DNA of 64,000 nt from Candidatus Latescibacterota bacterium (GTDB taxonomy: Bacteria; Latescibacterota; UBA2968; UBA8231), in NCBI GenBank assembly GCA_963422735.1, contig OY730476.1, positions 4,672,001 to 4,736,000 of the forward strand, read 5' to 3'. Position numbers and translations under genes: made by a program. Positions 1-64,000 of this stretch are shown piece after piece. Numbering within the stretch: the stretch's first letter is position 1; each line of letters begins with the position of its first letter. The notes beneath the pieces were generated by a model, which was given only the letters and a program-made list of their open reading frames with translations, was not told the DNA's origin and ran no database searches.

Positions 1-474
1 CGCATTCTGGCGCGGCAGCTAGGGCGTTGCTTCTTGGACACCGACCGGATGGTCGAACAGCGCGCCGGCAAGTCCATTGCGGAGATTTTCGCCGACGGAG
101 GCGAGGCGCACTTCCGCCAGCTAGAGCGCACCTGCGTCCTCGCAGCCTGCCGGCGCTCGGATGCCGTAGTGGCCTTGGGTGGTGGGGCGATCACCTGCGC
201 CGACAACGTCGCGGCCGTGCGCTGCGCTGGGGTCTTGGTCTGCCTCAAGGCCGACGTGGATACAATTTTCGCCCGCGTCAGCCGCCGTTCTAATCGCCCC
301 TTACTCGCCGGATTGGAGCCTTCGGCGCAGCGCGCCAAGATAGAGTCCCTGCTCCGCGAGCGCGCTCCTTACTACGACCAAGCCCACATCGAGCTGTACA
401 CTACGCAGGTGCAGACGCCCGAGGACACAGCCGGGCAGCTTCGCGACTTACTGGAGAGCTATGCAGAGAATTGA
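1..474 (+). CDS. aroK: Shikimate kinase (5' end outside the window)
   Basis: Frame open from base 1 (RILARQLGRCFLDTD); motifs DTD, GEAHFRQLE, ALGGG and RPLL; overlaps the aroB start. Confidence 0.92.
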   Translation, partial: RILARQLGRCFLDTDRMVEQRAGKSIAEIFADGGEAHFRQLERTCVLAACRRSDAVVALGGGAITCADNVAAVRCAGVLVCLKADVDTIFARVSRRSNRPLLAGLEPSAQRAKIESLLRERAPYYDQAHIELYTTQVQTPEDTAGQLRDLLESYAEN

Positions 475-1558
475 CTTACCCGTCGCCGGGGCGGCATACC
501 CCATCTTTGTCGGCCACGACATTCTCGGGGAGCTGGGGCCGCGCTGCCGGGATGTGGCCTTGGGCCGGCAGGTCGCGCTGGTGACCGACGAGGTCGTGGC
601 TGCGCGCTACCTGCAACCCGCGGCCGCCAGCTTGCGCACCGCTGGGTTCGAGGTGTTGGAGGTTGTTTATGCCGGGGGTGAGAGTGCCAAGACCTTGCGC
701 GGGGCCGAGGGCATTTTCGCGCAGATGATCGAGGCCGAGTTCGACCGCGGCGCTTGGGTGGTGGCCCTTGGCGGGGGCGTAGTCGGCGACATGGCCGGCT
801 TTGTGGCTTCCACCTATTTGCGCGGCGTGCCCTATGTGCAGGTGCCTACGACCATCGTCGCGCAGGTGGATTCGAGCATCGGCGGCAAGACTGGGGTCAA
901 CCACGCGCTGGGCAAAAACCTGATCGGCACCTTTTATCAGCCGCGTTTGGTCTTGGCCGATACGAATGCACTGCACTCACTGCCGAGGCGGGAGCGGGTC
1001 GCGGGCATGGCCGAGGTGGTCAAACACGGGCTGATCCGCGATGCCGCGCTCTTCGCCTTTTTAGAGGAGCACTTGGAGGAGGTCGTGGATATGGTGCTGG
1101 CACCGGCGACCTTGGACTGGCTCATTGGCCGCAATGTCGAGATCAAGGCCGAGGTGGTGGCCGCCGACGAGAAGGAGCAGGGCTTGCGGGCCATACTCAA
1201 TTACGGGCATACCATTGGGCACGCGATTGAGGCCGCCACGAACTACGGCCGCTATCGGCACGGAGAGGCGGTGATTTTGGGCTTGATCGCCGCGGGCGAA
1301 ATCGCCTGCTGCGAGGGGTTTTGGCCCGAAGCAGAAAGGCAGCGGCAGGATGCGTTGCTGGAGAGGCTGGGGGTACCTAGGGGGTTAGCCGAGGTGGAGG
1401 CGGAGCGGATTTTGGCCTGTGCCAAGGCCGACAAAAAGCGCGTGGATGGGCAGCTGCGGTTCGTGCTGGGTCGGCGGATTGGGGAGGTGGAGATTGCCGA
1501 AGGCGTGGGGGAGGAAGCGGTGAGAGCGGGGATTGAGTACGTGCAGCAGAAGTACTGA
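461..1558 (+). CDS. aroB: 3-dehydroquinate synthase
   Basis: Motifs GGGVVGD, PTTIVAQVDSSIGGKTGVN, KNLIGTF and LNYGHTIGHAIE. Confidence 0.96.
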   Translation: MQRIDLPVAGAAYPIFVGHDILGELGPRCRDVALGRQVALVTDEVVAARYLQPAAASLRTAGFEVLEVVYAGGESAKTLRGAEGIFAQMIEAEFDRGAWVVALGGGVVGDMAGFVASTYLRGVPYVQVPTTIVAQVDSSIGGKTGVNHALGKNLIGTFYQPRLVLADTNALHSLPRRERVAGMAEVVKHGLIRDAALFAFLEEHLEEVVDMVLAPATLDWLIGRNVEIKAEVVAADEKEQGLRAILNYGHTIGHAIEAATNYGRYRHGEAVILGLIAAGEIACCEGFWPEAERQRQDALLERLGVPRGLAEVEAERILACAKADKKRVDGQLRFVLGRRIGEVEIAEGVGEEAVRAGIEYVQQKY

Positions 1559-1709
1559 GGTGGTGCGGTGCCGAGGGAGCTTCGGGCCGCTTCAGCGAGC
1601 CGCAGCAGTATAGTATAAGGTTATGCCGATGCGGAACACGCACACCAACAAAGAGCTATCAAGCTAGGCGGGCGCCGGCGTGGAGGTCAAATACAAGGAG
1701 TCAGAAATC

Positions 1710-4079
1710 ATGTGCAAAAGTCTCTTTGCTGGGTCTATCCTACAGGCTGGCAGTTTGTGGCTAGAGATGCGCTCGGGCGGCTCCAGAAGGCCCGGTTGGC
1801 ACCGGGTATTCGCCCTAGTCTTGGTCAACCTGACGGCCTTGGCATCGCTTGCCCATTCGCAGGAGGCAGGGCGCGTCGGCTCCATCAGCGGGCGCGTAGT
1901 CGATGCGGCCACCCAACAGCCGCTACCGGGGGCCAATATCGCCGTCATCAGTCATCCGCTCGGAAGCAGCGTTGGAGAGGATGGCCGCTTTGCCATCGCA
2001 GGTGTTCCCGTCGGGTTGCACCGCCTGCACATCTCGATGATAGGATACGAGACGGCTATTCGGCCCGACGTCGTGGTGCGCTCCAACCGCATCACCTCCG
2101 TGCAGATCGAACTGGATGAGACGACCCTTGGCATGGGCGAGGTGGTGGTTACGGCCGATTACTTCTCGGCCATTGAGGAGGAGGCCGTCAGTACTGTCAA
2201 CTTCAACTTCGAGGAAATCAGACGCTCTCCCGGCGCGGCCGGCGACATCAGCCGCTTGGTGCAGGTGCTGCCCAGCATCAATATGAACACCGACCAGCGC
2301 AACGACCTGATCGTGCGCGGCGGCAGCCCGGCGGAAAACCTCACCATCATCGACAACATCGAGATCCCCAACATCAACCACTTCCCCACGCAAGGGGCGT
2401 CGGGCGGGCCGATCGGGTTGCTCAACACCGATCTTATTGCCGACGTCAGCTTCTACGCCGGGGGCTTTTCGGCCGAATACGGAGACCGCCTGTCCTCGGT
2501 GATGGTCGTCGACCAGCGCGAGGGCAATCGCGAAGAATTCGACGGAGAAGTCAACCTGGGGATGGCCGGTGCCGGCCTCATCCTCGAAGGTCCGGTCGGC
2601 CGGCACAAAGGTTCGTGGATCTTGTCGGCGCGGCGCAGTTATCTCGACTTGATAGTCAACGCCATCGGCACGGGAGCGGTGCCCAAGTACAGCGATGTGC
2701 AGGCGATGGCAACGTATGACCTCAAGCCCGAACACCAGCTCGAATTGCTCGCCATCAGCGGCTTTGACACCATCGACTTCTCGCCTGACGAAGGGGCGCA
2801 GGACGATTTTGTCGCCTCCGCCACCGATCAGTACATCGCTGGTGCTAACTGGCGCTGGTTGTGGAGCGCAAAAGGGTACGCGGAAACATCGCTGGCCTAC
2901 ACGCGCGGCGACTACAGCGTGAAGACGCTGGATGGCGAAACTCGACAGGAGCTTTTTAACAACGACTCGCACGAGCAGAAGCTCGCGCTGCGCAGTAACT
3001 GGTACTTCGCACCGCGCCCGGGTAGCGCGGTGAAATGGGGAATAGTTGCCCGCCGCTTGTTTAGCGACTTCGATATGTTCAACGTCGCCGCCAGGAACCG
3101 AGTCAACAAGCTCGAAGATGAGTTGCAGCTACGAGAAGAGGCAACGACCACTAAGCTGGGTGCCTTTGCTTCTCTTCAACAATCACTCGGTGCGCGGCTG
3201 TCGGCGACGGTTGGCGCTCGCCTCGAATACTTCGATCTGAATGAAGAGTTCAACTGGTCGCCGAGGATCTCACTCGCTGGCGAGCTCGACGAGCGCACCA
3301 CGCTCACGGCCGCCTTTGGTATCTACTACCAGAGTCTGCCGTCGTTGCTTCTCGTGCAGCATCCCGACAACCGCAGGCTGGAAAACCCTCGCGCCGATCA
3401 CTTTGTCGTCGGCCTGCGGCGTCGCCTCACCCCCAACACGCTGCTCAGCGTGGAGGCCTACCAGAAAAACTACGCAGAATCCCCTTTCGACCCGGACGAC
3501 CCCACCATACTCATCGTTGATTCCTTCGCCGACTTTCCCACTCCCGTCCCCGGTCGTCTGGTGGGCGGTGGCAAGGCGCAGTCGCGCGGAGTGGAATCGC
3601 TGATTCAGAAGAAACTCGCCGAGGAGGTGTACGGTACGCTCAGCTATGCGTACTCGATTTCCCAGTACACGGATCGCAACGGGGTTGAGCGCAACCGCAC
3701 ATTCGACAACCGCCACCTCGTCTCGCTAATTCTCGGATACCGGCCGTCAGACCGCTTCGAGTACAGCGTGCGTTGGCGCTACGCCGGGGGGCGTCCGTAC
3801 ACGCCCTTTGACCAAGAGCTGTCAAAGCAGCTAGGGCAGGCAATCATCCAACGAGATCGCATCAACGCCGAGCGCTACCCGGCCTATCACCGGCTCGATG
3901 TGCGCTTCGACTACCGCAAGCACTTTGAAAACTTTAACCTAGTGAGTTTCTTCACTGTTTTGAACGCCTACAATCGCGCCAATATCTTCATGTACCGCTG
4001 GGACAGCGACGAGAGCCGCGTCAAGCGCATCAACCAGTGGAGTATTTTACCTGTTGGCGGGTTCGAGCTGGAGTTTTGA
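1710..4079 (+). CDS. TonB-dependent receptor with N-terminal carboxypeptidase-regulatory-like domain
   Basis: GRVVDAATQQPLPGANI domain; plug motifs VRGGSPAEN and GGFSAEYGDRLSSV; C-terminal Phe. AAGGAG precedes ATG 1710, but the start is uncertain. Confidence 0.88.
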   Translation: MCKSLFAGSILQAGSLWLEMRSGGSRRPGWHRVFALVLVNLTALASLAHSQEAGRVGSISGRVVDAATQQPLPGANIAVISHPLGSSVGEDGRFAIAGVPVGLHRLHISMIGYETAIRPDVVVRSNRITSVQIELDETTLGMGEVVVTADYFSAIEEEAVSTVNFNFEEIRRSPGAAGDISRLVQVLPSINMNTDQRNDLIVRGGSPAENLTIIDNIEIPNINHFPTQGASGGPIGLLNTDLIADVSFYAGGFSAEYGDRLSSVMVVDQREGNREEFDGEVNLGMAGAGLILEGPVGRHKGSWILSARRSYLDLIVNAIGTGAVPKYSDVQAMATYDLKPEHQLELLAISGFDTIDFSPDEGAQDDFVASATDQYIAGANWRWLWSAKGYAETSLAYTRGDYSVKTLDGETRQELFNNDSHEQKLALRSNWYFAPRPGSAVKWGIVARRLFSDFDMFNVAARNRVNKLEDELQLREEATTTKLGAFASLQQSLGARLSATVGARLEYFDLNEEFNWSPRISLAGELDERTTLTAAFGIYYQSLPSLLLVQHPDNRRLENPRADHFVVGLRRRLTPNTLLSVEAYQKNYAESPFDPDDPTILIVDSFADFPTPVPGRLVGGGKAQSRGVESLIQKKLAEEVYGTLSYAYSISQYTDRNGVERNRTFDNRHLVSLILGYRPSDRFEYSVRWRYAGGRPYTPFDQELSKQLGQAIIQRDRINAERYPAYHRLDVRFDYRKHFENFNLVSFFTVLNAYNRANIFMYRWDSDESRVKRINQWSILPVGGFELEF

Positions 4080-4099
4080 AAAAGAAAGCCGCCAATAAG

Positions 4100-5419
4100 A
4101 TGAGCAAAAAAAAGCCGCAGAAGGTCCATCTAGTCAGCTTGGGATGTCCAAAAAATACAGTGGACTCCGAGCGGATGCTGGGGCTTTTGCAAGGCAATGC
4201 GTATCAAATGACGGACGCGCCGGAGGCAGCGGATGTGGTGGTGGTCAATACCTGCGGGTTTATTGGCCCGGCCAAAGAGGAGTCGATTGACGCGATTGTG
4301 GCAGCGCATCGGCTCAAGGAAGAAGGCCAGTGCAAGGGAGTGGTCGTCACCGGATGTCTTTCGACGCGCTACTATGAGGAACTGGCGCAGGAGCTGGTGG
4401 AGGCCGACAAACTTTTGACCATCGCCGACGAGGTCGATATCGTCCGCCACATCGACGACGTATTGGGTGTGCAACGGCCCGACTACTTAGCTAATTTGCC
4501 GCGAACCTTGCTGACGCCCAAGCATTGGTCTTATCTGCGCATATCGGACGGCTGCGATCACCACTGCGCCTTTTGCGCTATTCCCGCGATCCGCGGGCGG
4601 CACAAAAGCGAGCCGATTGAGCAGCTAGTGGCCGAGGCCGGGCGGCTGGCCGCGGCTGGGGTGCGAGAGTTGGTGCTGGTCTCGCAGGATTCGGTGCGCT
4701 ACGGGGCCGATCTCTACGGTCGTCCACAGCTCGTGCGCCTCTTAAAAGCACTCGCCGAGGTGGAGGGCATTGAGTGGATGCGCTTAATGTACACCTATCC
4801 GGCGTTCTGGACCGAGGAACTTATTGACTTCTACGCTACTTGCGACAAGATGTGCCTGTACATCGACATGCCGCTACAACACATTTCCGACCCGGTACTC
4901 AAGCGCATGAAGCGGGCGACAACCCGCCAAAAGACGCTCGATTTGTTGGCGCGACTGCGGGCGCGGCTGCCGGGGGTCGGGTTGCGCTCGACGTTCATCG
5001 TCGGCTTCCCCGGCGAGACCGATGCCGATTTTGCCGCCCTGCTCGCGTTCGTGGCCGAGACGCGCTTTGACTACGCGACCGGCTTTCTCTACTCGCCGGA
5101 AGAGGGGACTTCGGCGTATGCGATGGGCGATTCGGTCGCCGAGGAGGTTAAGCAGGAGCGCTACAGCCGCCTGACGCAGCTGCAGGAGCGCGTGGGCACA
5201 GAGAAAAACGACGAGCTCGTCGGCACGCGGCAGGTGGTCTTGGTCGATGCGTGCGAGGGTCAGGTGTGCTATGGACGGATGGAGCGCGACGCCCCGGAAA
5301 TCGACGGCCAAGTCATCATCGCCGAGGGTACGCCTCCGGTGGGTTCTTTCGTCGAAGTGGAAATCGCCGCAGCCGCGTCCTACGAGCTGAGCGCTAGGGT
5401 AGTGGGACAGCCGCGTTGA
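4100..5419 (+). CDS. rimO: Ribosomal protein S12 methylthiotransferase
   Basis: SLGCPKN, NTCGFI, radical SAM CDHHCAFC, FIVGFPGET and TRAM-domain DAPEIDG. Confidence 0.94.
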   Translation: MSKKKPQKVHLVSLGCPKNTVDSERMLGLLQGNAYQMTDAPEAADVVVVNTCGFIGPAKEESIDAIVAAHRLKEEGQCKGVVVTGCLSTRYYEELAQELVEADKLLTIADEVDIVRHIDDVLGVQRPDYLANLPRTLLTPKHWSYLRISDGCDHHCAFCAIPAIRGRHKSEPIEQLVAEAGRLAAAGVRELVLVSQDSVRYGADLYGRPQLVRLLKALAEVEGIEWMRLMYTYPAFWTEELIDFYATCDKMCLYIDMPLQHISDPVLKRMKRATTRQKTLDLLARLRARLPGVGLRSTFIVGFPGETDADFAALLAFVAETRFDYATGFLYSPEEGTSAYAMGDSVAEEVKQERYSRLTQLQERVGTEKNDELVGTRQVVLVDACEGQVCYGRMERDAPEIDGQVIIAEGTPPVGSFVEVEIAAAASYELSARVVGQPR

Positions 5420-5733
5420 ACAAGACAAAGCCGTGCGACATCGCCGTGGATGGCCAGGCCGGCGAGTTGGTCATCGCGTGGAACAATGGCCGCGAGAGCC
5501 GCTACAGCTTGGAGGGGTTGCGCCGCGAGTGTCCTTGCGCCCACTGTCGGGAATTGCGCGACACGGCCGAAGGCGGGTTGGCGCTCTTGCAACCCGAGGC
5601 CGTGTCGGCTACAGCCGAGGTGCGGGGGGTTAGCTATGTCGGGCGCTACGGCATTCGCATTGAATGGGCCGACAGGCACGATCACGGAATTTATACGTTT
5701 GAGTTTTTTCGCGCTTTAGACGCGGGCGGATGA
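5416..5733 (+). CDS. DUF971 / GBBH-like N-terminal domain protein
   Basis: LRRECPCAHC, VGRYGIRIEW and HDHGIY motifs; TTG start overlaps the rimO stop. Confidence 0.82.
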   Translation: MNKTKPCDIAVDGQAGELVIAWNNGRESRYSLEGLRRECPCAHCRELRDTAEGGLALLQPEAVSATAEVRGVSYVGRYGIRIEWADRHDHGIYTFEFFRALDAGG

Positions 5734-5760
5734 GGCAAGGCCGGTTTTGAGAATCGAGCG

Positions 5761-5789
5761 ACCACTCCCTAACGGGGGTGGTTTTTTTA
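5761..5789 (+). terminator. Rho-independent terminator
   Basis: ACCACTCCC-TAAC-GGGGGTGGT stem followed by a T-run, between convergent genes. Confidence 0.8.
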
Positions 5790-7853
5790 TGCCGCCTGAC
5801 GCACCGGAACGTCGCGGGGGGCGCGGGCGATCCACTGTTCGGCGAGGAGGAGGCCGAGGGCCAAAAGCAGGAATTCGCGCCACAACTCGCGGCCGTGGCG
5901 GTTGCCCAAGACCGCGAGGCGCAGGTCGTCGTCCGGGCCGAGGAAATGGACCTCCGCGCCCGCGAAAACGCGCCGTACGCGCTCGGGTGCTACGGACGCG
6001 AGCGCGGATTCGCGGACGTCGAAGTTGACGGCGAACGCATCAACCGCTGCGCCCGCAGCCCGCAGTCGCCAAATGCCGGCCTCGCCGACTTGGGGAATTT
6101 TCCACAAGTATTGGCCGCCGACGCGCTCCGGCTCCAAGCGCAGGCGCTCGCCCGACGGCGTCTCGGCCTCTACCGCGGCTTCCATTGGTATATCGGCCAA
6201 GCGGCGATATACCGTTTCTCCAACCAAATAGGTAGCGTGGCGGTCGGGCGGTAGGCTCAACTCGCGCACCAAGCGGTGCAGAAGGGGAGCGAACAGCCCG
6301 CGTCGGTGCAGGTCGTTCCACTGCGGGTCGCTGGGGAACGCCGCGAGCGCGAAGCGGCCCTGCCCCTGCCAAGCTAACGCCATGGCGAGTTGCCCGTCGC
6401 CGAAGCGGGCCAAGGGCAGAAGGCTGGGCGTGGGGACTATGGAGAAATAGGCGTAGAAGCGCGGTTGATCGCCGTCGCTGGCGAGGAGGTCGTCGAAAAG
6501 CTGATGGTGCGGCTCGTCCGCGTCTAGGACTTGATAGGTGGTCTCGTTGCCGGGCACACCGATCCGGTCTTTGAAGCGCCCGGGGGTCAGACCGGGCAAG
6601 AGATAGCGGTTGTAGTAGCCGAGGTCGCTATGTGGCGCGGGAAAGAGAACCACGCCTCCGCCAGAGGCGACGAACTCGTCCAAGTCCGCCTTTTGCGCCG
6701 CGCTCAGCCGCGCGAGGTTGCAGAGCACGAGCACATCCACTCCGGCCAGAGTGCTGGCGTCGAGATTGGCAAAGAGGTCGGTGCGAATTTCCATGACCGG
6801 ATCGGAGAGAGCGGCCGCCCCGAGTGCCCGGCGCACATAGTACGCGTCCTCGGGCCGCTCGCCCAACAACAGCGCGGTGATGGCAGTGGGCAGTTCGAGG
6901 GTGAAGTAGCATCGATTGTCGAGCGCGAGGGCATCGTCTGCGAGCGCGACGTGCCCGCTCAGCCGCCCGGGCCGTCGCGGCGAGAAGCTGAGTGCTACTT
7001 GAGTCGTGCCCGGCGTTCCGGGATCCACGCTCTGGCGGCGCACGCGCTGACCATCGACAAAAAGGTCGAGCGTTGTGCCTTCGCCGCTGTGCGCGATTTC
7101 GGTTTGCAAGGTGACCTTGGCGTCGGCGGTGAGCATCCAGCTCGGGGCCGAGACCCGCTTGACGTAGGCATTCGGTCGGGTCGGGGCGCGAGGGCTAGCG
7201 ACATAGACGCGCGCGCCAGCAAAGGATGGAACCGAGTCGTCGAGTTGATCCCAGTTGTATTGGGCCAGATCAGTAAAAATAAAAAGTTCGCGCGCTAGGG
7301 GAGATTCTTGATTTAAGCGTTGGGCCGCCGCGTATAAGGCCGCACGCAAATCCGTCGCCTCTTGCGTCGGCGCGAGCTTGGCAATGCGCTCGGCCAAGTA
7401 GGCGCGGTCGCCGGCAAAAGGAGGGTAGGGCCGTTGGGCGAAAGGCTGTACTGCCACTTGATCGCGCGCGGGTAAAATGGTCAGCAGGTCGCCGAGCTGG
7501 CGTTGGAGTTGGTCGAAGAGGGAGCCAGAAGGCTGTTGGTAGCGGGTGCTGTACGACAAGTCCAAGAGCGCGTGAACGGCCACCGGGCGATCCCCACCTC
7601 CCCATCCGCCGCCGGCCTGATACGTCGGGCGGGCAAAGGCACAGACGATGAGCGCGATGATAAGTGTGCGCAGCAAGAGGACCAGCCACTGGCGCAGTTG
7701 GAGCCGCCGCATGCGGTTTTGCTGTAGCTGGCGCAGAAAGGCGAAGTCGCTGAAAGGATGGGGCTGGGCGCGCCCTCGATGCAGCAGGTGGATGGCTAGG
7801 GGAAGGGCTGCCGCGACTAGTCCGAGGAGGACTGCGGGATTGAAAAACTGCAA
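5787..7853 (-). CDS. BatA (aerotolerance N-terminal) / vWA-domain membrane protein
   Basis: N-terminal FFNP..LLGL...PLAIHLL and LRTL...AFARP; vWA-like LDLSYS and IFTD; DALALDN; C-terminal ELWREFLLLAL helix. Confidence 0.82.
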   Translation of the reverse strand: MQFFNPAVLLGLVAAALPLAIHLLHRGRAQPHPFSDFAFLRQLQQNRMRRLQLRQWLVLLLRTLIIALIVCAFARPTYQAGGGWGGGDRPVAVHALLDLSYSTRYQQPSGSLFDQLQRQLGDLLTILPARDQVAVQPFAQRPYPPFAGDRAYLAERIAKLAPTQEATDLRAALYAAAQRLNQESPLARELFIFTDLAQYNWDQLDDSVPSFAGARVYVASPRAPTRPNAYVKRVSAPSWMLTADAKVTLQTEIAHSGEGTTLDLFVDGQRVRRQSVDPGTPGTTQVALSFSPRRPGRLSGHVALADDALALDNRCYFTLELPTAITALLLGERPEDAYYVRRALGAAALSDPVMEIRTDLFANLDASTLAGVDVLVLCNLARLSAAQKADLDEFVASGGGVVLFPAPHSDLGYYNRYLLPGLTPGRFKDRIGVPGNETTYQVLDADEPHHQLFDDLLASDGDQPRFYAYFSIVPTPSLLPLARFGDGQLAMALAWQGQGRFALAAFPSDPQWNDLHRRGLFAPLLHRLVRELSLPPDRHATYLVGETVYRRLADIPMEAAVEAETPSGERLRLEPERVGGQYLWKIPQVGEAGIWRLRAAGAAVDAFAVNFDVRESALASVAPERVRRVFAGAEVHFLGPDDDLRLAVLGNRHGRELWREFLLLALGLLLAEQWIARAPRDVPVRQAA

Positions 7854-7871
7854 GACGGGGAAGGGGCCGCG

Positions 7872-8345
7872 CTAGTTCGCAGAAGGAATATCGCGCTCTG
7901 CAGCTTCAATGGTCGCGATGATTTCCTCGGCTGAATTTGCTTCGATGAGCTTCTTTTTGAACGCGTCGTTTTTGAGCAAACGCGAAATCCGCGCCAGTGC
8001 CTTGATGTGGGGGCCGGAGACATTGGCCGGAGAGACCAGTAGGAAGAATACGAAGGCTGGCTCGCCGTCGAGGGCGTCGAAATCAACTCCCCGCCGCTGG
8101 GTGCCCATGGCCGCGACCAATTCGGTTACCGCGGCCGACTTGCCGTGAGGGATGGCGATGCCGTCGCCGATGCCCGTGCTCATGATCTTTTCGCGGTCGA
8201 GTACAGCTTGCAATACTTGGTCGCGGTCGGTGATAGCGTCGCCGACTACGAGCGAATTGACCAACTCGGCGATGATATCCTCTTTGGATTCTCCTTTGAG
8301 GTCAACTATGGTGGATTCGGGCGACAGAATATCCAACAGGTTCAT
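7872..8345 (-). CDS. ptsN: PTS IIA component, nitrogen-regulatory/fructose type (PtsN-like)
   Basis: DREKIMSTGIGDGIAIPHGK phospho-His motif, FDALDGEP and HIKALARISRLL. Confidence 0.85.
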   Translation of the reverse strand: MNLLDILSPESTIVDLKGESKEDIIAELVNSLVVGDAITDRDQVLQAVLDREKIMSTGIGDGIAIPHGKSAAVTELVAAMGTQRRGVDFDALDGEPAFVFFLLVSPANVSGPHIKALARISRLLKNDAFKKKLIEANSAEEIIATIEAAERDIPSAN

Positions 8346-8412
8346 GCGCGTTATCTCCGAGTGATGTGTTGAAAAATAAGCCATCTCCGCGACCTTCGTC
8401 AACCACTCACTG

Positions 8413-8910
8413 TTATTGAGTCATGGCTTTTACAAGTCGTGGCACCACGAAATAGGCCAAGCGCCCGCGACTGATTTCTTCCCAAGAGTGGATGCCCAAT
8501 TCGACGGCGGCTAGGCCCGCAGTCGGCAGGTGGATGCGTGCGCCCGTTAGCTTGCGGATCCACTCCTCTAACCCTGGGTTGTGGGCGATGATGAGCCCGG
8601 TCTGCGCGCTGTCTGGCAAGCCGGCCGCCGCTTGGGTCAAGATGCTGGGGGACGAGAGGTAGAGCGCGTTGTCCAAGTGCAAGACATTCGTCGGCAGGCC
8701 GAGGGATTCGGCTAAGCCGGTGGCCGTCTGGTGTGCCCGATGCGCTGCCGAGGCCAGCACGACTTCGGGGCGCGGGCCGTACGCTGCGAGCAGGCGGGCG
8801 ATGCGCGGCAAATCCGCGCAGCCGCGCTCGTTGAGCGGACGGTCGAAATCGTCGCGTATCCCGAGGGGATAATCCGACTTGGCGTGGCGCATGATTAGCA
8901 AGGTCTTCAT
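8413..8910 (-). CDS. sixA: Phosphohistidine phosphatase SixA
   Basis: MKTLLIMRHAKS, DFDRPLNERG, RAHQTA and AHNPGL; start placed at ATG 8910 rather than the ORF-track start. Confidence 0.85.
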   Translation of the reverse strand: MKTLLIMRHAKSDYPLGIRDDFDRPLNERGCADLPRIARLLAAYGPRPEVVLASAAHRAHQTATGLAESLGLPTNVLHLDNALYLSSPSILTQAAAGLPDSAQTGLIIAHNPGLEEWIRKLTGARIHLPTAGLAAVELGIHSWEEISRGRLAYFVVPRLVKAMTQ

Positions 8911-9034
8911 GGGAATTAGGAATTCGCAATTGGGAACATCTTGGTTGCGTGGGCATTTTCTAGAGGGTATTTTTATGAGCAGCAAGATAGTGCGTGCCTG
9001 CTCTCGATACAAACGCGACTCAGGATTTATATTT

Positions 9035-10105
9035 ATGGCTCCGCAACCCGTAGAGCTCAATCTAACCCTTCGCCCCCAGCGGCGCTTGGCAATCATCGAC
9101 ATCGCCGAGCTGATCCGCGAGCAAGTCGGCGACCAGTTGCGTCCCTTTCGCAAAGCCGCGTACTGTTCGTTTCACACCACGGCCGGCTATATAGAGCAGG
9201 GCACGTGTAGGCGCTTGGGCCACAGCCGCAAGCAGATCGATCCATTCATCCGCGCCATCAAAAAGATATTCCCCTACAATGCTGGCTATTTTCACGACCG
9301 CATGCAGCTACGCGACGAGCTCAGCGAGGGCGAGAAGGAGAAGGAGCCGGTCAACGCCGACTCGCACCTGACCTTTATTGCCGCGGGTCTCAAAAACTGC
9401 GTGACCTATATCCACCGGCCCGAGGATCCGGTGTATTTCATTGAACTAGACGGCATCTACAAGCACTATGTGCGCAGCCGACGCACCGCGGTTATGGCCT
9501 ACAACCGCGCCGAAATCGTGCATCGCGGTCGGGTGGAGATTCCGGTGGCTGGCAGCCATGCAATCGACGCCTTCAACCTCAAGGATCCGCACTATGGTCT
9601 CTTTGAAACGCTCGCCGATTGGCTGCGGCAATGCGGAATAGACAAAGGCTGCATCGACATCCGCCTCGCCCCGGAGGAAAAGCACGTCGGCATGACCGTC
9701 AATGAGTACGAGACCCTGTTGATGCGCAACGACTTGCCCCAAGCCCTCAGCGATCCGCTGCGCTACGCGTTCCAGCGCGGCAAACAGCTCCTGCGGCACC
9801 CCGCCTCCATCCCCGGCAAGATGCATGCCTACGCGGCCTACGATTCTCTCCGCTTCTACAACGAATTGCTCGACCAAGTTCCGGTGGGGCGATCGGTCAT
9901 CGACCGCATTTTTTCGGTGCTGTCAACGCCGGCCCAGCGCATCTTACGCCTGAAGCGCCACATCCGGCTGCTGGTCTCAGACAGCGCAGGAGCCGGGGTG
10001 GATCGCATCCTACAGGGGACCTACCAAAGCCCGATTCTGGTGCAGCACCAACCGGCTGCGGGCGGTGTGCGCGCGCTCGACATCACCCTGCGCTGCTTCG
10101 TCTGA
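9035..10105 (+). CDS. Hypothetical protein with apparently tandem YjbQ/UPF0047-like halves
   Basis: First half has HTTAG, FHD, NADSHL and FIELDG; second half has HVGMTVNE and GTYQS. Confidence 0.55.
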   Translation: MAPQPVELNLTLRPQRRLAIIDIAELIREQVGDQLRPFRKAAYCSFHTTAGYIEQGTCRRLGHSRKQIDPFIRAIKKIFPYNAGYFHDRMQLRDELSEGEKEKEPVNADSHLTFIAAGLKNCVTYIHRPEDPVYFIELDGIYKHYVRSRRTAVMAYNRAEIVHRGRVEIPVAGSHAIDAFNLKDPHYGLFETLADWLRQCGIDKGCIDIRLAPEEKHVGMTVNEYETLLMRNDLPQALSDPLRYAFQRGKQLLRHPASIPGKMHAYAAYDSLRFYNELLDQVPVGRSVIDRIFSVLSTPAQRILRLKRHIRLLVSDSAGAGVDRILQGTYQSPILVQHQPAAGGVRALDITLRCFV

Positions 10106-10107
10106 GC

Positions 10108-11448
10108 ATGCAGGTCGATCCTTCCATCTTCAAAGCCTACGATATCCGCGGTATCTATCCCGACCCTCTGAGCGAAGGCGCGGCCTACGCCATAGGCCGC
10201 GCCTTTGTGGCACTGCTCAAGTGCGAGGAGGTTGTCGTGGGGCGCGACATGCGCCTTTCGAGCCCGGCCATAAAAGAGCATCTCTTGCGCGGCCTCGTCG
10301 ATCAAGGCGCGGACGTCATCGACATCGGCATGGTCGGCACCGATCAGTACTACTATGCCTGCGCCACCTTGGACCGCCCAGGCGTGATGGTGACGGCTTC
10401 GCACAATCCGCCCGAATACTGCGGCTTCAAGATGGTGCGCCAAATGCCCTATTTGCTCAGCGGCGAATCCGGAATCCAAGACCTGCGCCGTCTCGTGGCG
10501 GAAGAAAGTTGGGGCTCGGTTCGGAGGCGGGGTGCGGTTCGGGCCGAGGACGTGGCGGAGGGCTTTATCGACAAGGTGTTGAGCCTCGTAGATCCGGCCC
10601 GCATCAAGCCGCTCAAGGTGGTGGCCGACACGGGCAACGGCATGGTCGGGCCGATCCTGCAAAACGTGTACGAGCGGCTGCCCATCGAGTTTATCGGTCT
10701 GTACCTAGAGCCGGATGGCCACCTGCCCAACCACGGCCTCGACCCCATGCAGCCGGAAAATCGCGCCGACTTGGAGCGCCGCGTCCTAGCCGAAGGCGCG
10801 GACGTCGGCTTTGCCTTTGACGGCGACGGCGACCGCTTCTTCATCATCGATGACCGAGGCCGCTTTGTGCCCGGCGACTTTGCGACCGCGCTGATGGCCT
10901 GCTACATGCTAGAGCAGTATCCCGGCGCCAAGATCGCGTACGACGTGCGCTGCTCGTGGGCCGTGCCCGACCTCGTAAAAGCGGCCGGTGGCACCCCGCT
11001 GATCGAGCGCGTCGGCCATTCGTTCCTCAAGCCGCGGATGTTTGAGGAAGGAGCCGTTTTCGCCGGCGAGCTGAGTGGTCATTACTACTTCCGCGACTTT
11101 TTTGGCGCGGATTCCGGCATCGTGCCGTCGCTGGTGATGCTAAAGTTGCTATCGCAGCGCGGGGTTAAGCTCTCCGAGCTGCTCGCTCCGCTAGAGCACC
11201 AGTACTTCCCGTCCTCTGAGATCAACTCCGAGGTCGCGGATCCCGCCGCCAAAATCGCGGCTCTGGCCAACCGCTATAAAGACGGCCACATCCTGCGTCT
11301 CGACGGGATTTCGGTCAGGTACGACGACTGGCACTTCAACGTGCGACCCTCCAATACCGAGCCGCTGTTGCGACTCAACTTAGAGGCCCTCTCCGCAGAG
11401 CGCATGGCCGAGAAGCGGGACGAGGTACTGGCCTTTATTCGCTCGTGA
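10108..11448 (+). CDS. manB: Phosphomannomutase/phosphoglucomutase
   Basis: FKAYDIRG, TASHNP, DGDGDR, GELSGH and RPSNTEP motifs. Confidence 0.92.
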   Translation: MQVDPSIFKAYDIRGIYPDPLSEGAAYAIGRAFVALLKCEEVVVGRDMRLSSPAIKEHLLRGLVDQGADVIDIGMVGTDQYYYACATLDRPGVMVTASHNPPEYCGFKMVRQMPYLLSGESGIQDLRRLVAEESWGSVRRRGAVRAEDVAEGFIDKVLSLVDPARIKPLKVVADTGNGMVGPILQNVYERLPIEFIGLYLEPDGHLPNHGLDPMQPENRADLERRVLAEGADVGFAFDGDGDRFFIIDDRGRFVPGDFATALMACYMLEQYPGAKIAYDVRCSWAVPDLVKAAGGTPLIERVGHSFLKPRMFEEGAVFAGELSGHYYFRDFFGADSGIVPSLVMLKLLSQRGVKLSELLAPLEHQYFPSSEINSEVADPAAKIAALANRYKDGHILRLDGISVRYDDWHFNVRPSNTEPLLRLNLEALSAERMAEKRDEVLAFIRS

Positions 11449-11454
11449 TGTGAC

Positions 11455-12906
11455 ATGACTCAACTGGTCCAACAGCGTGCGTATTTGACCAAAATAGGCT
11501 ACAAAGGGTTTGCTGTTTTTCTACTAGTCCAAGTAGCGGTTTTGGTCTGTTTTCTCTTTTTGCCGCGCGAACAGGCATTATGGAGCTTGGGGGGAGCGGC
11601 ACTTGTCATCGCGTTAGTTCTCGCGTTGTTATTTCTGACTATATATCCTTGGCTCGTGCTCCCGGTAATCATTGTCACCACAGCCTTGGATTCGGCCGGG
11701 CGCGTCATCCAAACAACCGCCTTCGGGGTGTCGGTTACCGGCTTTCATCTATCGTTTGTCCTGCTCTGCGTCGCGTTAGCCAGCCACATTTTCCTGCAAA
11801 AGCGTCGTATTTTCCCACCGCTCGAAATACAAGCACCCCTAGTGCTGTTTCTCGGTTGTATGGCGGTCTCCCTCACTTATTCGCCCAACCAACCAGAAGC
11901 CACGATCAGTTTCTTCCGCATCGTCTTTCTAGCCTTGTTTCTCTATCTGACCCAAATTCTCATCGACTCGCGTCGCGTTCTCAACCTGACGATCGCGTCG
12001 CTGGGAATAGTCTTGACGGGCGCGTCCATCCTAGCCGTGTTCCAGATCATCTCGGAACGATTCTACCTGCCGGCGAGCGTGGTTTCTAGCGTGGGAGCCA
12101 ATATGCCGCGCGCTTCTGGGACCTATCACAACCCCAACATCTTCGGCACCTTTCTCGCCGTGAGTATCCTCTTCATGGCCGGGATTTTCCTAGTGCCCAA
12201 GCTGCGCTGGTGGAAGCGGTGCCTGTTGCTGCTGGCTATTGGGCTGGGGGCCACGGCGTTGGTCATCACCTTCAGCCGAGGCAGTTGGGTCGCGCTGTTC
12301 GTGGGCGTGGTCGCGCTGCTGTTTTTGGCTGGTAAGCTGCGCTATCTCTTTTACGTCGCGATAGCGTTTTGCGTCGCCATCTTGATAGTGAAAAACTACG
12401 TTCCTTTTGCCGCGTACATTGTCGAGCGGTTCTATTCTATCTTCTCGCTATTTGCGGAGTTTGGGGCCGACAGCCGGGTTTCGAGTACCGCGCGGGTTTA
12501 CTTTGTTATCGCCGGGTTAAAAATGTTCTTGGCGCATCCTTTGCTCGGGGTCGGATGGCGTGGTTTTCCGGTCGTCTTCCAAGACTACAAGCCAGAAGGG
12601 TTCCCCCACTGGCTGCCGACGCGAGAGTCGCATACCCTGTTTGCGACAATCCTCGCGGAACTCGGGATCGTGGGGATGATAGCCGCTATCTGGGTCGTCT
12701 GGCGCATCTTGGCTTTTGCCTTCTACCATATAAAGCGCATGCAGGACGAGTACTTGCGCAGTGTGATGATCGCTCTCGTCGCAATTTTCGTCACCTTCCA
12801 AGTCAGCCTTACCTTCACCGGCGAGTTTCCCAACAATTTCTTGTGGATGTTCACGGGAATCATGTTTGCCGTACCAGCCCTAGAAAAACGCGAGGCACCT
12901 ACGTGA
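11455..12906 (+). CDS. O-antigen ligase/polymerase-like (Wzy_C) membrane protein
   Basis: Many TM segments; RASGTYHNPN, TFSRGSW, HPLLGVGW and SHTLF...LAELGIVG. Confidence 0.85.
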   Translation: MTQLVQQRAYLTKIGYKGFAVFLLVQVAVLVCFLFLPREQALWSLGGAALVIALVLALLFLTIYPWLVLPVIIVTTALDSAGRVIQTTAFGVSVTGFHLSFVLLCVALASHIFLQKRRIFPPLEIQAPLVLFLGCMAVSLTYSPNQPEATISFFRIVFLALFLYLTQILIDSRRVLNLTIASLGIVLTGASILAVFQIISERFYLPASVVSSVGANMPRASGTYHNPNIFGTFLAVSILFMAGIFLVPKLRWWKRCLLLLAIGLGATALVITFSRGSWVALFVGVVALLFLAGKLRYLFYVAIAFCVAILIVKNYVPFAAYIVERFYSIFSLFAEFGADSRVSSTARVYFVIAGLKMFLAHPLLGVGWRGFPVVFQDYKPEGFPHWLPTRESHTLFATILAELGIVGMIAAIWVVWRILAFAFYHIKRMQDEYLRSVMIALVAIFVTFQVSLTFTGEFPNNFLWMFTGIMFAVPALEKREAPT

Positions 12907-14060
12907 AGCTCTTAGTACTATCGCATCTTTATCCCAACCCCATTTCTAAAATGTACGGCAGTTTCGTCCACAACCAGCTGCGCTTCCTCAAGGACTATTG
13001 TCAGGTAGAGGTTGTCGCCCCGGTGCCTTGGTTTCCCTTGCCGGGATTTGGTTTGTGGAGTGCCTACCGCCGCATCCCTCGCCTCGATGTGCTAGACGGA
13101 ATCCGAGTGCGGTACCCTCGCCGCCTCGCCTTGCCGCGCCGGATTCTCTTTACCCAGTTGTGGCGTTTTCACCTCAAGGCCTTGCTTAACTCTATTGAGT
13201 GTATGCCGGACATCATACACGCGCACTGCGCCTATCCCGACGGTCGAGCCGCTATTGAGTACGGCTCACAAACCGGTCGGCCCGTAGTCATCACGGTCCA
13301 CGGTTCCGACATTAAGATCCTGCCCAGGCTCAAGTCCCAATGGCGGCAACTGATCGTTGAGGCCCTAAGGCAGGCTGCGGCCGTCATTGCCGTCAGCCAA
13401 GATCTCCGCAATGAAGTCCTGCACTTGGGCGTCCGTGCCGACAAGGTCCGCTGCATTCCCAACGGCGTTGATTGCCGGCTCTTTTGCGGCGGTGGCTCGC
13501 GGCGGCCCGGAGCAGGGAGGTGGCGTCTTCTCTATGTGGGGCGGTTCGTCGAGGCAAAGGGATTGCGCGTCTTGCTGGCGGCACTGGCTAAAGTGCGCAG
13601 TCAGGGCTGCGACGTCTCGCTGACCTTGGTCGGCGGCCACCCTGCAACTGGGACAGCCCATCCTTTCCTAGCTCAAGTCAACGCCTTGAACCTGTCCGCG
13701 CATGTGTCGTTTGAGGACGCGGTACCTTGGGAGGAACTACCCTCCTATATGGCCGCCGCTGATTTGTTCGTTTTGCCCAGTTTCAGCGAGGGCCTGACCA
13801 CCTCGCTCGTCGAGGCTATGGCCTGTGGTCTGCCCGTGGTCGCCACGCGCTGCGGTGGGCCGGAGGAGGTCGTCAATGAAGAGGTCGGACGGCTAGTGGT
13901 GGTCGGCGACGCGGAGGACTTCGCGACGGGTATCCTCGCGGTTATAGACGGATACGACTGCTACGACCGCGAGGCGATCCGGCGGCAGGCCGAGGTGCGC
14001 TACGACTATCGCCGGGTGGCGGCGCGGATCCACGAGCTGTACGAGGACGTGCTGCGTTAG
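12903..14060 (+). CDS. GT4 glycosyltransferase (TuaC-like)
   Basis: GTG start overlapping the upstream TGA; HAHCAYPDG, TVHGSD, PNGVD and EGL...EAMACGLPVV. Confidence 0.9.
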   Translation: MKLLVLSHLYPNPISKMYGSFVHNQLRFLKDYCQVEVVAPVPWFPLPGFGLWSAYRRIPRLDVLDGIRVRYPRRLALPRRILFTQLWRFHLKALLNSIECMPDIIHAHCAYPDGRAAIEYGSQTGRPVVITVHGSDIKILPRLKSQWRQLIVEALRQAAAVIAVSQDLRNEVLHLGVRADKVRCIPNGVDCRLFCGGGSRRPGAGRWRLLYVGRFVEAKGLRVLLAALAKVRSQGCDVSLTLVGGHPATGTAHPFLAQVNALNLSAHVSFEDAVPWEELPSYMAAADLFVLPSFSEGLTTSLVEAMACGLPVVATRCGGPEEVVNEEVGRLVVVGDAEDFATGILAVIDGYDCYDREAIRRQAEVRYDYRRVAARIHELYEDVLR

Positions 14061-14147
14061 GTCTGCTGAGGATTTTCTAGTTGGGCGACCACCAGAGCCA
14101 GATATGCTTTGGGGCGCGGGTCAGGCCGGCAAAAGCGGGGTCGTCGC

Positions 14148-15242
14148 TTATTGTAAAATTTTTGCGTACAAGTTCAGCAGCTTCTCCGCCTGCGTTCCCC
14201 AATTGTACGTCGTCCGCGCGGCCTCGCAGCCGTTTTCCCCCATTCGCTGCGCTATTTGTGGATGTTCCCACAAATAGCGCACGGCCGCGGCCGCCGCGGC
14301 TGGGTCTTGTGGATCGACGCAGAGGCCGCACTCGGCTCCTTCGACGATCTGGCGCAAGTTGGGAAAGTCCGCGCAGAGGACCGGGATGCCGTAGGCCATG
14401 TACTCGAAAATTTTGGTCAGCTCCTTGCGGCGGGTGTGCGGGCTAGGCGGGAAAAGGGCTAAGCCCGCGGTCCAGCGCTCGCGGAGATAGTAGCGCACGA
14501 TGCGCTGGTGGGGCACGTACGAACCAATGCCTTCAAAGTGGAGGCGCGGAGCGCGCAAGTCCGCGGCGAGCTGCGGGCTGCAGCGGCCGATGAGGAAAAG
14601 CTCGGCTTCGGGCACGTCCTGCAAAAGCCGTGCGTGGTGGTTCGCACCGCGGTACGCCTTGACGTTGCCGGTGTAGATCAGGCGCGGATGCCCGGCGCTG
14701 GGGCGGGCCGCAAGTTGGGCAGGGTCCACTTCCGGCAAGCGCGTGTAGTTGAGAACCGTCGCGCCGCGCGGGAAGCGTTCGGCGTAGTAGCGCTCGGCCA
14801 AGACGAGATGAAAAAAGCGGCTCGCACCTTGTTCGGCCCAAGCGACTGCTTGCGCGAGCACTGTGCGCAAAAAGGCCGGAAGATATTCGCGCTCCTCAAT
14901 GGCAGTGCGGTTGTCTTCGTGGATGTCGTACACGACGCGCTTGCCGAGCAGACGGAGGAGGAGACCGACGGGAATGAGTTCCGGGTCGTGGAAGTGATAG
15001 AGATCTGCGCGCGTGGCTAAGGCCCGCCAAAAGGCCGCGCCCACGCCTAAGCTCATGCGAGTGAGCCGTTTGCCGCAGTGGGGTAGAAAGATGAACTCGA
15101 CGCCGTCAACCGGCCTGTTGCTTCCGCCGGGGGCCACGAGCACCACGTCGTACCCGGCTGCGGCCAAGGTTTTGCATTCGCGGTAAAAGATGCGGTTGTC
15201 AAAGGGGTTGTGGACGGTGGTGAGGTGGACGACCCTAGGCAT
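14148..15242 (-). CDS. GT4 glycosyltransferase
   Basis: HLTTVH..DNRIF, YHFHDPEL, YDIHED and KIFEYMAYGIPV. Confidence 0.9.
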   Translation of the reverse strand: MPRVVHLTTVHNPFDNRIFYRECKTLAAAGYDVVLVAPGGSNRPVDGVEFIFLPHCGKRLTRMSLGVGAAFWRALATRADLYHFHDPELIPVGLLLRLLGKRVVYDIHEDNRTAIEEREYLPAFLRTVLAQAVAWAEQGASRFFHLVLAERYYAERFPRGATVLNYTRLPEVDPAQLAARPSAGHPRLIYTGNVKAYRGANHHARLLQDVPEAELFLIGRCSPQLAADLRAPRLHFEGIGSYVPHQRIVRYYLRERWTAGLALFPPSPHTRRKELTKIFEYMAYGIPVLCADFPNLRQIVEGAECGLCVDPQDPAAAAAAVRYLWEHPQIAQRMGENGCEAARTTYNWGTQAEKLLNLYAKILQ

Positions 15243-15352
15243 GGCTAATCCCATTAAGCTCGAGCAGCGCACGGTTGCGTAAATGACTACAAATGACGAA
15301 AATATAATAAGATAAGATATGTCGTAACACTGTTTTCTACCGCTGGGCTCCC

Positions 15353-16492
15353 ATGCTCATTGCCGTTTTTTGGGCCGCTTTATTCCTCATCGTCTATACC
15401 TATCTAATCTATCCGGTTTTGCTCTGGCTCTTGGCGACCGGCCGCAAGATACCCGAGTACGCGCCGCTTAGCGAATGGCCTGCGGCGTCGCTGATCATTG
15501 CCGCGCGCAACGAAGAAGCCGTATTGAGCGCCAAGTTAGAAAACGCGCTGGCCATGGATTATCCGGCCGAGCGGCTCGACATCATCGTCGTCTCAGACGC
15601 CTCGACCGATGGCACCGACCGCATTGCCGCTGAATTCGCCGCGCGCGGGGTGCGGCTGCACCGGCAGGAGGTCCGCAGCGGCAAGACCGAGGCGCAAAAC
15701 GCGGGTGTGCGCTTGGCGCGGGGGCAGTTTCTCGCGTTCTCAGACGCCAACAGCATGTACGCGCCCAGTGCGCTCAAGCGGCTGTTGGCACCCTTTGCAG
15801 ACGAGCGGATCGGTTGCGTCTGCGGCGAGCTGCGATACGCCAACCCGGACGACCAAGGTGCTGGCAAGGGCGAAGGCTTGTACTGGCGCTACGAGCAGTT
15901 TCTCAAGCGCCGGGAGAGCATGATCAGCTCCACGCTGGGTGCCAATGGAGCGATCTACGCGCTCCGGCGCGAGCTGTTCGTCGAGCTACGCGGCGACATT
16001 ATCAGCGACTTTGTCGCGCCTTTGCACGCCTGGCAGCGCGGCTTTCGCATCGCGTACGAGCCAAAGGCCGTTGCCACCGAATACAGCAGCGTCCGCTTTG
16101 GCGACGAGTTCCGCCGCCGCCGCCGCATTGTGTCGCGCTCGCTCTACGGGCTGTGGACCGAGGCCGGTGTGCTCAACCCTTTCGCGCACTTTTTCTTTGC
16201 GTTTCAGATGTTTTCCCACAAGCTGCTCCGCTGGCTCGCGCCGGTGTGGCTTTTGGTGGTGCTCGCGGTCAATATCTCGTTGGCCGCGAGCGAGTACTAC
16301 GGCCTCTTGCTCGCGCTGCAAGTCGCTTGCTACGGCTTGGCCGCCTTGGGCCTCTTGCTGCCGGAGTGGCTCGGGCGGTATTGGCTTTTCTACGTGCCGG
16401 CCTATTTCGTCGCCGCCAATTGGGGCACCTTGCTGGGGCTGCTGAGCTTCCTAATGGGTCGCCGCCACCGCGTCTGGCAGCCCGCGAGGTAA
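15353..16492 (+). CDS. GT2 glycosyltransferase with C-terminal TM helices
   Basis: IAARNEE, SDASTDGT, FSDAN, YWRYE, GANGAIYA and HKLLRW. Confidence 0.9.
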   Translation: MLIAVFWAALFLIVYTYLIYPVLLWLLATGRKIPEYAPLSEWPAASLIIAARNEEAVLSAKLENALAMDYPAERLDIIVVSDASTDGTDRIAAEFAARGVRLHRQEVRSGKTEAQNAGVRLARGQFLAFSDANSMYAPSALKRLLAPFADERIGCVCGELRYANPDDQGAGKGEGLYWRYEQFLKRRESMISSTLGANGAIYALRRELFVELRGDIISDFVAPLHAWQRGFRIAYEPKAVATEYSSVRFGDEFRRRRRIVSRSLYGLWTEAGVLNPFAHFFFAFQMFSHKLLRWLAPVWLLVVLAVNISLAASEYYGLLLALQVACYGLAALGLLLPEWLGRYWLFYVPAYFVAANWGTLLGLLSFLMGRRHRVWQPAR

Positions 16493-16499
16493 AGCGTTT

Positions 16500-17954
16500 A
16501 TGTCGCGCCTAAAACGCGTCTTCCTGCTGCTGTTGAGCGACACAGCCGCCGTCAGTTTGGCGTCGGTTTTCTTTTTGTGGATGAAGTTGGCCAGTGGTGC
16601 GCTGGAGACCGTCCGCCACAACTACGCGCGGCTCTATCCAGACGCTGTGGACGGGCCGACCTTTTGGTATGCGCTGGGCTATTATTCGGACGTGCTGCCG
16701 CTGATAAGCGGCTGCTGGCTGCTGCTGTTCCTGTTCTTTGGCTTCTACCAATCCTCGCCCTCTAGCTCGCGCTTCGACGAAATTTTCGAGGTCGTCAAGG
16801 TCATTACCTTGGGCATCTTGTTGGCCATGGTCGCCACCTTTGACCGCGACATCCGCCTCACTCGGTTGCTGGTCTTGTTCTACTGGCTGGGCATGGTAGT
16901 GCTGGTGGCGGGCGGGCGGGTGCTGGTGCGCAGCTTTGAGCGGAAGCTCCTGCTGCGCGGCATTGGCCTGCGGCGCACGGCCATCGTGGGTGTGGATGTG
17001 CGCGGCATACGGCTGTTGCGCGCGTTGCGCTCGGCACCGGCTCAGGGGTATGAGGTCGTGGGTCTTGTGCGGGCGCGTGGAGAGGAAGAGCGCGAGGCCA
17101 TTGACGGCCTGCCCGTGCTCGGCGAAGTAGGGAATCTGCGAACCATCCTCGCGGCCGAGGGCATTGAGGCCGTGCTCATCGCCTTGCAATCCAATTCGCA
17201 CGAAGAGATCATGCAGATCGTCGAGGAGGCCGAGGGGCTGCCGGTCTCCTTCGGCATCACACCCGACCTGTACGACATTGTTACTGGCCACGTGCGCACG
17301 ACGCAGATTTACGGCGTGCCGCTGATGGAGCTCAAGCCCGAGCTGATGCCGGCTTGGCAGCGGACGGTCAAACGGCTCATCGACGTGGTGGTGGCCGTTG
17401 GCGTGCTCGCGGGCTTGGCTCCTTTGTGGCTGTTAGTGGCCGCGGCCATTAAGCTGACCTCCAAGGGGCCGATTTTCTTTCGCCAAGAGCGCGTCGGCGA
17501 GGGGGGCCGGACCTTTGCAATGCTCAAATTTCGCTCGATGTATATGGATGCCGAAAAAAAAACCGGCCCGGTGTGGGCCCAGGGCGAGGACCCGCGAGTT
17601 ACCCCGGTTGGCCGAGTGCTGCGCACCCTGCACTTAGACGAGGTTCCCCAGTGTATCAACTTCCTGCGCGGCGACATGAGCTTGGTCGGCCCGCGGCCCG
17701 AGCGTCCGTTTTTTGTCGAGCAGTTCAAGAAGCAGATTCCCTTGTACATGCGGCGTTTCAACGTCAAGCCCGGCCTGTTGGGTTGGGCGCAGTCCAAACA
17801 CGAGTTCGACCTCAATTCCAAGGACGTGGTGGGCATTGCCCGCGAGCGGCTGGAGTACGATTTCTACTACATCGAGAACATGACGCTCAAGCTGGACTTC
17901 AAGATCATGCTGCAAACGGTGTGGTTTGTGCTGACGGGCAAGAGTACGCGCTGA
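16500..17954 (+). CDS. Polyprenyl glycosylphosphotransferase (priming sugar transferase, WcaJ-like)
   Basis: KRLID, GPIFFRQERVG, KFRSM, DPRVT, LDEVPQ, GDMSLVGPRPER and VKPGLLGWAQ. Confidence 0.93.
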   Translation: MSRLKRVFLLLLSDTAAVSLASVFFLWMKLASGALETVRHNYARLYPDAVDGPTFWYALGYYSDVLPLISGCWLLLFLFFGFYQSSPSSSRFDEIFEVVKVITLGILLAMVATFDRDIRLTRLLVLFYWLGMVVLVAGGRVLVRSFERKLLLRGIGLRRTAIVGVDVRGIRLLRALRSAPAQGYEVVGLVRARGEEEREAIDGLPVLGEVGNLRTILAAEGIEAVLIALQSNSHEEIMQIVEEAEGLPVSFGITPDLYDIVTGHVRTTQIYGVPLMELKPELMPAWQRTVKRLIDVVVAVGVLAGLAPLWLLVAAAIKLTSKGPIFFRQERVGEGGRTFAMLKFRSMYMDAEKKTGPVWAQGEDPRVTPVGRVLRTLHLDEVPQCINFLRGDMSLVGPRPERPFFVEQFKKQIPLYMRRFNVKPGLLGWAQSKHEFDLNSKDVVGIARERLEYDFYYIENMTLKLDFKIMLQTVWFVLTGKSTR

Positions 17955-18005
17955 CCTATCCCTAGTGCGATAGCGAGACGACGAGCGGTTTTTCGACCTT
18001 AGCCC

Positions 18006-18400
18006 GGATCGGACGCGGGCTTACCCCAGCCCGGCGCTGTCGGTGCAGAGCTTTGCCAATGATTGGCTGGTGCCGCATCAACAGGACTACTTGGTAGTAG
18101 AAGAAGGGGCTCTCATCGGCATCGTGTCGCTGACGAAGCTGCGCTTCCTGCGCAAAGCTCTTGGGGGAATATGCCGCTGAGCGATGTGCTGCGCCGGAAC
18201 GTACCGCAGGCTTGGCCCGATGAGCCGATCGACGATGTGCTGGGGCGGATGGCGCACCACTCCCTGACGGTCATCCCAGTCATGGAGCGAGATTCGGGCA
18301 AATTCTTGGGCTCTTTCACCAGCCACGATGTCTTGGACTGATAGTGCTAATGAACGAAATCGAGGACGAAGTGCAGCAGCTAAATGCCGCTAGGGCCTGA
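18006..18400 (+). pseudogene. Frameshifted CBS-domain remnant, possibly the tail of an M50 protease-CBS gene
   Basis: CBS-like peptide spread over different frames (VVEEGALIGIVSL, PDEPIDDVLGRM..IPV..GKFLGSFTSHDVLD, LIVLMNEIE); no start codon. Confidence 0.55.
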
Positions 18401-18511
18401 GCCGCTTACTGGAACCGCTCAACGGCCGAGCCGATGCTTGAGCGGGGCGGCCTGCGATCATGGTCTGATTGACGAAGGGGAAATCCCGGATGTTTACCGG
18501 TGGCTTGCTTA

Positions 18512-18673
18512 GAGGCTCTAACCAAACGCCCGGCGTCGGTCCAAGCGCGAGCGAGCAAGGCCGGGGCCAAGGCACCCGACGAAGGGCCTATTGAACAATA
18601 GGCCGACCGAGGGGAACGCCGGCCCCGGCCGGCGCAGCCGCGCGACGCCAGCAGAGCGTTTGGTTAGAGCCTT
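18512..18673. mobile_element. MITE-like element (~162 bp)
   Basis: 17-bp perfect inverted repeat AGGCTCTAACCAAACGC (18513-18529 / 18656-18672); TTA on both flanks (18509-18511, 18674-18676); internal hairpin GGCCTATTG-AA-CAATAGGCC. Confidence 0.75.
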
Positions 18674-19355
18674 TTAGTCTGGTTGAGGAGTTGGTGTGCC
18701 TGCCAGCGAGCCGACCAGCACCATCCCTTCGCGCAATGCCTGTTGCACAAAGGAATTGCCCTCCTCCAGCGCAGCCAGTTCCTTGCGCGTGTATGCTATC
18801 ACATCGAGGCCCACGCCTACATCCACTGGTCGATAGCGCACCATCCGTTCAAAAACGGCTCGGCACTGCGGCTGACGACGATTAGCAGATCCGCATCGCT
18901 GCCCGGCACTGCATCCCCTCGCGCCAGTGAATCGAACAGCACGATCAATTCGATTTCAGGATAGCGTTCACTCAGTGCGTTGGCGGCATTCTTGAGACGC
19001 TCTACGAGCTGGGGGCGGTCCAGCACAGAGCCGATGACTTGGCCGGCGTGGACAAGCACACGGGGCGCTCCTTGTGGATGCGAATTGGGGTAGCGAGCAG
19101 GGATATAGTGTTTGTCTAGCGCTTTGGCGGCGTCCAGCAGCCGCTCATTGGGCTGAGCGACTCGTATAGCAGGGTCGCAACCGAATGCCCCCAAGCCACG
19201 CCGCCCGCCTTCTCTATAACCGCTTTAACGGATTTTTCCGCGCCTTGTTGGGCGGCAAAGCAGGCCCACTCATAGTCGCCAGCGTCGAGCGAGCGGCGTC
19301 CGTGGCCCAAGTCTCGCTGGCCCTGCTTTAGCCAGTCGTCATGTCGGCTTACCAT
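18674..19355 (-). pseudogene. Decayed HEPN + minimal nucleotidyltransferase (MNT) toxin-antitoxin pair
   Basis: HEPN part WACFAAQQGAEK..WGHS frameshifts to LDKHYIPARYPNSH; fused by an apparent deletion to MNT LFDSLARGD..GSDADLL, which frameshifts again before GLDVIAYT. Confidence 0.78.
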
Positions 19356-19431
19356 CTTAGCCCTCAATATTGCTCAATCTCGCTCGCTCAATGGCCTCGC
19401 CCCACGCTGGAGGGCTGCAGGTCTGGGTAGT

Positions 19432-20205
19432 CTAGACGCCGTGCGGGTTGGTGCGCAGGGTTTGGAGGTGGCCGGCGAGGACTTGCATGCCGTAGCGGAG
19501 GGCATTGCCGACGTTGAGGAAGCGATACCCCCAGCGAATCTTCTGTTGGATATGTTCTAATTCTGACAGCGTAGTGCCCACGGCGATCCCCGTGTCCGCT
19601 AGCTGTTGCGGCACGTCGCGCATGATTTTTTGCACTTGCCGCGACTCGGTATCGGTGATCGTTCCCACGGTCGCCGACAGGTCCAACGGCCCGACGAAAA
19701 GCACGTCGATGCCGGGCACGCGCTTGATTTCGTCCAAGTTGTCGTAGGCTCGCTGGCTTTCGAGTTGGAGGACGACGAGCGTCTCTTCATTGGCGGTTTT
19801 GATGACCTCGTTCCAGTCGGTGCCCGCGATTTGGGTCCACATGGGCGAGAGACCGCGCCGACCTTCGGGTGCGTAGCGGGCGGCCTCGACCGCGGCTGCC
19901 GCTTCTGCGGCCGTATCGACTTGCGGCACCATCACGGCCACTGCGCCGGCGTCATACGCTTTCTTGATCAGCGCAGGGTCGTTCCACGCGACGCGCACCA
20001 TGGGCGCGACGCCGCGCATCCGCGCCAGCACCAAGATCGAGTCGAGTGCTTCGGTGGCGTGGGGCATGTGTTCGGTGTCGGCCCAGAGGAAATCGGGGCC
20101 GGTGGCGATGACCGACCCGGCCACGTGTGGGGTGGGGGCCGGCAGGCTGGTACCGAGGACGATTTCGCCGCTTTGCAGACGCGCTTTTAGGTTGTTGGGA
20201 TACAT
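19432..20205 (-). CDS. HpcH/HpaI-family class II aldolase
   Basis: DTEH, VRV..ND, DAGA..VMVPQV, RYAPEGRRG, QLES and FVGPLDLS. Confidence 0.9.
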   Translation of the reverse strand: MYPNNLKARLQSGEIVLGTSLPAPTPHVAGSVIATGPDFLWADTEHMPHATEALDSILVLARMRGVAPMVRVAWNDPALIKKAYDAGAVAVMVPQVDTAAEAAAAVEAARYAPEGRRGLSPMWTQIAGTDWNEVIKTANEETLVVLQLESQRAYDNLDEIKRVPGIDVLFVGPLDLSATVGTITDTESRQVQKIMRDVPQQLADTGIAVGTTLSELEHIQQKIRWGYRFLNVGNALRYGMQVLAGHLQTLRTNPHGV

Positions 20206-20222
20206 GGATAGCTCCGTTGGAA

Positions 20223-21032
20223 TTAGCCGTACAGTGAATAGAGGATGACGCCGCCGAGCAGGATGCGATAAACGGCAAACGAGTAGGTGCCGTGACGCTG
20301 GAGGAAGCGGAGGAGGAGGCCAATAGACAGGTAGCCGCTAACCGCGGCGGCGAGGATCCCCAACCCCAAACTCACCAGCCCAGCACCGCCTAGGCCCTCC
20401 TCAAGCAGTGCGAATAGTTGCCAAAAGCCACTGGCACCAATAGCCGGCAGGCCGAGCAAAAAGGAGAAACGAGCAGCGTCTGTGCGCTGGAGACCCGCGA
20501 AAAGCCCGCCCATGATGGTTGAACCAGACCGAGAACACCCAGGAATCAGGGCGAGAGCTTGGCACAGGCCAATGAACTGAATTGACCAGAAGCCGAGGTC
20601 CGGCATGATGCGCTCGCGCCGCCCTATGCGCTCGGCCAGCATCAAGAACAGCGCGAGGACGATCAAGCTCGCGGCGATGAGGGGGAGCTGGCGGGCCTCG
20701 GTCTCGATAAAGTCGCGCGCCCCGAGGCCGAGCACGGCAATGGGCACGGTGCCGACGGCAATGGACCACGCCATGCGGCAGTCTGAGCTGTGGTTGAAGT
20801 TGCGGTGTATCACCCCTTGTAGCGCGGCGACGACCAGCCTTTTGACATCGGCCGTAAAGTACGCGAATACGGCCGCGAGCGTCCCTAGTTGGATCACCGC
20901 GGAAAACGCCGTGCCTGGATCGTCCCAGCCGAGGAAATGGGGCACCACCCTCAGGTGGGCTGTGCTGCTGATGGGCAGGAATTCGGTCAGACCTTGGACT
21001 AGGCCTAAAATGAGTGCTTGTAGCCAATGCAT
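20223..21032 (-). CDS. uppP: Undecaprenyl-diphosphatase
   Basis: LGLVQGLTEFLPISSTAHL, IQLGT, PGCSRSG and ARFSFLL; start placed at ATG 21032. Confidence 0.94.
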   Translation of the reverse strand: MHWLQALILGLVQGLTEFLPISSTAHLRVVPHFLGWDDPGTAFSAVIQLGTLAAVFAYFTADVKRLVVAALQGVIHRNFNHSSDCRMAWSIAVGTVPIAVLGLGARDFIETEARQLPLIAASLIVLALFLMLAERIGRRERIMPDLGFWSIQFIGLCQALALIPGCSRSGSTIMGGLFAGLQRTDAARFSFLLGLPAIGASGFWQLFALLEEGLGGAGLVSLGLGILAAAVSGYLSIGLLLRFLQRHGTYSFAVYRILLGGVILYSLYG

Positions 21033-21149
21033 GGAAGGGCTTAAGCTAACCGCCGTCGCTCGCCCGGACAAGGACGGTGCGCCCCTTGACAAAAACGCGG
21101 GCTGGTGTGCAGAATACCCCCTGATTTTCACCGACAACAAGGAGATTTT

Positions 21150-22349
21150 ATGCCTGTTCTGATTAAAGACGTCCAAACCATCCTCACCCAACCGGCCGGC
21201 TCCCGCTTGGTCATTGTCAAAATCATCACTTCGGACGATGGCCTGTACGGACTCGGTTGCGCGACCTTTACCCAGCGCTTCCACGCCGTGCATACTGCCA
21301 TCGAACAGCATCTCAAGCCCTTCCTCATCGGTCGCGACGTGGATCGCATTGAGGAGACTTGGCAGATGTTGATGGTCAACGGCTATTGGCGCAACGGCCC
21401 GGTACTCAACAACGCCATCTCTGGAGTCGATCAGGCGCTGTGGGACATCAAGGGCAAGCGGGCAGGGATGCCGCTCTATCAGCTTTTGGGCGGCATGTGC
21501 CGCGAAGGCGCGGCCGTGTACGGCCACGCGGGCGGCGAGACGCCCGAGGCCGTCGTCGATAGCATCCGCCAGTTCCAAGAGCAAGGTTATCGCTATATCC
21601 GCTGCCAGATGGGCGGCTACGGCGGCAAGGCATCGACCTTGGTCAAACCCGAGGGCGCGCCCGAAGGCGCGTATTACAACCGCAAAGAATACATGATGAA
21701 CCACCTGCGGATGTTTGAGCACATCCGCGCAGAATTGGGTTTTGAGGTGGAACTGCTGCACGACATCCACGAGCGGCTGCACCCGATTGAGGCGGTGGGC
21801 TTTGCCAAGGACGTGGAGGAATTCAAGCTGTTCTTCTTGGAGGACGCGCTCGCGCCCGAAGACATCGAGTGGTTTCGCCACATCCGCCAGCAGTGCGCCA
21901 CGCCGCAGGCCATGGGCGAATTGTTCAACCATCCGCACGAGTGGACGCCGCTCATCGAGGGGCGATTAATTGACTTTGTGCGCATGCACGTCAGCCAGAT
22001 GGGCGGGATCACGCCGGCGCGCAATGTCGCGGCTTTCGGGCAAATGTACGGGGTGCGCACGGCTTGGCACGGCCCGGGTGATACCTCACCGGTGGGGCAC
22101 GCGGCCAACCTGCACCTCGACCTGTGGGCACCTAACTTCGGGATTCAAGAGTGGTGCAGGTTCCCCAAGCACGTGTACGAGATGTTCCCGGGGCTGCCCG
22201 AGGTGCGCAACGGGTACATGTATCCGAGCGACGGGCCGGGATTGGGGATCGACATCGACGAGGACTTGGCGGCCAAGTACCCTTGTGCAGACGAGGTCAT
22301 TGGATGGACCCAGACGCGCTTGCCCGACGGGAGTCCGGCGCGGCCCTAA
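21150..22349 (+). CDS. Enolase-superfamily sugar-acid dehydratase (mannonate dehydratase / RspA-like)
   Basis: YWRNGPV, DQALWDIKGK, LLHDIHER, FFLED, MGELF and WHGPGDTSP; GGAG RBS. Confidence 0.9.
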   Translation: MPVLIKDVQTILTQPAGSRLVIVKIITSDDGLYGLGCATFTQRFHAVHTAIEQHLKPFLIGRDVDRIEETWQMLMVNGYWRNGPVLNNAISGVDQALWDIKGKRAGMPLYQLLGGMCREGAAVYGHAGGETPEAVVDSIRQFQEQGYRYIRCQMGGYGGKASTLVKPEGAPEGAYYNRKEYMMNHLRMFEHIRAELGFEVELLHDIHERLHPIEAVGFAKDVEEFKLFFLEDALAPEDIEWFRHIRQQCATPQAMGELFNHPHEWTPLIEGRLIDFVRMHVSQMGGITPARNVAAFGQMYGVRTAWHGPGDTSPVGHAANLHLDLWAPNFGIQEWCRFPKHVYEMFPGLPEVRNGYMYPSDGPGLGIDIDEDLAAKYPCADEVIGWTQTRLPDGSPARP

Positions 22350-22350
22350 G

Positions 22351-23529
22351 ATGAAAATCCTAGTTTCCAATCTCGGCAGCACTTCGTTTAAGTACAAGGT
22401 TTTTTTCATGCCCGAGGAAGTGATTTTGGCGCGGGGCGGCATGGATCGGATCGGGGGCCAAGGCTCGGTCCACACCTTCCAGATCGGCGGAGCCGACGAG
22501 GTCGCGCAGGCCGTGGAACTGCCCGACCACGCCAGCGCGATTGACGAGGCCCTCGTGCGCTTGGCCGAGGGCGGGGTGTTGGCTTCTGTGGAGGAGCTAG
22601 ACGCCGTGGGGTTTAAGGCCGTCCACGCGCGCGCTATTTCCGGGGTGGTCGAACTCGACGAGGACATAGTGGGGCGGATGGAGGATTTTTATCCGCTGGC
22701 TCCGGCGCACAATCCCGCGTATGTGGCGGCGATTCGGCAGTTTGCGCGGGTGGCCCCCAAGGCGCGACGGGTCGGGTGCTTTGAGACGGCGTTCCACGGG
22801 GCGATGCCGCAGCGGCGCAAAATGTACGCGGTGCCCTACGCTTGGTATGAACAGTACGGCATCCAGCGCTACGGCTTTCACGGGGCCAGCCACCGCTATG
22901 CCGCTGAGAAGGTGGTGGAATTGGAGGGGCGCGCCGACCTCAAACACGTCAACATGCACTTGGGCGGCTCCTCGTCGCTGTGCGCGATAAAGGACGGAGT
23001 CTCGCAGGGGGCGTCGCACGGGCTCAGCCCGCAGGGCGGCCTGCCGCAAAACAACCGCATTGGCGACTTAGACCCGTATGCTCTCGACTTGGTGATGCGC
23101 AACGAGGGCCGACTGTGGGACGAGGTGTTGGCGCAGTGCGCCAACGAGGGCGGTCTGTTGGGGCTATGCGGGCACAGCGACATGCGCGACATTGAAGCGG
23201 GCGCGGAAAGCGGCGACGAGCGCTGTACTTTGGCCATAGCCGTGCTGGCGACATCAGTGCGCGACTGGCTGGGGGCTTTTGCAGTGGAGATGGGCGGGCT
23301 GGACGCGATCAGCTTTACCGGCGGCATTGGCGAATACTCGGCTGCCGTGCGCGGCCAAGTTCTGAGCGACTTGGAATTTCTGGGGGTGGTGATGGATGCG
23401 GCCAAAAACGCGGCCTTGCAAGGCGAGGGCAGTCTGCACGCCGCGTCGAGCCGAGTGCCTATTTACGTGTTGCACACCGACGAAGAGCTGGTGGTGGCGC
23501 GGCAGACGTGGGAGTTTTTGAGACCATGA
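22351..23529 (+). CDS. ackA: Acetate/propionate kinase family protein
   Basis: NLGSTSFKY, LAPAHN, FETAFH, RYGFHGASH, HLGGSSS, FTGGIGE and TDEE. Confidence 0.85.
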   Translation: MKILVSNLGSTSFKYKVFFMPEEVILARGGMDRIGGQGSVHTFQIGGADEVAQAVELPDHASAIDEALVRLAEGGVLASVEELDAVGFKAVHARAISGVVELDEDIVGRMEDFYPLAPAHNPAYVAAIRQFARVAPKARRVGCFETAFHGAMPQRRKMYAVPYAWYEQYGIQRYGFHGASHRYAAEKVVELEGRADLKHVNMHLGGSSSLCAIKDGVSQGASHGLSPQGGLPQNNRIGDLDPYALDLVMRNEGRLWDEVLAQCANEGGLLGLCGHSDMRDIEAGAESGDERCTLAIAVLATSVRDWLGAFAVEMGGLDAISFTGGIGEYSAAVRGQVLSDLEFLGVVMDAAKNAALQGEGSLHAASSRVPIYVLHTDEELVVARQTWEFLRP

Positions 23530-24023
23530 ACACACCAACGATATTCGGGATCTGTCCGCCGGAAAAGGAACGGGTGCTCACCACGACCAAGACCGGCAAG
23601 ACCCGCGAGAAATGGGTCCGCCGTTACCGTGCAGCCCGGCCCGAGGACGACAACAGCGCCGAAAAGTTGCCGGAGTGGGAGATGCTAGACGTGGTGCCGA
23701 GCGAGAGAATCCCAGATGGCAACAAGACGACCGAACCGCATCGCTACGGGATGCCGTTGTGGCGCGATATGTTTTCGTCGCGGCAGCTTCTGTGCCACAG
23801 CACCAGCGTCGAAGTGTTCCGAGAAATGTTCAATGCATATCGGGCGACCGGCGCGCTGAGCGAGGTTCGGCAGGCGGCTTATGGGTACTTGGTGCTCTCA
23901 TTGGACAAAACGATTTCCTATAATAATCTCATGTGTCGCTGGGATGCGAATCGCGAAGTCATGGCTCAGATATTTGATCGTCACGACTTCTCCTTCAAAT
24001 GGTCCTATGCGGAGGCGCACTGA
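23526..24023 (+). pseudogene. Internal fragment of a DUF1156-like adenine DNA methyltransferase
   Basis: PSERIPDGNKT.EP.RYGM..WRDMFSSRQLL and CRWD...QIFDRHDFSFKWSYAE; no catalytic regions. Confidence 0.6.
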
Positions 24024-24583
24024 CCGTCTCGGCCAGGAGCATTCGATCATCCGCATTGTCAACTTGCACTACGAAGGCACGGTCGAAACCGACGTCGCAA
24101 TCGCATCGGTTTATTTGAGTCGGTGGTTGGACACTTACAGCCTATTCTGGCGCAAGTACCGCGCACCATTGCCGACGCGGTACTTGCGCGGCGCAGCAAT
24201 GTCGTCGAGATGATTGACCGACAGGTGGATGAGGCCCAAGCCGATGGCTTTGACCTTGATGCCGTGTTAAAAGAAGACGCCACTTTTCTGGAGCGTGCCC
24301 CGTCGCCGGTCGTGCTCGATGACCTCAACCGAGTAATCGCATCGCCCGACCTGATGCCGCCTCAAGTCGGTGTCCAGCCATTGGGATCCCGCGAATACGG
24401 CTTGTCGGTGCCGGGCGTACAAGAGCCCTTGCGGGTGACTACCGATCCTGGCTACTACGAAGAGCACGCGGAGAGCGTGGAGCTGTGGTCGCCGGGCAAT
24501 TTTTTGTTTTAGGCTCCCGAATCGGGGGCGAGGGTGGAATATTTTCCAGCCGACGAGACCTTGAAAGATATTCTCAACAGTTG
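24020..24583 (+). pseudogene. C-terminal fragment of an SNF2-like helicase
   Basis: DRLGQ...IVNLHYEGTVETDV (end of helicase motif VI), frameshifting into VVGHLQPIL...VTTDPGYYEEH..SVELWSPG. Confidence 0.6.
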
Positions 24584-24642
24584 AGACTATAGATATCTAG
24601 CGGTGAGATTGCGTTTTTTTTAGGATGCTTTTACAAACGAGG

Positions 24643-25374
24643 ATGAACCCCATGTTCGGAACTATTCGCAACCCGTCCGGCGAAGTGCTGGACTACACGT
24701 TCCACGCTGGTGCCGAGGGATCGCGGCACATCGCTGTCTTGGGGCACGGCGTGACGGGCAACAAGGATCGCCCCTTTGTCGCAGCGCTCGCCGAGGGCTT
24801 AGCTGCTGCTGGTATCCACGCGCTGCGCTTTTCCTTTGCCGGCAATGGCGCGTCCGAGGGCTGCTTTGCCGACGCGACGATCTCCAAAGAGGTCGCAGAC
24901 TTAGGCGCGGTGCTCAGTGCCTTGGACGGCTACTCGGTCTGCTATATCGGCCACAGCATGGGGGGGGCGGTCGGCGTCTTGCGCACTAGTCGCGACGAGC
25001 GCATCCGCCTGCTCGTCTCCCTAGCAGGCATGGTACATACTCACGCCTTTGCCGAACGCGAGTTCGGCGAGGAGGTGCCTGACGAGGGCTGCATGTGGGA
25101 CGAGCCAGACTGCCCGCTCTCTCGTGCCTATATGGACGACATGGCCCAGATCGACACTGTGGTGGAACGCGGGACCGAGATTGCCGTGCCTTGGTTGCTT
25201 ATCCACGGCAGCGAGGACGACGTGGTGCCGATTGCCGACTCGCACGACATCCTCGCCCAAGCCAGCGGCAATGCCGAACTCGTCGTCATCGACGGAGCTG
25301 ACCACGTCTTTAGCGAGCACTCGCAAGTAATGGTCGAAAAGGTCGTCGGTTGGCTACAGGAGCAGTGGGCATAA
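24643..25374 (+). CDS. Alpha/beta-fold hydrolase
   Basis: HG oxyanion motif, GHSMG nucleophile elbow, HGSEDDVVP and GADHVF. Confidence 0.9.
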   Translation: MNPMFGTIRNPSGEVLDYTFHAGAEGSRHIAVLGHGVTGNKDRPFVAALAEGLAAAGIHALRFSFAGNGASEGCFADATISKEVADLGAVLSALDGYSVCYIGHSMGGAVGVLRTSRDERIRLLVSLAGMVHTHAFAEREFGEEVPDEGCMWDEPDCPLSRAYMDDMAQIDTVVERGTEIAVPWLLIHGSEDDVVPIADSHDILAQASGNAELVVIDGADHVFSEHSQVMVEKVVGWLQEQWA

Positions 25375-25474
25375 ATCCCCGCAGGTTGCAGCCTACCAGA
25401 GATAGCGCTCAACTCCTATCTTTGGAGTGCGCCCGGCAATCCCGCCGGCCATGCACGTGCTGCCGATCTAAGCC

Positions 25475-28339
25475 ATGCAAAAGAAAACGCCGAGTCGCCT
25501 GAGTGCTCGCCAGCAACGAACCTTGCTGGCCGTGGTGGCCTTGGGCGTCTTCATGGTCGCCGATACGCTCTATTTGCTGACCAACCGGCTGGCCGACGCC
25601 CTCGATTTCGCCTATTTCGCCGTCACCGACATTTCCCTGCCCAAGTTTTACCAAGGCATGGTGCTGTCGCATACCGGCATCGGTCTGGTGCTGGTGGTCC
25701 TGGCGATGGGCTTTGTGGCTTGGCACTTACCGGCCGTGTGGCGCAAAAGCCGCAAGCGGGCCATTTACACCGGCATCGCCACCCTGACGCTGGGCATCTT
25801 ACTGGCTGTCAGCGGGCTGTTCATCCTCAGCGCAGCGAGCAACCGAGGCAACCCGGTGGCCTACTGGAGCCACGTGGCCGCGGCGGTTTTAGTTCCCCTC
25901 TTTTACTTAGCGCACCGCCGACTCTCGCTGTGGAAGCCCTCCGCACGGAGCTATCGCGTCGTGCCCGTAGCGGTAGTCGGGCTGTTGGCGCTAGCCGTGG
26001 TGCTACACGGGTTGACCTATAGCGGCGAGCAGTACACGCAGGCGGCCGAGCAGGCATTCGCCGCTGGCAAGCACACCGGCCCAGGTTCCAAGGCGCGGCA
26101 GGTCGCCGACTATGCGCCCGACGACTTTGTCCCCGCCAATTTTGTCCCCGCTGCAAGTCCCTTTTTCCCAGCGGCTACTACGACGACTACCGGCGACTTT
26201 TTGCCCTCGCGGATCATCACTCGCGGCGATCTTTCGCAGCCGGAAAAACTCGCCGGAGATCTCGCTGAGTACGGCTTCGTGGTCAACGAGCCGATTGGCT
26301 CGGAAACTTGCGCCCGTTGCCACGCGGCAATCGTCGAACAGTGGGCGACCTCGGCGCACCGCTTTGCCTCGTTCAACAACCCCTTCTACGAGGCGACGAT
26401 CAACCACATGCGCAGCAATTCGACCGAGAGCAACGCCGAGATCGCCGCCCATATCGCCTATGACAAGGGCTTGGCGGGCGAGGAAGGCAAAATCAAGTCC
26501 AAGTGGTGCTCGGGGTGCCACGACCCGGCGCTGATGCTGGCGGGCAAAATGACCGAAGAGATCGATCGCGCCTCGCCACAGGCCCAAGCCGGGCTGACCT
26601 GCCTAGGCTGCCACGCCATCGACGCAATTCACGACCAGACCGGCAACGGCAACTACAACATCGCCGACGAGCAGGAGGATCCCTATCTGTTCGCCGAGGC
26701 CAAAGAAGGCACTGGCCGCTTTTTGCACGACACCGCGCTGAAGGCGCGGCCCATCGTCCACAAGAAGCAGATGCTCAAGCCTTTCTTCCGCACCTCTGAG
26801 TTTTGCGCCACCTGCCACAAGGTCAGCCTCGACTCGCGCGTCAATGGCTACCGCTGGCTGCGCGGCCAAGACGAGTACGACAATTGGCACGACAGCGGCG
26901 TGGCACTCAACGCCTCTAGAACCTTCTATCTGCCGGCTGTCAAGCGGGTCTGCCAGGACTGCCACATGCCGCTGGAGGAAGCGGTCGCCGGCGATGTGTC
27001 GGCGCGAGATGGCTACGTCAAATCGCACCGCTTTTTGGCGGTCAACACGGCTCTGCCCTACATCCGCGGCGACGCGGAAACCATTGCGCGGATTGAGGAA
27101 TTTTTGCAAGACGAAAAACTCAGCGTCGATGTGTTCGCGCTGCACCACCAACAAGAAGCGCACTACGCGCTGGACAAGAGCCAGCCAGTGCTGGTGCGCG
27201 GCGGCGAGTACGCATTTGACGTGGTGGTGCGCAACAAGGGCGTTGGGCACACCTTCCCAGGCGGGACCAACGATTCCAACGAGGGCTGGCTAGAGGTCTC
27301 GGTGGTGGGCGACGACGACGCGGTGCTAGCTTTGAGCGGGGCGGTGCAAGACGACGGGCACGTCGATCTAGGGGCGCACTTTTACAAGGCACTGATGGTC
27401 GATGCAAAAGGCCAAGCCATCCACCGGCGCAACGCCCAAGACATCGTCACGGCCGTGTACGTGCGCACCATTGGCCCGGGTGCGGCGGACGTAGCCCACT
27501 ACAGCTTCCGGGTGCCCGCAGACTACGCGGGACGCAAGCTAACGCTGCGGGCGCGGCTGCTATGGCGCAAGTTCGACCGCATCTATGCGGAATTTGCCTT
27601 CAACACCAACCGCCAAGGTTTCCGCCGCTTCGACCAGGTGCCCCAGTTGCCGGTAACTGAGATCGCCCGCAGCGAAGTGGAGCTGGTGGTGGGAGGGCCG
27701 TCCGCGACGGGTGCGCCGGATGCGGGCGACTGGATGCGCTTCAACGACTATGGCATCGGCTTGTTGCTCCAGGATGATACCCAAGGTGCTGCGCGGGCCT
27801 TTGCGACTGTGGAACAGCTAGCACCCAAGCGCCTAGACGGCTGCCGCAACTTGGCTAGGGTTGCGGTGCGCGACGGGCACTTGGAGCGAGCCTACGAGCA
27901 TTTGGAAGACTGCGAGGCACTGGTGTCCGGCGACGGGCAGACAGCTTGGGTTTGGGGCGTGGTGTTGCAGGAGGACGGCCGCTACGAGGCCGCGGCGCAG
28001 GCCTATCGCCGAGTGTTGCGCGATTTTCCCGAGGATCGGGCTACGTGGCGCAACTTGGGACGAGTGCTCTACCTCGACGGCCGTTATGAGGAGGCCCTAG
28101 AGGCCCTCGATGGCGTGCTGGCCATCGATCCGGAGGACCGCGTCGCCCACTACCACCGGATGCTTTCGCTGCGCGCCCTCGGCCGCGAAGACGAGGCCCT
28201 AGTCGCCGAGCAGGCTTACCAGTACTATCAGATCGACGAGTCGGCTCAAGAGCTGACGCGCCGCTACCGGCTAGCGCATCCGCACGACAACCGCGAGGCG
28301 CTCAAAATCCACGTTCATCCGCTGGGGGAGGATGGTTAG
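25475..28339 (+). CDS. Membrane-anchored multiheme cytochrome c with C-terminal TPR repeats
   Basis: About 5 N-terminal TM helices; five CxxCH motifs (CARCH, CSGCH, CLGCH, CATCH, CQDCH); GHTFPGG; TPR-like tail. Confidence 0.85.
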   Translation: MQKKTPSRLSARQQRTLLAVVALGVFMVADTLYLLTNRLADALDFAYFAVTDISLPKFYQGMVLSHTGIGLVLVVLAMGFVAWHLPAVWRKSRKRAIYTGIATLTLGILLAVSGLFILSAASNRGNPVAYWSHVAAAVLVPLFYLAHRRLSLWKPSARSYRVVPVAVVGLLALAVVLHGLTYSGEQYTQAAEQAFAAGKHTGPGSKARQVADYAPDDFVPANFVPAASPFFPAATTTTTGDFLPSRIITRGDLSQPEKLAGDLAEYGFVVNEPIGSETCARCHAAIVEQWATSAHRFASFNNPFYEATINHMRSNSTESNAEIAAHIAYDKGLAGEEGKIKSKWCSGCHDPALMLAGKMTEEIDRASPQAQAGLTCLGCHAIDAIHDQTGNGNYNIADEQEDPYLFAEAKEGTGRFLHDTALKARPIVHKKQMLKPFFRTSEFCATCHKVSLDSRVNGYRWLRGQDEYDNWHDSGVALNASRTFYLPAVKRVCQDCHMPLEEAVAGDVSARDGYVKSHRFLAVNTALPYIRGDAETIARIEEFLQDEKLSVDVFALHHQQEAHYALDKSQPVLVRGGEYAFDVVVRNKGVGHTFPGGTNDSNEGWLEVSVVGDDDAVLALSGAVQDDGHVDLGAHFYKALMVDAKGQAIHRRNAQDIVTAVYVRTIGPGAADVAHYSFRVPADYAGRKLTLRARLLWRKFDRIYAEFAFNTNRQGFRRFDQVPQLPVTEIARSEVELVVGGPSATGAPDAGDWMRFNDYGIGLLLQDDTQGAARAFATVEQLAPKRLDGCRNLARVAVRDGHLERAYEHLEDCEALVSGDGQTAWVWGVVLQEDGRYEAAAQAYRRVLRDFPEDRATWRNLGRVLYLDGRYEEALEALDGVLAIDPEDRVAHYHRMLSLRALGREDEALVAEQAYQYYQIDESAQELTRRYRLAHPHDNREALKIHVHPLGEDG

Positions 28340-28536
28340 GGGTTTGTCCGTTGAGGGCGAACGCGGAGGATTTCCTCCATGCCTAGGGCCCGCACTTGGT
28401 CGGCCTCTAGGGTGAGGATGGCTTGGTTGGGAAACTCCACTTCGCAAGCGGCCCCTCCATCGTGAATGAAGACCACGACTCCGACATCGCCGTCGGCTGT
28501 CAGAACAGCCCGTCGGTGTTCGGCTAGGGTATTCAT
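28336..28536 (-). CDS. DUF4926-like small protein
   Basis: GDVGVVVFIH.GG.ACEVEF...ILTL pattern; AAGGAG RBS; possibly internally shortened. Confidence 0.65.
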   Translation of the reverse strand: MNTLAEHRRAVLTADGDVGVVVFIHDGGAACEVEFPNQAILTLEADQVRALGMEEILRVRPQRTNP

Positions 28537-28700
28537 GGGCTAACTCCTTTGTGGAGCGGCCGTTACAAAACGCAGCGCGGTCTCGCCTTGGCGGACAAAC
28601 CATGCGGTGCGAAGATAAAACAGACCGTATGAAGGTGTGTCAATAGATCCAAGAATAAGAAAAAATATGACGAGGAAGTACGCGATTGAACGCAAGTTTT

Positions 28701-30476
28701 ATGCCAACATCTCATAGCGCGATCTGGCGACTCTGGGTCGGCGCGTTGCTGTGGGCCGCCTGCGGCCCGGAAGAGCCTCCGGCACCAGCCCCGACGCCCG
28801 AGTACACCAAAGCACCGGCTGCCGAATATGCGGTGGGGCGCGGGCGGAAAGAGGCTCCGGTGGTGCGCTTTGTCGATGTGACGAGGGAAGCCGGTCTCGA
28901 ATTCAGGCACGAAACCGGCGCGCGCGGCGACAAGTGGATGCCGGAAACCATGGGCAGCGGCTGCGCGCTTTTTGATTACGATGGCGACGACTGGCTGGAC
29001 GTGCTCTTGGTCAATAGCGAAGGCTGGGGGGGCGAAAAGGCCCCCGGCAAGCTCTATCGCAACCTCGGCAACGGCACCTTTGCCGACGCAACCGAACGCG
29101 CTGGCCTAGACTTCTCGGTCTATGGCATGGGCGCGACGATTGCCGACTACGACGCCGATGGCGACCCGGATGTGTATCTGACGACCCTCGGACCGAACCT
29201 GCTGTTGCGCAACGACGCGGGCCGCTTTGTCGATGTGGCGCGGGAAGCGGGCGTGGCGGGCGCGGCTTGGCGAGATGACGCGGGCAACGAGAATCCCGAG
29301 TGGTCCACGGGCGCGGCTTGGGTTGATGTGGATGGCGACGGCTGGTTGGACCTGTTGGTCACCAACTACGTGCGCTGGTCGGCGAGCACCGACATATATA
29401 CTTCGCTCGACGGCAAGGAAAAATCCTACGCCACGCCACAACAGTACCCCGGCTCGACGCCGAGGCTCTACCGCAATCTGGGCGGGACCCGCTTCCGAGA
29501 GATAACCAAAGAGGCCGGCCTGCTGTTGCCCGAAGGCAAATCCATGGGCGTGGCCATGACCGACTTTGAAGACGATGGCCGTATCGACTTGGTCGTCACC
29601 AACGACACCCAGCCCAATTTCCTGTTGCAAAACTTAGGTGGGGGCCGCTTTGAGGAGCGGGGTCTCGCCGCGGGCATTGGCTACGACGAGAGCGGGCGGG
29701 CGCGAGCGGGGATGGGCGTAGATATCGCCTCGGTCGCCAACGATGGCGTGCTTTCCATCGCCATTGGCAACTTCAGCCGCGAAGCCCTCTCGCTCTACCG
29801 CCAAGCAGGCGGCGAGGTTTTCGTCGATGCTGCGGGTAGGGCAAGGCTGATGCAGGCGACGCTGCGGCAGCTGACCTTTGGGCTGCGCTTTTTCGACTAC
29901 GATCTCGACGGCTACTATGACTTGATTTTGGCCAATGGGCACATCGAGCCAGAGATCAACTCGGTGCAGAAGGAGATCGAGTACCGGCAGGCACCGCAGT
30001 TGTTTTGGAATGACGGCGACGGGCGGATGGTAGAGGTGTCAGAGCAGATGGGTGGGCCGTTCCTCAAGCCAGTGGTGGCGCGAGGGCTGGCCGTCGGCGA
30101 TATCGACGCAGACGGCGACTTGGATGTGTTGCTGACGACTAATGGCGGCCCGGCCTATCTATTGCGCAACGAGGGGCCGACTGGCCGTGCGGTGGCGATC
30201 GACCTGACGGGCAAGGTACCCAACCGCGACGCCATCGGCGCGAAGGTGACCGCGCAGGTGGGCGAGCAGGCGCAGGTGTTCATGGTACGCACGGGATCTT
30301 CTTATTTGAGCCACAGCCCGACGACCCTGACCGTTGGCTTGGGCTCGGCCGAGCAGCTCGACCGCTTGGAGATTCGCTGGCCGGATGGGAGCGAGGAAGT
30401 GTTGGAAAACGTCGCAGCCGATGCTCGCTACCGGATTGTGCAGGGCGAGGGCATTGTGGGAAAGAGGGCTTGGTAA
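28701..30476 (+). CDS. FG-GAP repeat / ASPIC-UnbV (CRTAC1-like) lipoprotein
   Basis: LLWAAC lipobox; repeated DYDGDD/DADGD motifs; C-terminal NRDAIGAKV...GSSYLS...GLG...IRWPDG. Confidence 0.88.
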   Translation: MPTSHSAIWRLWVGALLWAACGPEEPPAPAPTPEYTKAPAAEYAVGRGRKEAPVVRFVDVTREAGLEFRHETGARGDKWMPETMGSGCALFDYDGDDWLDVLLVNSEGWGGEKAPGKLYRNLGNGTFADATERAGLDFSVYGMGATIADYDADGDPDVYLTTLGPNLLLRNDAGRFVDVAREAGVAGAAWRDDAGNENPEWSTGAAWVDVDGDGWLDLLVTNYVRWSASTDIYTSLDGKEKSYATPQQYPGSTPRLYRNLGGTRFREITKEAGLLLPEGKSMGVAMTDFEDDGRIDLVVTNDTQPNFLLQNLGGGRFEERGLAAGIGYDESGRARAGMGVDIASVANDGVLSIAIGNFSREALSLYRQAGGEVFVDAAGRARLMQATLRQLTFGLRFFDYDLDGYYDLILANGHIEPEINSVQKEIEYRQAPQLFWNDGDGRMVEVSEQMGGPFLKPVVARGLAVGDIDADGDLDVLLTTNGGPAYLLRNEGPTGRAVAIDLTGKVPNRDAIGAKVTAQVGEQAQVFMVRTGSSYLSHSPTTLTVGLGSAEQLDRLEIRWPDGSEEVLENVAADARYRIVQGEGIVGKRAW

Positions 30477-30676
30477 AACTTTCAGTCGATCAAGCGCCCC
30501 TTTTGGTCGTGGCTGACCTCGTCGGGGTCGCGAGGCCCAGAGCGGGTGCGCTTGGCCTCACCTTACTTTGGTAAACAGGCTTATTGTTTTTTGCGGCTCG
30601 TTCATTGAGCAATTCCTAGTATTTTCCAATAACGGATAAATTCTGATCGTCGAACAAACTATAGCGATCGGGCCAA

Positions 30677-31221
30677 TTACTGGGTGGCCATGCGTTTGTA
30701 GGTAGCTAATGAATAAATATCCACGGCGATAATGTCGGCCGCTTGGCTGTACAGAGCTAGATCCTTCACGTAATTGTCGACAATGTTCACCCCTCCGACG
30801 ACTAACGCTCCATCAGAATTCAACGACGGAGAAACCTCACTGAAGGCGGAACCATGGGCATAGGCGAAATTCATCAATACAAGGTGCTTGGTCCGCTATG
30901 AAGTAGATATTATGAGCCGCAGCGTTCTGCATGATAGCTTGTGCATTGCTGGGGTTGTCATACGTAGGACGATGAGTATTGCTTGACCAAGGCAAGTCCG
31001 TTTGATTCGCCGAAATGAAGCCCCTAGACGAGGAGGCGTACAAATTTGTCTGAGAATCAATAGGCCTAATTGGGGAGGGATCGGCTAGGTTTAATAGGTT
31101 AAAACCATATACACCAAGGGCAAAAAACGGCTCACCATCTACTAGCACCTTATTGCCAGATGTAGTTGCGCTGACTGCATGGACATTGTCGACGAGCAAT
31201 AGAGTAAGCAGAATAACCATT
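30677..31221 (-). pseudogene. Low-GC, frameshifted fragment of a secreted glycoside-hydrolase-like gene
   Basis: Signal peptide then VLVDGEPFFALGVYG; AADIIAVDIY in another frame; visibly AT-rich relative to flanks. Confidence 0.4.
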
Positions 31222-31907
31222 TTGAATGCAGCAGAGTTTATAGCAATCACCGATCCTCCCCATTTTCCCGGTTGACGACTAGGTGTTTTGTATTCTTAGT
31301 TAGATGACCAGAAATCGAAAATACTTCACCTAGACCGGACACCCATGTGCTATCGGCTCCGGCCCCAATGAGGACCACGGGTTTATCAATGGGAATAGTC
31401 CGCGTCCGGCGCCGCCTTCAAGATGGCCTGTAGAAGCTCCTCGTCTGTAGCTACTCGGATCGCATTGGCTGTCGCTGGCTTCCACAGGGCCGTCAGCGTC
31501 AAGAAGAGCATGAGTACGCGCATGTCAGTATCCTTTCCTTTTCAACCAACCCCAAGAGGTTCTTGCCATAAGCGTTCGCACAGGCAGGTCGTAAAACCCG
31601 GCGGCGAATGTACCACCAAGCCGCCCCAAGTGCAACGCTTCATGGTCTATTCCTCCTTTGATAGCTGCATGTGCCCAGTTCAACATGTCAACTGCTGTGT
31701 GAACAGGCCACCCAGACCGCTCAACCACAGCTCGAACGCCCTTCCTGATCAGCACCATCCCAAAGGCGGAGCTTCAGCTTTGGCGCGCCCGATGATCTTC
31801 GCCACCGGTGAAGATCACAAATATCTGTCGTGGGCAATGAATGGATTTTGTAGAATAGTGGTCAATCGACAACCTCTAAATGGCAGTACCTTTAACGGGA
31901 GACGACA

Positions 31908-33467
31908 ATGGCACGTTTACAAGACGTCAATACCACGGATGTGCGCAGCGCCATCGAATGGGGCTGCCGCACCATGTCGAGCGTCTTCAACGCCGCCGAC
32001 AACGATATTCCCTTTTTCGGCTCGCGCGTGCGTCCCCAAGCCGAATTGCGCTTCAGCGCCGCGCATTCGGAGGGGCACGTACCCGGCCGCCATCTCAATG
32101 CCTTGCTCAACGCCGAGGACGCCGCGGGCGTTGGAGTAGATGAAGCGGCCATTGAAAAACACGCGGCCGCTGCTTTCTATTCGTACAGCGGCCCCATCGC
32201 CATGCCGCTCAACCGGACCGAGTTGGGCGGTCCGCTGGTCAATTTCATCCCGCACAATATCCGCGAGGGCTTCCACGCGCTCTATCCATTGGTGCAGTAC
32301 CGCAACTCGGACCGGGCGCGGCAGTTGGCTGAGGCTAGTATCGAGGCGTTTCGCCGCTACTGGAGCGCGGACGAGGGCTGGGACCGACCGGCGTTGCAGG
32401 GGCTGGGACTGGAGGCGTGGGAGAGTCTGTTCATATTAGGAGAAGCCCGGGCCTTGGGGCCTTTGGTCAAGTACTATCGGGCTACGGGCTATGGGCCGGC
32501 GTTGGAACTGGCCCTGGAATTGGCCGCGAAGATCACGGGTGAATTCTTCACCGCGGATGGCGGCCACGACCGGGAACTACTCGGCGACCACACGCACTCG
32601 ATCACCTGCGTCATGTCGTCGTTGGCGCAATTGGCCGATCTGACGGGCGACGCGGCCCTCCTGCTGCGCGTCAAAGTTTTTTACGATAACGGCCTGTGGG
32701 TCATGCGCGACCCGTTGGGTTGGGTCGTCGAAAGCACCCGCCCCGATGCTCCGCCCGACCGCGGCGAAGTCAACAATACCGGCGACATCGTCGAGACCGC
32801 CCTGATCTTGGGGCGCTGGGGCTGGAGCGAGTACTTCCAAGACGCCGAGCGCATTATACGCGGCCATCTGCTGCCCTCGCAACTGCGCGATATTTCCTTC
32901 ATTGACGAACCGCCCAACCCCGAAGGCGTTGATGGCCTGCGCGATGTGGCCCAGCGGCACCGGGGAGCCTTCGGCTTTCCAGCTCCGTACGGCCACGAAC
33001 CGGTAGGAGCCGAGACCGTTGGCTTCAATATGGATATTGTCGGTGGGGCTGTGGCGTCTCTGTGCGAGGTGTACCGGGCGATGGTGTGCAGCGGCCCGGC
33101 CGGGCACCGGGTCAATTTGCTCTTTGACCACGAGATCGAGGCCGTGCGCGTCGAATCCCCCTATACCCACGATGTCCTGCGAGTCGAGGTTAAGCAGCCG
33201 GGGCCTTTGTGGGTGCGCCTGCCCGGCTGGGTAGTGCCGTCCGACCTAGTGGTAAAGGGGGCCGCGCCGCTGCGCATAGACAGCGGATTCCTCTTTTTTG
33301 CCCAACCGCCTCTGCACGCGCCGATTGAGATCCACTTTGGCCTAGCCGAAGAAGAGTTGGTCCTGCGGCATCGGACCCGTTCCATCCGCGCCCGACTGCA
33401 CGGCGACGAGGTGGTGGCAATGGATGACTTCGGTGCCGATCTGACCTTTTTCCCGCCGTTTGATTGA
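31908..33467 (+). CDS. Hypothetical protein, possibly a GH127-like (alpha/alpha)6 hydrolase
   Basis: 519-aa ORF with host-like codon usage; HTHS, GEVNNTGD and LWVRLPGW beta-sandwich tail. Confidence 0.6.
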   Translation: MARLQDVNTTDVRSAIEWGCRTMSSVFNAADNDIPFFGSRVRPQAELRFSAAHSEGHVPGRHLNALLNAEDAAGVGVDEAAIEKHAAAAFYSYSGPIAMPLNRTELGGPLVNFIPHNIREGFHALYPLVQYRNSDRARQLAEASIEAFRRYWSADEGWDRPALQGLGLEAWESLFILGEARALGPLVKYYRATGYGPALELALELAAKITGEFFTADGGHDRELLGDHTHSITCVMSSLAQLADLTGDAALLLRVKVFYDNGLWVMRDPLGWVVESTRPDAPPDRGEVNNTGDIVETALILGRWGWSEYFQDAERIIRGHLLPSQLRDISFIDEPPNPEGVDGLRDVAQRHRGAFGFPAPYGHEPVGAETVGFNMDIVGGAVASLCEVYRAMVCSGPAGHRVNLLFDHEIEAVRVESPYTHDVLRVEVKQPGPLWVRLPGWVVPSDLVVKGAAPLRIDSGFLFFAQPPLHAPIEIHFGLAEEELVLRHRTRSIRARLHGDEVVAMDDFGADLTFFPPFD

Positions 33468-33601
33468 GGGCTTCCGCAAAGAGACTCCTCATGTTGGAAG
33501 TGGTAAAGACGCTTAGCAAACGCATCCGAGAGCACGGGTCGAAACTACAGCGTGAAACCCGCACGCGGCAAGGGCTCGGCCTTTCGCGTCGCACCGCTTT
33601 T

Positions 33602-34681
33602 TTACCTCGTAATCTCGCTGCCTCGGCGGTTGGCGATGGAGCGCGGCGTCAGGTCGAAAAGGGTCTCGTGCCCGTGGAAGAAGCGGTCGAACTCATCGAC
33701 CATCAGCGCAAAAAAGCGCGGGTAGCTCTGCTCGGTCACGCCGGCGATGTGGGGGGTGAGGAAGACGTTTTCGAGGTGGAGAATCTCCTTGTCGCCATAC
33801 GCGTTGTCCTCGCCCACATCCGGGTCGAACACATCTAGACCGGCGACGATATCGCCCCGCTTGAGCCGCCTTACTAGCGCATCCGAATCAACCACTTTGC
33901 CCCGCGACACATTGACAAACACCGCGCCTGACTGAATCAGGTCCAGCTCCCGTTGCCCAATCATGCGCTCGGTGCGCGGGGTGTGTGGAGCCAGGCAGAC
34001 GATGGCGTCGCACTGAGACAGTACGTTGTCCAATGAGGTTTTGATAAAGCCGACGGCGTCTGCCATCTCCCGCGCCAGATAGGGATCGCACACCCACACT
34101 TGAGTATGGAAGGGACGCAAAAACTGGATCAGCCGCCGGCCAATGTGCCCGCAGCCGATCAGGCCAACCCGCTTGCCGGTCAGATCGCCGTGAATAAAGC
34201 CAAAGTCGCTGTGTGGGCGAGGGCGCACGTCGCCGGCGATGAGGCGGCGGAATTGGGCACCGGCGTTGCGCAGGGCAATGATGATGAGCGCCAAAGCCCA
34301 CTCGGACACTGGATACGACGAGCCGTTGGTCGTATCGACCGTACAGACGCCCCGCGCCCAGGCGGCCTCGATGTCGATGCGGCTGGCAAAGCGGTCTCCC
34401 TCCAACTCGCCGATGATCTTCAGCTCGGGAGCTTGACCCAAGATCGCGGCATCGACCGTCGGGCAGCCGTGGCAGACCACTAGCCCGTCGCAACCACTCA
34501 GCCGCTCGCCCAGTGCCCGGGCGGTTTCGGGGTCTGCGTTGGTGTCGTAGATGCCGCCGCCCTCGCATTCAAACCAGTCCCAGTCGGCAAAGGCTTTGAG
34601 GCGTTCGAGATCGGGCGTGGCGAGGTACTGCTCGCGCACGTGCTTGTTGCAGGCAATAAGTATTTGGGGGCGTGAGTTCAT
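33602..34681 (-). CDS. D-isomer-specific 2-hydroxyacid dehydrogenase
   Basis: GLIGCGHIG, FVNVSRG, AGLDVF and LTPHIAG; GGAG RBS. Confidence 0.9.
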   Translation of the reverse strand: MNSRPQILIACNKHVREQYLATPDLERLKAFADWDWFECEGGGIYDTNADPETARALGERLSGCDGLVVCHGCPTVDAAILGQAPELKIIGELEGDRFASRIDIEAAWARGVCTVDTTNGSSYPVSEWALALIIIALRNAGAQFRRLIAGDVRPRPHSDFGFIHGDLTGKRVGLIGCGHIGRRLIQFLRPFHTQVWVCDPYLAREMADAVGFIKTSLDNVLSQCDAIVCLAPHTPRTERMIGQRELDLIQSGAVFVNVSRGKVVDSDALVRRLKRGDIVAGLDVFDPDVGEDNAYGDKEILHLENVFLTPHIAGVTEQSYPRFFALMVDEFDRFFHGHETLFDLTPRSIANRRGSEITR

Positions 34682-34759
34682 GTTGTAAGTCTCCGTCTGA
34701 TAAGTGGGTAATGCCCGAGACGACTCGCGAGGCCGATGGCAGGTGCATATTCAACGAAG

Positions 34760-34952
34760 TTAGCCGCTGATTTCCGGTATGGAGAGTGCTTTACAAATCT
34801 TCTTGGCGCGACGATTGGAAATCTCTACGCGAGGGGGCACTGCTTCAACAGCACCGGTAGCAGGATTAGCACCATAGCGAGTGCGCGGAACCCTCCCGTT
34901 TGAGATAGCAACCGTTACGTCTGAGATGCCGTAGAATAACCCCTCTCTTCAC
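34760..34952 (-). pseudogene. hicA: HicA-family toxin, frameshifted
   Basis: VKRGVILRHLRRNGCYLKREGSAHSLW, then another frame NPATGAVEAVP..EISN..AKKICKALSIPEI. Confidence 0.75.
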
Positions 34953-35146
34953 TAGACAACCACAATATCTAAGACCTCGTAACACATCTTTTAGGCGATC
35001 CCGAAAGATGAGATCGATCGCGCTTGCCAGACTTTCTCGAGCCTCTTGCTTTGTGCGGCTTTGGCGTTGGCTCCCGGCACCTCTGGACAATATGCGATGT
35101 GCCATTCGCCGTCTCGTTCAAAAATTGCCGCGTAGGTATTGCTCAT
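34953..35146 (-). pseudogene. hicB: HicB-family antitoxin, frameshifted
   Basis: MSNTYAAIFERDGEWHIAYCPEVPGAN, then a shifted frame RTKQEARESLASAIDLIF. Confidence 0.75.
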
Positions 35147-35425
35147 GGTTCAAACCTTTCGTGCCGACCTAGTCGCAGAAAGCATCATGAAGATACTAGG
35201 GGTTTCCGGCTATTAGTATTTGTCTATCAGAGTATAAGGCAGAGGAGGATTATACTCTGCCAGTGGGGAGAATTTGCAGGCTGTAGTATCTCCTGATCTC
35301 TCTATGCCTCTAACGCCTACATACAAGCCTGTAATAGAGCTTTGATCCACATAGGCTACCCGTCTCTAATGTTCGATCCATCTCTGCTTGTATCCGCTCT
35401 TCCACACTGAAGAACGAGGTCTTTA

Positions 35426-36013
35426 CTATGGCATTTTTCGGGCATCCAAAAACGAATAACTACTAGTGAGCGAATCGAGCGGTGACTGTTGCCTGCCTAT
35501 CCACTTGGCAACTAATTCGCGATCCCTGTTGGTGTCAGCCCGCTCCTCGCCAACCGCTGAACACACGGCCGTGCGCCTAGCCGGTGCGGCCTTGCTGCTC
35601 AGTGGCTTGGCCTTCAATTCGCTTCGCGCATTTTCTTTCGGACTAGCTGCCCTTTTAAGGCGGACGGCGGGCAGCCTTTTCAACCGCTGGTTGAGCGGAT
35701 CAACCTCAATGCCCACCGATTCGAGCGCCGTTAGGCCAAGTAGAGGCTCGGCGTCTGCGTCGCCGAAAATAATCGTGCCGCCGACCAATTCGCCCATAAA
35801 TTCGATTTGCCCGACCGCGATGTCGAGCTTGAGTTCGGCCCCATTGGCTAGCTCATACGTCCGCTGGCCTTGCGGCTTGAGGCCGATGGCTTCGAGGTGC
35901 GGCCTCGGGACGAGGCAATCGGTCGCGCCGGTATCCACCAGAAAAAGCCCTTCCCACGTGCGGTGCGGTGCAGCCGGGTTGCGAATGGTTACGGTGACGT
36001 GCGTTGCTCCCAT
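35426..36013 (-). CDS. Clan AA (retropepsin-like) aspartic protease with a probable read-through tail
   Basis: FLVDTGA catalytic motif, ELANG and PLLGLTALES; AAGGA RBS; residues after PAVRLK look non-native. Confidence 0.8.
   Translation of the reverse strand: MGATHVTVTIRNPAAPHRTWEGLFLVDTGATDCLVPRPHLEAIGLKPQGQRTYELANGAELKLDIAVGQIEFMGELVGGTIIFGDADAEPLLGLTALESVGIEVDPLNQRLKRLPAVRLKRAASPKENARSELKAKPLSSKAAPARRTAVCSAVGEERADTNRDRELVAKWIGRQQSPLDSLTSSYSFLDARKMP
35557..35641 (+). repeat. Diverged copy of the 5' coding segment at 36186-36276
   Basis: Encodes EHTAVRLAGAALLLSGLAFN versus ERTATRLAGAALLLGGLAFN; many differences are synonymous. Confidence 0.75.
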
Positions 36014-36172
36014 GTCCTTTCCTTTCTTTGGATGTTTCCTGCTGCTCTCGTAGAACTTCCAAGACGACGACCTAAGCGTCAACAGCATCCTGTTGACATC
36101 GGCTCATTGAATTTGCAACTCCTTTGGGGTAGCAAGCATTTTAATATATGCGATATACGATGCTCGCTTGCC

Positions 36173-38911
36173 ATGAACCCACTGACTGAACGCACTGCCA
36201 CGCGCCTCGCTGGTGCGGCCCTGCTGCTCGGCGGTCTGGCCTTCAACCCGCTGGCCCTCGCGCATTTTTTTTTCGGGCATCCGCTTAGCACCGAGGGTAT
36301 CATCGCCCTCCAGGTCGCCTTGATCTTTGGCGGCGGTTGGCTCGTTTGGCGATGCCCCCGGTTGCCGCTGGTTCCCATTGTGATCGTCGCCCTCGCCTTG
36401 GGTGCGCTTGCCACCTTCGGGGTGTACGGCACGGCCCGCTCACTACAAAAGGTGCAGGAACGCAACCGGCTCCTCGCCGCTCTCGACCGCAGCGAACAGC
36501 TGCAGCAGCACCTGAGCGGCGAAGCCCTGCCGCTCCTCGCCGTGGGGATGTACCAAGGCCAACTGCCCGCCGCGCTGGCGCGTGCGCTTTTTGCCGCCTC
36601 GGTCGCTGTCGCGGACATAGAGCAGACCGCAAAGGCGACCGAGGTCGTGCCGGCGCTGGGGATCGAGCGCCATAGCTGGAGGATTGCACCCGCCGCGCAG
36701 TTCCACAGATCCGACCTCCAGCTATGGCACTCGCTCTTGGCGGCGCTGCATTCCTGTGACTATGCAGCCTTTCACATTGAGACCGGGCATTTCCTCGACG
36801 CGGAGGACTTCACCGCGCCCTTAGGCGCGACAACGCTCTACCAAACCCGCTTGCGCTTCGACGCCTCGGCGCAGACAAAAGACGGGCAGCGCGCGCAAAT
36901 TCGGGCTTGGCTGGTGCTCGACTGGCAGCAGCAGGAAGATACCACCTGGCGGATCCAACGTTGGGAGACCGAATCCCTAGAGATGTTCACGCGGTCGCAC
37001 ACGCTCTTTGCCGAAGTCCTCGACGAGGTGCTCCCGCGCGACGAGGATCGCGCCCAGGCCCGATTTTCGCGCCACGCCGAACTGGTGCGCCAGTCGTTTT
37101 TCGACTCCGCGTTTGTCGCGCCGCATCGCTTTTTCACCCGCCAAGCCTTTGACCGCCATCCCGGCATCAGCGTCGTGGATATCGACGCCGATGGGTACGA
37201 CGACCTGTACCTTGCCGTGCGCCGAGGTAAGAACATGCTGTTGCACAATGGCGGCGACGGCACGTTCACCGAGTGCGCAGCCCAATACGGCCTCGATGTG
37301 GAGGACCACACGGCAGCCGCGCTCTTTGCCGACTTTGACAACGACGGCGACCCGGATGTCTTTCTCGGTCGCACACTCGCGCCCAGCCTCTACTTGGTCA
37401 ACGAGGACGGGCACTTTGCCCCCCGCGACTTGGGCAATGGCGTCTTGCCGGCCCTTGTGGCCTCGATCTCAGCGGCCGATTACGACCGCGACGGCCTGCT
37501 CGATGTGTACTTCTCCACGTATGCCGCGCGGATGTTGCTCGAAGCGGTCACCACCGCGTCTCACGCAAACGCGCTGTTGGGCCTCCTGCCTGCGGACCAC
37601 GCCCGTGCGCTCTACGACCTGAGCCGCGACCGCATTGGCCACCTCATCCACGACGCACCCGGGCCGCCCAACGTCCTGCTGCGCAACCTCGGCAACGGTC
37701 GCTTCGCGCCCACCGCAGCCGTGTGGCGCAACACCTTACAGGCGACTTGGGCCGACTACGACCGCGACGGCGACCCGGATCTCTACCTCGCCAACGACTT
37801 TGCCGCTAACAACTTGCTCCGCAATGACGGCGGTGCCCTCGTCGATGTCACCGCCGCGAGCGGGGCCGCGGACCGAGGGTTTGGCATGGGCGCAAGCTGG
37901 GCCGATTACGACGGAGATGGCCGCCAAGATCTGTACGTGACCAATATGCACAGCAGTGCCGGTCGCCGGATCACGGCAGCCGCCGGACGGGCGGGCGCGG
38001 CGTTTGCCCCTTTGGCCCGGGGAAATTCCCTCCTAAGAAACGGCAGAGCGGGCTTCACCCGCATTGCGGATTCGCCTGTGGAAGACGGCGGCTGGGGCTG
38101 GGGCGGCCAATTTTTGGACTTTGACAACGACGGCGACCTCGACATCTACGCCCTGAGCGGCTACTACACCCCGCCGTCTGAAGTCGCTCTCCCCGAGGAT
38201 ACCTGAAGCCTGTTTTGGCGCACGGTCGTGCGCCATGGCCAGACGGATGGGGCGTACAACGTAGGAGCGCGGCTCAACGCTGGGGCCTCGCTCAGCGGAT
38301 ACCAGCGCAACCGCCTCTTCCTCAACCTAGCGGGCCGCGCCTTCCTCGATGTGTCGGGTCTGTCGGCGGCGGATTCGCCCGCGGACGGCCGCGCCTGCGC
38401 TACTTTGGACTTCGATCGCGATGGCCGCATCGATTTGGCTATCGTCAATGCCAACGAGCCGCTATGCGAGCTGTTTGCCAACCGCAGCGCGGCGGGGCAC
38501 ATCCTCGCGTTGCGGTTTGTGGGGGGTAACGATCGCGATGAAGTCTCGCGCAAATGGAGTGTGCGCGATGGCTATGGCGTACAAGTGGAAGTGGATGTCG
38601 GCGGGAGGACATTGCTGCGCGAGCACCGGGCTGGCGAGGGGTTCTCGGCCCAGAACAGCGCGACCCTGATCGTCGGCTTAGGTGCGCATGTACGAGCGGA
38701 TGCCGTGCGCGTGTACTGGCCTTCGGGGCGCATCCAGCGCGCAACCGACGTGGCGGCCGGTGCGCTGGTGACCGCGTACGAAAATCCCCGGCACTCGCCT
38801 ACGGGTGCGGCGTTTGTAACCGCGCCATACTACCCATCAGCAGCAGTGCCCCCAGATAGCAGCCGACCGCAGCCCACAGCGCAACGGCAAACCCCCAATG
38901 CAGGGCGATGA
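36173..38911 (+). CDS. Membrane-anchored FG-GAP / ASPIC-UnbV (CRTAC1-like) protein; putative selenoprotein with UGA at codon 678
   Basis: ORFs 35870-38206 and 38228-38911 share a frame and are separated only by TGA 38204-38206; read-through gives EDT-U-SLFWRTVV and restores the domain order of the 28701 paralog. Confidence 0.8.
38207..38239 (+). promoter_or_regulatory. Putative bacterial SECIS element
   Basis: Perfect 8-bp stem TGGCGCAC (38216-38223) / GTGCGCCA (38228-38235) with a GGTC loop 17 nt after the UGA; GCC/GGC can extend the lower stem. Confidence 0.72.
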
Positions 38912-41045
38912 AAACCGCCAAGGCCGCGCCAAAGACCGAGCCCACGCCGTTGACTGCAAATCCCCAGTCGATGCACTCGCCGACGTAGCGCGCAGCGCGT
39001 GGGAAAGGCATGCCCATCAAGAAGCCCGGCGGGGCGATCAACGCACAGCTTATGGCGACCCGCACACCCCAATTAAGCCCTCCACAGATTGCCACCACGT
39101 GCGGAAAGAGTACCAGATGCGCCGCTGTCCACGCGGCGACAAAGACAAACGGCAACCACGGCCCGCCGCGCTGCGAGTAGAAACTTCCCGCGCCCGAACT
39201 CAGCAAGAGCGCCAACAAAACGATTGGAAACGTATAGGCCGAATGGCCCAAGAGCAGGCTGTATTGCTGGATCCACACCACCTCAATCAGCATGTAGCCC
39301 GTGCCAATGGCGGCGAAGTACAGCCAAGCGGCCCCCGACAGCTTGGCTTGCCCCCGAAGTCGCGGCAAGAGCAAGAGGGGCACTCCCACTGCGACGACGA
39401 CCGCCAGCACGGCCACCACCAACAGCCGCGCCAGTGGAAATCCGGCAAACTCAAAGGCCAATGCCTGTTGCTGCCGCCCGCGATCCAAGCGGTCCCAGCG
39501 CCCCATCTGCGCCACAAAGGGCCGGTCATCGGTTGGCGGGCTGATGTCGATGGCTGCTGCCGACCAATGCGCTTCCCAGCCATCGGCAGCAATTCGGCTG
39601 ATTAGGTGCTCGGCTGCCGGAGCCGGATGGAGGGCATGGCTCGCCGGGTCGGCTGCGGCAAACAGGGCCGGCAAGGTCGTATCGACCAAGGTGCGCGCCA
39701 ACGGCTGTCGCCCCAAAACCAACACCTGCCGTTGCTGCGTGGGCAGGTCGTACACTGCCAAGTGCGCTTCCGCAGCCAACCCCAACCCCCGCAAGGCATC
39801 TATCGCGGCACTGGTCAGCCGCGGCACATATACCTGATGCTCGATCAACAGGACCCCATCCGCCGTCAGGGCTCGATAGAAATCTCTTAGGGCTTCCACC
39901 GTGAACAAAAAATTCTCAGCCAAGGCAAACGCCCCGGACGAGAGCGCGGCGAACGTATTGGAACTGCGCGAGATAATCAGGTCAAACGCGATCGGGTGCT
40001 GCCGGGCATAGACGCGGGCGTCCACGCTGTGGACCGCGACCCCGGTACTTTCGTACAGGTGACCGAAAAATGCGGCCTGCTCTCCGCGAGTGAGCATTTC
40101 GTTGAGGCCGGCGTTGACTTCGACCGCATCGACGCGCTGTGCGCCGCCCCATTTGGCTTGCATCACTTCGCTGCCGCCACCAGCTCCGACCACCATCACC
40201 CGCTCGGCTGCGAGTGCGCGAATCAGCGGCTGCAGGTTGAGCGCAAACTCGGGTGCGGCCGCGGGCGGCCTCTCGCGCCAGTCGCCGCGCACCCGATAGA
40301 GCAGCATATTGGCCGCGCCGTCGATGTCGATGCCGCGCACGGCCGCGCTGTGGGCATAGACCCGAATGCGGCCCATGGCGTCCCAGTGCTCGGCGATGAC
40401 GGGAGCCTTGGTCGGCGTCTTGGGCACGAACGCGGCCTCGGCTGCAAAGGCTGCGCCGACGAGTGCAGCGAGCAAGGCCAGCGACCCTGTGCGCTGGTAG
40501 CGGCTTGGCCCCCATCCGGCTAGGGCACCGGGAATGCAGCACAGCATGGCTGCGGCCGGCACCCCAAAAATGTTCATCGCGGCGATTGCGGCCACGCCAC
40601 CACCGGCCGCTCCCACGAGGTCGGCCGCGTAGAGCTGGGCGGCGTTTTGGCGGTGGCGGCGCAAGAGCGCGGCGCAGAAGGATCCGCCGGCCAGAAAGGG
40701 CAGCAACAGCAGCCCCACGCCCGCGGACAGCAAGGCGAGGTCGCTACTAGAGCGCCACAGCGCGGCGAATTCGATGGGCAGGCGCGTTACAGCGGCCGGC
40801 CCGAGCGCAGCCGTTCCACTGGCCAAGAGCGCAGCGGTGCCGATTCGCGGCGAGATGGCCCACGCCGGCCAAAAGCGCAGCGACAGGGCCCCGAGGCCGA
40901 GGCCTAGCACGGCGAGGGAAACTACGAGAAAGGCAAAGGAATAGAAGAATTCAGCGGAGAATATCCGCGTCCAGACAATCTCTAGAGCCACCAGCATGGC
41001 CGCGACCAAGCCGATGGCCACTTGGTCGCGGCGCAAGGGACTCAT
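38799..41045 (-). CDS. Polytopic membrane protein with a central spermidine-synthase-like SAM domain
   Basis: LEIVWTRIFS and LYAADLVGAAGG; VGAGGG, VEVN, DAR and FDLI; TDDRPF; C-terminal TMs with LMGMPFP and NGVGSV. Confidence 0.8.
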   Translation of the reverse strand: MSPLRRDQVAIGLVAAMLVALEIVWTRIFSAEFFYSFAFLVVSLAVLGLGLGALSLRFWPAWAISPRIGTAALLASGTAALGPAAVTRLPIEFAALWRSSSDLALLSAGVGLLLLPFLAGGSFCAALLRRHRQNAAQLYAADLVGAAGGGVAAIAAMNIFGVPAAAMLCCIPGALAGWGPSRYQRTGSLALLAALVGAAFAAEAAFVPKTPTKAPVIAEHWDAMGRIRVYAHSAAVRGIDIDGAANMLLYRVRGDWRERPPAAAPEFALNLQPLIRALAAERVMVVGAGGGSEVMQAKWGGAQRVDAVEVNAGLNEMLTRGEQAAFFGHLYESTGVAVHSVDARVYARQHPIAFDLIISRSSNTFAALSSGAFALAENFLFTVEALRDFYRALTADGVLLIEHQVYVPRLTSAAIDALRGLGLAAEAHLAVYDLPTQQRQVLVLGRQPLARTLVDTTLPALFAAADPASHALHPAPAAEHLISRIAADGWEAHWSAAAIDISPPTDDRPFVAQMGRWDRLDRGRQQQALAFEFAGFPLARLLVVAVLAVVVAVGVPLLLLPRLRGQAKLSGAAWLYFAAIGTGYMLIEVVWIQQYSLLLGHSAYTFPIVLLALLLSSGAGSFYSQRGGPWLPFVFVAAWTAAHLVLFPHVVAICGGLNWGVRVAISCALIAPPGFLMGMPFPRAARYVGECIDWGFAVNGVGSVFGAALAVFIALHWGFAVALWAAVGCYLGALLLMGSMARLQTPHP

Positions 41046-41049
41046 GGTG

Positions 41050-41370
41050 CTAATCGAGGTGGAAGACCTCTTCTAGTTCGATGATCACATCTTTGGGGCC
41101 GCCCTCCGGCACTTCGACCAACCCCTCGTTGGCCTCGCCCCAACGCTGCGTGACCTCTTCTGCGAGGAAGCCGTCGAGGGCTGTGGCAAAATTCGCCTCG
41201 GTCTCAAAGTAGCCGAAGACGAGGCCATCGGCGTTCATAAAGAGCGAGTAGCGATGCCAGCCGTGGCGGGTGAGGGCCGCGCAGACTTCGGGCCATACTT
41301 GGCGGTGGGCTTGCTTGTACTCTTCGATCCGGTCCTTTTTAACCTGCATCTGAAAACCAACGCGTCGCAT
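41050..41370 (-). CDS. rhaM: L-rhamnose mutarotase family protein
   Basis: EEYKQAHRQVWPE, YSLF, FGYFE and LEEVFHLD; AAGGAG RBS. Confidence 0.85.
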   Translation of the reverse strand: MRRVGFQMQVKKDRIEEYKQAHRQVWPEVCAALTRHGWHRYSLFMNADGLVFGYFETEANFATALDGFLAEEVTQRWGEANEGLVEVPEGGPKDVIIELEEVFHLD

Positions 41371-41486
41371 TTGATTAAGCTCCTTGGAAATGACGCTGCT
41401 GTGTGATTCCATCGCCTATGGCCGGGAAACACAACAATAGAGTTGGTTCGGGATGGGCCGCAACCCGAACCAACCCGCAATTATAT

Positions 41487-42182
41487 CTATCTGCCGCTAA
41501 GTCTGGTGCCCAAGCTGAGCGTAAGCGAGAATTCATTAAGATGGCCAGCAAAATCAGCAAAATCAGCAAACCATCGCCGATATCGCCCTTCCGCCTTCAC
41601 AACGAAAGCCGGTCCCACACGCCACTGGTAACCTAGGCCGGCTCCGGCGGCGAAAATGTGCTCGGAGCCGGCCTCCTTGTCCTCCTCGAAGCGGCCCTCC
41701 CCGTATAGACCCACTAGAGCACCGTTCCCCAGTAGGTAGGGACCGGACACCGCGTTGCTTTGCGGAGAGAATGCACCTCGGACTCCAAGATAAAGGGTAG
41801 AGAGATCAACTTCAGCGCGATCATAGTCATCAAAATGGTCATCATATTTGTCTTCGTATTCGTATTCGCCTTCGAGTGACATCCTCCAAAAACTGAATTC
41901 CGGACCAATGGCTAGCTGCTCACTCGGAAACCACGAAATGTAGAGCGAAGGGTACCAAGGGACCCCCACGCTACCACCCGGCACCCCAATCAAAGTCATC
42001 TTCCCAGTTATCTCCTCCCTATCGTAGGACGTCTCGACAGATGTCCCGTAAGAAAAACGGGAAAGCCCAAACAGCGTTCCGATCTCGACACCAGTCGCCG
42101 GGGCGTCCTCTCCTTGATGGGCGGAAATCGGCGTGGTTGCCACAAAAGCCGTCAAGTACGCAAGCAAAATAAACCGCAGCAT
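41487..42182 (-). CDS. Putative outer-membrane beta-barrel protein
   Basis: Signal peptide MLRFILL..ISA; amphipathic strands PYLLG, AGAGLGYQW, KAEGRY and EFSLTLSLG. Confidence 0.65.
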   Translation of the reverse strand: MLRFILLAYLTAFVATTPISAHQGEDAPATGVEIGTLFGLSRFSYGTSVETSYDREEITGKMTLIGVPGGSVGVPWYPSLYISWFPSEQLAIGPEFSFWRMSLEGEYEYEDKYDDHFDDYDRAEVDLSTLYLGVRGAFSPQSNAVSGPYLLGNGALVGLYGEGRFEEDKEAGSEHIFAAGAGLGYQWRVGPAFVVKAEGRYRRWFADFADFAGHLNEFSLTLSLGTRLSGR

Positions 42183-42381
42183 ATCTTCCTCACTACTGAA
42201 TGAATGAAAAACTTTTGTTGCGGCGAAACGTTTCCGTCGCTGTCGGATTATAAATACGTGAGGAATGTCCATTGCGTTAAAAAAACTAATTTCGGCCGGG
42301 ACTTTGCCGAGTTGTCCCTGTGCTCTATAGTTAAAGCTAACCAATAAAGGTGAAGGCAATTCTCGCAGGGATAGAGGTAGC

Positions 42382-42606
42382 GTGATGAATGAGTTTATCC
42401 GTATAGCTCCAGAAATTTGTTCGGGGAAGCCTACAATTCGCGGTACGCGGATCATGGTAAAAAATATCTTGGGAATGGTAGCTGGTGGATACGCGGTTGA
42501 CCAGATTGTCGAAGCTTATCCCGAACTGACTCAGGAGATGGTACAAGCCGCTTTGCAATATGCGGCGGCAGTTATAGATGAAGAGCAAGTGATCGCACGT
42601 GCATGA
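42382..42606 (+). CDS. DUF433 antitoxin
   Basis: PEICSGKPTIRGTRI...YPELT..VQAALQYA. Confidence 0.88.
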   Translation: MMNEFIRIAPEICSGKPTIRGTRIMVKNILGMVAGGYAVDQIVEAYPELTQEMVQAALQYAAAVIDEEQVIARA

Positions 42607-42951
42607 GTCGCAGTTGGCGATCTTACTCGATCAGAATGTGCCACTAGTCACAGCGGTTTGGTTGCGGGATCAGCGTCCTCATTGGAAGATTCAACATGTC
42701 AATGAACTAGGCTTTCGCGGTCGTCCCTGGGCGCAGGAGCGTGGAGCTATCATCGTTACGTACGATGAGGATTTTGCTGATGCCCGTATGTATCCGCCCA
42801 TCGAGGCATTGTCCGGCTGCGCGTCTGGCCAACGACAATAGAGCAAACACAGGATGCCCTTTCGCGCCTGCTAGCTGATCTGCCGGCATCTGATTGGAGC
42901 AATAACCTGCTCATCATCGACAATCAGAAAATCAGAGTGCGGAAATTGTAA
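42599..42951 (+). pseudogene. DUF5615 PIN-like toxin, frameshifted
   Basis: LLDQNVP and IIVTYDEDF; continuation HRGIVRLRVWP...IIDNQKIRVRKL lies in another frame. Confidence 0.75.
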
Positions 42952-43026
42952 CTGGTTGTGGGGCTTTCGGCCGAGTAGCTCAGCCGCGGTTGGCGTAGTC
43001 GCAAAGACTATGCACGCTTCTTTTTC

Positions 43027-43578
43027 TTAGCCCCGTCGCCATTTGCTCAAGCTTCTCATATCCGGCACAATGGACTGCCCGCGCTCCAAGTCGAAGTCGA
43101 TCTCCACGGAGTGCGCTTGGTAATCTTGGTCACCACGCGTGGTCTGATATACGTCGTGCCCCTCGGCGCAAATGGGCATAGTGTGCCACACTCCCAGATG
43201 CAAGCAGACGCCCACATCGCCCGCCGAGTAAAAAGCGCGTAGCTCCTCGGCTTGGATGTCGGCTTGGATCGCTCCGACGATAAACACGCTCGGCGAGTGC
43301 AAGCTGGGGTAAAACGACTGGCCGGCGTCCGTGTGAAAGGCAAAATGGGCACGCTTCAGTCCCTCGGAGATGGGTACGCGCTGCGGATGGGGCGCGTACC
43401 AACTCGGGGGGTCTTTGGGCTGGGGACCGGGCGTGGCGAGGACTGGGTACGCGTTGGTCGCATAACCGCCTTTTACCTTGTCCGGCTTGCGCTCTTCAAA
43501 GGTGCGAATCACGTGGCCAAAAGGGGCAAACGCTTCGGGTTCGAGCGGTTCGACCGGGATTTTCACGAGGTTCCACAT
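43027..43578 (-). CDS. Ureidoglycolate-lyase-like cupin
   Basis: PVEPLEPEAFAPFGHVI, HTDAGQSFYP, LRAF and GVWHTMP. Confidence 0.7.
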   Translation of the reverse strand: MWNLVKIPVEPLEPEAFAPFGHVIRTFEERKPDKVKGGYATNAYPVLATPGPQPKDPPSWYAPHPQRVPISEGLKRAHFAFHTDAGQSFYPSLHSPSVFIVGAIQADIQAEELRAFYSAGDVGVCLHLGVWHTMPICAEGHDVYQTTRGDQDYQAHSVEIDFDLERGQSIVPDMRSLSKWRRG

Positions 43579-43602
43579 GGCAATCTCCTCTCGTTAGCGC
43601 GA

Positions 43603-44847
43603 TTAGCCGATGCCTAGAGCGGCGTCTATCTCCGCTTGATAGGCGTACGATTGGCAGGATTCGACCGCGCTGAGCGACACCGGGCCACCGGCGCGCCATG
43701 ACTCAAACACCGCGTAGAGCGCGGCCACATCCTTCAGCCCGCAGCGGCCATCCACTTCAACTGTGCGCTGGCCGCGAATGGCCTCCGCCATTTCGTGCAG
43801 TTCGTATGCGATCAGCTTCAGGTCAACGAGCGGATCGCCGGCCGAAACCCCGCTCGGAAAGAAGTGGCGAGTCAGCGGGTCGAACGCTAAGCCCGCACCC
43901 TCGGCAGACGCGAGGATGGCCTCTTGGCTCAGGGGCTCAGCGTCGCGCCGCGCAAGCGTTATGCGCCCCCCGCGCACGCCAAAGCCGTCAATGCTGCCGT
44001 TGGTGCCCATGATCAACTCGCGGTGTGCGCCCGCGTGGCCGGCGATCCCGACGAGCCAGTTTAGGGTCGCGCCGCTTTCCATCTTGAAGATCGCTTGGGT
44101 CGCGTCCTCGGCCGCAGCGGGTATGCGCTCTGGCATGGCCGCGAAGCGCTTTTTGTAGAACTCGTAGTCCATTGACATGGTTGCCGATTTTTGCCGCTCC
44201 GGCTCCACCATCCGCGCATCGGCATAGACTTCGGCAAAATCCCCCAATTGGTAACGGATCATGTGGGTGAAGTGTACGGCCATATCGAGGATAAAGCCGC
44301 CCAATTCCCGGCGGTGCCGCCAAGGGGTGATAAAAATGGAATTGCTTGGGCCCAGCGAGTGGTACAACCCCATATAGGGGGTGCCGATGGCACCGGTGTC
44401 GATCAGGTGGCGCACGATGCGGGCCGAAGGGTCGCGGCGAAAATTTTCGGCCACGGAGACAATGCGCTCGTTGCGTGCGGCTGCGTCGAGGATCCTCTCG
44501 CAGGCTTGCACCGTGATGGCCAGCGGCTTTTCCACCAGCACGTGCAATCCTAAGTCGAGGGCCTCGCAGACGACGGTGTGATGCACCGAAGGATCGGTCA
44601 CCACATCCACGGCTTCGAGGTCTGGCACCTGCTGTACCATCGCCTCCATATTGGTGCAGACCTTGGGGCGGACCCCAAGGAGCTTCTCGGCTTCGGCGGC
44701 GGCCATCTCGGCGTTTTCCGCGCTGATGTCGCAGACCGCGCTCAGCTCGATTGAGTCGAAGGGGGAGTCGGCTAGCTGCTTGAGGCCGTGTAGATGGCGG
44801 GTGCCCATGCCGCCGCAGCCGACGAGGGCTAGGCGCACCTTGTCCAC
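43603..44847 (-). CDS. Gfo/Idh/MocA oxidoreductase
   Basis: VGCGGMG, HVLVEKP, VAENFR and GGFILDMAVH. Confidence 0.9.
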   Translation of the reverse strand: MDKVRLALVGCGGMGTRHLHGLKQLADSPFDSIELSAVCDISAENAEMAAAEAEKLLGVRPKVCTNMEAMVQQVPDLEAVDVVTDPSVHHTVVCEALDLGLHVLVEKPLAITVQACERILDAAARNERIVSVAENFRRDPSARIVRHLIDTGAIGTPYMGLYHSLGPSNSIFITPWRHRRELGGFILDMAVHFTHMIRYQLGDFAEVYADARMVEPERQKSATMSMDYEFYKKRFAAMPERIPAAAEDATQAIFKMESGATLNWLVGIAGHAGAHRELIMGTNGSIDGFGVRGGRITLARRDAEPLSQEAILASAEGAGLAFDPLTRHFFPSGVSAGDPLVDLKLIAYELHEMAEAIRGQRTVEVDGRCGLKDVAALYAVFESWRAGGPVSLSAVESCQSYAYQAEIDAALGIG

Positions 44848-44850
44848 CCG

Positions 44851-45369
44851 CTACTCCTGCCAGTTAGAGACGTGGCTCATGTCGGGCAGCAGAGCCAAGC
44901 CGCGGTCTTGGTCGAAGTGAACATCGACCGAGTGGTGGTGATAACTCTGGTTGCCACGCGCGGTTAGGTACACCTCCTCACCACGCAGGCACACGGGCAT
45001 GGTGTGCCACACCTTTAGGTTCATGCAGATGCCGGTGCTGCCGTCGGAGTAAAAAGCGAGCAGATCCTCCGGCCCGATCATTGGCTGAACCGGGGCCACG
45101 AAAAAGACGGTCGGGCAGTGCCGACTCGGATAGAAGGACTGCCCGGCATCGTCGTGAAAGGCAAAGTGCGCCCGCAGCCGACCCTCGGACAGGTTGAGCT
45201 GGTCGGATGCGGGGTCTTTGACCTCGGCCCGCACGGTATATGCGCGCTCGATCAGCTCTCCTACCACGACCTCGGGTTTGGCCTCGTCAAAGGTGGAGAT
45301 GACTTGCCCGAAAGGGGCAAAGGCCGGGGAAGTCAGCGGCTCCACGGGAACCTTGAGAATTTTTAGCAC
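44851..45369 (-). CDS. Ureidoglycolate-lyase-like cupin (paralog of 43027-43578)
   Basis: PVEPLTSPAFAPFGQVI, HDDAGQSFYP and VWHTMP. Confidence 0.7.
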   Translation of the reverse strand: MLKILKVPVEPLTSPAFAPFGQVISTFDEAKPEVVVGELIERAYTVRAEVKDPASDQLNLSEGRLRAHFAFHDDAGQSFYPSRHCPTVFFVAPVQPMIGPEDLLAFYSDGSTGICMNLKVWHTMPVCLRGEEVYLTARGNQSYHHHSVDVHFDQDRGLALLPDMSHVSNWQE

Positions 45370-45385
45370 GGCAACGCTCCTTTTG

Positions 45386-46897
45386 TCAGAAGGCCAGCAG
45401 CATCGGCCCCATTCGCTCTAGCAAGAGGGCCCGATAGCGCTCGGCCTTGGCCAATTGCAGCCGTTCGAGCGGGTTGAAGTCGTCGGTGATGAGCTCGCCC
45501 TCGGTGGGCATGGGATATTCGCGTGCCGCGAGCCACGCCTCGCCGCCGGCTTCAGCCGCAAGAGAAATTGGCCGTCGCGCAGCCAAGAAGACAAAGTCGT
45601 TAAACGCTGCGCCTGGTATCGCGACGAGGGTCAGCCGATGCGGGAAGATTTCGCCCAAGGTCCGGTACACGGCCGCAGCGGCAGCGGCTTCTGGTCCTTC
45701 GGTAAAGCCGACGAAGTTTAGGGCCAAGAGGCCGTCGTCTTTGAGGAGCCGATCGAGGTCGCGGAGCATTTCGACGCTCAGCAGGTGGCTGGGCACAAAT
45801 CCACCGGTAAAGCAGTCGTGGACGATGAAGTCGTATTGCTTGTCGAGGTGGCGAATTTCGTAGCGGGCGTCGCCGACCCGCAGGGTACCTGCTGGCTCGT
45901 AGAGAAAGTATTGCTGCGCGGCTTTGGCCACTTCTGGGTCCAGCTCTAGGGCGTCGGTGGCAATGCCTTGGGCTGCAAACGCCATGGCAATGTAGCCTCC
46001 GCCGAGGCCGATCAGCAGCGCGTTGCGTCCCTCTGGGTGCAAGTGGGGCAGGGCGGCAATGATTTTTTGGTAGCTGAGCACCGGCTCGCGGGTGTCGAGC
46101 CGCAGTGCGCTGATGACCGAGGCGTCCGACAGCATCCACCGCACCCGGCGGGCGCGATCATCGACGACCCGCACCCAGCCGTAGTGGCTTTCGGCTTGGT
46201 GAACTAGGCGATAATCTCCGTATCCAGTCGGCCCTAGGTCGGTCTGTAGCCAGAGTCCCGCGCCGGTCGCAACCGCCGCGGCCGCGACGGGTCCCCACCG
46301 CCGCTCGTACCATGCCACGACGAGTGCCAACAGGATCAAGGCCGCGCTGACTCCGTAGAGAATCACCCGCGACCCAAGGGCCGGCAATAGGAAAAAGCCC
46401 AACAGCAAGGTGCCCACCACGCTGCCGACCGTGCTGACCGCAAAGACCGAACCGGCTGCCATGCCCGCGCCTGTCCGCCGCCGCGCCGCCATCTCGATCA
46501 CCTGCGGCCCCACCATGCCGAGGCAGGTCAGCGGCAGGGCAAAAAGCAGCAGGGCACTGGTAAAGGCCCCGGCGCGCAGCCCCAGATCGTTGGTCCACAG
46601 CAAGATCGGGCGGCTGACGAGCGGAATCGCGGCCGTCGTCAACCCGGCGAGTGCTATGGAGTAGGAAAGCCGAAAGCGCGTCTGCTTGTCAGCGACCAAG
46701 CCTCCGAGGTAATAGCCCACTGCCAAGGCGATCAAAGCGACGGATATGAGCGAAGACCACACGTAGAGACTGACCCCGTAAAAAGGGCCGATGATGCGCG
46801 TACCCAACAGCTCTAGCATCATTACCGCGGCCCCGGAGATGGTTACGGTGCCGTAAAGCAGCAGCCGATCTAGGCGAGTTGTGCGTTCTTCAGTCAT
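45386..46897 (-). CDS. Fused membrane domain / spermidine-synthase-like protein
   Basis: MMLELLGTRII.P.YG.S.YVW and STVGSVVGT; IGLGGG, LELD, GDAR, DFIVHDCF and TDDFNP. Confidence 0.85.
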   Translation of the reverse strand: MTEERTTRLDRLLLYGTVTISGAAVMMLELLGTRIIGPFYGVSLYVWSSLISVALIALAVGYYLGGLVADKQTRFRLSYSIALAGLTTAAIPLVSRPILLWTNDLGLRAGAFTSALLLFALPLTCLGMVGPQVIEMAARRRTGAGMAAGSVFAVSTVGSVVGTLLLGFFLLPALGSRVILYGVSAALILLALVVAWYERRWGPVAAAAVATGAGLWLQTDLGPTGYGDYRLVHQAESHYGWVRVVDDRARRVRWMLSDASVISALRLDTREPVLSYQKIIAALPHLHPEGRNALLIGLGGGYIAMAFAAQGIATDALELDPEVAKAAQQYFLYEPAGTLRVGDARYEIRHLDKQYDFIVHDCFTGGFVPSHLLSVEMLRDLDRLLKDDGLLALNFVGFTEGPEAAAAAAVYRTLGEIFPHRLTLVAIPGAAFNDFVFLAARRPISLAAEAGGEAWLAAREYPMPTEGELITDDFNPLERLQLAKAERYRALLLERMGPMLLAF

Positions 46898-48248
46898 GCT
46901 CGCTGTTTTCTTTGGCTGCCTGCGCGAGTTGTTCGTAGCGCTGCATCGCGGCGGCCGCCCGTGCGTCCAGCCCTCGGCTCTTGTAGAGGCGCGCTAGGTG
47001 GAAGTGGGCGTCGGCGTAGTCTGGCGCTAGCCGGAGTGCTTTGGCGAGGGCTTGGCTTGCCCGTTGCACATCGCCGCCTAGCATATAAGCCGCTCCGAGG
47101 TTGGTATAGCCCTTGGCGTAGCGCGGGTTGAGCGACAAGGCGATTTCGTAGTGTTCGATGGCCTCGGCGACGCGGCCCTGCCGCAACAATACGTTGGCGA
47201 GGTTGTTGCGCGCACTCAGGTCTTGGTCGTTGATGCGGAGTGCTGCCGCGTACTCGACGCCGGCCTCGGCGTAGCGACCCAAGCCCCCGTAGAGCACGCC
47301 GAGGTTGTAATGCGCGTTGGCGTCGTCGGGATAGAGGCTGAGGATATAGCGGAACCGCTCGATGTCGTCATACACGGGTTGGACGCGCTGGAAGGTGGCC
47401 AATAGCTTCTCGCCCCGCTCTGTGTCGCCTTGGCGTATCAAGAGGGTGCCGAGTCGGTGGTATGCCTCGGGATTAAAGGGGTCGAGGGCAATGGCGCGGG
47501 GAAAGAGCTGCTCGGCCTCGTCGGTGCGGTTCTGCTGTGCGCGCACTTGGCCAAGCCCGATGTAAGGTGCTGCGTCGTCCGGGCGCAGGCTCATGGCCCG
47601 CGCGAAGTTGGCGGCCGCTTGAGAGAGTTGGCCCTGCTTATGCTGGATTTGCCCCAGCCGGAGATAGGCGTCGCCGTACGCGGTGTCGATTTCTGTGGCG
47701 CGAGTAAACGCGCGGCTGGCCTCGCCGTATTGCGCTTGGCGCTCATAGACTACGCCGAGGTTGTAGTGGATGGCGGCATCGTCGCCCGATCGCCTGTGCG
47801 CTTGCTTGAGGACCGCGACTGCTTCGGCGTAGTGGCCGTCGTCCGCGTAGGCGATGGCCAGCTTGCGATAGAGATCGATGCGGTCGGGAGCGGTGTCGAG
47901 GCCCTCTTGGTAGGTAGTTGCCGCATCGGCGTTGCGCCGCTGTCGCACGTAAATGTCGCCCAAGAGGACGTAGGCGTCGGTGTGATCTGGAGCCAGCGCG
48001 ATAGCCTGTTCGGCTAGCTGGGCCGCCAGCCCCAAGCGACTTTGAATCAGGTCGAGGCGAGCCAGCAGCAGGCGGGCTTCGAGGTGCTGGCCGTCTGCTG
48101 AGAGTACCTGCTTGCAGGCAGCGACGGCTGCGTTATACTCGCCGACGGCTGTCAGGTGCTGCGCTTCGTCGAAACGGTCGTTTGGTTCACTTGGGTTGCC
48201 GCAGGCGGCAAGCAGCGCGGCGGCCCAAGCCTTAAACCTGAGAATCAT
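46890..48248 (-). CDS. TPR-repeat lipoprotein
   Basis: LLAAC lipobox; many 34-aa repeats (HYNLGVVY, YLRLG, RNNLANVL). Confidence 0.85.
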   Translation of the reverse strand: MILRFKAWAAALLAACGNPSEPNDRFDEAQHLTAVGEYNAAVAACKQVLSADGQHLEARLLLARLDLIQSRLGLAAQLAEQAIALAPDHTDAYVLLGDIYVRQRRNADAATTYQEGLDTAPDRIDLYRKLAIAYADDGHYAEAVAVLKQAHRRSGDDAAIHYNLGVVYERQAQYGEASRAFTRATEIDTAYGDAYLRLGQIQHKQGQLSQAAANFARAMSLRPDDAAPYIGLGQVRAQQNRTDEAEQLFPRAIALDPFNPEAYHRLGTLLIRQGDTERGEKLLATFQRVQPVYDDIERFRYILSLYPDDANAHYNLGVLYGGLGRYAEAGVEYAAALRINDQDLSARNNLANVLLRQGRVAEAIEHYEIALSLNPRYAKGYTNLGAAYMLGGDVQRASQALAKALRLAPDYADAHFHLARLYKSRGLDARAAAAMQRYEQLAQAAKENSEHD

Positions 48249-49902
48249 ACATGGCCGCGAGATGATCTCGGTAGATGGAGATGTACGCGGCGTGCTTTTC
48301 GCGCAAGCGGCCAATCAGCTCGCTGTAGAGGCGGTTTTCCTCCTCTTTGGTCCACCAGTAGCGCACCTGTTTTTCCACTTCTTCGTAGGGCTTTGGCGCG
48401 GCGGCGGTTTTATGCAGCACCTCGAACAGGGAGAAGCCGCCTTGGCGGTGATTGGTTGCCGTGATTTCGATGGGGCCGATCAGCACCCCTACTTCCGCTT
48501 CGAGAGCTGCGGTCAGCAGCTCGCCGAAAGCCACTCGCTCAAAGGAATGGATGTGGAAGGAATCGGTGGTGTGGCCTTGGCGAATGCTGTGCTGCGCCGC
48601 CAACTTGCCCATGTCGGTTCCGGCCCGGATCTGTGCGGCGAGGTCCTCGGCTTCTGCGCGCGTGGCCACGAGAATTTCTCGCACATCTAGGGTTTGGTCT
48701 TCCATAAAGCGGTGCGAATTGGCCTCGTAGTAGCGCCTGAGCGCGTCTTCGCTCAGATCAATGTGCGCTTCCACGCGACGGGTGCGCAGCTCATCGACGA
48801 GCATGGCGCGCTTTTTGCGCTCCAGCCAATCGACGATCTGCGGCTCCTGCGCCAGCCCATGGCGCTCTATTTCCAACGGAAAGAGCACTTCGGGCACGAG
48901 GTAAAGCCGGACGAATTCGTCTAGGCCGCTGCTGTCAGCGCGTACGCGAGCGACTCGGCTCACCTTTGGATAGAGCGCATTGAAGTCGGCTTGCGTGATT
49001 TGGCCGCCGTCGTAGCGACCGAGAACACCGGTAGGGTTCATATCGGCTACCACGCCGGCCGCGACTTGTGCGGCGAGATCGACCACGGCGCGGGCGTCTA
49101 GTTCGACTCCGTATGCCTGCATCAATTCGGCGACCAGTGCTCGGCGGCGCTTGCCGTGGGCGGCCAGCAGTGCGCCTTGGGAAAAGACGAGGTAATAGCT
49201 AGCTGGTGCCGGGCGTTCGTCCAAAACCTTGTACAGGTCGTAGTAATCGCCGACTGCGAGCGGTGCGCTGACCTCGCCTTTGGCCAAGTCAAAGATGATC
49301 TCGGCTACCTCTATGGGGACCCCTAAGTCGTCTAGATTACCGCGCCCGAAGTAGGACTCCAACACGCCTTGGTGCTGCCCATCTTGGCGGTGCGTCAGGT
49401 GCGGACCGGACAACTCCGCAAAGGGAGTGCCGTCCTCTAGCTGGCGCAACACTTGCTCAGCTTGGTCGGCCATAGCCGAGCGGATGCGCGCCAATTTCAG
49501 GAGCCGACTCCACTTACTCTCGCTCCACTGCCGCTTTATTTCTTCCTGCGACAGGTCGATTTTGTCTTGGATTTCTAGCTTGATGAATTCTTCAAAGAGC
49601 TTCTTTTTGCGCGTCTGTGCCCATTTTTCGGCAAAGCTCGTGTCGGCGGCGAGCGGCTGGGCCTCCAACAGCAGGAGCTCCATGTCGATCATGGCTTGGA
49701 GGTATTCGTTGAGCGCATCGACGCCCTCCTTTTCGGAGAGCAAGAGGGCGGGCATGGTGCCCTTAAAGCGCAGTACGTCCTCAAAGGTGATATCGACTTC
49801 ACCGACGCGGCCGACGACGCTTTTGTCAACTGGGGGGGAACTACAAGCGGCGATGAGCGACAAGCAGCCGACTGCGCGTATTACCTTAGCTTGTATCTGC
49901 AC
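48232..49902 (-). CDS. PpiC-type peptidyl-prolyl isomerase / SurA-PrsA-like lipoprotein chaperone
   Basis: LIAAC lipobox; two parvulin-like segments (LEDGTPFAELS..GEVSAP; VREILV..GTDMGKLAAQHS); start uncertain. Confidence 0.75.
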   Translation of the reverse strand: MQIQAKVIRAVGCLSLIAACSSPPVDKSVVGRVGEVDITFEDVLRFKGTMPALLLSEKEGVDALNEYLQAMIDMELLLLEAQPLAADTSFAEKWAQTRKKKLFEEFIKLEIQDKIDLSQEEIKRQWSESKWSRLLKLARIRSAMADQAEQVLRQLEDGTPFAELSGPHLTHRQDGQHQGVLESYFGRGNLDDLGVPIEVAEIIFDLAKGEVSAPLAVGDYYDLYKVLDERPAPASYYLVFSQGALLAAHGKRRRALVAELMQAYGVELDARAVVDLAAQVAAGVVADMNPTGVLGRYDGGQITQADFNALYPKVSRVARVRADSSGLDEFVRLYLVPEVLFPLEIERHGLAQEPQIVDWLERKKRAMLVDELRTRRVEAHIDLSEDALRRYYEANSHRFMEDQTLDVREILVATRAEAEDLAAQIRAGTDMGKLAAQHSIRQGHTTDSFHIHSFERVAFGELLTAALEAEVGVLIGPIEITATNHRQGGFSLFEVLHKTAAAPKPYEEVEKQVRYWWTKEEENRLYSELIGRLREKHAAYISIYRDHLAAMYDSQV

Positions 49903-50641
49903 GCCGAGTCCGGGCGTAGTACACTTCGCGCTGAAAATCATAGGGAATATCTACGGCCTCCACAGGCGCATCGCGGAAGTCGAACCTCAGCACCATATCG
50001 CGGATCCACAGCGTGAATTCCTCGACATCGCGGTCGAGCGGGGGAAAGACCAAATACCCCTCTTGCTCTTGGCCGCTGAAGATCATGTCGTCGGCAAACA
50101 GGGTGCGCTGCAAAAGATCGCGCCGCGCCTTGAACCCCTTGCGCGCATTGCCGCCGTAGGCTTGGGCATAGGGCCAATAGTACTCGGTCAGGGCGAGGAG
50201 ACTAAGCGCCTTGTAGCGACGCCCGTTGGGGGCGATCAATTCGATGTTGGCTGGATTTAGGCGGACCTTGGGATAGGCGTAGTTTTTGACCTTGACCAAA
50301 AACACGGTAAACCGCGTCGGTGCCTCCTCTTCGCCAGGCGGCGTCCAATCGCCATAGGTGTAGGGATTGGTAGCCACAGCGTAGGGGTTGGGCAGAATAA
50401 AGCCCTCAGGAGCCTCTGAGACGCCGGCGAATTGCCGATTTAGGGCCTCGGGCGACATGGGCAATATCGCTACCTCTAGACGATCTTTGACGAAAGTGAT
50501 GCTGCGGTCATCGCCGACTAAGTAGTTGTCGGCCGTGATTTCTGCGGGTACCACCGGGCCGGTAAAATGCCGATGCCCGAACTTCAAGCCGCATCCGGCG
50601 AGTGCGATTAGCAATAGGAGCAAGCTACCTAATGTCTTCAT
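49886..50641 (-). CDS. Hypothetical lipoprotein
   Basis: MKT..LALAGC lipobox; beta-rich body (TVFLVKVKN, QEGYLVFPPL). Confidence 0.75.
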   Translation of the reverse strand: MKTLGSLLLLLIALAGCGLKFGHRHFTGPVVPAEITADNYLVGDDRSITFVKDRLEVAILPMSPEALNRQFAGVSEAPEGFILPNPYAVATNPYTYGDWTPPGEEEAPTRFTVFLVKVKNYAYPKVRLNPANIELIAPNGRRYKALSLLALTEYYWPYAQAYGGNARKGFKARRDLLQRTLFADDMIFSGQEQEGYLVFPPLDRDVEEFTLWIRDMVLRFDFRDAPVEAVDIPYDFQREVYYARTRRADTS

Positions 50642-50674
50642 GGATACCCCCCCTTCTCTGAAAGCTGCTAATAC

Positions 50675-50708
50675 AAGATGAGGAGGGGCGACTGCCCCTC
50701 CTCATCTT
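50675..50708. terminator. Strong intergenic hairpin (terminator, attenuator or mRNA stabiliser)
   Basis: 15-bp perfect stem AAGATGAGGAGGGGC-GACT-GCCCCTCCTCATCTT. Confidence 0.7.
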
Positions 50709-50739
50709 TGCTAGACGGCTAATGCAATGCAGCCTTTGC

Positions 50740-51666
50740 TTAGTCGAGCTGGTTGTTCAAATGGCTCTTGACTCGACCCCAACTTGTGGCTTCGACGGCC
50801 GTTTCTTCCTCGATCTCGTCGGCCTCCAGCAAGATGTAGTCGAGCATCTGGTCGCCCTTCTGGTCTTGACCCGTAGAGCCGCCCAGCGGATAGAGCTGGT
50901 GCTTGGCACCGGTCTCGCCGCCGTCGCCGTCGAGCGGGCGCACGCCGATGTGGGTCACTTGATCCGCGGCGAATATATGCCGAATCGCCTCGTCTTGGGT
51001 CACGCCGTGGATGTCCCAAAGGGCGTTGCGGAACTCAAAGGTGTAGGAGACATTGGTCGAGAAATGCTCGGCATCCGGCGGATTGACGGTCCAAGCGATC
51101 TCAAAGATGTCGCCAGTAGGCTCGCCCTCAAACATATCCGAACTCCAGCCAATCGGCGGCAGGTCGATGTATTCGAGCAGGCTGTTGTACGCCACGGGCT
51201 GGCCCGGCAGCGGCTTGATGCGCAGGTGATAGCGCTGCGCGTTGAGGACCTGATCGACGTTTTCGCCCAAGAAGTCGCCGCCCGAATGGTCTGGGTCGAA
51301 GGTGATCTGGATGCAGTCGTCGTTCCACCATCTCTTCTGATCTTCTTCGATCAGACGCAGGGTATCGTCTTGGACGCGGATGAAGAAGTAGAAGCGGTTG
51401 TCCGGCGGCTCGCTCCACGCCATTAGAATGCTGACGTCGTAGTCTTCCTTGGCGATGGTCTCGCCCCCGGCGGTGAACATGCCCTCGGTCGTGAGGATGA
51501 ACTCCTCGTCTAGCCAGTCCCAATCGTCTTCGAGGCCGTCGATGGTCATGGCACTGGGGTTGGGTACGCCTGGAATGAAATACTCAGCACCGACGTGGGC
51601 GCTGGCCGGGCTGGCTAGGGCGAACCCTGCGGCGCAAGCGACAAAAAGAAAAAGGAGCTTTTTCAT
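50740..51666 (-). CDS. Secreted DOMON/CBM9-like protein with TAVEATSWGRVK C-terminal tail
   Basis: Signal peptide MKKLLF..ASA; IDG..DDW, FYFFIRVQDD and DDCIQITFD; GGAGG RBS. Confidence 0.7.
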   Translation of the reverse strand: MKKLLFLFVACAAGFALASPASAHVGAEYFIPGVPNPSAMTIDGLEDDWDWLDEEFILTTEGMFTAGGETIAKEDYDVSILMAWSEPPDNRFYFFIRVQDDTLRLIEEDQKRWWNDDCIQITFDPDHSGGDFLGENVDQVLNAQRYHLRIKPLPGQPVAYNSLLEYIDLPPIGWSSDMFEGEPTGDIFEIAWTVNPPDAEHFSTNVSYTFEFRNALWDIHGVTQDEAIRHIFAADQVTHIGVRPLDGDGGETGAKHQLYPLGGSTGQDQKGDQMLDYILLEADEIEEETAVEATSWGRVKSHLNNQLD

Positions 51667-51775
51667 GCTTTCCCTCCGTGGGATTAGTGGTATAGCTATC
51701 GACAATTCATCTTCTAAGAAGCACTATGTTACGTTTTTTAGGGGTGCTTAGCAAGTTCAATTTTCGCCGTTTCCG

Positions 51776-54412
51776 CTACTCCTGTCCGGTGCTGGCGAAA
51801 ATGCGAATGAACCCAAGCGAGGTGTTGCGATCCTCGGCCTCGAAGTTTTGCTGCTCTAGCTGAAGGCCCGCATTTAAGGTTAGCTGGTAGCCCAAATAGG
51901 CCGCCGTATTTGAGAACAGAATCGAATAGACGCGGTTGGTAAAGTCCTCGGCAAAACCGACTTGTAGTTCGGCTGGCTGGTCGCGCAAGTTCTCAAACCA
52001 ACTGAACTCTAGACCGAGCGCGATCCAAGTCTGTTCGAGGATCGCATAGCGCGAAATCAAGAACAGGGTTTCCTCTAGCTCGCGTATATTGGCCTGCGAC
52101 CGATCGGTGGGAACTTCGCGCCTGAAGGTGCTCTTCCACTTGGGCCAGATGGTTAGCTGCGGCCCGATGGGAATGGTGTAATCGGCTTTGGTTATTAGCC
52201 CGAAAAAGGAGCGGTCTCGCTTGTCGGCGGCCTGCTCACCCCGCTGGTTGAAAAGCTCGTGTTTGACCTTGGCGGTCGCCCTGAAGTTGCGGATGCGATT
52301 GTAGTTGGCCTGCAAATAGACGCTATTGACGAAAGTGTTTTGGTTGTCGAGCGGATCGGTAAAATCCGTCCGTCCCGTTGGATCGATCCACCGCAGGCGG
52401 TCTTCCGGGATGTTGTCCGACACGAATTTCGCGTGCTCAAAGAGTGCGACCCGCAGGCCCGGGAAGTTCCAGCGCACGGTGAACAAACCGTAGTTGGCCT
52501 TGCTCTTGCGCGCCGAGCTTAGCTGGCGCTCGCTCAAGCGGCCGAGGGTTAGCTGCGCGTCCTCGCTGAGCATCAGGCCGCCGTAGGCATTGTAGCCGCG
52601 GTGATCGCGGTCGTAGGGATAGTCGGGCTGGCGGTCGTCTTCAAAGCGATCGATCAGGGTGTTGTTGTTCATGTCCATGCCGAAGAGAAAGGCCGGAGGA
52701 TCAACCTCGTAGCGCAGGAAAGGCTCGTCGTAGTCGGGTCGCGAGTTGCGGTTTTGGTTAAAGTCGGAGACGAAGTCGTTGTTCTCGTCTAGCCCGGGGA
52801 ACACCTCTAAGTCGGCACCCACCGAGCCGCCCGAAGCACCCACCCCGGTGCCGAATTGGCCGGCCCGCTGCCAGTCTGCAAAGCGGTCTTGGTCGTCGTT
52901 GTCATCGACGAACTCGAAGAGGTGGAAAATCTCGCTGCTGTAATCGATGCCGCCCAGCGAGTTAGCCATGAACGCGGTCGTGCTGTAATCGGGGTCCATT
53001 GTGAACAACTCACCGTAAGCAAACCACGGATAGGTGGTATAAGACGCGGTGATATAACCGGCCTCTCCCTTGTCTTCGGCGAGGGTATGTTGCGCTAGGT
53101 TTTGGTTGGGGAAGCGCCGGAAGCGCCGGTTGCGCACGAATTCGGCGCGCAGGTCTAGCCCGCCGAGGCTCAGAATCTCGAAATCTACCCCGATTACATC
53201 GCTGCCGGTGGGCAGCCCGTACTCAAAGCGCAAAAACCGTTGGTTCGATCCATCGGAGATTTCGCCTTCGGCTTGCGCCACGGGCAAAAAGACTGGGTCG
53301 CCCAAGCGGTCGGTCTGCACGTTGGAAGTAACGTCCACTCGGTAGTCGTTGGCTATAATCAACTCGAACTCGATTTTGCTCGCCTCCTGATAGGTCGGCA
53401 CCTTCTCGGTGGGCCGGAAGCTGTTGCGGATGTCGTAGATCAGTTCGATGTTGTCCACACCTCTGGCCTCTAAGCTGCCGCCGGTGCGGATTCCGCCGCG
53501 GACGATTGGAGTGATTTCTGGGTGAATCTCGCCATCGATCAGCACTCGGTCGAAAAACAGCAGCGCGCCGTCGTCGCTCGACTCGGGCGAATCGTCTGAG
53601 ATCAGGATCGTCACAGTCTCGACGCTGCCCGTGTTCTGCGGCGTGGTCAAGACGCCCTTGAGCGAGTTGTCACCCATGTCGAGGGTGCTCCGCGCGTTGT
53701 GGGCGCTGACCCACGTCGCCCCCACCTTGGCGAAGTCTCCCACTTGGGCCACGCCCCGGCCGCCGAGCAGGCGGGTGGAGTTTTCCACGAGGGCTGCGGC
53801 CTCGGACTGGGTCCCGGCCGGGTTGGCCGGCGAACTGATGCGCGAGCCGAGGAACGTGAATGCGTACTTGTCGGATAGGAAGTCCCACTGGATGCCGTTG
53901 AAGGTCGGCTTGGAGAAGGTCAGTGGGGTCAGGGTAGTGCGAATGGCGTCTCCTACCGTCAGCGCGGTGTGAAATTGGCCCTTGTGGGCAGACGAGATCA
54001 CCACGCGGTCGAACCAACTGCTGTAGCGCGGGCTTTTGAATATCCCACTGCCCTGGCGCAGGGGGTTATTCTCGGTCCAGTCGTAAATCGTCCAGCCGCG
54101 GGCGATGTAGTTGCCGAAGGCATCGTAGTGGCGGTTGCCCTCTAGCTGTATATCGACGTATCGCTCGTATTCGTCGCGGGCGTAGTTGCTGTACTCCCAG
54201 CTCCGCCAGCCGTATTCGTAGAAGAGGTTTTGCGGCAGGTAGAACTTGCGGCGGTTGGGTGCTAAGGCACCGGGGTGGATTCGCACTCCGTAGATCCCGG
54301 GCTCGGCTATGGGACGATAGCCCGTAGTCAACTGAGCTGAAGTGCTGTCCCAGCTTAGCACCAGCAACGCGAGTGCTGCACACATAGCCGATCGGATGCG
54401 AGACAAATACAT
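51776..54412 (-). CDS. Large secreted or outer-membrane hypothetical protein
   Basis: Signal peptide; Asp/Asn-rich loops DDNDDQD, DENNDF and DMNNN; amphipathic beta-strands in the C-terminal third. Confidence 0.75.
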   Translation of the reverse strand: MYLSRIRSAMCAALALLVLSWDSTSAQLTTGYRPIAEPGIYGVRIHPGALAPNRRKFYLPQNLFYEYGWRSWEYSNYARDEYERYVDIQLEGNRHYDAFGNYIARGWTIYDWTENNPLRQGSGIFKSPRYSSWFDRVVISSAHKGQFHTALTVGDAIRTTLTPLTFSKPTFNGIQWDFLSDKYAFTFLGSRISSPANPAGTQSEAAALVENSTRLLGGRGVAQVGDFAKVGATWVSAHNARSTLDMGDNSLKGVLTTPQNTGSVETVTILISDDSPESSDDGALLFFDRVLIDGEIHPEITPIVRGGIRTGGSLEARGVDNIELIYDIRNSFRPTEKVPTYQEASKIEFELIIANDYRVDVTSNVQTDRLGDPVFLPVAQAEGEISDGSNQRFLRFEYGLPTGSDVIGVDFEILSLGGLDLRAEFVRNRRFRRFPNQNLAQHTLAEDKGEAGYITASYTTYPWFAYGELFTMDPDYSTTAFMANSLGGIDYSSEIFHLFEFVDDNDDQDRFADWQRAGQFGTGVGASGGSVGADLEVFPGLDENNDFVSDFNQNRNSRPDYDEPFLRYEVDPPAFLFGMDMNNNTLIDRFEDDRQPDYPYDRDHRGYNAYGGLMLSEDAQLTLGRLSERQLSSARKSKANYGLFTVRWNFPGLRVALFEHAKFVSDNIPEDRLRWIDPTGRTDFTDPLDNQNTFVNSVYLQANYNRIRNFRATAKVKHELFNQRGEQAADKRDRSFFGLITKADYTIPIGPQLTIWPKWKSTFRREVPTDRSQANIRELEETLFLISRYAILEQTWIALGLEFSWFENLRDQPAELQVGFAEDFTNRVYSILFSNTAAYLGYQLTLNAGLQLEQQNFEAEDRNTSLGFIRIFASTGQE

Positions 54413-54488
54413 GAGATACCCCTCCCTCAAGAGGCTTGGCCGATGAACGATATAGCGACCGAATGAGCTATTTGAAATGGTCTAAAAC

Positions 54489-55034
54489 TCAGTGTTCAAT
54501 CAATTCCGCTAACGGCAAAACCATCTCCGTCAGTTTCCAACGTATGCCTCTGCGTCGAAAGACCAACTTCACGTCTTTACTCAAGGAGTCATCTCTCTTA
54601 ACAATTACTGAGAATTTACTAAATGACTCGTAAGACGTGGAAGTATTTGCAAGCGGTTTGTAGTCGTTGGATCTTTTTGTATGGATATTGATAGATCCCG
54701 GGTTTGGCTTTTCACCCTTCATTAGTTCCGTTATGCTCGCCGGCGTAACGTACATGTCAACTATCTTTTCAATCATCATTCCTCCCAAAACCGTCCCAAA
54801 AGCAGCAAACGGATTGTCATCGGCTTGTTTAGCCATCTCCTTCCCAACTACCACATTCATCTGATCTTTCAGGCTTTGTCGCAGTGCCAAAAAGTCAATG
54901 TGTTCAGATAGTGCTGCGCCGTCTTGGTTCTCGGCAGCACTCTTTATTTTATGTAGAGTCAGATAGGGGCCGATGAAGATAAATCCGATTGTTAGGAACG
55001 CGATTATTCCAAGGCCAATCCCTGTCTTCTTCAT
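54489..55034 (-). CDS. DUF2939-like protein (low-GC insertion)
   Basis: GPYLTL..IK.AAE..D..ALS..IDF.ALRQSLKDQ and WKLT; visibly AT-rich. Confidence 0.78.
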   Translation of the reverse strand: MKKTGIGLGIIAFLTIGFIFIGPYLTLHKIKSAAENQDGAALSEHIDFLALRQSLKDQMNVVVGKEMAKQADDNPFAAFGTVLGGMMIEKIVDMYVTPASITELMKGEKPNPGSINIHTKRSNDYKPLANTSTSYESFSKFSVIVKRDDSLSKDVKLVFRRRGIRWKLTEMVLPLAELIEH

Positions 55035-55070
55035 CTTTCTCTTTTCTACGCCGCCGGACGCGGACGATAC

Positions 55071-57365
55071 TTAGTATGCTACGTTGATGATCTGCGCCCA
55101 GTTTTGGACTTCGGCTTGGGCGTCAATTTGGATGCGGCACACGTAAATCCCCGGGGGCACGCGCCGGCCCTCGTCGTCTTTGCCATTCCACTCATAGACG
55201 AGGAAGCCGTCGCTTTTGCGGCCGCCCGCCAACGAGCCGACCTGCCGCCCGTCGAGTGCATAGATATCGACCGCTACCGGGGCGTCTGCCTTTAATACCG
55301 CGAAGCGAATCTCAGCTTGGTCGCCGATTCCGTCGCCGTTGGGCGTGAGGACCTTGGGCGAAATGGCGACTTTGTCGAGCAGGTTCTCGGACGCGGGCAC
55401 TTCGGGCAGAAATACCGTGGTGGCCGCCCGCCCAGCCGGATCGACTTGCTGCCAGAACGCCATCTCGTCGGTGTGGCCGACGAAGGCAGAAAAGAGATAG
55501 GGATTGGCGAATACGTTGACCTGCAGGTCAATTTCGACCTTTTGCCGCCGGACGACTTGCGGCAGTTCCACTACTAGCGAGTCGGGCAACAGCGCTAGGG
55601 AGACCGGCTCGACCTCGGCACCGGCGACGCGGATGACCACGCTCTCGGCGGCCGCCTGCGACGGAGTATCTAGCCGCAGGCGGTTAAAACCCTTGTCGCC
55701 AGATTGGAAGTCCGGCTGCAACACGTACGTAAAGTTTTCCGGCTGGCCCACTTGGGCCTCGTTTGGGGCGACCTCACCGAGCGCCCCGTTGAGGAACGAA
55801 TCCGTGAAGTTGAGCCGCAGCCCATTTAGGGTGGGGGCCACGTCTGGGCTGTCCGATTTGAGCAGCACCCTGAACTGCACGTAGCGCCTTGGGCTGGGCG
55901 AGAGAAATTCCTGGCCGGAAAACAGGTACGTATTGCTCCAGCCGCTCCAATCGTCGCTCGGCCGAATGTAGGGCACGATGTCGCCCTTCCACCGCTTCTT
56001 CAAGGCGTTGTATTCGTCCTCGGTTACTTCGTGGCCCTTGCGGTGGTAGTACGCATTGCCCTCATCGAGACCACTGCCCGAGCGCGTCTGCGCCAAAATT
56101 TGCGTTCCTATGGGCAGGTCGGCGTCCCATTCGAGGGTGCGGAAAACCTTGGGGCTGTCGTCTATCTTGAGGAAGTCCGAGCGCAATTCCACTTCGGCTA
56201 CATAGCCGGTGGGTACGACGACGGCTTCGGCCATGGCGCCGCTGCTGCTGCCCCCGAAGATCATTTCGAGATGGCGCAGGGGCCGGTACGGGTGCATGAG
56301 ATAGGTGATCGGTTCGGGGTTGTTCCAATCACTTGGTGTGGGGAAGTCGAAGAGTATGTCGAAGTCGATGTCGCCGGAGGGCTTGAGCTCGCCTGTCGAT
56401 CCCAGTAGCCGGTGGCGCAAGATGCGCGGTCGCCCCCAAGTGGTAGTCTCCTGAAACGCGACGAAGATGACGCGGTTTATCCAAAAGACCGCGCCTAGAT
56501 CCCAGCGCCACTGGGCGATAAACTGGCCGGTCTCGCTCCAGTTGAGTTCCTCCCAGAAGGTGTTGACATTGCCGTCGATCATCTGCGGGGCGCGTTCCTT
56601 GCCCTGATCGTCGATTATCCCGCCCCGCGCCACGGTCCCTTGAGCGATATTTTGCCCAAACGAGATGACCTCGACTTCTGCGAGGGCCGCGCCCTCGCTC
56701 TTGCGGTCGGCTATGATGCGGATGTATTGGGTGGGAGCGAAAGACGTGGGGATGTCAGTGTCTTCAGCGGGTTGGCCAAAGCTCAGCACCTGTTTGGTCG
56801 CCTCGCCAAAGGCCACTCGATACGACAAGAGCGTCTCTTCGTTGCGCTTGGTCGTGCCGCCGATGAGGTTGAAGAGAAAGACGTCGTCGGTGATTGATTG
56901 GAACTTACCATCCGAGCCAAAGACCCGGAGTGCCCGCAGCGGGCGCGCCCCTTCCTCATCGGGGAAGTGCAGGCGCACTTCCTTGACGGCCACCATCCTG
57001 CCCAAGTTGATTTCGATCCACCAAGTGTCGATCGGATCGTCTTGGTTGGGTTTCCAGTAGGTGGTGGTGTCGTCGTCGATGATCAGGTGGGCATCGGCCG
57101 CGTTGGACCCGGCCTTCCAGACCCCGCCGCGTTGCTCGCCGGCCTTTTTTAGCTCGTGCGTGAACAGAGGGGAACTCGGCGCGGCGTTGAAGGGCTGCTT
57201 GAACCGCACCGGCTTGATCGACCCGTCTGCTCGCAGGTCGAGGGTGCCGTGCGGGAAGGTCCACGTCTCCCACTGCGCCTTGGTGTTTACTTCAAAGACC
57301 CCTTGAGAATGGGCAAAACTCGCTGGCAAAACCAGCGTCAGCAAACTAAGCCATAGTCGGTTCAC
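55071..57365 (-). CDS. Secreted protein with discoidin-like segments and FlgD-Ig/CHU_C-like C-terminal domain
   Basis: Signal peptide; IDDDTTTYW..WIEINLG; TPNGDGIGD; WNGKD..G..VPPGIY; ends VAY. Confidence 0.8.
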   Translation of the reverse strand: MNRLWLSLLTLVLPASFAHSQGVFEVNTKAQWETWTFPHGTLDLRADGSIKPVRFKQPFNAAPSSPLFTHELKKAGEQRGGVWKAGSNAADAHLIIDDDTTTYWKPNQDDPIDTWWIEINLGRMVAVKEVRLHFPDEEGARPLRALRVFGSDGKFQSITDDVFLFNLIGGTTKRNEETLLSYRVAFGEATKQVLSFGQPAEDTDIPTSFAPTQYIRIIADRKSEGAALAEVEVISFGQNIAQGTVARGGIIDDQGKERAPQMIDGNVNTFWEELNWSETGQFIAQWRWDLGAVFWINRVIFVAFQETTTWGRPRILRHRLLGSTGELKPSGDIDFDILFDFPTPSDWNNPEPITYLMHPYRPLRHLEMIFGGSSSGAMAEAVVVPTGYVAEVELRSDFLKIDDSPKVFRTLEWDADLPIGTQILAQTRSGSGLDEGNAYYHRKGHEVTEDEYNALKKRWKGDIVPYIRPSDDWSGWSNTYLFSGQEFLSPSPRRYVQFRVLLKSDSPDVAPTLNGLRLNFTDSFLNGALGEVAPNEAQVGQPENFTYVLQPDFQSGDKGFNRLRLDTPSQAAAESVVIRVAGAEVEPVSLALLPDSLVVELPQVVRRQKVEIDLQVNVFANPYLFSAFVGHTDEMAFWQQVDPAGRAATTVFLPEVPASENLLDKVAISPKVLTPNGDGIGDQAEIRFAVLKADAPVAVDIYALDGRQVGSLAGGRKSDGFLVYEWNGKDDEGRRVPPGIYVCRIQIDAQAEVQNWAQIINVAY

Positions 57366-57381
57366 GGCTACCGCTCCTTTC

Positions 57382-59343
57382 TCAATATGCCACACCCATG
57401 CTGCTAGAGCGCACGAACGTCTCGCGCTCAGTGTGGACTTGGACCACGGCGAGGTACAGCCCCGGCGGGACTACCTGCCCTTGGTCGTCGCGCCCGTCCC
57501 AAGCCACCGCATAGGCACCACTGGTGCTTTCGGCTTCGAGGACGGTATGCACTGGGCGCCCGGCCAAATCGAAAATTTCAACTGCGACTGCGACCGGCTT
57601 TACCAACTGCAAAAGGCTGTAGATCAGCTCTACTTGGTCGTTGATGCCGTCCCCATTGGGGGTGAAGACCGAACTGCTCACCGCCAAGGAGGACACCAAT
57701 TGGCTAGCCGAAGCGGCCGTTGTCAGCACTCGCAGAGCATTGGTCAGCACTTCTGGGTTGGCGTCCCCGGGCTGCACCCGCTGCGGTACGCCGCCATCCT
57801 CAGCTTGAGAGTCGAAGACCTCGGCCTCGACCGAGGTCCCTTGGATGAAAATCTGCGCGTCGAACACGGCGCGCATTCGGTGAATGCCGGCTTCCGGCCG
57901 CTGCGAGGAAAAGAAGATGGTCAGGCTGCCCGGATCCACCTTCACGTTGTCAGGTGTGACCTCGGTCCCGTCTTCTCCAGTGAAGAACTGCTGAAATACC
58001 GGCGTCGATTGGGGTGTAAGGATACGCAGGGCGTCAAAACCCGTATCTGCTTCCTCGATTTGGGCCACGACATCGTAGGCAAAAGTCGTAAAGTCTCCGG
58101 CGGTCACAATGGGCACGTCGCCGGGGGGACGGGGGATGTCTAACTGGGAAATCTCGGCCACCAAAACCTGGGCCACTGGCGGGATCGTGTGTTCGACGCT
58201 CAGCGATGTGAGCCGCAGGCCGTCGAGGATCGCGCTGCTTTCGATCCGCACCTCAAACTGGAAGTAGCGCCGTGGGCTGGGTAGCTGGATGGGCTGGCCG
58301 GACTCGGTGAAGGGGGCCGACCACAGGCTCCAGTTGACTTGGTCGTCGTCAACCGGGCCGCGCACACCCTCGTCGAGGGCCTTGTACTCGTCTTCGGTGA
58401 CGACCTGCCGCTCGCGGGTAAAGAGGTCGGTGTACTCGTAATAGACCCAGGGGTTATCGTCTAGGCCGGTGCGCATCACCACCGTCAAATCGGCGTCGGC
58501 GGCTGGCTCGACGACCAGCTCGTCGTCGCTCTGGCGCAACTTTTCTAACGTCCATTCCATGCGGCTGAAATTGGCCGGCTCCCCGAGGTCAATTACCTGT
58601 GATAGATAGGAACCAGCCGGCGCAAACCCCGTGCCGAAGAGCTGGAATTCGGCCAGTTCAAAAGGACTGGCCGAGGTGACTTCTAGTTCGATATAGCGGA
58701 CAAATTGCAGGGGAAAGTCGATCTGGGTCGTGTTCTCGCGGGTAAAGTCAACGCGCTTGATGGGGGCGTAGATCGGCTCGTCTCGCTCATTGAAGCTGGC
58801 GCCGTCGTTGACCTTGAGCACAAAGCCGCGGATGTAGTCTTCGCTGAACGGCCGCCCCTCCGAGCTGAGGCCCTCCAAGCGCGGAAAAAACGCGATCCGA
58901 TTGGCGGGAAAGCGGGTCCCCAAATCAAAGAAAAACTTGGTGCCGTCTTGGGCGATGCCAAAGCGCTTAAACGCGAGATGGGTGGAGGTGGTGTCGATGC
59001 CATCGACGATCTCCAAGAGGGGGCGTACGACCGCTATATTGTCCCAGATCAGTGCTCGGGCGCGCTCCTCCACGTAGTTAGGGGGAAATCCATCGACCCA
59101 GCTCAGGCTCGGAATGACGTTGTCCTCAGAGGTAAAGGCCACGAGCTGGATGGTGCCTGGCACGTCGAAACTCATCGCGGTGGAAAGCAGCTCATGCTCT
59201 CGCCAAGCGGCCCCTTCGTCCCCGCCCACCGTCCACTGGCGGACTTCCGCCGCCGCCGGCTGTGGGGCGAGGACTACAGCGGCTATGTACAGTGCCGCAA
59301 GGCGAGAAATTGTCGTGCGCAAGCCCATCGGTTGAAACTCCAT
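57382..59343 (-). CDS. Secreted protein with FlgD-Ig/CHU_C-like C-terminal domain
   Basis: Signal peptide; FTPNGDGIND; WDGRDDQGQVVPPGLY; ends VAY. Confidence 0.8.
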   Translation of the reverse strand: MEFQPMGLRTTISRLAALYIAAVVLAPQPAAAEVRQWTVGGDEGAAWREHELLSTAMSFDVPGTIQLVAFTSEDNVIPSLSWVDGFPPNYVEERARALIWDNIAVVRPLLEIVDGIDTTSTHLAFKRFGIAQDGTKFFFDLGTRFPANRIAFFPRLEGLSSEGRPFSEDYIRGFVLKVNDGASFNERDEPIYAPIKRVDFTRENTTQIDFPLQFVRYIELEVTSASPFELAEFQLFGTGFAPAGSYLSQVIDLGEPANFSRMEWTLEKLRQSDDELVVEPAADADLTVVMRTGLDDNPWVYYEYTDLFTRERQVVTEDEYKALDEGVRGPVDDDQVNWSLWSAPFTESGQPIQLPSPRRYFQFEVRIESSAILDGLRLTSLSVEHTIPPVAQVLVAEISQLDIPRPPGDVPIVTAGDFTTFAYDVVAQIEEADTGFDALRILTPQSTPVFQQFFTGEDGTEVTPDNVKVDPGSLTIFFSSQRPEAGIHRMRAVFDAQIFIQGTSVEAEVFDSQAEDGGVPQRVQPGDANPEVLTNALRVLTTAASASQLVSSLAVSSSVFTPNGDGINDQVELIYSLLQLVKPVAVAVEIFDLAGRPVHTVLEAESTSGAYAVAWDGRDDQGQVVPPGLYLAVVQVHTERETFVRSSSMGVAY

Positions 59344-59345
59344 GC

Positions 59346-61397
59346 TTAGTAAGCTACGGCCACCGCCCCGAAGCGCACCACTCGGCCTCGGTCGGTGTTG
59401 GCCCCAATACGCGCTAGATACACGCCTGGCGCTACGAGTTGATTGACCTCGTCGCGGCCATCCCATTGCAGCGCGTGATGCCCAGCACCCTGTACCCCAC
59501 CCGATAGGCTCCGCACCCGCTGCCCGGCCAAAGTCAGTAGCTCGACGTCCACTTCGACCGCATCGAGTACGCTGAACAAGGTGTATTCAATGGCTACTTG
59601 GTCGTTGATGGCGTCGCCTTGGGGCGTGAAGACCGCGGGCGTGATCACCACTTCGGACAGCACGGATTCAAGCGAACCAGAATTGACTAATACCCGCAAC
59701 TGGTCGGTGCCTAATTCGTCGCTGGCATCGCCGCCTTCAACGCTTTGGGGCAGCGAGTCACCCTGCCGTGTAAAGACTTCGGCGCGCAACTGGTCGGAGG
59801 CACCGTACACGGTCGTCTCTAGCCGCAACCTAAGCTCGTCGCTGGTGTCCGGCCCGATCGTCTGCGGCAAATAGATCGCCAAGTCGCTCCCTTCGTCGAC
59901 GATGCTGTCCGGCTCCACGGTTGCCAGCGGCTCGCCCATCTCTAGACCCAGCACCCGGCCTGTAGAGGGCAAGCCCAACCGCACCGCGTCAAACCCCTGC
60001 TGGCCGGCGTCGGAAAACTCGGCGCGCAAGTCGAGGATGAACTCGGTCTGCGCACCCGCGGGCACTTGTGGCACTTTGCCGTCGGGGCGCAATTGGTCAA
60101 CCGCAGCAACCTCGCCCACGATCCGGTCGGCCAAAAGCGGAGAGGTCTCGATAGTAACCCAATCGAGGCGGGCGAATTCCCACAAGGCTTCGGTTTCTAG
60201 CTGGATGTGTAGCTGAATATAGCGCCCCTTGGGTACGCGGGGCCGCTGCCCCGGAACCCGGATCGGCGGCGACCAGAAGCTCCAACTGTTTATATCGTCG
60301 GCGATGACGCCCTGCCAACCCACGGCCGGCGGATCCCACGGCCACACGCGCGGCTTGAGCTTAGCGTAGACATCCTTTTCCACTTCCACGGGCTGGGCCA
60401 AGTCGTTGTACGAGTGATAGGCGATGGGGCCGTCGTCCATCCCGGTCTTGATCTCGATGTTGACTCCGGCTTTGGCGCCGGGAGATTCGACCAATTGATC
60501 TTTGTCGCGCCGCCAGATACTCAAGCCGAAGTTCACCTCGCCGATATTGATCAAATCGCCCATGTCGATCACCTGCGACAGCCAGCGCGCCCGGGGGACG
60601 AAACCGCGGCCGTACACTTCCAGCTCGGCCAACGCGTAGCGCGTGAACTTGGGTGGGGCGTCTGGAAGCACCCGCATGCGGAAGAAGCGCAGATATTGGA
60701 GCGGAAAGTCGATCGCAATAACGGCGTCGAAGTTTTGGTCCACCTTGGCCAACAATTGATCCAGCGGCAGGTAGTAGTCCGTCTCTTGCGTGCCGGCGAC
60801 ACCCGAGCGAAATTGCGGGGGCAGTTGGCTTTCGACGGCCACCTTGTCGTTGGTGGCTGTCAGCTCGTAGGCTTCGAATTTGTAGTTGGGTCGGTACGGT
60901 TCTTGGAAGAAGGGGTCGTTGCCCTCAGGCGGCACCAACTTGAAGTGGTCGGCGGGAATCTGCATGCCCATGTCGAGCGTATAGAACTCGCCCCAAATGC
61001 CCCCTAGTCCGCCGCTGCCCTGAAAGTCGCGCCCCTCGTAAAAAGTGTTGAGATTCCCGTCGATAAATTCCATCGGGTTGGAGACGTGGCCAGGCCGGGA
61101 GACGTCGCCGATTGCCCGCCAGATGCGGGGCATCCCCTCTTGGTAGTTGATGTCGATTGGCTGCCGGTAGCGCGTCCAGTGGCGTAGCTGGGTCACTACA
61201 TTGACATCGGGCTTGAGTTCCAGCGGTTGGAGTGCGCCAGGGGCCGTGGTGTTATCGGCCATTAGGTTGATCAGCGTCTGCTCTTCCCAATCGAGGCCAT
61301 CCGCGCCGCCGAGGCGGAATTGCGACACTTGCGCTCCAACCGCACAGACTTGGGCTACGGCCATGTACATTGCGGCCAAATAGAGCTTGTATTTCAT
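59346..61397 (-). CDS. Secreted protein with FlgD-Ig/CHU_C-like C-terminal domain
   Basis: AGGAGG RBS; signal peptide; FTPQGDAIND; WDGRD....VAPGVY; ends VAY. Confidence 0.8.
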   Translation of the reverse strand: MKYKLYLAAMYMAVAQVCAVGAQVSQFRLGGADGLDWEEQTLINLMADNTTAPGALQPLELKPDVNVVTQLRHWTRYRQPIDINYQEGMPRIWRAIGDVSRPGHVSNPMEFIDGNLNTFYEGRDFQGSGGLGGIWGEFYTLDMGMQIPADHFKLVPPEGNDPFFQEPYRPNYKFEAYELTATNDKVAVESQLPPQFRSGVAGTQETDYYLPLDQLLAKVDQNFDAVIAIDFPLQYLRFFRMRVLPDAPPKFTRYALAELEVYGRGFVPRARWLSQVIDMGDLINIGEVNFGLSIWRRDKDQLVESPGAKAGVNIEIKTGMDDGPIAYHSYNDLAQPVEVEKDVYAKLKPRVWPWDPPAVGWQGVIADDINSWSFWSPPIRVPGQRPRVPKGRYIQLHIQLETEALWEFARLDWVTIETSPLLADRIVGEVAAVDQLRPDGKVPQVPAGAQTEFILDLRAEFSDAGQQGFDAVRLGLPSTGRVLGLEMGEPLATVEPDSIVDEGSDLAIYLPQTIGPDTSDELRLRLETTVYGASDQLRAEVFTRQGDSLPQSVEGGDASDELGTDQLRVLVNSGSLESVLSEVVITPAVFTPQGDAINDQVAIEYTLFSVLDAVEVDVELLTLAGQRVRSLSGGVQGAGHHALQWDGRDEVNQLVAPGVYLARIGANTDRGRVVRFGAVAVAY

Positions 61398-61433
61398 GCC
61401 GGCCACCTCCTAAAACAGAAACGCTGCACGGCG

Positions 61434-61464
61434 AATATAACACAAAATAGCAGGTGCCTGTCAA
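61434..61464 (-). promoter_or_regulatory. Possible sigma70 promoter for the FlgD-tailed gene run
   Basis: Minus strand TTGACA-N18-TTATATT about 40 nt upstream of ATG 61397; spacing is suboptimal. Confidence 0.4.
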
Positions 61465-61472
61465 ATTATTAA

Positions 61473-61671
61473 CTGATGGTACGCAGCTTTTATCCTGCCT
61501 GCGCTTCACCGCGCCGCAAGGCGTGACAAGCAGGCATCCAGCGTACCTCTCGGCGGTTCGGCGGAGTGCGCGGAAATGACGATTGAAGCTGGACCCTCGC
61601 CTCCGGCATAACCGCTGGATGACAATGGGGGCGGTAGGAAGCCGCAGACGATAACGACTGCGTAACGTCAG
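61473..61671. mobile_element. MITE-like element (199 bp)
   Basis: Terminal inverted repeats CTGATGGTACGCAG / CTGCGTAACGTCAG (12/14) flanked by direct repeat TTATTAA (61466-61472, 61672-61678). Confidence 0.72.
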
Positions 61672-61679
61672 TTATTAAA

Positions 61680-63644
61680 TCACCCCCAAAATATGACGTT
61701 CCACGTCATGCCGGTGAAATGATCGATGATCAGATAGAACCCGCCGGGCGTGAAATACCCCAAGATCATCCCCATGAAAAAGGGCCGCGTCTTCAGGTAG
61801 AGCCGCACGCCCCCGTATTTGAGTACGATCACCTTGATTCCCCAAGCGATGAACATATTGAACCACAAGTGATCCATGATCCAGATCGGCCCGATCACGT
61901 AGCCCAGCGGATGCAGCGGCCACCAAACGTAGAGCCAGCGTACGACCATCAACCCGGTCATAATCGTCGCGCCAATCCCCATATTGACCCAGCCCCAGCC
62001 GTAGAAGTCGGTCGGTGTGCGGAGGGCTTTTTCTATATAATTGTAGTTGCCGCCGCTCCAGATCCACAGATTGATCGCCCCGTATTTGTGGCTGAGCAGC
62101 ATCACCATCCACACGGCCGCGCCCACGGCCACGACCAGCGCCAAGACGATAATCCAAAAGAGAGGCCGGCGATTGCGCCCCAACTCCTCCCCCAGCCGCA
62201 GACTATTGGCGCAGGAGACCATGACGAAATTGCGCCCGGTGGTCCACAGAAAGGTCGTTGCCAGCACGACTAGACCTTGGGCGCCAATGACCGACGAACC
62301 CACCGCGGACACTAAAATCCCCGCTGGTACCACCGGCGGCGAGCCGTCCGACAGCCCGCCCTCGGCCACCACCCGCGAATAGCCAAAGATGATGACGACT
62401 CCTAAGAAGAGAATGGCCAGCCCGAAGACCAGTGGCAGCCCAGCTAGCCACAGCCAGCCCACTATTATCAGACAAGAGACCGTCAGCACAATCAGGGCCG
62501 CGCGGTAAGAGAGGATCTCGTCGCTGTCGTCAATGCTATCGTCGCCTTTGAAAGCCTTGCGCCACACGCCCTTTAGATGCTTGCGCGCCGTCCAGATGCC
62601 GCCTAGAAAGAGCACGAGGATCGCGCCCATTGATTGGTAGGCCAAAAAGGGATCGCGTACCGCGTGGCCGGCCCCCCCCGTCTCGCTACTGAGTACGCCC
62701 AGAATGCCAAAAATGCCGCGCACCGCAAAAGAGAGCAGATTGAAAAACCACAGGCTGAAAGCAATATCGGTCTTGAGAAAATAGAAGAAGCCGATGATGT
62801 TGAAGCGCAGTGCGACATATAGGTCGGCCGTGCGGCGGAAAACTTGCACGTCCATGCGCACGGGATCGACGTTCTGGGCAATGGGGATGGTCTCGGGAAA
62901 GTAGTTGTACAACCCATGCAAAGTGCCCCAGAGCGCGGGGACGGCAAAACCGGCCCACATGACGGGGTTTTTAAAAAAGGGACTTAGCTTTTGGCCGTCT
63001 TCGCCCTCCTCGGTCATGGCCAGCGGCACCTGCATTAGCGGATAGATCAGCCGCTCGTGCTCGATCCACTGTTTGCGCAGGATCGCCATGAAGGAAATCA
63101 TCATCGTGAAGAGGGCGCAGATGAAGGGCGTCCACACCCCAATGACTCCGCGCCATACTTCCCAAGGAATCGGTTCGTCCCTTCTACTGCCCTCGTAGAA
63201 CTTGCGGACGGTCTCCAAGTCGTGGACCATCAGCCAGTCGGGGATATAGGGGTGGATCAGGTCCCGCCACTCGTTTTCGGCGGTGGCGTAGTAGAAAGGG
63301 TAGCTAATGGCACTGAGGAACTTGCCGACGAAGAGGGTTGGGATCGGCGAGGCCATCACCATCATGATATAGACGACTAGCAGTTCGCGCCGATTGAGCC
63401 CCAAGCGCGGGTGTACGAGCTTGAGCAGGGGGTTGATAAAAAGGCCCAGCACGAACAGGATGAATACCGCCCCAGGCATACTCGTGCCCAAGGCCATAAA
63501 GGAGCCGTGTAGATAGAGGGTACCGTAGGCGGCCCCGGCCGACACGCTGAAGGCCCCGGCGCATCCGACTAGCACGGATTTGACGGTAAAAGCCGGTCCT
63601 CCGTCTGCTTCCTTGGGCGCTGTCAGCTTGGGTTTCGTAGGCAT
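61680..63644 (-). CDS. Polytopic inner-membrane protein, DUF6785/DUF6784-like (OPT-related putative transporter)
   Basis: About 16 TM segments; ELLVVY, LRKQWIEHERLIYPL, WWPLHPLGY and KYGG..LY...RPFF.G. Confidence 0.78.
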   Translation of the reverse strand: MPTKPKLTAPKEADGGPAFTVKSVLVGCAGAFSVSAGAAYGTLYLHGSFMALGTSMPGAVFILFVLGLFINPLLKLVHPRLGLNRRELLVVYIMMVMASPIPTLFVGKFLSAISYPFYYATAENEWRDLIHPYIPDWLMVHDLETVRKFYEGSRRDEPIPWEVWRGVIGVWTPFICALFTMMISFMAILRKQWIEHERLIYPLMQVPLAMTEEGEDGQKLSPFFKNPVMWAGFAVPALWGTLHGLYNYFPETIPIAQNVDPVRMDVQVFRRTADLYVALRFNIIGFFYFLKTDIAFSLWFFNLLSFAVRGIFGILGVLSSETGGAGHAVRDPFLAYQSMGAILVLFLGGIWTARKHLKGVWRKAFKGDDSIDDSDEILSYRAALIVLTVSCLIIVGWLWLAGLPLVFGLAILFLGVVIIFGYSRVVAEGGLSDGSPPVVPAGILVSAVGSSVIGAQGLVVLATTFLWTTGRNFVMVSCANSLRLGEELGRNRRPLFWIIVLALVVAVGAAVWMVMLLSHKYGAINLWIWSGGNYNYIEKALRTPTDFYGWGWVNMGIGATIMTGLMVVRWLYVWWPLHPLGYVIGPIWIMDHLWFNMFIAWGIKVIVLKYGGVRLYLKTRPFFMGMILGYFTPGGFYLIIDHFTGMTWNVIFWG

Positions 63645-63656
63645 AGTGCGAGAAAA

Positions 63657-64000
63657 TCAGCCATAAAACTTGGCAACCAACTCGGCCGGCTTGCCATCTA
63701 CCGTCGCCGGATCCAGCGCCTGTGCGCCGAAGACCACGGGAAAGGTTTGGCCGGTGTCCCGGGTGCGGGTCTCGGCATCCATATAGGTTGCGCTGAAAGC
63801 GCGGCGAGCCGACGCGGTGGAGTTGGTCCCCGAGCGATGCAGCAGAAAATTGTGCAGCAGAATGGCCTCCCCGGCCTTGGCTTCCAGGTCGATCACCGCC
63901 TCTGAGGGCGTGTATTGGGCCTCTTGCTCGGCGGGGAGAAAGTGCCGCTCGTTGATGATGCCGTGCTTGTTGCTGCCCGGCGCGATTTGCATGCAGCCGG
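63657..64000 (-). CDS. Phytanoyl-CoA dioxygenase (PhyH) family protein, 5' end outside the window
   Basis: GCMQIAPGS and AGEAILLH..LLHRSGTNS...RRA. Confidence 0.82.
   Translation of the reverse strand, partial: GCMQIAPGSNKHGIINERHFLPAEQEAQYTPSEAVIDLEAKAGEAILLHNFLLHRSGTNSTASARRAFSATYMDAETRTRDTGQTFPVVFGAQALDPATVDGKPAELVAKFYG

Follow-up and report, generated by a model that had tools for sequence, protein, structure and literature searches.

FG-GAP propellers are calcium-binding folds. In CRTAC1 and the ASPIC/UnbV FG-GAP proteins such a propeller is followed by a UnbV_ASPIC sandwich, and proteins of the CRTAC1 type carry database names such as 'CRTAC1 family protein' and 'VCBS repeat-containing protein'. 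The same succession of domains is encoded in the window, that is, the whole 64,000-nucleotide stretch of the Candidatus Latescibacterota contig OY730476.1 that was analyzed. Compared with murine CRTAC1 (PDB 9etn), the encoded protein displays an added N-terminal transmembrane (TM) anchor and a β-rich domain, and no EGF-like domain was found in it by Pfam. Compared with short CRTAC1-like members, including a paralog encoded in the same window, it contains an extra strand-helix insertion with the motif D-x-U-S-x-x-W-R.

Bacterial SECIS elements (bSECIS) have been described as hairpins with a 3-9-nt loop, a 4-16-bp stem, a G in the first two loop positions, a distance of 16-37 nt from the UGA and an MFE of -7.5 kcal/mol or lower (PMC13188914, Fig 2 legend). 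The archetype of such an element within an ORF is present in the same genome in fdhA. Both genes have a UGA followed by a 7-8-bp stem and a GGUC(U) loop after 17-18 nt, and they would share a dependence on selA/B/C/D. The CRTAC1-like protein is otherwise unrelated to FdhA, lacking both a Mo/W cofactor domain and the U-H-x-P motif, and it differs in being membrane-anchored and probably extracytoplasmic. An exported or periplasmic redox context is shared with the thioredoxin-fold selenoproteins among the entries of the catalogue PMC13188914 (Prx-like, TlpA-like UGC and DsbA-like), in which Sec is likewise situated at a strand-to-helix junction. One clade of the present family (clade 3) also contains U-x-C, a redox-type motif in the same catalogue. 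In contrast to these entries, the Sec described here belongs to a propeller protein, and the thioredoxin-like domain found in its sister clades carries an ordinary CxxC.

Taken as a whole, the locus is best explained as one gene for a 912-residue, membrane-anchored and probably extracytoplasmic CRTAC1-like protein with a Sec at position 678, a SECIS and a putative redox-active selenol, a reading to which we assign a probability of about 0.85.

Reading frame and conservation of the in-frame TGA

The ORFs at 35870..38206 and 38228..38911 on the forward strand are in the same frame, and the TGA at 38204-38206 is their sole separator, as the preliminary description had claimed. Read-through from the ATG at 36173 yields 912 residues, with U678 (38204..38206, forward strand) within ...PEDT-U-SLFWRTVVRHG.... 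The complete gene would thus occupy 36173..38911 on the forward strand and consist of 912 codons, one of them an internal TGA read as Sec, followed by a terminal TGA. Orthologs aligned from residues 1-8 to about residue 888, in agreement with this extent, and AF2 modeled the whole protein as one fold (pLDDT 87.9, pTM 0.86).

A TGA was present at the aligned column in 27/27 same-genus orthologs, and every top-scoring row of the search for relatives contained one. In the alignment across clades, the column displayed TGA in 21 orthologs, four clade-2 loci and two clade-3 loci, and Cys in six paralog loci, which read QDY-C-TTFW; the genome's own Cys paralog is located at G000:C1:2160600-2164200. 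Homologs therefore carry TGA or Cys at this codon, as was anticipated if it encodes Sec. The alignment used for column statistics held seven recoded references.

The TGA also stands in independent assemblies. The site is covered by a contig from another study's run, which shows 10 differences. Eight of these are listed and lie outside the codon; the remaining two are C>T by the run's tally, therefore neither can fall in T-G-A. Run X7 spans the stretch with 116 differences, and nothing was drawn from it for the codon. From the one metatranscriptome run (X16), only short contigs were obtained; they are about 10% diverged, do not bridge the TGA and were uninformative on expression.

Hairpin, Sec machinery and alternative readings of the TGA

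A SECIS-type hairpin is located at 38216..38235 on the forward strand, with the 5' arm TGGCGCAC (38216-38223), the loop GGTC (38224-38227) and the 3' arm GTGCGCCA (38228-38235). The perfect hairpin with a GGTC loop reported earlier just 3' of the TGA was thus recovered. With a loop of 4 nt (GGUC), a stem of 8 bp and a spacing of 17 nt after the UGA, it falls within all of the published bSECIS limits given above. The centroid hairpin had an energy of -15.1 kcal/mol. The fold energy was unexceptional (z = -0.86, with 36/200 shuffles folding at least as well); it is conservation, and not energy, that sets the hairpin above chance.

A continuous stem of 5 bp or more was detected at the hairpin site in 102 of 105 unique Sec sequences, and the Cys paralogs had a stem of only 1 bp there. 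A gapless alignment (A1) was rejected for pair counts because it mixed hairpin registers, and 80 of the 105 sequences were chosen by hairpin register for the covariation analysis (alignment A3). These 80 distinct loop-5 sequences from the sister clades gave a covariation score of 0.275 compared with 0.134 in shuffles, and none of 500 shuffles scored as high. Pair 18-28 was GU in 29 of them, CG in 24, AU in 18, GC in six and UA in three, and was unpaired in none. In the loop-4 group of the window's own clade (19 sequences), 96.1% of cells paired and no compensatory double change was found in the stem. Stem changes in this clade were one-sided only (G-C to G-U and A-U to G-U), therefore the shuffles equaled the observed covariation. 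The covariation signal accordingly stems from sister clades with a different loop register, and the covarying hairpin that the preliminary description had proposed to look for was confirmed across clades but not inside the window's own clade. For the latter, synonymous variation was analyzed in 27 species. Among 188 degenerate codon columns whose amino acid is invariant, 172 showed such variation. The hairpin codons +5, +7 and +8 showed no synonymous change and formed the only such three-column run in the 765 codons examined. This suppression supports a constraint acting on the RNA of the own-clade hairpin, for which a SelB-binding SECIS appears to be the best explanation.

The genome was found to contain selA (479 bits), a SelB wing domain (61 bits) within a 637-aa open frame, selD (374 bits) and tRNA-SeC(tca), so that all four components selA, selB, selC and selD, named earlier as a check, are present. 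Its selD has an in-frame TGA of its own, read VACGG-U-ASKL. The fdhA gene (719 bits) encodes the canonical NCSRA-U-HAP and has the SECIS GGUUGUC-GGUCU-GGCAGCC, the loop of which starts 18 nt past the UGA compared with 17 nt for the UGA at 38204-38206. In the proposed mechanism, SelA, SelB, SelC and SelD would decode the UGA at 38204-38206 as Sec, with the hairpin acting as a SECIS bound by SelB. From the combined sequence evidence, this UGA is almost certainly a selenocysteine codon, and the interpretation of the preliminary description is supported.

Other readings of the TGA were weighed against this one. Two genes could be present, with a stop at the UGA (38204) and a restart at the GTG at 38228 by termination-reinitiation, the hairpin having a regulatory role. 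An in-frame GUG at +21 or +24 in all clades would agree with this, and so would public gene callers, which give an N-terminal protein of 660-680 aa; 55 of 120 proteins among the matches listed end at the site. However, the seven codons from the UGA to the GUG (+1 to +7) evolve as coding sequence, with 19 synonymous versus one nonsynonymous differences in 26 pairs, and they encode the conserved S-x-x-W-R, which is continuous in the Glu- and Cys-form homologs. AF2 runs a single helix (677-686) through the junction. The 3' arm begins with the GTG itself (38228-38230), which is paired inside the stem, and by eye no Shine-Dalgarno-like (GGAGG-like) motif precedes it, both of which had been observed before. 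We therefore regard two genes as very improbable. A nonsense pseudogene or a sequencing error is less probable still, to the point of being negligible, even if recent pseudogenes usually look like this, with a lone in-frame stop interrupting a long ORF. The TGA is shared by all 27 species of the genus and by more than 100 genes of other clades and phyla, it is unchanged in the different-study contig, and dN/dS was 0.132 downstream of it (200 codons) compared with 0.112 upstream (340 codons). Judged by these substitution patterns, the part after the TGA was shown to be translated in frame.

Translation through the codon might also proceed without Sec, for instance because UGA is reassigned or because a near-cognate tRNA delivers Trp, Cys or Arg, and the identity of the residue inserted at the UGA is deduced here from sequence. 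Of the 912 codons only one is an internal TGA, and the gene itself terminates with TGA, therefore UGA is not reassigned. The complete Sec machinery in the genome, the likeness of the hairpin to the SECIS of the genome's own fdhA in loop sequence and spacing, and the Cys at this column in paralogs likewise argue against insertion of another residue. Read-through of this kind is in our view as hard to credit as the two-gene arrangement, and decoding as Sec is preferred over both.

Domain architecture and possible role of Sec678

The N-terminal membrane anchor (residues 1-86; 36173..36430, forward strand) comprises three predicted hydrophobic helices (3-32, 40-60 and 66-81 in the AF2 model). The RCPR loop, together with the signal peptides of the sister clades, points to a probable N-in, C-out topology. 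It is followed by a β-rich domain (residues 140-281; 36590..37015, forward strand) made of AF2 strands with pLDDT mostly >90. This domain had no Pfam or NCBIfam match, but it is conserved across the long subfamily, with W259 nearly invariant in alignment A2. The FG-GAP β-propeller (residues 331-662; 37163..38158, forward strand) was matched by Pfam FG-GAP_3 in six stretches and by FG-GAP, and by CRTAC1 in Foldseek. Strand 673-676 and helix 677-686 (38189..38230, forward strand) carry the motif D676-x-U678-S679-x-x-W682-R683, and in the AF2 model U678 opens the helix directly following the strand. This segment is an insertion missing from short CRTAC1-like paralogs. In the window paralog (28686-30476), which has the FG-GAP-to-ASPIC order described for it, the U-bearing segment faces a 17-residue gap between DLILANG and QLFWN, the very place where the preliminary description had put the UGA. 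The C-terminal β-sandwich (residues 739-885; 38387..38827, forward strand), delimited by Pfam and AF2, holds Cys765 and UnbV_ASPIC (residues 800-866, bases 38570-38770), the latter encoded after the TGA. The protein ends 27 residues past the last strand of the sandwich (residue 885). All Pfam scores were over the cut-off (PF13517, 129 bits; PF01839, 61 bits; PF07593, 55 bits). The best Foldseek match of the model was murine CRTAC1 (9etn_A, E 1.6e-25, TMt 0.68), and 9etn was the only PDB match by sequence.

The Sec sister clades with a TlpA/ResA-like domain have the Sec column, the S-[LF]-F-W-R motif and the place of the hairpin in common with the window protein. They possess a signal peptide, their C-terminal AhpC-TSA/Redoxin domain contains a CxxC, and TPR repeats occur in some of them. 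The window's clade differs in its TM anchor, its 4-nt loop register, the lack of the redoxin domain, which is missing in all 27 clade-1 sequences, and the presence of Cys765, which is found in 100% of these 27 sequences and is absent from the other groups.

The CxxC of the C-terminal domain was kept in 19/19 Sec forms of the phylum and in 75/76 additional Sec forms whose tails measure 300 aa or more, but in only 8/38 Glu forms having the domain region. From this retention in Sec forms and loss in most Glu forms we infer a redox-active selenol at Sec678; the link between Sec and CxxC is based largely on one evolutionary transition and is therefore not a statistical result. The hidden redox function suggested earlier thus gains support from the family's association with a fused TlpA-like CxxC domain, although this falls short of proof. 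Redox-active Cys or Sec residues typically occupy the N-terminus of a helix that follows a strand. Sec678, in the first helix turn after the strand within D-x-U-S-x-x-W-R, could accordingly be placed to act as such a selenol. In the sister clades the fused TlpA/ResA-like CxxC domain may recycle the Sec, and in the window's clade recycling may occur in trans or via the clade-specific Cys765. No redoxin gene and no clue to the substrate were found in the gene neighborhood. The neighbors encode a retropepsin-like protein, a 2-hydroxyacid dehydrogenase, ureidoglycolate-lyase-like proteins and TPR proteins, as well as a membrane protein of 748 aa that gave a faint match to an aminopropyltransferase.

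A different function for the same residue has to be considered, in which Sec678 would be a soft-metal or metalloid ligand and not a catalytic redox residue. The fused TlpA-like domain would then serve only to hold the selenol in its reduced state so that metal could be loaded, and the same site in the Glu forms, D-x-E, would take up a hard cation such as Ca2+. TlpA-type proteins reduce metal-binding cysteines of copper proteins, and a Glu in place of Sec is unusual for a redox Sec. Glu, and not Cys, was found in 61 of the 65 nearest full-length homologs outside the phylum among the matches listed, and it belongs to one clade in which it appears to be derived. The residue at this column is either Sec/Cys or a carboxylate (Glu/Asp), next to the conserved Asp676, which would suit a metal site, and no partner Cys that could serve as resolving residue was found conserved across all Sec clades. 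On the other side, the redox-typical position of U678, the CxxC that decays once Sec is replaced and the U-x-C of clade 3 all favor redox chemistry. A ligand role is therefore unlikely, though far less so than the other readings of the codon, and the redox-active selenol is retained as the preferred function.

Distribution of the family and its place among selenoproteins

The phylum search gave a match in 71 of 168 genomes, and the gene was present in every genome of genus g1. In a DNA-pattern scan of other phyla, 71 of 80 loci among the matches listed encode the family with TGA. By record title the family extends over Planctomycetota, Acidobacteriota, Verrucomicrobiota and Latescibacterota, with one Flavobacteriaceae record.

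NCBIfam contained no family for the window protein, and the sister-clade proteins matched it only at their C-terminal ResA/TlpA-like part, below the cut-off. Table 1 of PMC13188914 (2026), covering 119 prokaryotic selenoprotein families, has no FG-GAP, VCBS, ASPIC, CRTAC1 or propeller entry. The terms FG-GAP, VCBS, ASPIC and propeller do not occur in the text of PMC13188914, PMC12013277, PMC13326102, PMC2398784 and PMC9312934. Supplementary lists of candidates, such as those accompanying the deep-Sep and BSepDB papers, could hold the family. The main text of Kim et al. 2016 (PMC4807772) likewise has no UnbV or FG-Gap, and the candidates of its S9 Table may include the family. Among the papers listed, and at the level of titles and the openings of abstracts, no literature was found linking selenium to FG-GAP, ASPIC/UnbV, CRTAC1, VCBS, β-propeller, Latescibacter or Planctomycetes ASPIC. 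As far as these sources and the sequence relatives indicate, the gene is part of a widespread exported bacterial family missing from the current selenoprotein catalogue.

A broader proposal is that the long CRTAC1-like proteins constitute a large overlooked class of extracytoplasmic selenoenzymes, with a propeller selenol at a helix N-terminus that a TlpA-like CxxC domain, fused or separate, would recycle. The Glu relatives, common in Verrucomicrobia and Chloroflexi, would have branched off from a Sec-using ancestor as a derived group without redox function, and the window's clade would be a membrane-anchored version in which the fused reductase was swapped for Cys765. As a joint claim this remains tentative, and we would not expect all of its parts to hold together.

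The family is common, with at least 71 verified genes in the pattern scan, and in a collection of 5.8 billion proteins 55/55 close relatives among the matches listed stop at the TGA. In the databases examined, such genes are annotated as two fragments, therefore domain architecture, protein counts and structure-based annotation are wrong for those entries. If true, the present reading would add selenocysteine to a fold associated with adhesion and Ca-binding and not with catalysis, and it would open the chemistry of bacterial CRTAC1-like proteins to experimental test.

The interrupted gene and the selenocysteine machinery

Two open reading frames on the forward strand, 35870..38206 and 38228..38911, share one frame and are separated solely by the TGA at 38204-38206, in agreement with the preliminary description. 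Reading from the ATG at 36173 with this TGA as selenocysteine (Sec, U) gave 912 residues with U678 in the context ...YYTPPSEVALPEDT-U-SLFWRTVVRHG..., and the second TGA of the frame (38909-38911) ends the gene. Pfam placed six FG-GAP_3 stretches and one FG-GAP repeat before the internal TGA and UnbV_ASPIC (residues 800-866) after it. The perfect hairpin described just 3' of the TGA was recovered with arms at 38216-38223 (TGGCGCAC) and 38228-38235 (GTGCGCCA) around a GGTC loop (38224-38227). Since the 3' arm begins at 38228, the alternative start GTG 38228 forms its first three bases and is buried in the stem, as had been claimed. The folding energy was unexceptional (66-nt fold, z = -0.86; 36 of 200 shuffles folded equally well or better), and the case for the hairpin must therefore rest on comparison with other genes.

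The host genome consists of one contig of 4.95 Mb. The four genes for which a search had been proposed were all found elsewhere in it: selA (479 bits), selB, recognized by a SelB wing domain within an open frame of 637 aa, selC as tRNA-SeC(tca), and selD (374 bits), which itself contains an in-frame TGA (VACGG-U-ASKL). The fdhA of this genome (719 bits) displayed the canonical NCSRA-U-HAP, and its UGA precedes the hairpin GGUUGUC-GGUCU-GGCAGCC, whose loop begins 18 nt past the codon. The candidate hairpin shares the loop sequence of this SECIS from the same cell and is nearly equal to it in geometry, its stem being 8 bp long and its GGUC loop beginning 17 nt past the UGA. It also lies within all four limits of the consensus bSECIS model given in Fig 2 of PMC13188914 (loop of 3-9 nt with G in the first two loop positions, stem of 4-16 bp, spacing of 16-37 nt, MFE ≤ -7.5 kcal/mol); its centroid hairpin reached -15.1 kcal/mol. 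The selD gene, whose product (selenophosphate synthetase) is thus a selenoprotein too and which is located outside the window (G000:C1:3576379-3577302), contains a perfect CUGGCA-GGUC-UGCCAG hairpin about 39 nt past its UGA, beyond the usual SECIS spacing, and a second, weaker hairpin nearer to the UGA.

Several neighboring genes were also recorded. Upstream of the selenoprotein gene, at 35426-36088 (-), a divergent ORF encodes 220 aa that include a retropepsin-like aspartyl protease domain. The gene for a polytopic membrane protein of 748 aa, whose sole match is a faint aminopropyltransferase-like one (38799-41045, -), converges on the selenoprotein gene, the reading frames overlapping by about 113 bases, and the window's protein has a C-terminal tail of about 20 residues that is absent in its orthologs. 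In the stretch 43027-45369 (-), a GFO/IDH/MocA-type oxidoreductase lies between two ureidoglycolate-lyase-like ORFs.

Conservation of the TGA and translation past it

When 41 related genomes were searched in six frames, 37 of them matched at E ≤ 1e-20, and each of the 21 best matches (65-100% identity) contained one TGA. Residues 591-780 were then aligned by tblastn against 40 fetched loci, and both states that had been suggested for this codon, TGA and Cys, were present, in 27 and 6 loci, respectively. The TGA loci comprised 21 orthologs (PEDT-*-SLFWRTVVRHG), four loci of sister clade 2 (about 35% identity, LKDT-*-SLFWRHVLAS) and two loci of sister clade 3, from another family of the class, which displayed a U-x-C motif (PDG-*-SCVWQAVV). 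Cys was found in the paralogs, including that of the same genome (QDY-C-TTFWTHD), and Ser or Asn in three short family members; the other four loci gave no tblastn match across the site.

Among 168 genomes of the phylum, 71 matched at E ≤ 1e-25, and the gene was present in every genome of the window's genus. The TGA was also in register in 20 additional loci that represent other genera as well as one more family and one more class. The exception was L099, a clade-2 homolog (G151:C9:36800-41100), in which the TGA and the hairpin sequence were kept, the frame was disturbed near the site and a TAA was reported inside; pseudogenization or misassembly could account for this. One genome per species was also scanned with a degenerate DNA pattern derived from the codon and its surroundings, which matched at least 120 stretches. 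Among the 80 loci taken from these, 71 encoded the family with TGA at the column and nine did not, a ratio without information on the proportions of TGA forms because the pattern finds only such forms by construction. By a hand tally of record titles, in which 'Candidatus Multivorans' was labelled from the phylogeny described below, the 71 TGA loci among the matches listed were distributed in Planctomycetota (33), Acidobacteriota (18), Verrucomicrobiota (15), Latescibacterota (2), Flavobacteriaceae (1) and records with no named taxon (2). Some genomes contained two Sec-form copies, on two contigs (L086 and L093, G130) or on a single contig (L132 and L179).

Comparison of each of 26 orthologs with the window's gene gave a dN/dS of 0.112 for 340 codons upstream of the TGA and 0.132 for 200 codons downstream. 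The seven codons from the UGA to the GUG showed 19 synonymous differences and one nonsynonymous difference; they encode S-L-F-W-R-T-V, within the most conserved motif of the family (D676 in 62, S679 in 59, W682 in 65 and R683 in 58 of 66 aligned sequences). The low downstream dN/dS, together with the coding-type change in these seven codons, rules out a pseudogene. Termination at the UGA followed by a restart at GUG 38228 is strongly argued against, since the codons preceding this GUG change as coding sequence and encode the conserved motif. A sequencing error had also been considered. A contig from a different study's run covers the site with 10 differences; the eight listed ones lie outside the codon, and the last two, being C>T according to the tally of that run, cannot fall within T-G-A.

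Constraint on the hairpin at the RNA level

In the 27 species of clade 1, the window's own clade, 172 of the 188 four- or six-fold degenerate codon columns in which the amino acid is invariant varied synonymously. The hairpin codons +5, +7 and +8 did not, a run of three such columns that has no second instance in the 765 codons examined. Stem changes in this clade retained pairing (G-C to G-U in six and two sequences, A-U to G-U in one). No compensatory double changes were found there, therefore the pair-count test is uninformative inside clade 1 (96.1% of cells pair, the shuffled value being the same).

Across the family, a stem of 5 bp or more without interruption occupied the equivalent place in 102 of 105 unique UGA-plus-3' sequences; the six Cys paralogs had at most 1 bp there. 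Covariation was analyzed in 80 of the 105, picked by their 5-nt-loop register, leaving out 19 with the 4-nt loop of the window's gene, five shifted by 3 nt and one other. Pair 18-28 occurred as GU (29), CG (24), AU (18), GC (6) and UA (3), and pair 20-26 as AU (73) and GC (7), with no sequence unpaired at either. The covariation score was 0.275 against 0.134 for shuffled data (0 of 500 shuffles as high) and at most 0.084 with the partner slid. The alignment was codon-anchored and gapless, and thus not fitted to the structure. The hairpin covariation suggested as a check is seen in the sister-clade sequences with the 5-nt loop and does not extend to the window's clade, where the pairs carry no such information. 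On the genomic evidence, the conserved TGA at 38204-38206 almost certainly encodes selenocysteine, and the SECIS that follows it looks functional.

Protein fold, state of the Sec column and possible function

An AlphaFold2 model from a 66-sequence alignment (mean pLDDT 87.9, pTM 0.86) displayed three hydrophobic helices (residues 3-81), a long helix (88-127), a beta-rich domain without family match (140-281), a propeller (331-662), a strand (673-676) running directly into a helix (677-686) with U678 as its second residue, and a beta-sandwich with UnbV_ASPIC (739-885). The top Foldseek match was murine CRTAC1 (9etn_A, E 1.6e-25), also the sole PDB match by sequence. Because sister-clade proteins have N-terminal signal peptides and the number of transmembrane helices is odd, the propeller is inferred to be exposed to the periplasm or to the exterior. 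Compared with short family members, which are gapped there, the Sec-bearing strand-helix segment is an insertion; the short paralog at 28686-30476 (+), in which a loop had been placed opposite the TGA, is likewise gapped. Immediately upstream of this paralog, which lacks the Sec insertion, a 954-aa protein (25475-28339, +) has multiheme cytochrome c-like matches and C-terminal TPR repeats, and the two may be functionally linked.

The closest full-length homologs in a collection of 5.8 billion proteins (40-47% identity, annotated 'CRTAC1 family' or 'VCBS repeat-containing') came from Verrucomicrobia, Chloroflexi and Methylomirabilota. Among the matches listed, their Sec column held Glu in 61 of 65 and Asp, Ser, Ala and Val in one each. 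In a quick FastTree phylogeny of 175 sequences, with motif columns removed and rooted on short family members, 62 Glu/Asp sequences formed a single clade, well supported, that branches from within the Sec lineages (seven state changes in total), which suggests that Glu arose once, as a derived replacement of an older Sec or Cys. A serious alternative to a redox role is that Sec, like Glu, acts as a metal ligand beside Asp676.

Many family members have a C-terminal AhpC-TSA/Redoxin (TlpA/ResA-like) domain. Its CxxC was intact in 19 of 19 domain-bearing Sec forms of the phylum and in only eight of 38 Glu forms with the domain region, and a simple scan for C-x-x-C where the motif should lie detected it in 75 of 76 additional Sec forms whose tails reach 300 residues or more; since the link between Sec and CxxC largely reflects one evolutionary transition, this is a pattern rather than a statistic. 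The CxxC pattern, the position of Sec at the helix N-terminus and the U-x-C of clade 3 together suggest a selenol that undergoes redox chemistry in concert with a thiol-disulfide domain. The window's clade lacks this domain and has instead a clade-specific Cys765 (27 of 27) and the membrane anchor.

No NCBIfam model (June 2026) matched the propeller or the Sec site of the window's protein and three sister-clade proteins. Table 1 of the 2026 review PMC13188914, as available, catalogues 119 prokaryotic selenoprotein families with no entry for a CRTAC1-like one, and the terms of the family were not found in the main texts of this review and other selenoproteome papers, as far as these were available. 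Putative selenoproteins are mentioned in the main text of Kim et al. 2016 (PMC4807772), where UnbV and FG-Gap are nowhere named. A full-text literature search gave no paper linking the CRTAC1-like family to selenium, and all 55 close relatives among the matches listed in the 5.8-billion-protein collection end at the TGA. The candidate thus belongs to a widespread CRTAC1-like selenoprotein family absent from the catalogues examined; it is membrane-anchored, and a redox role for its Sec678 can reasonably be inferred.
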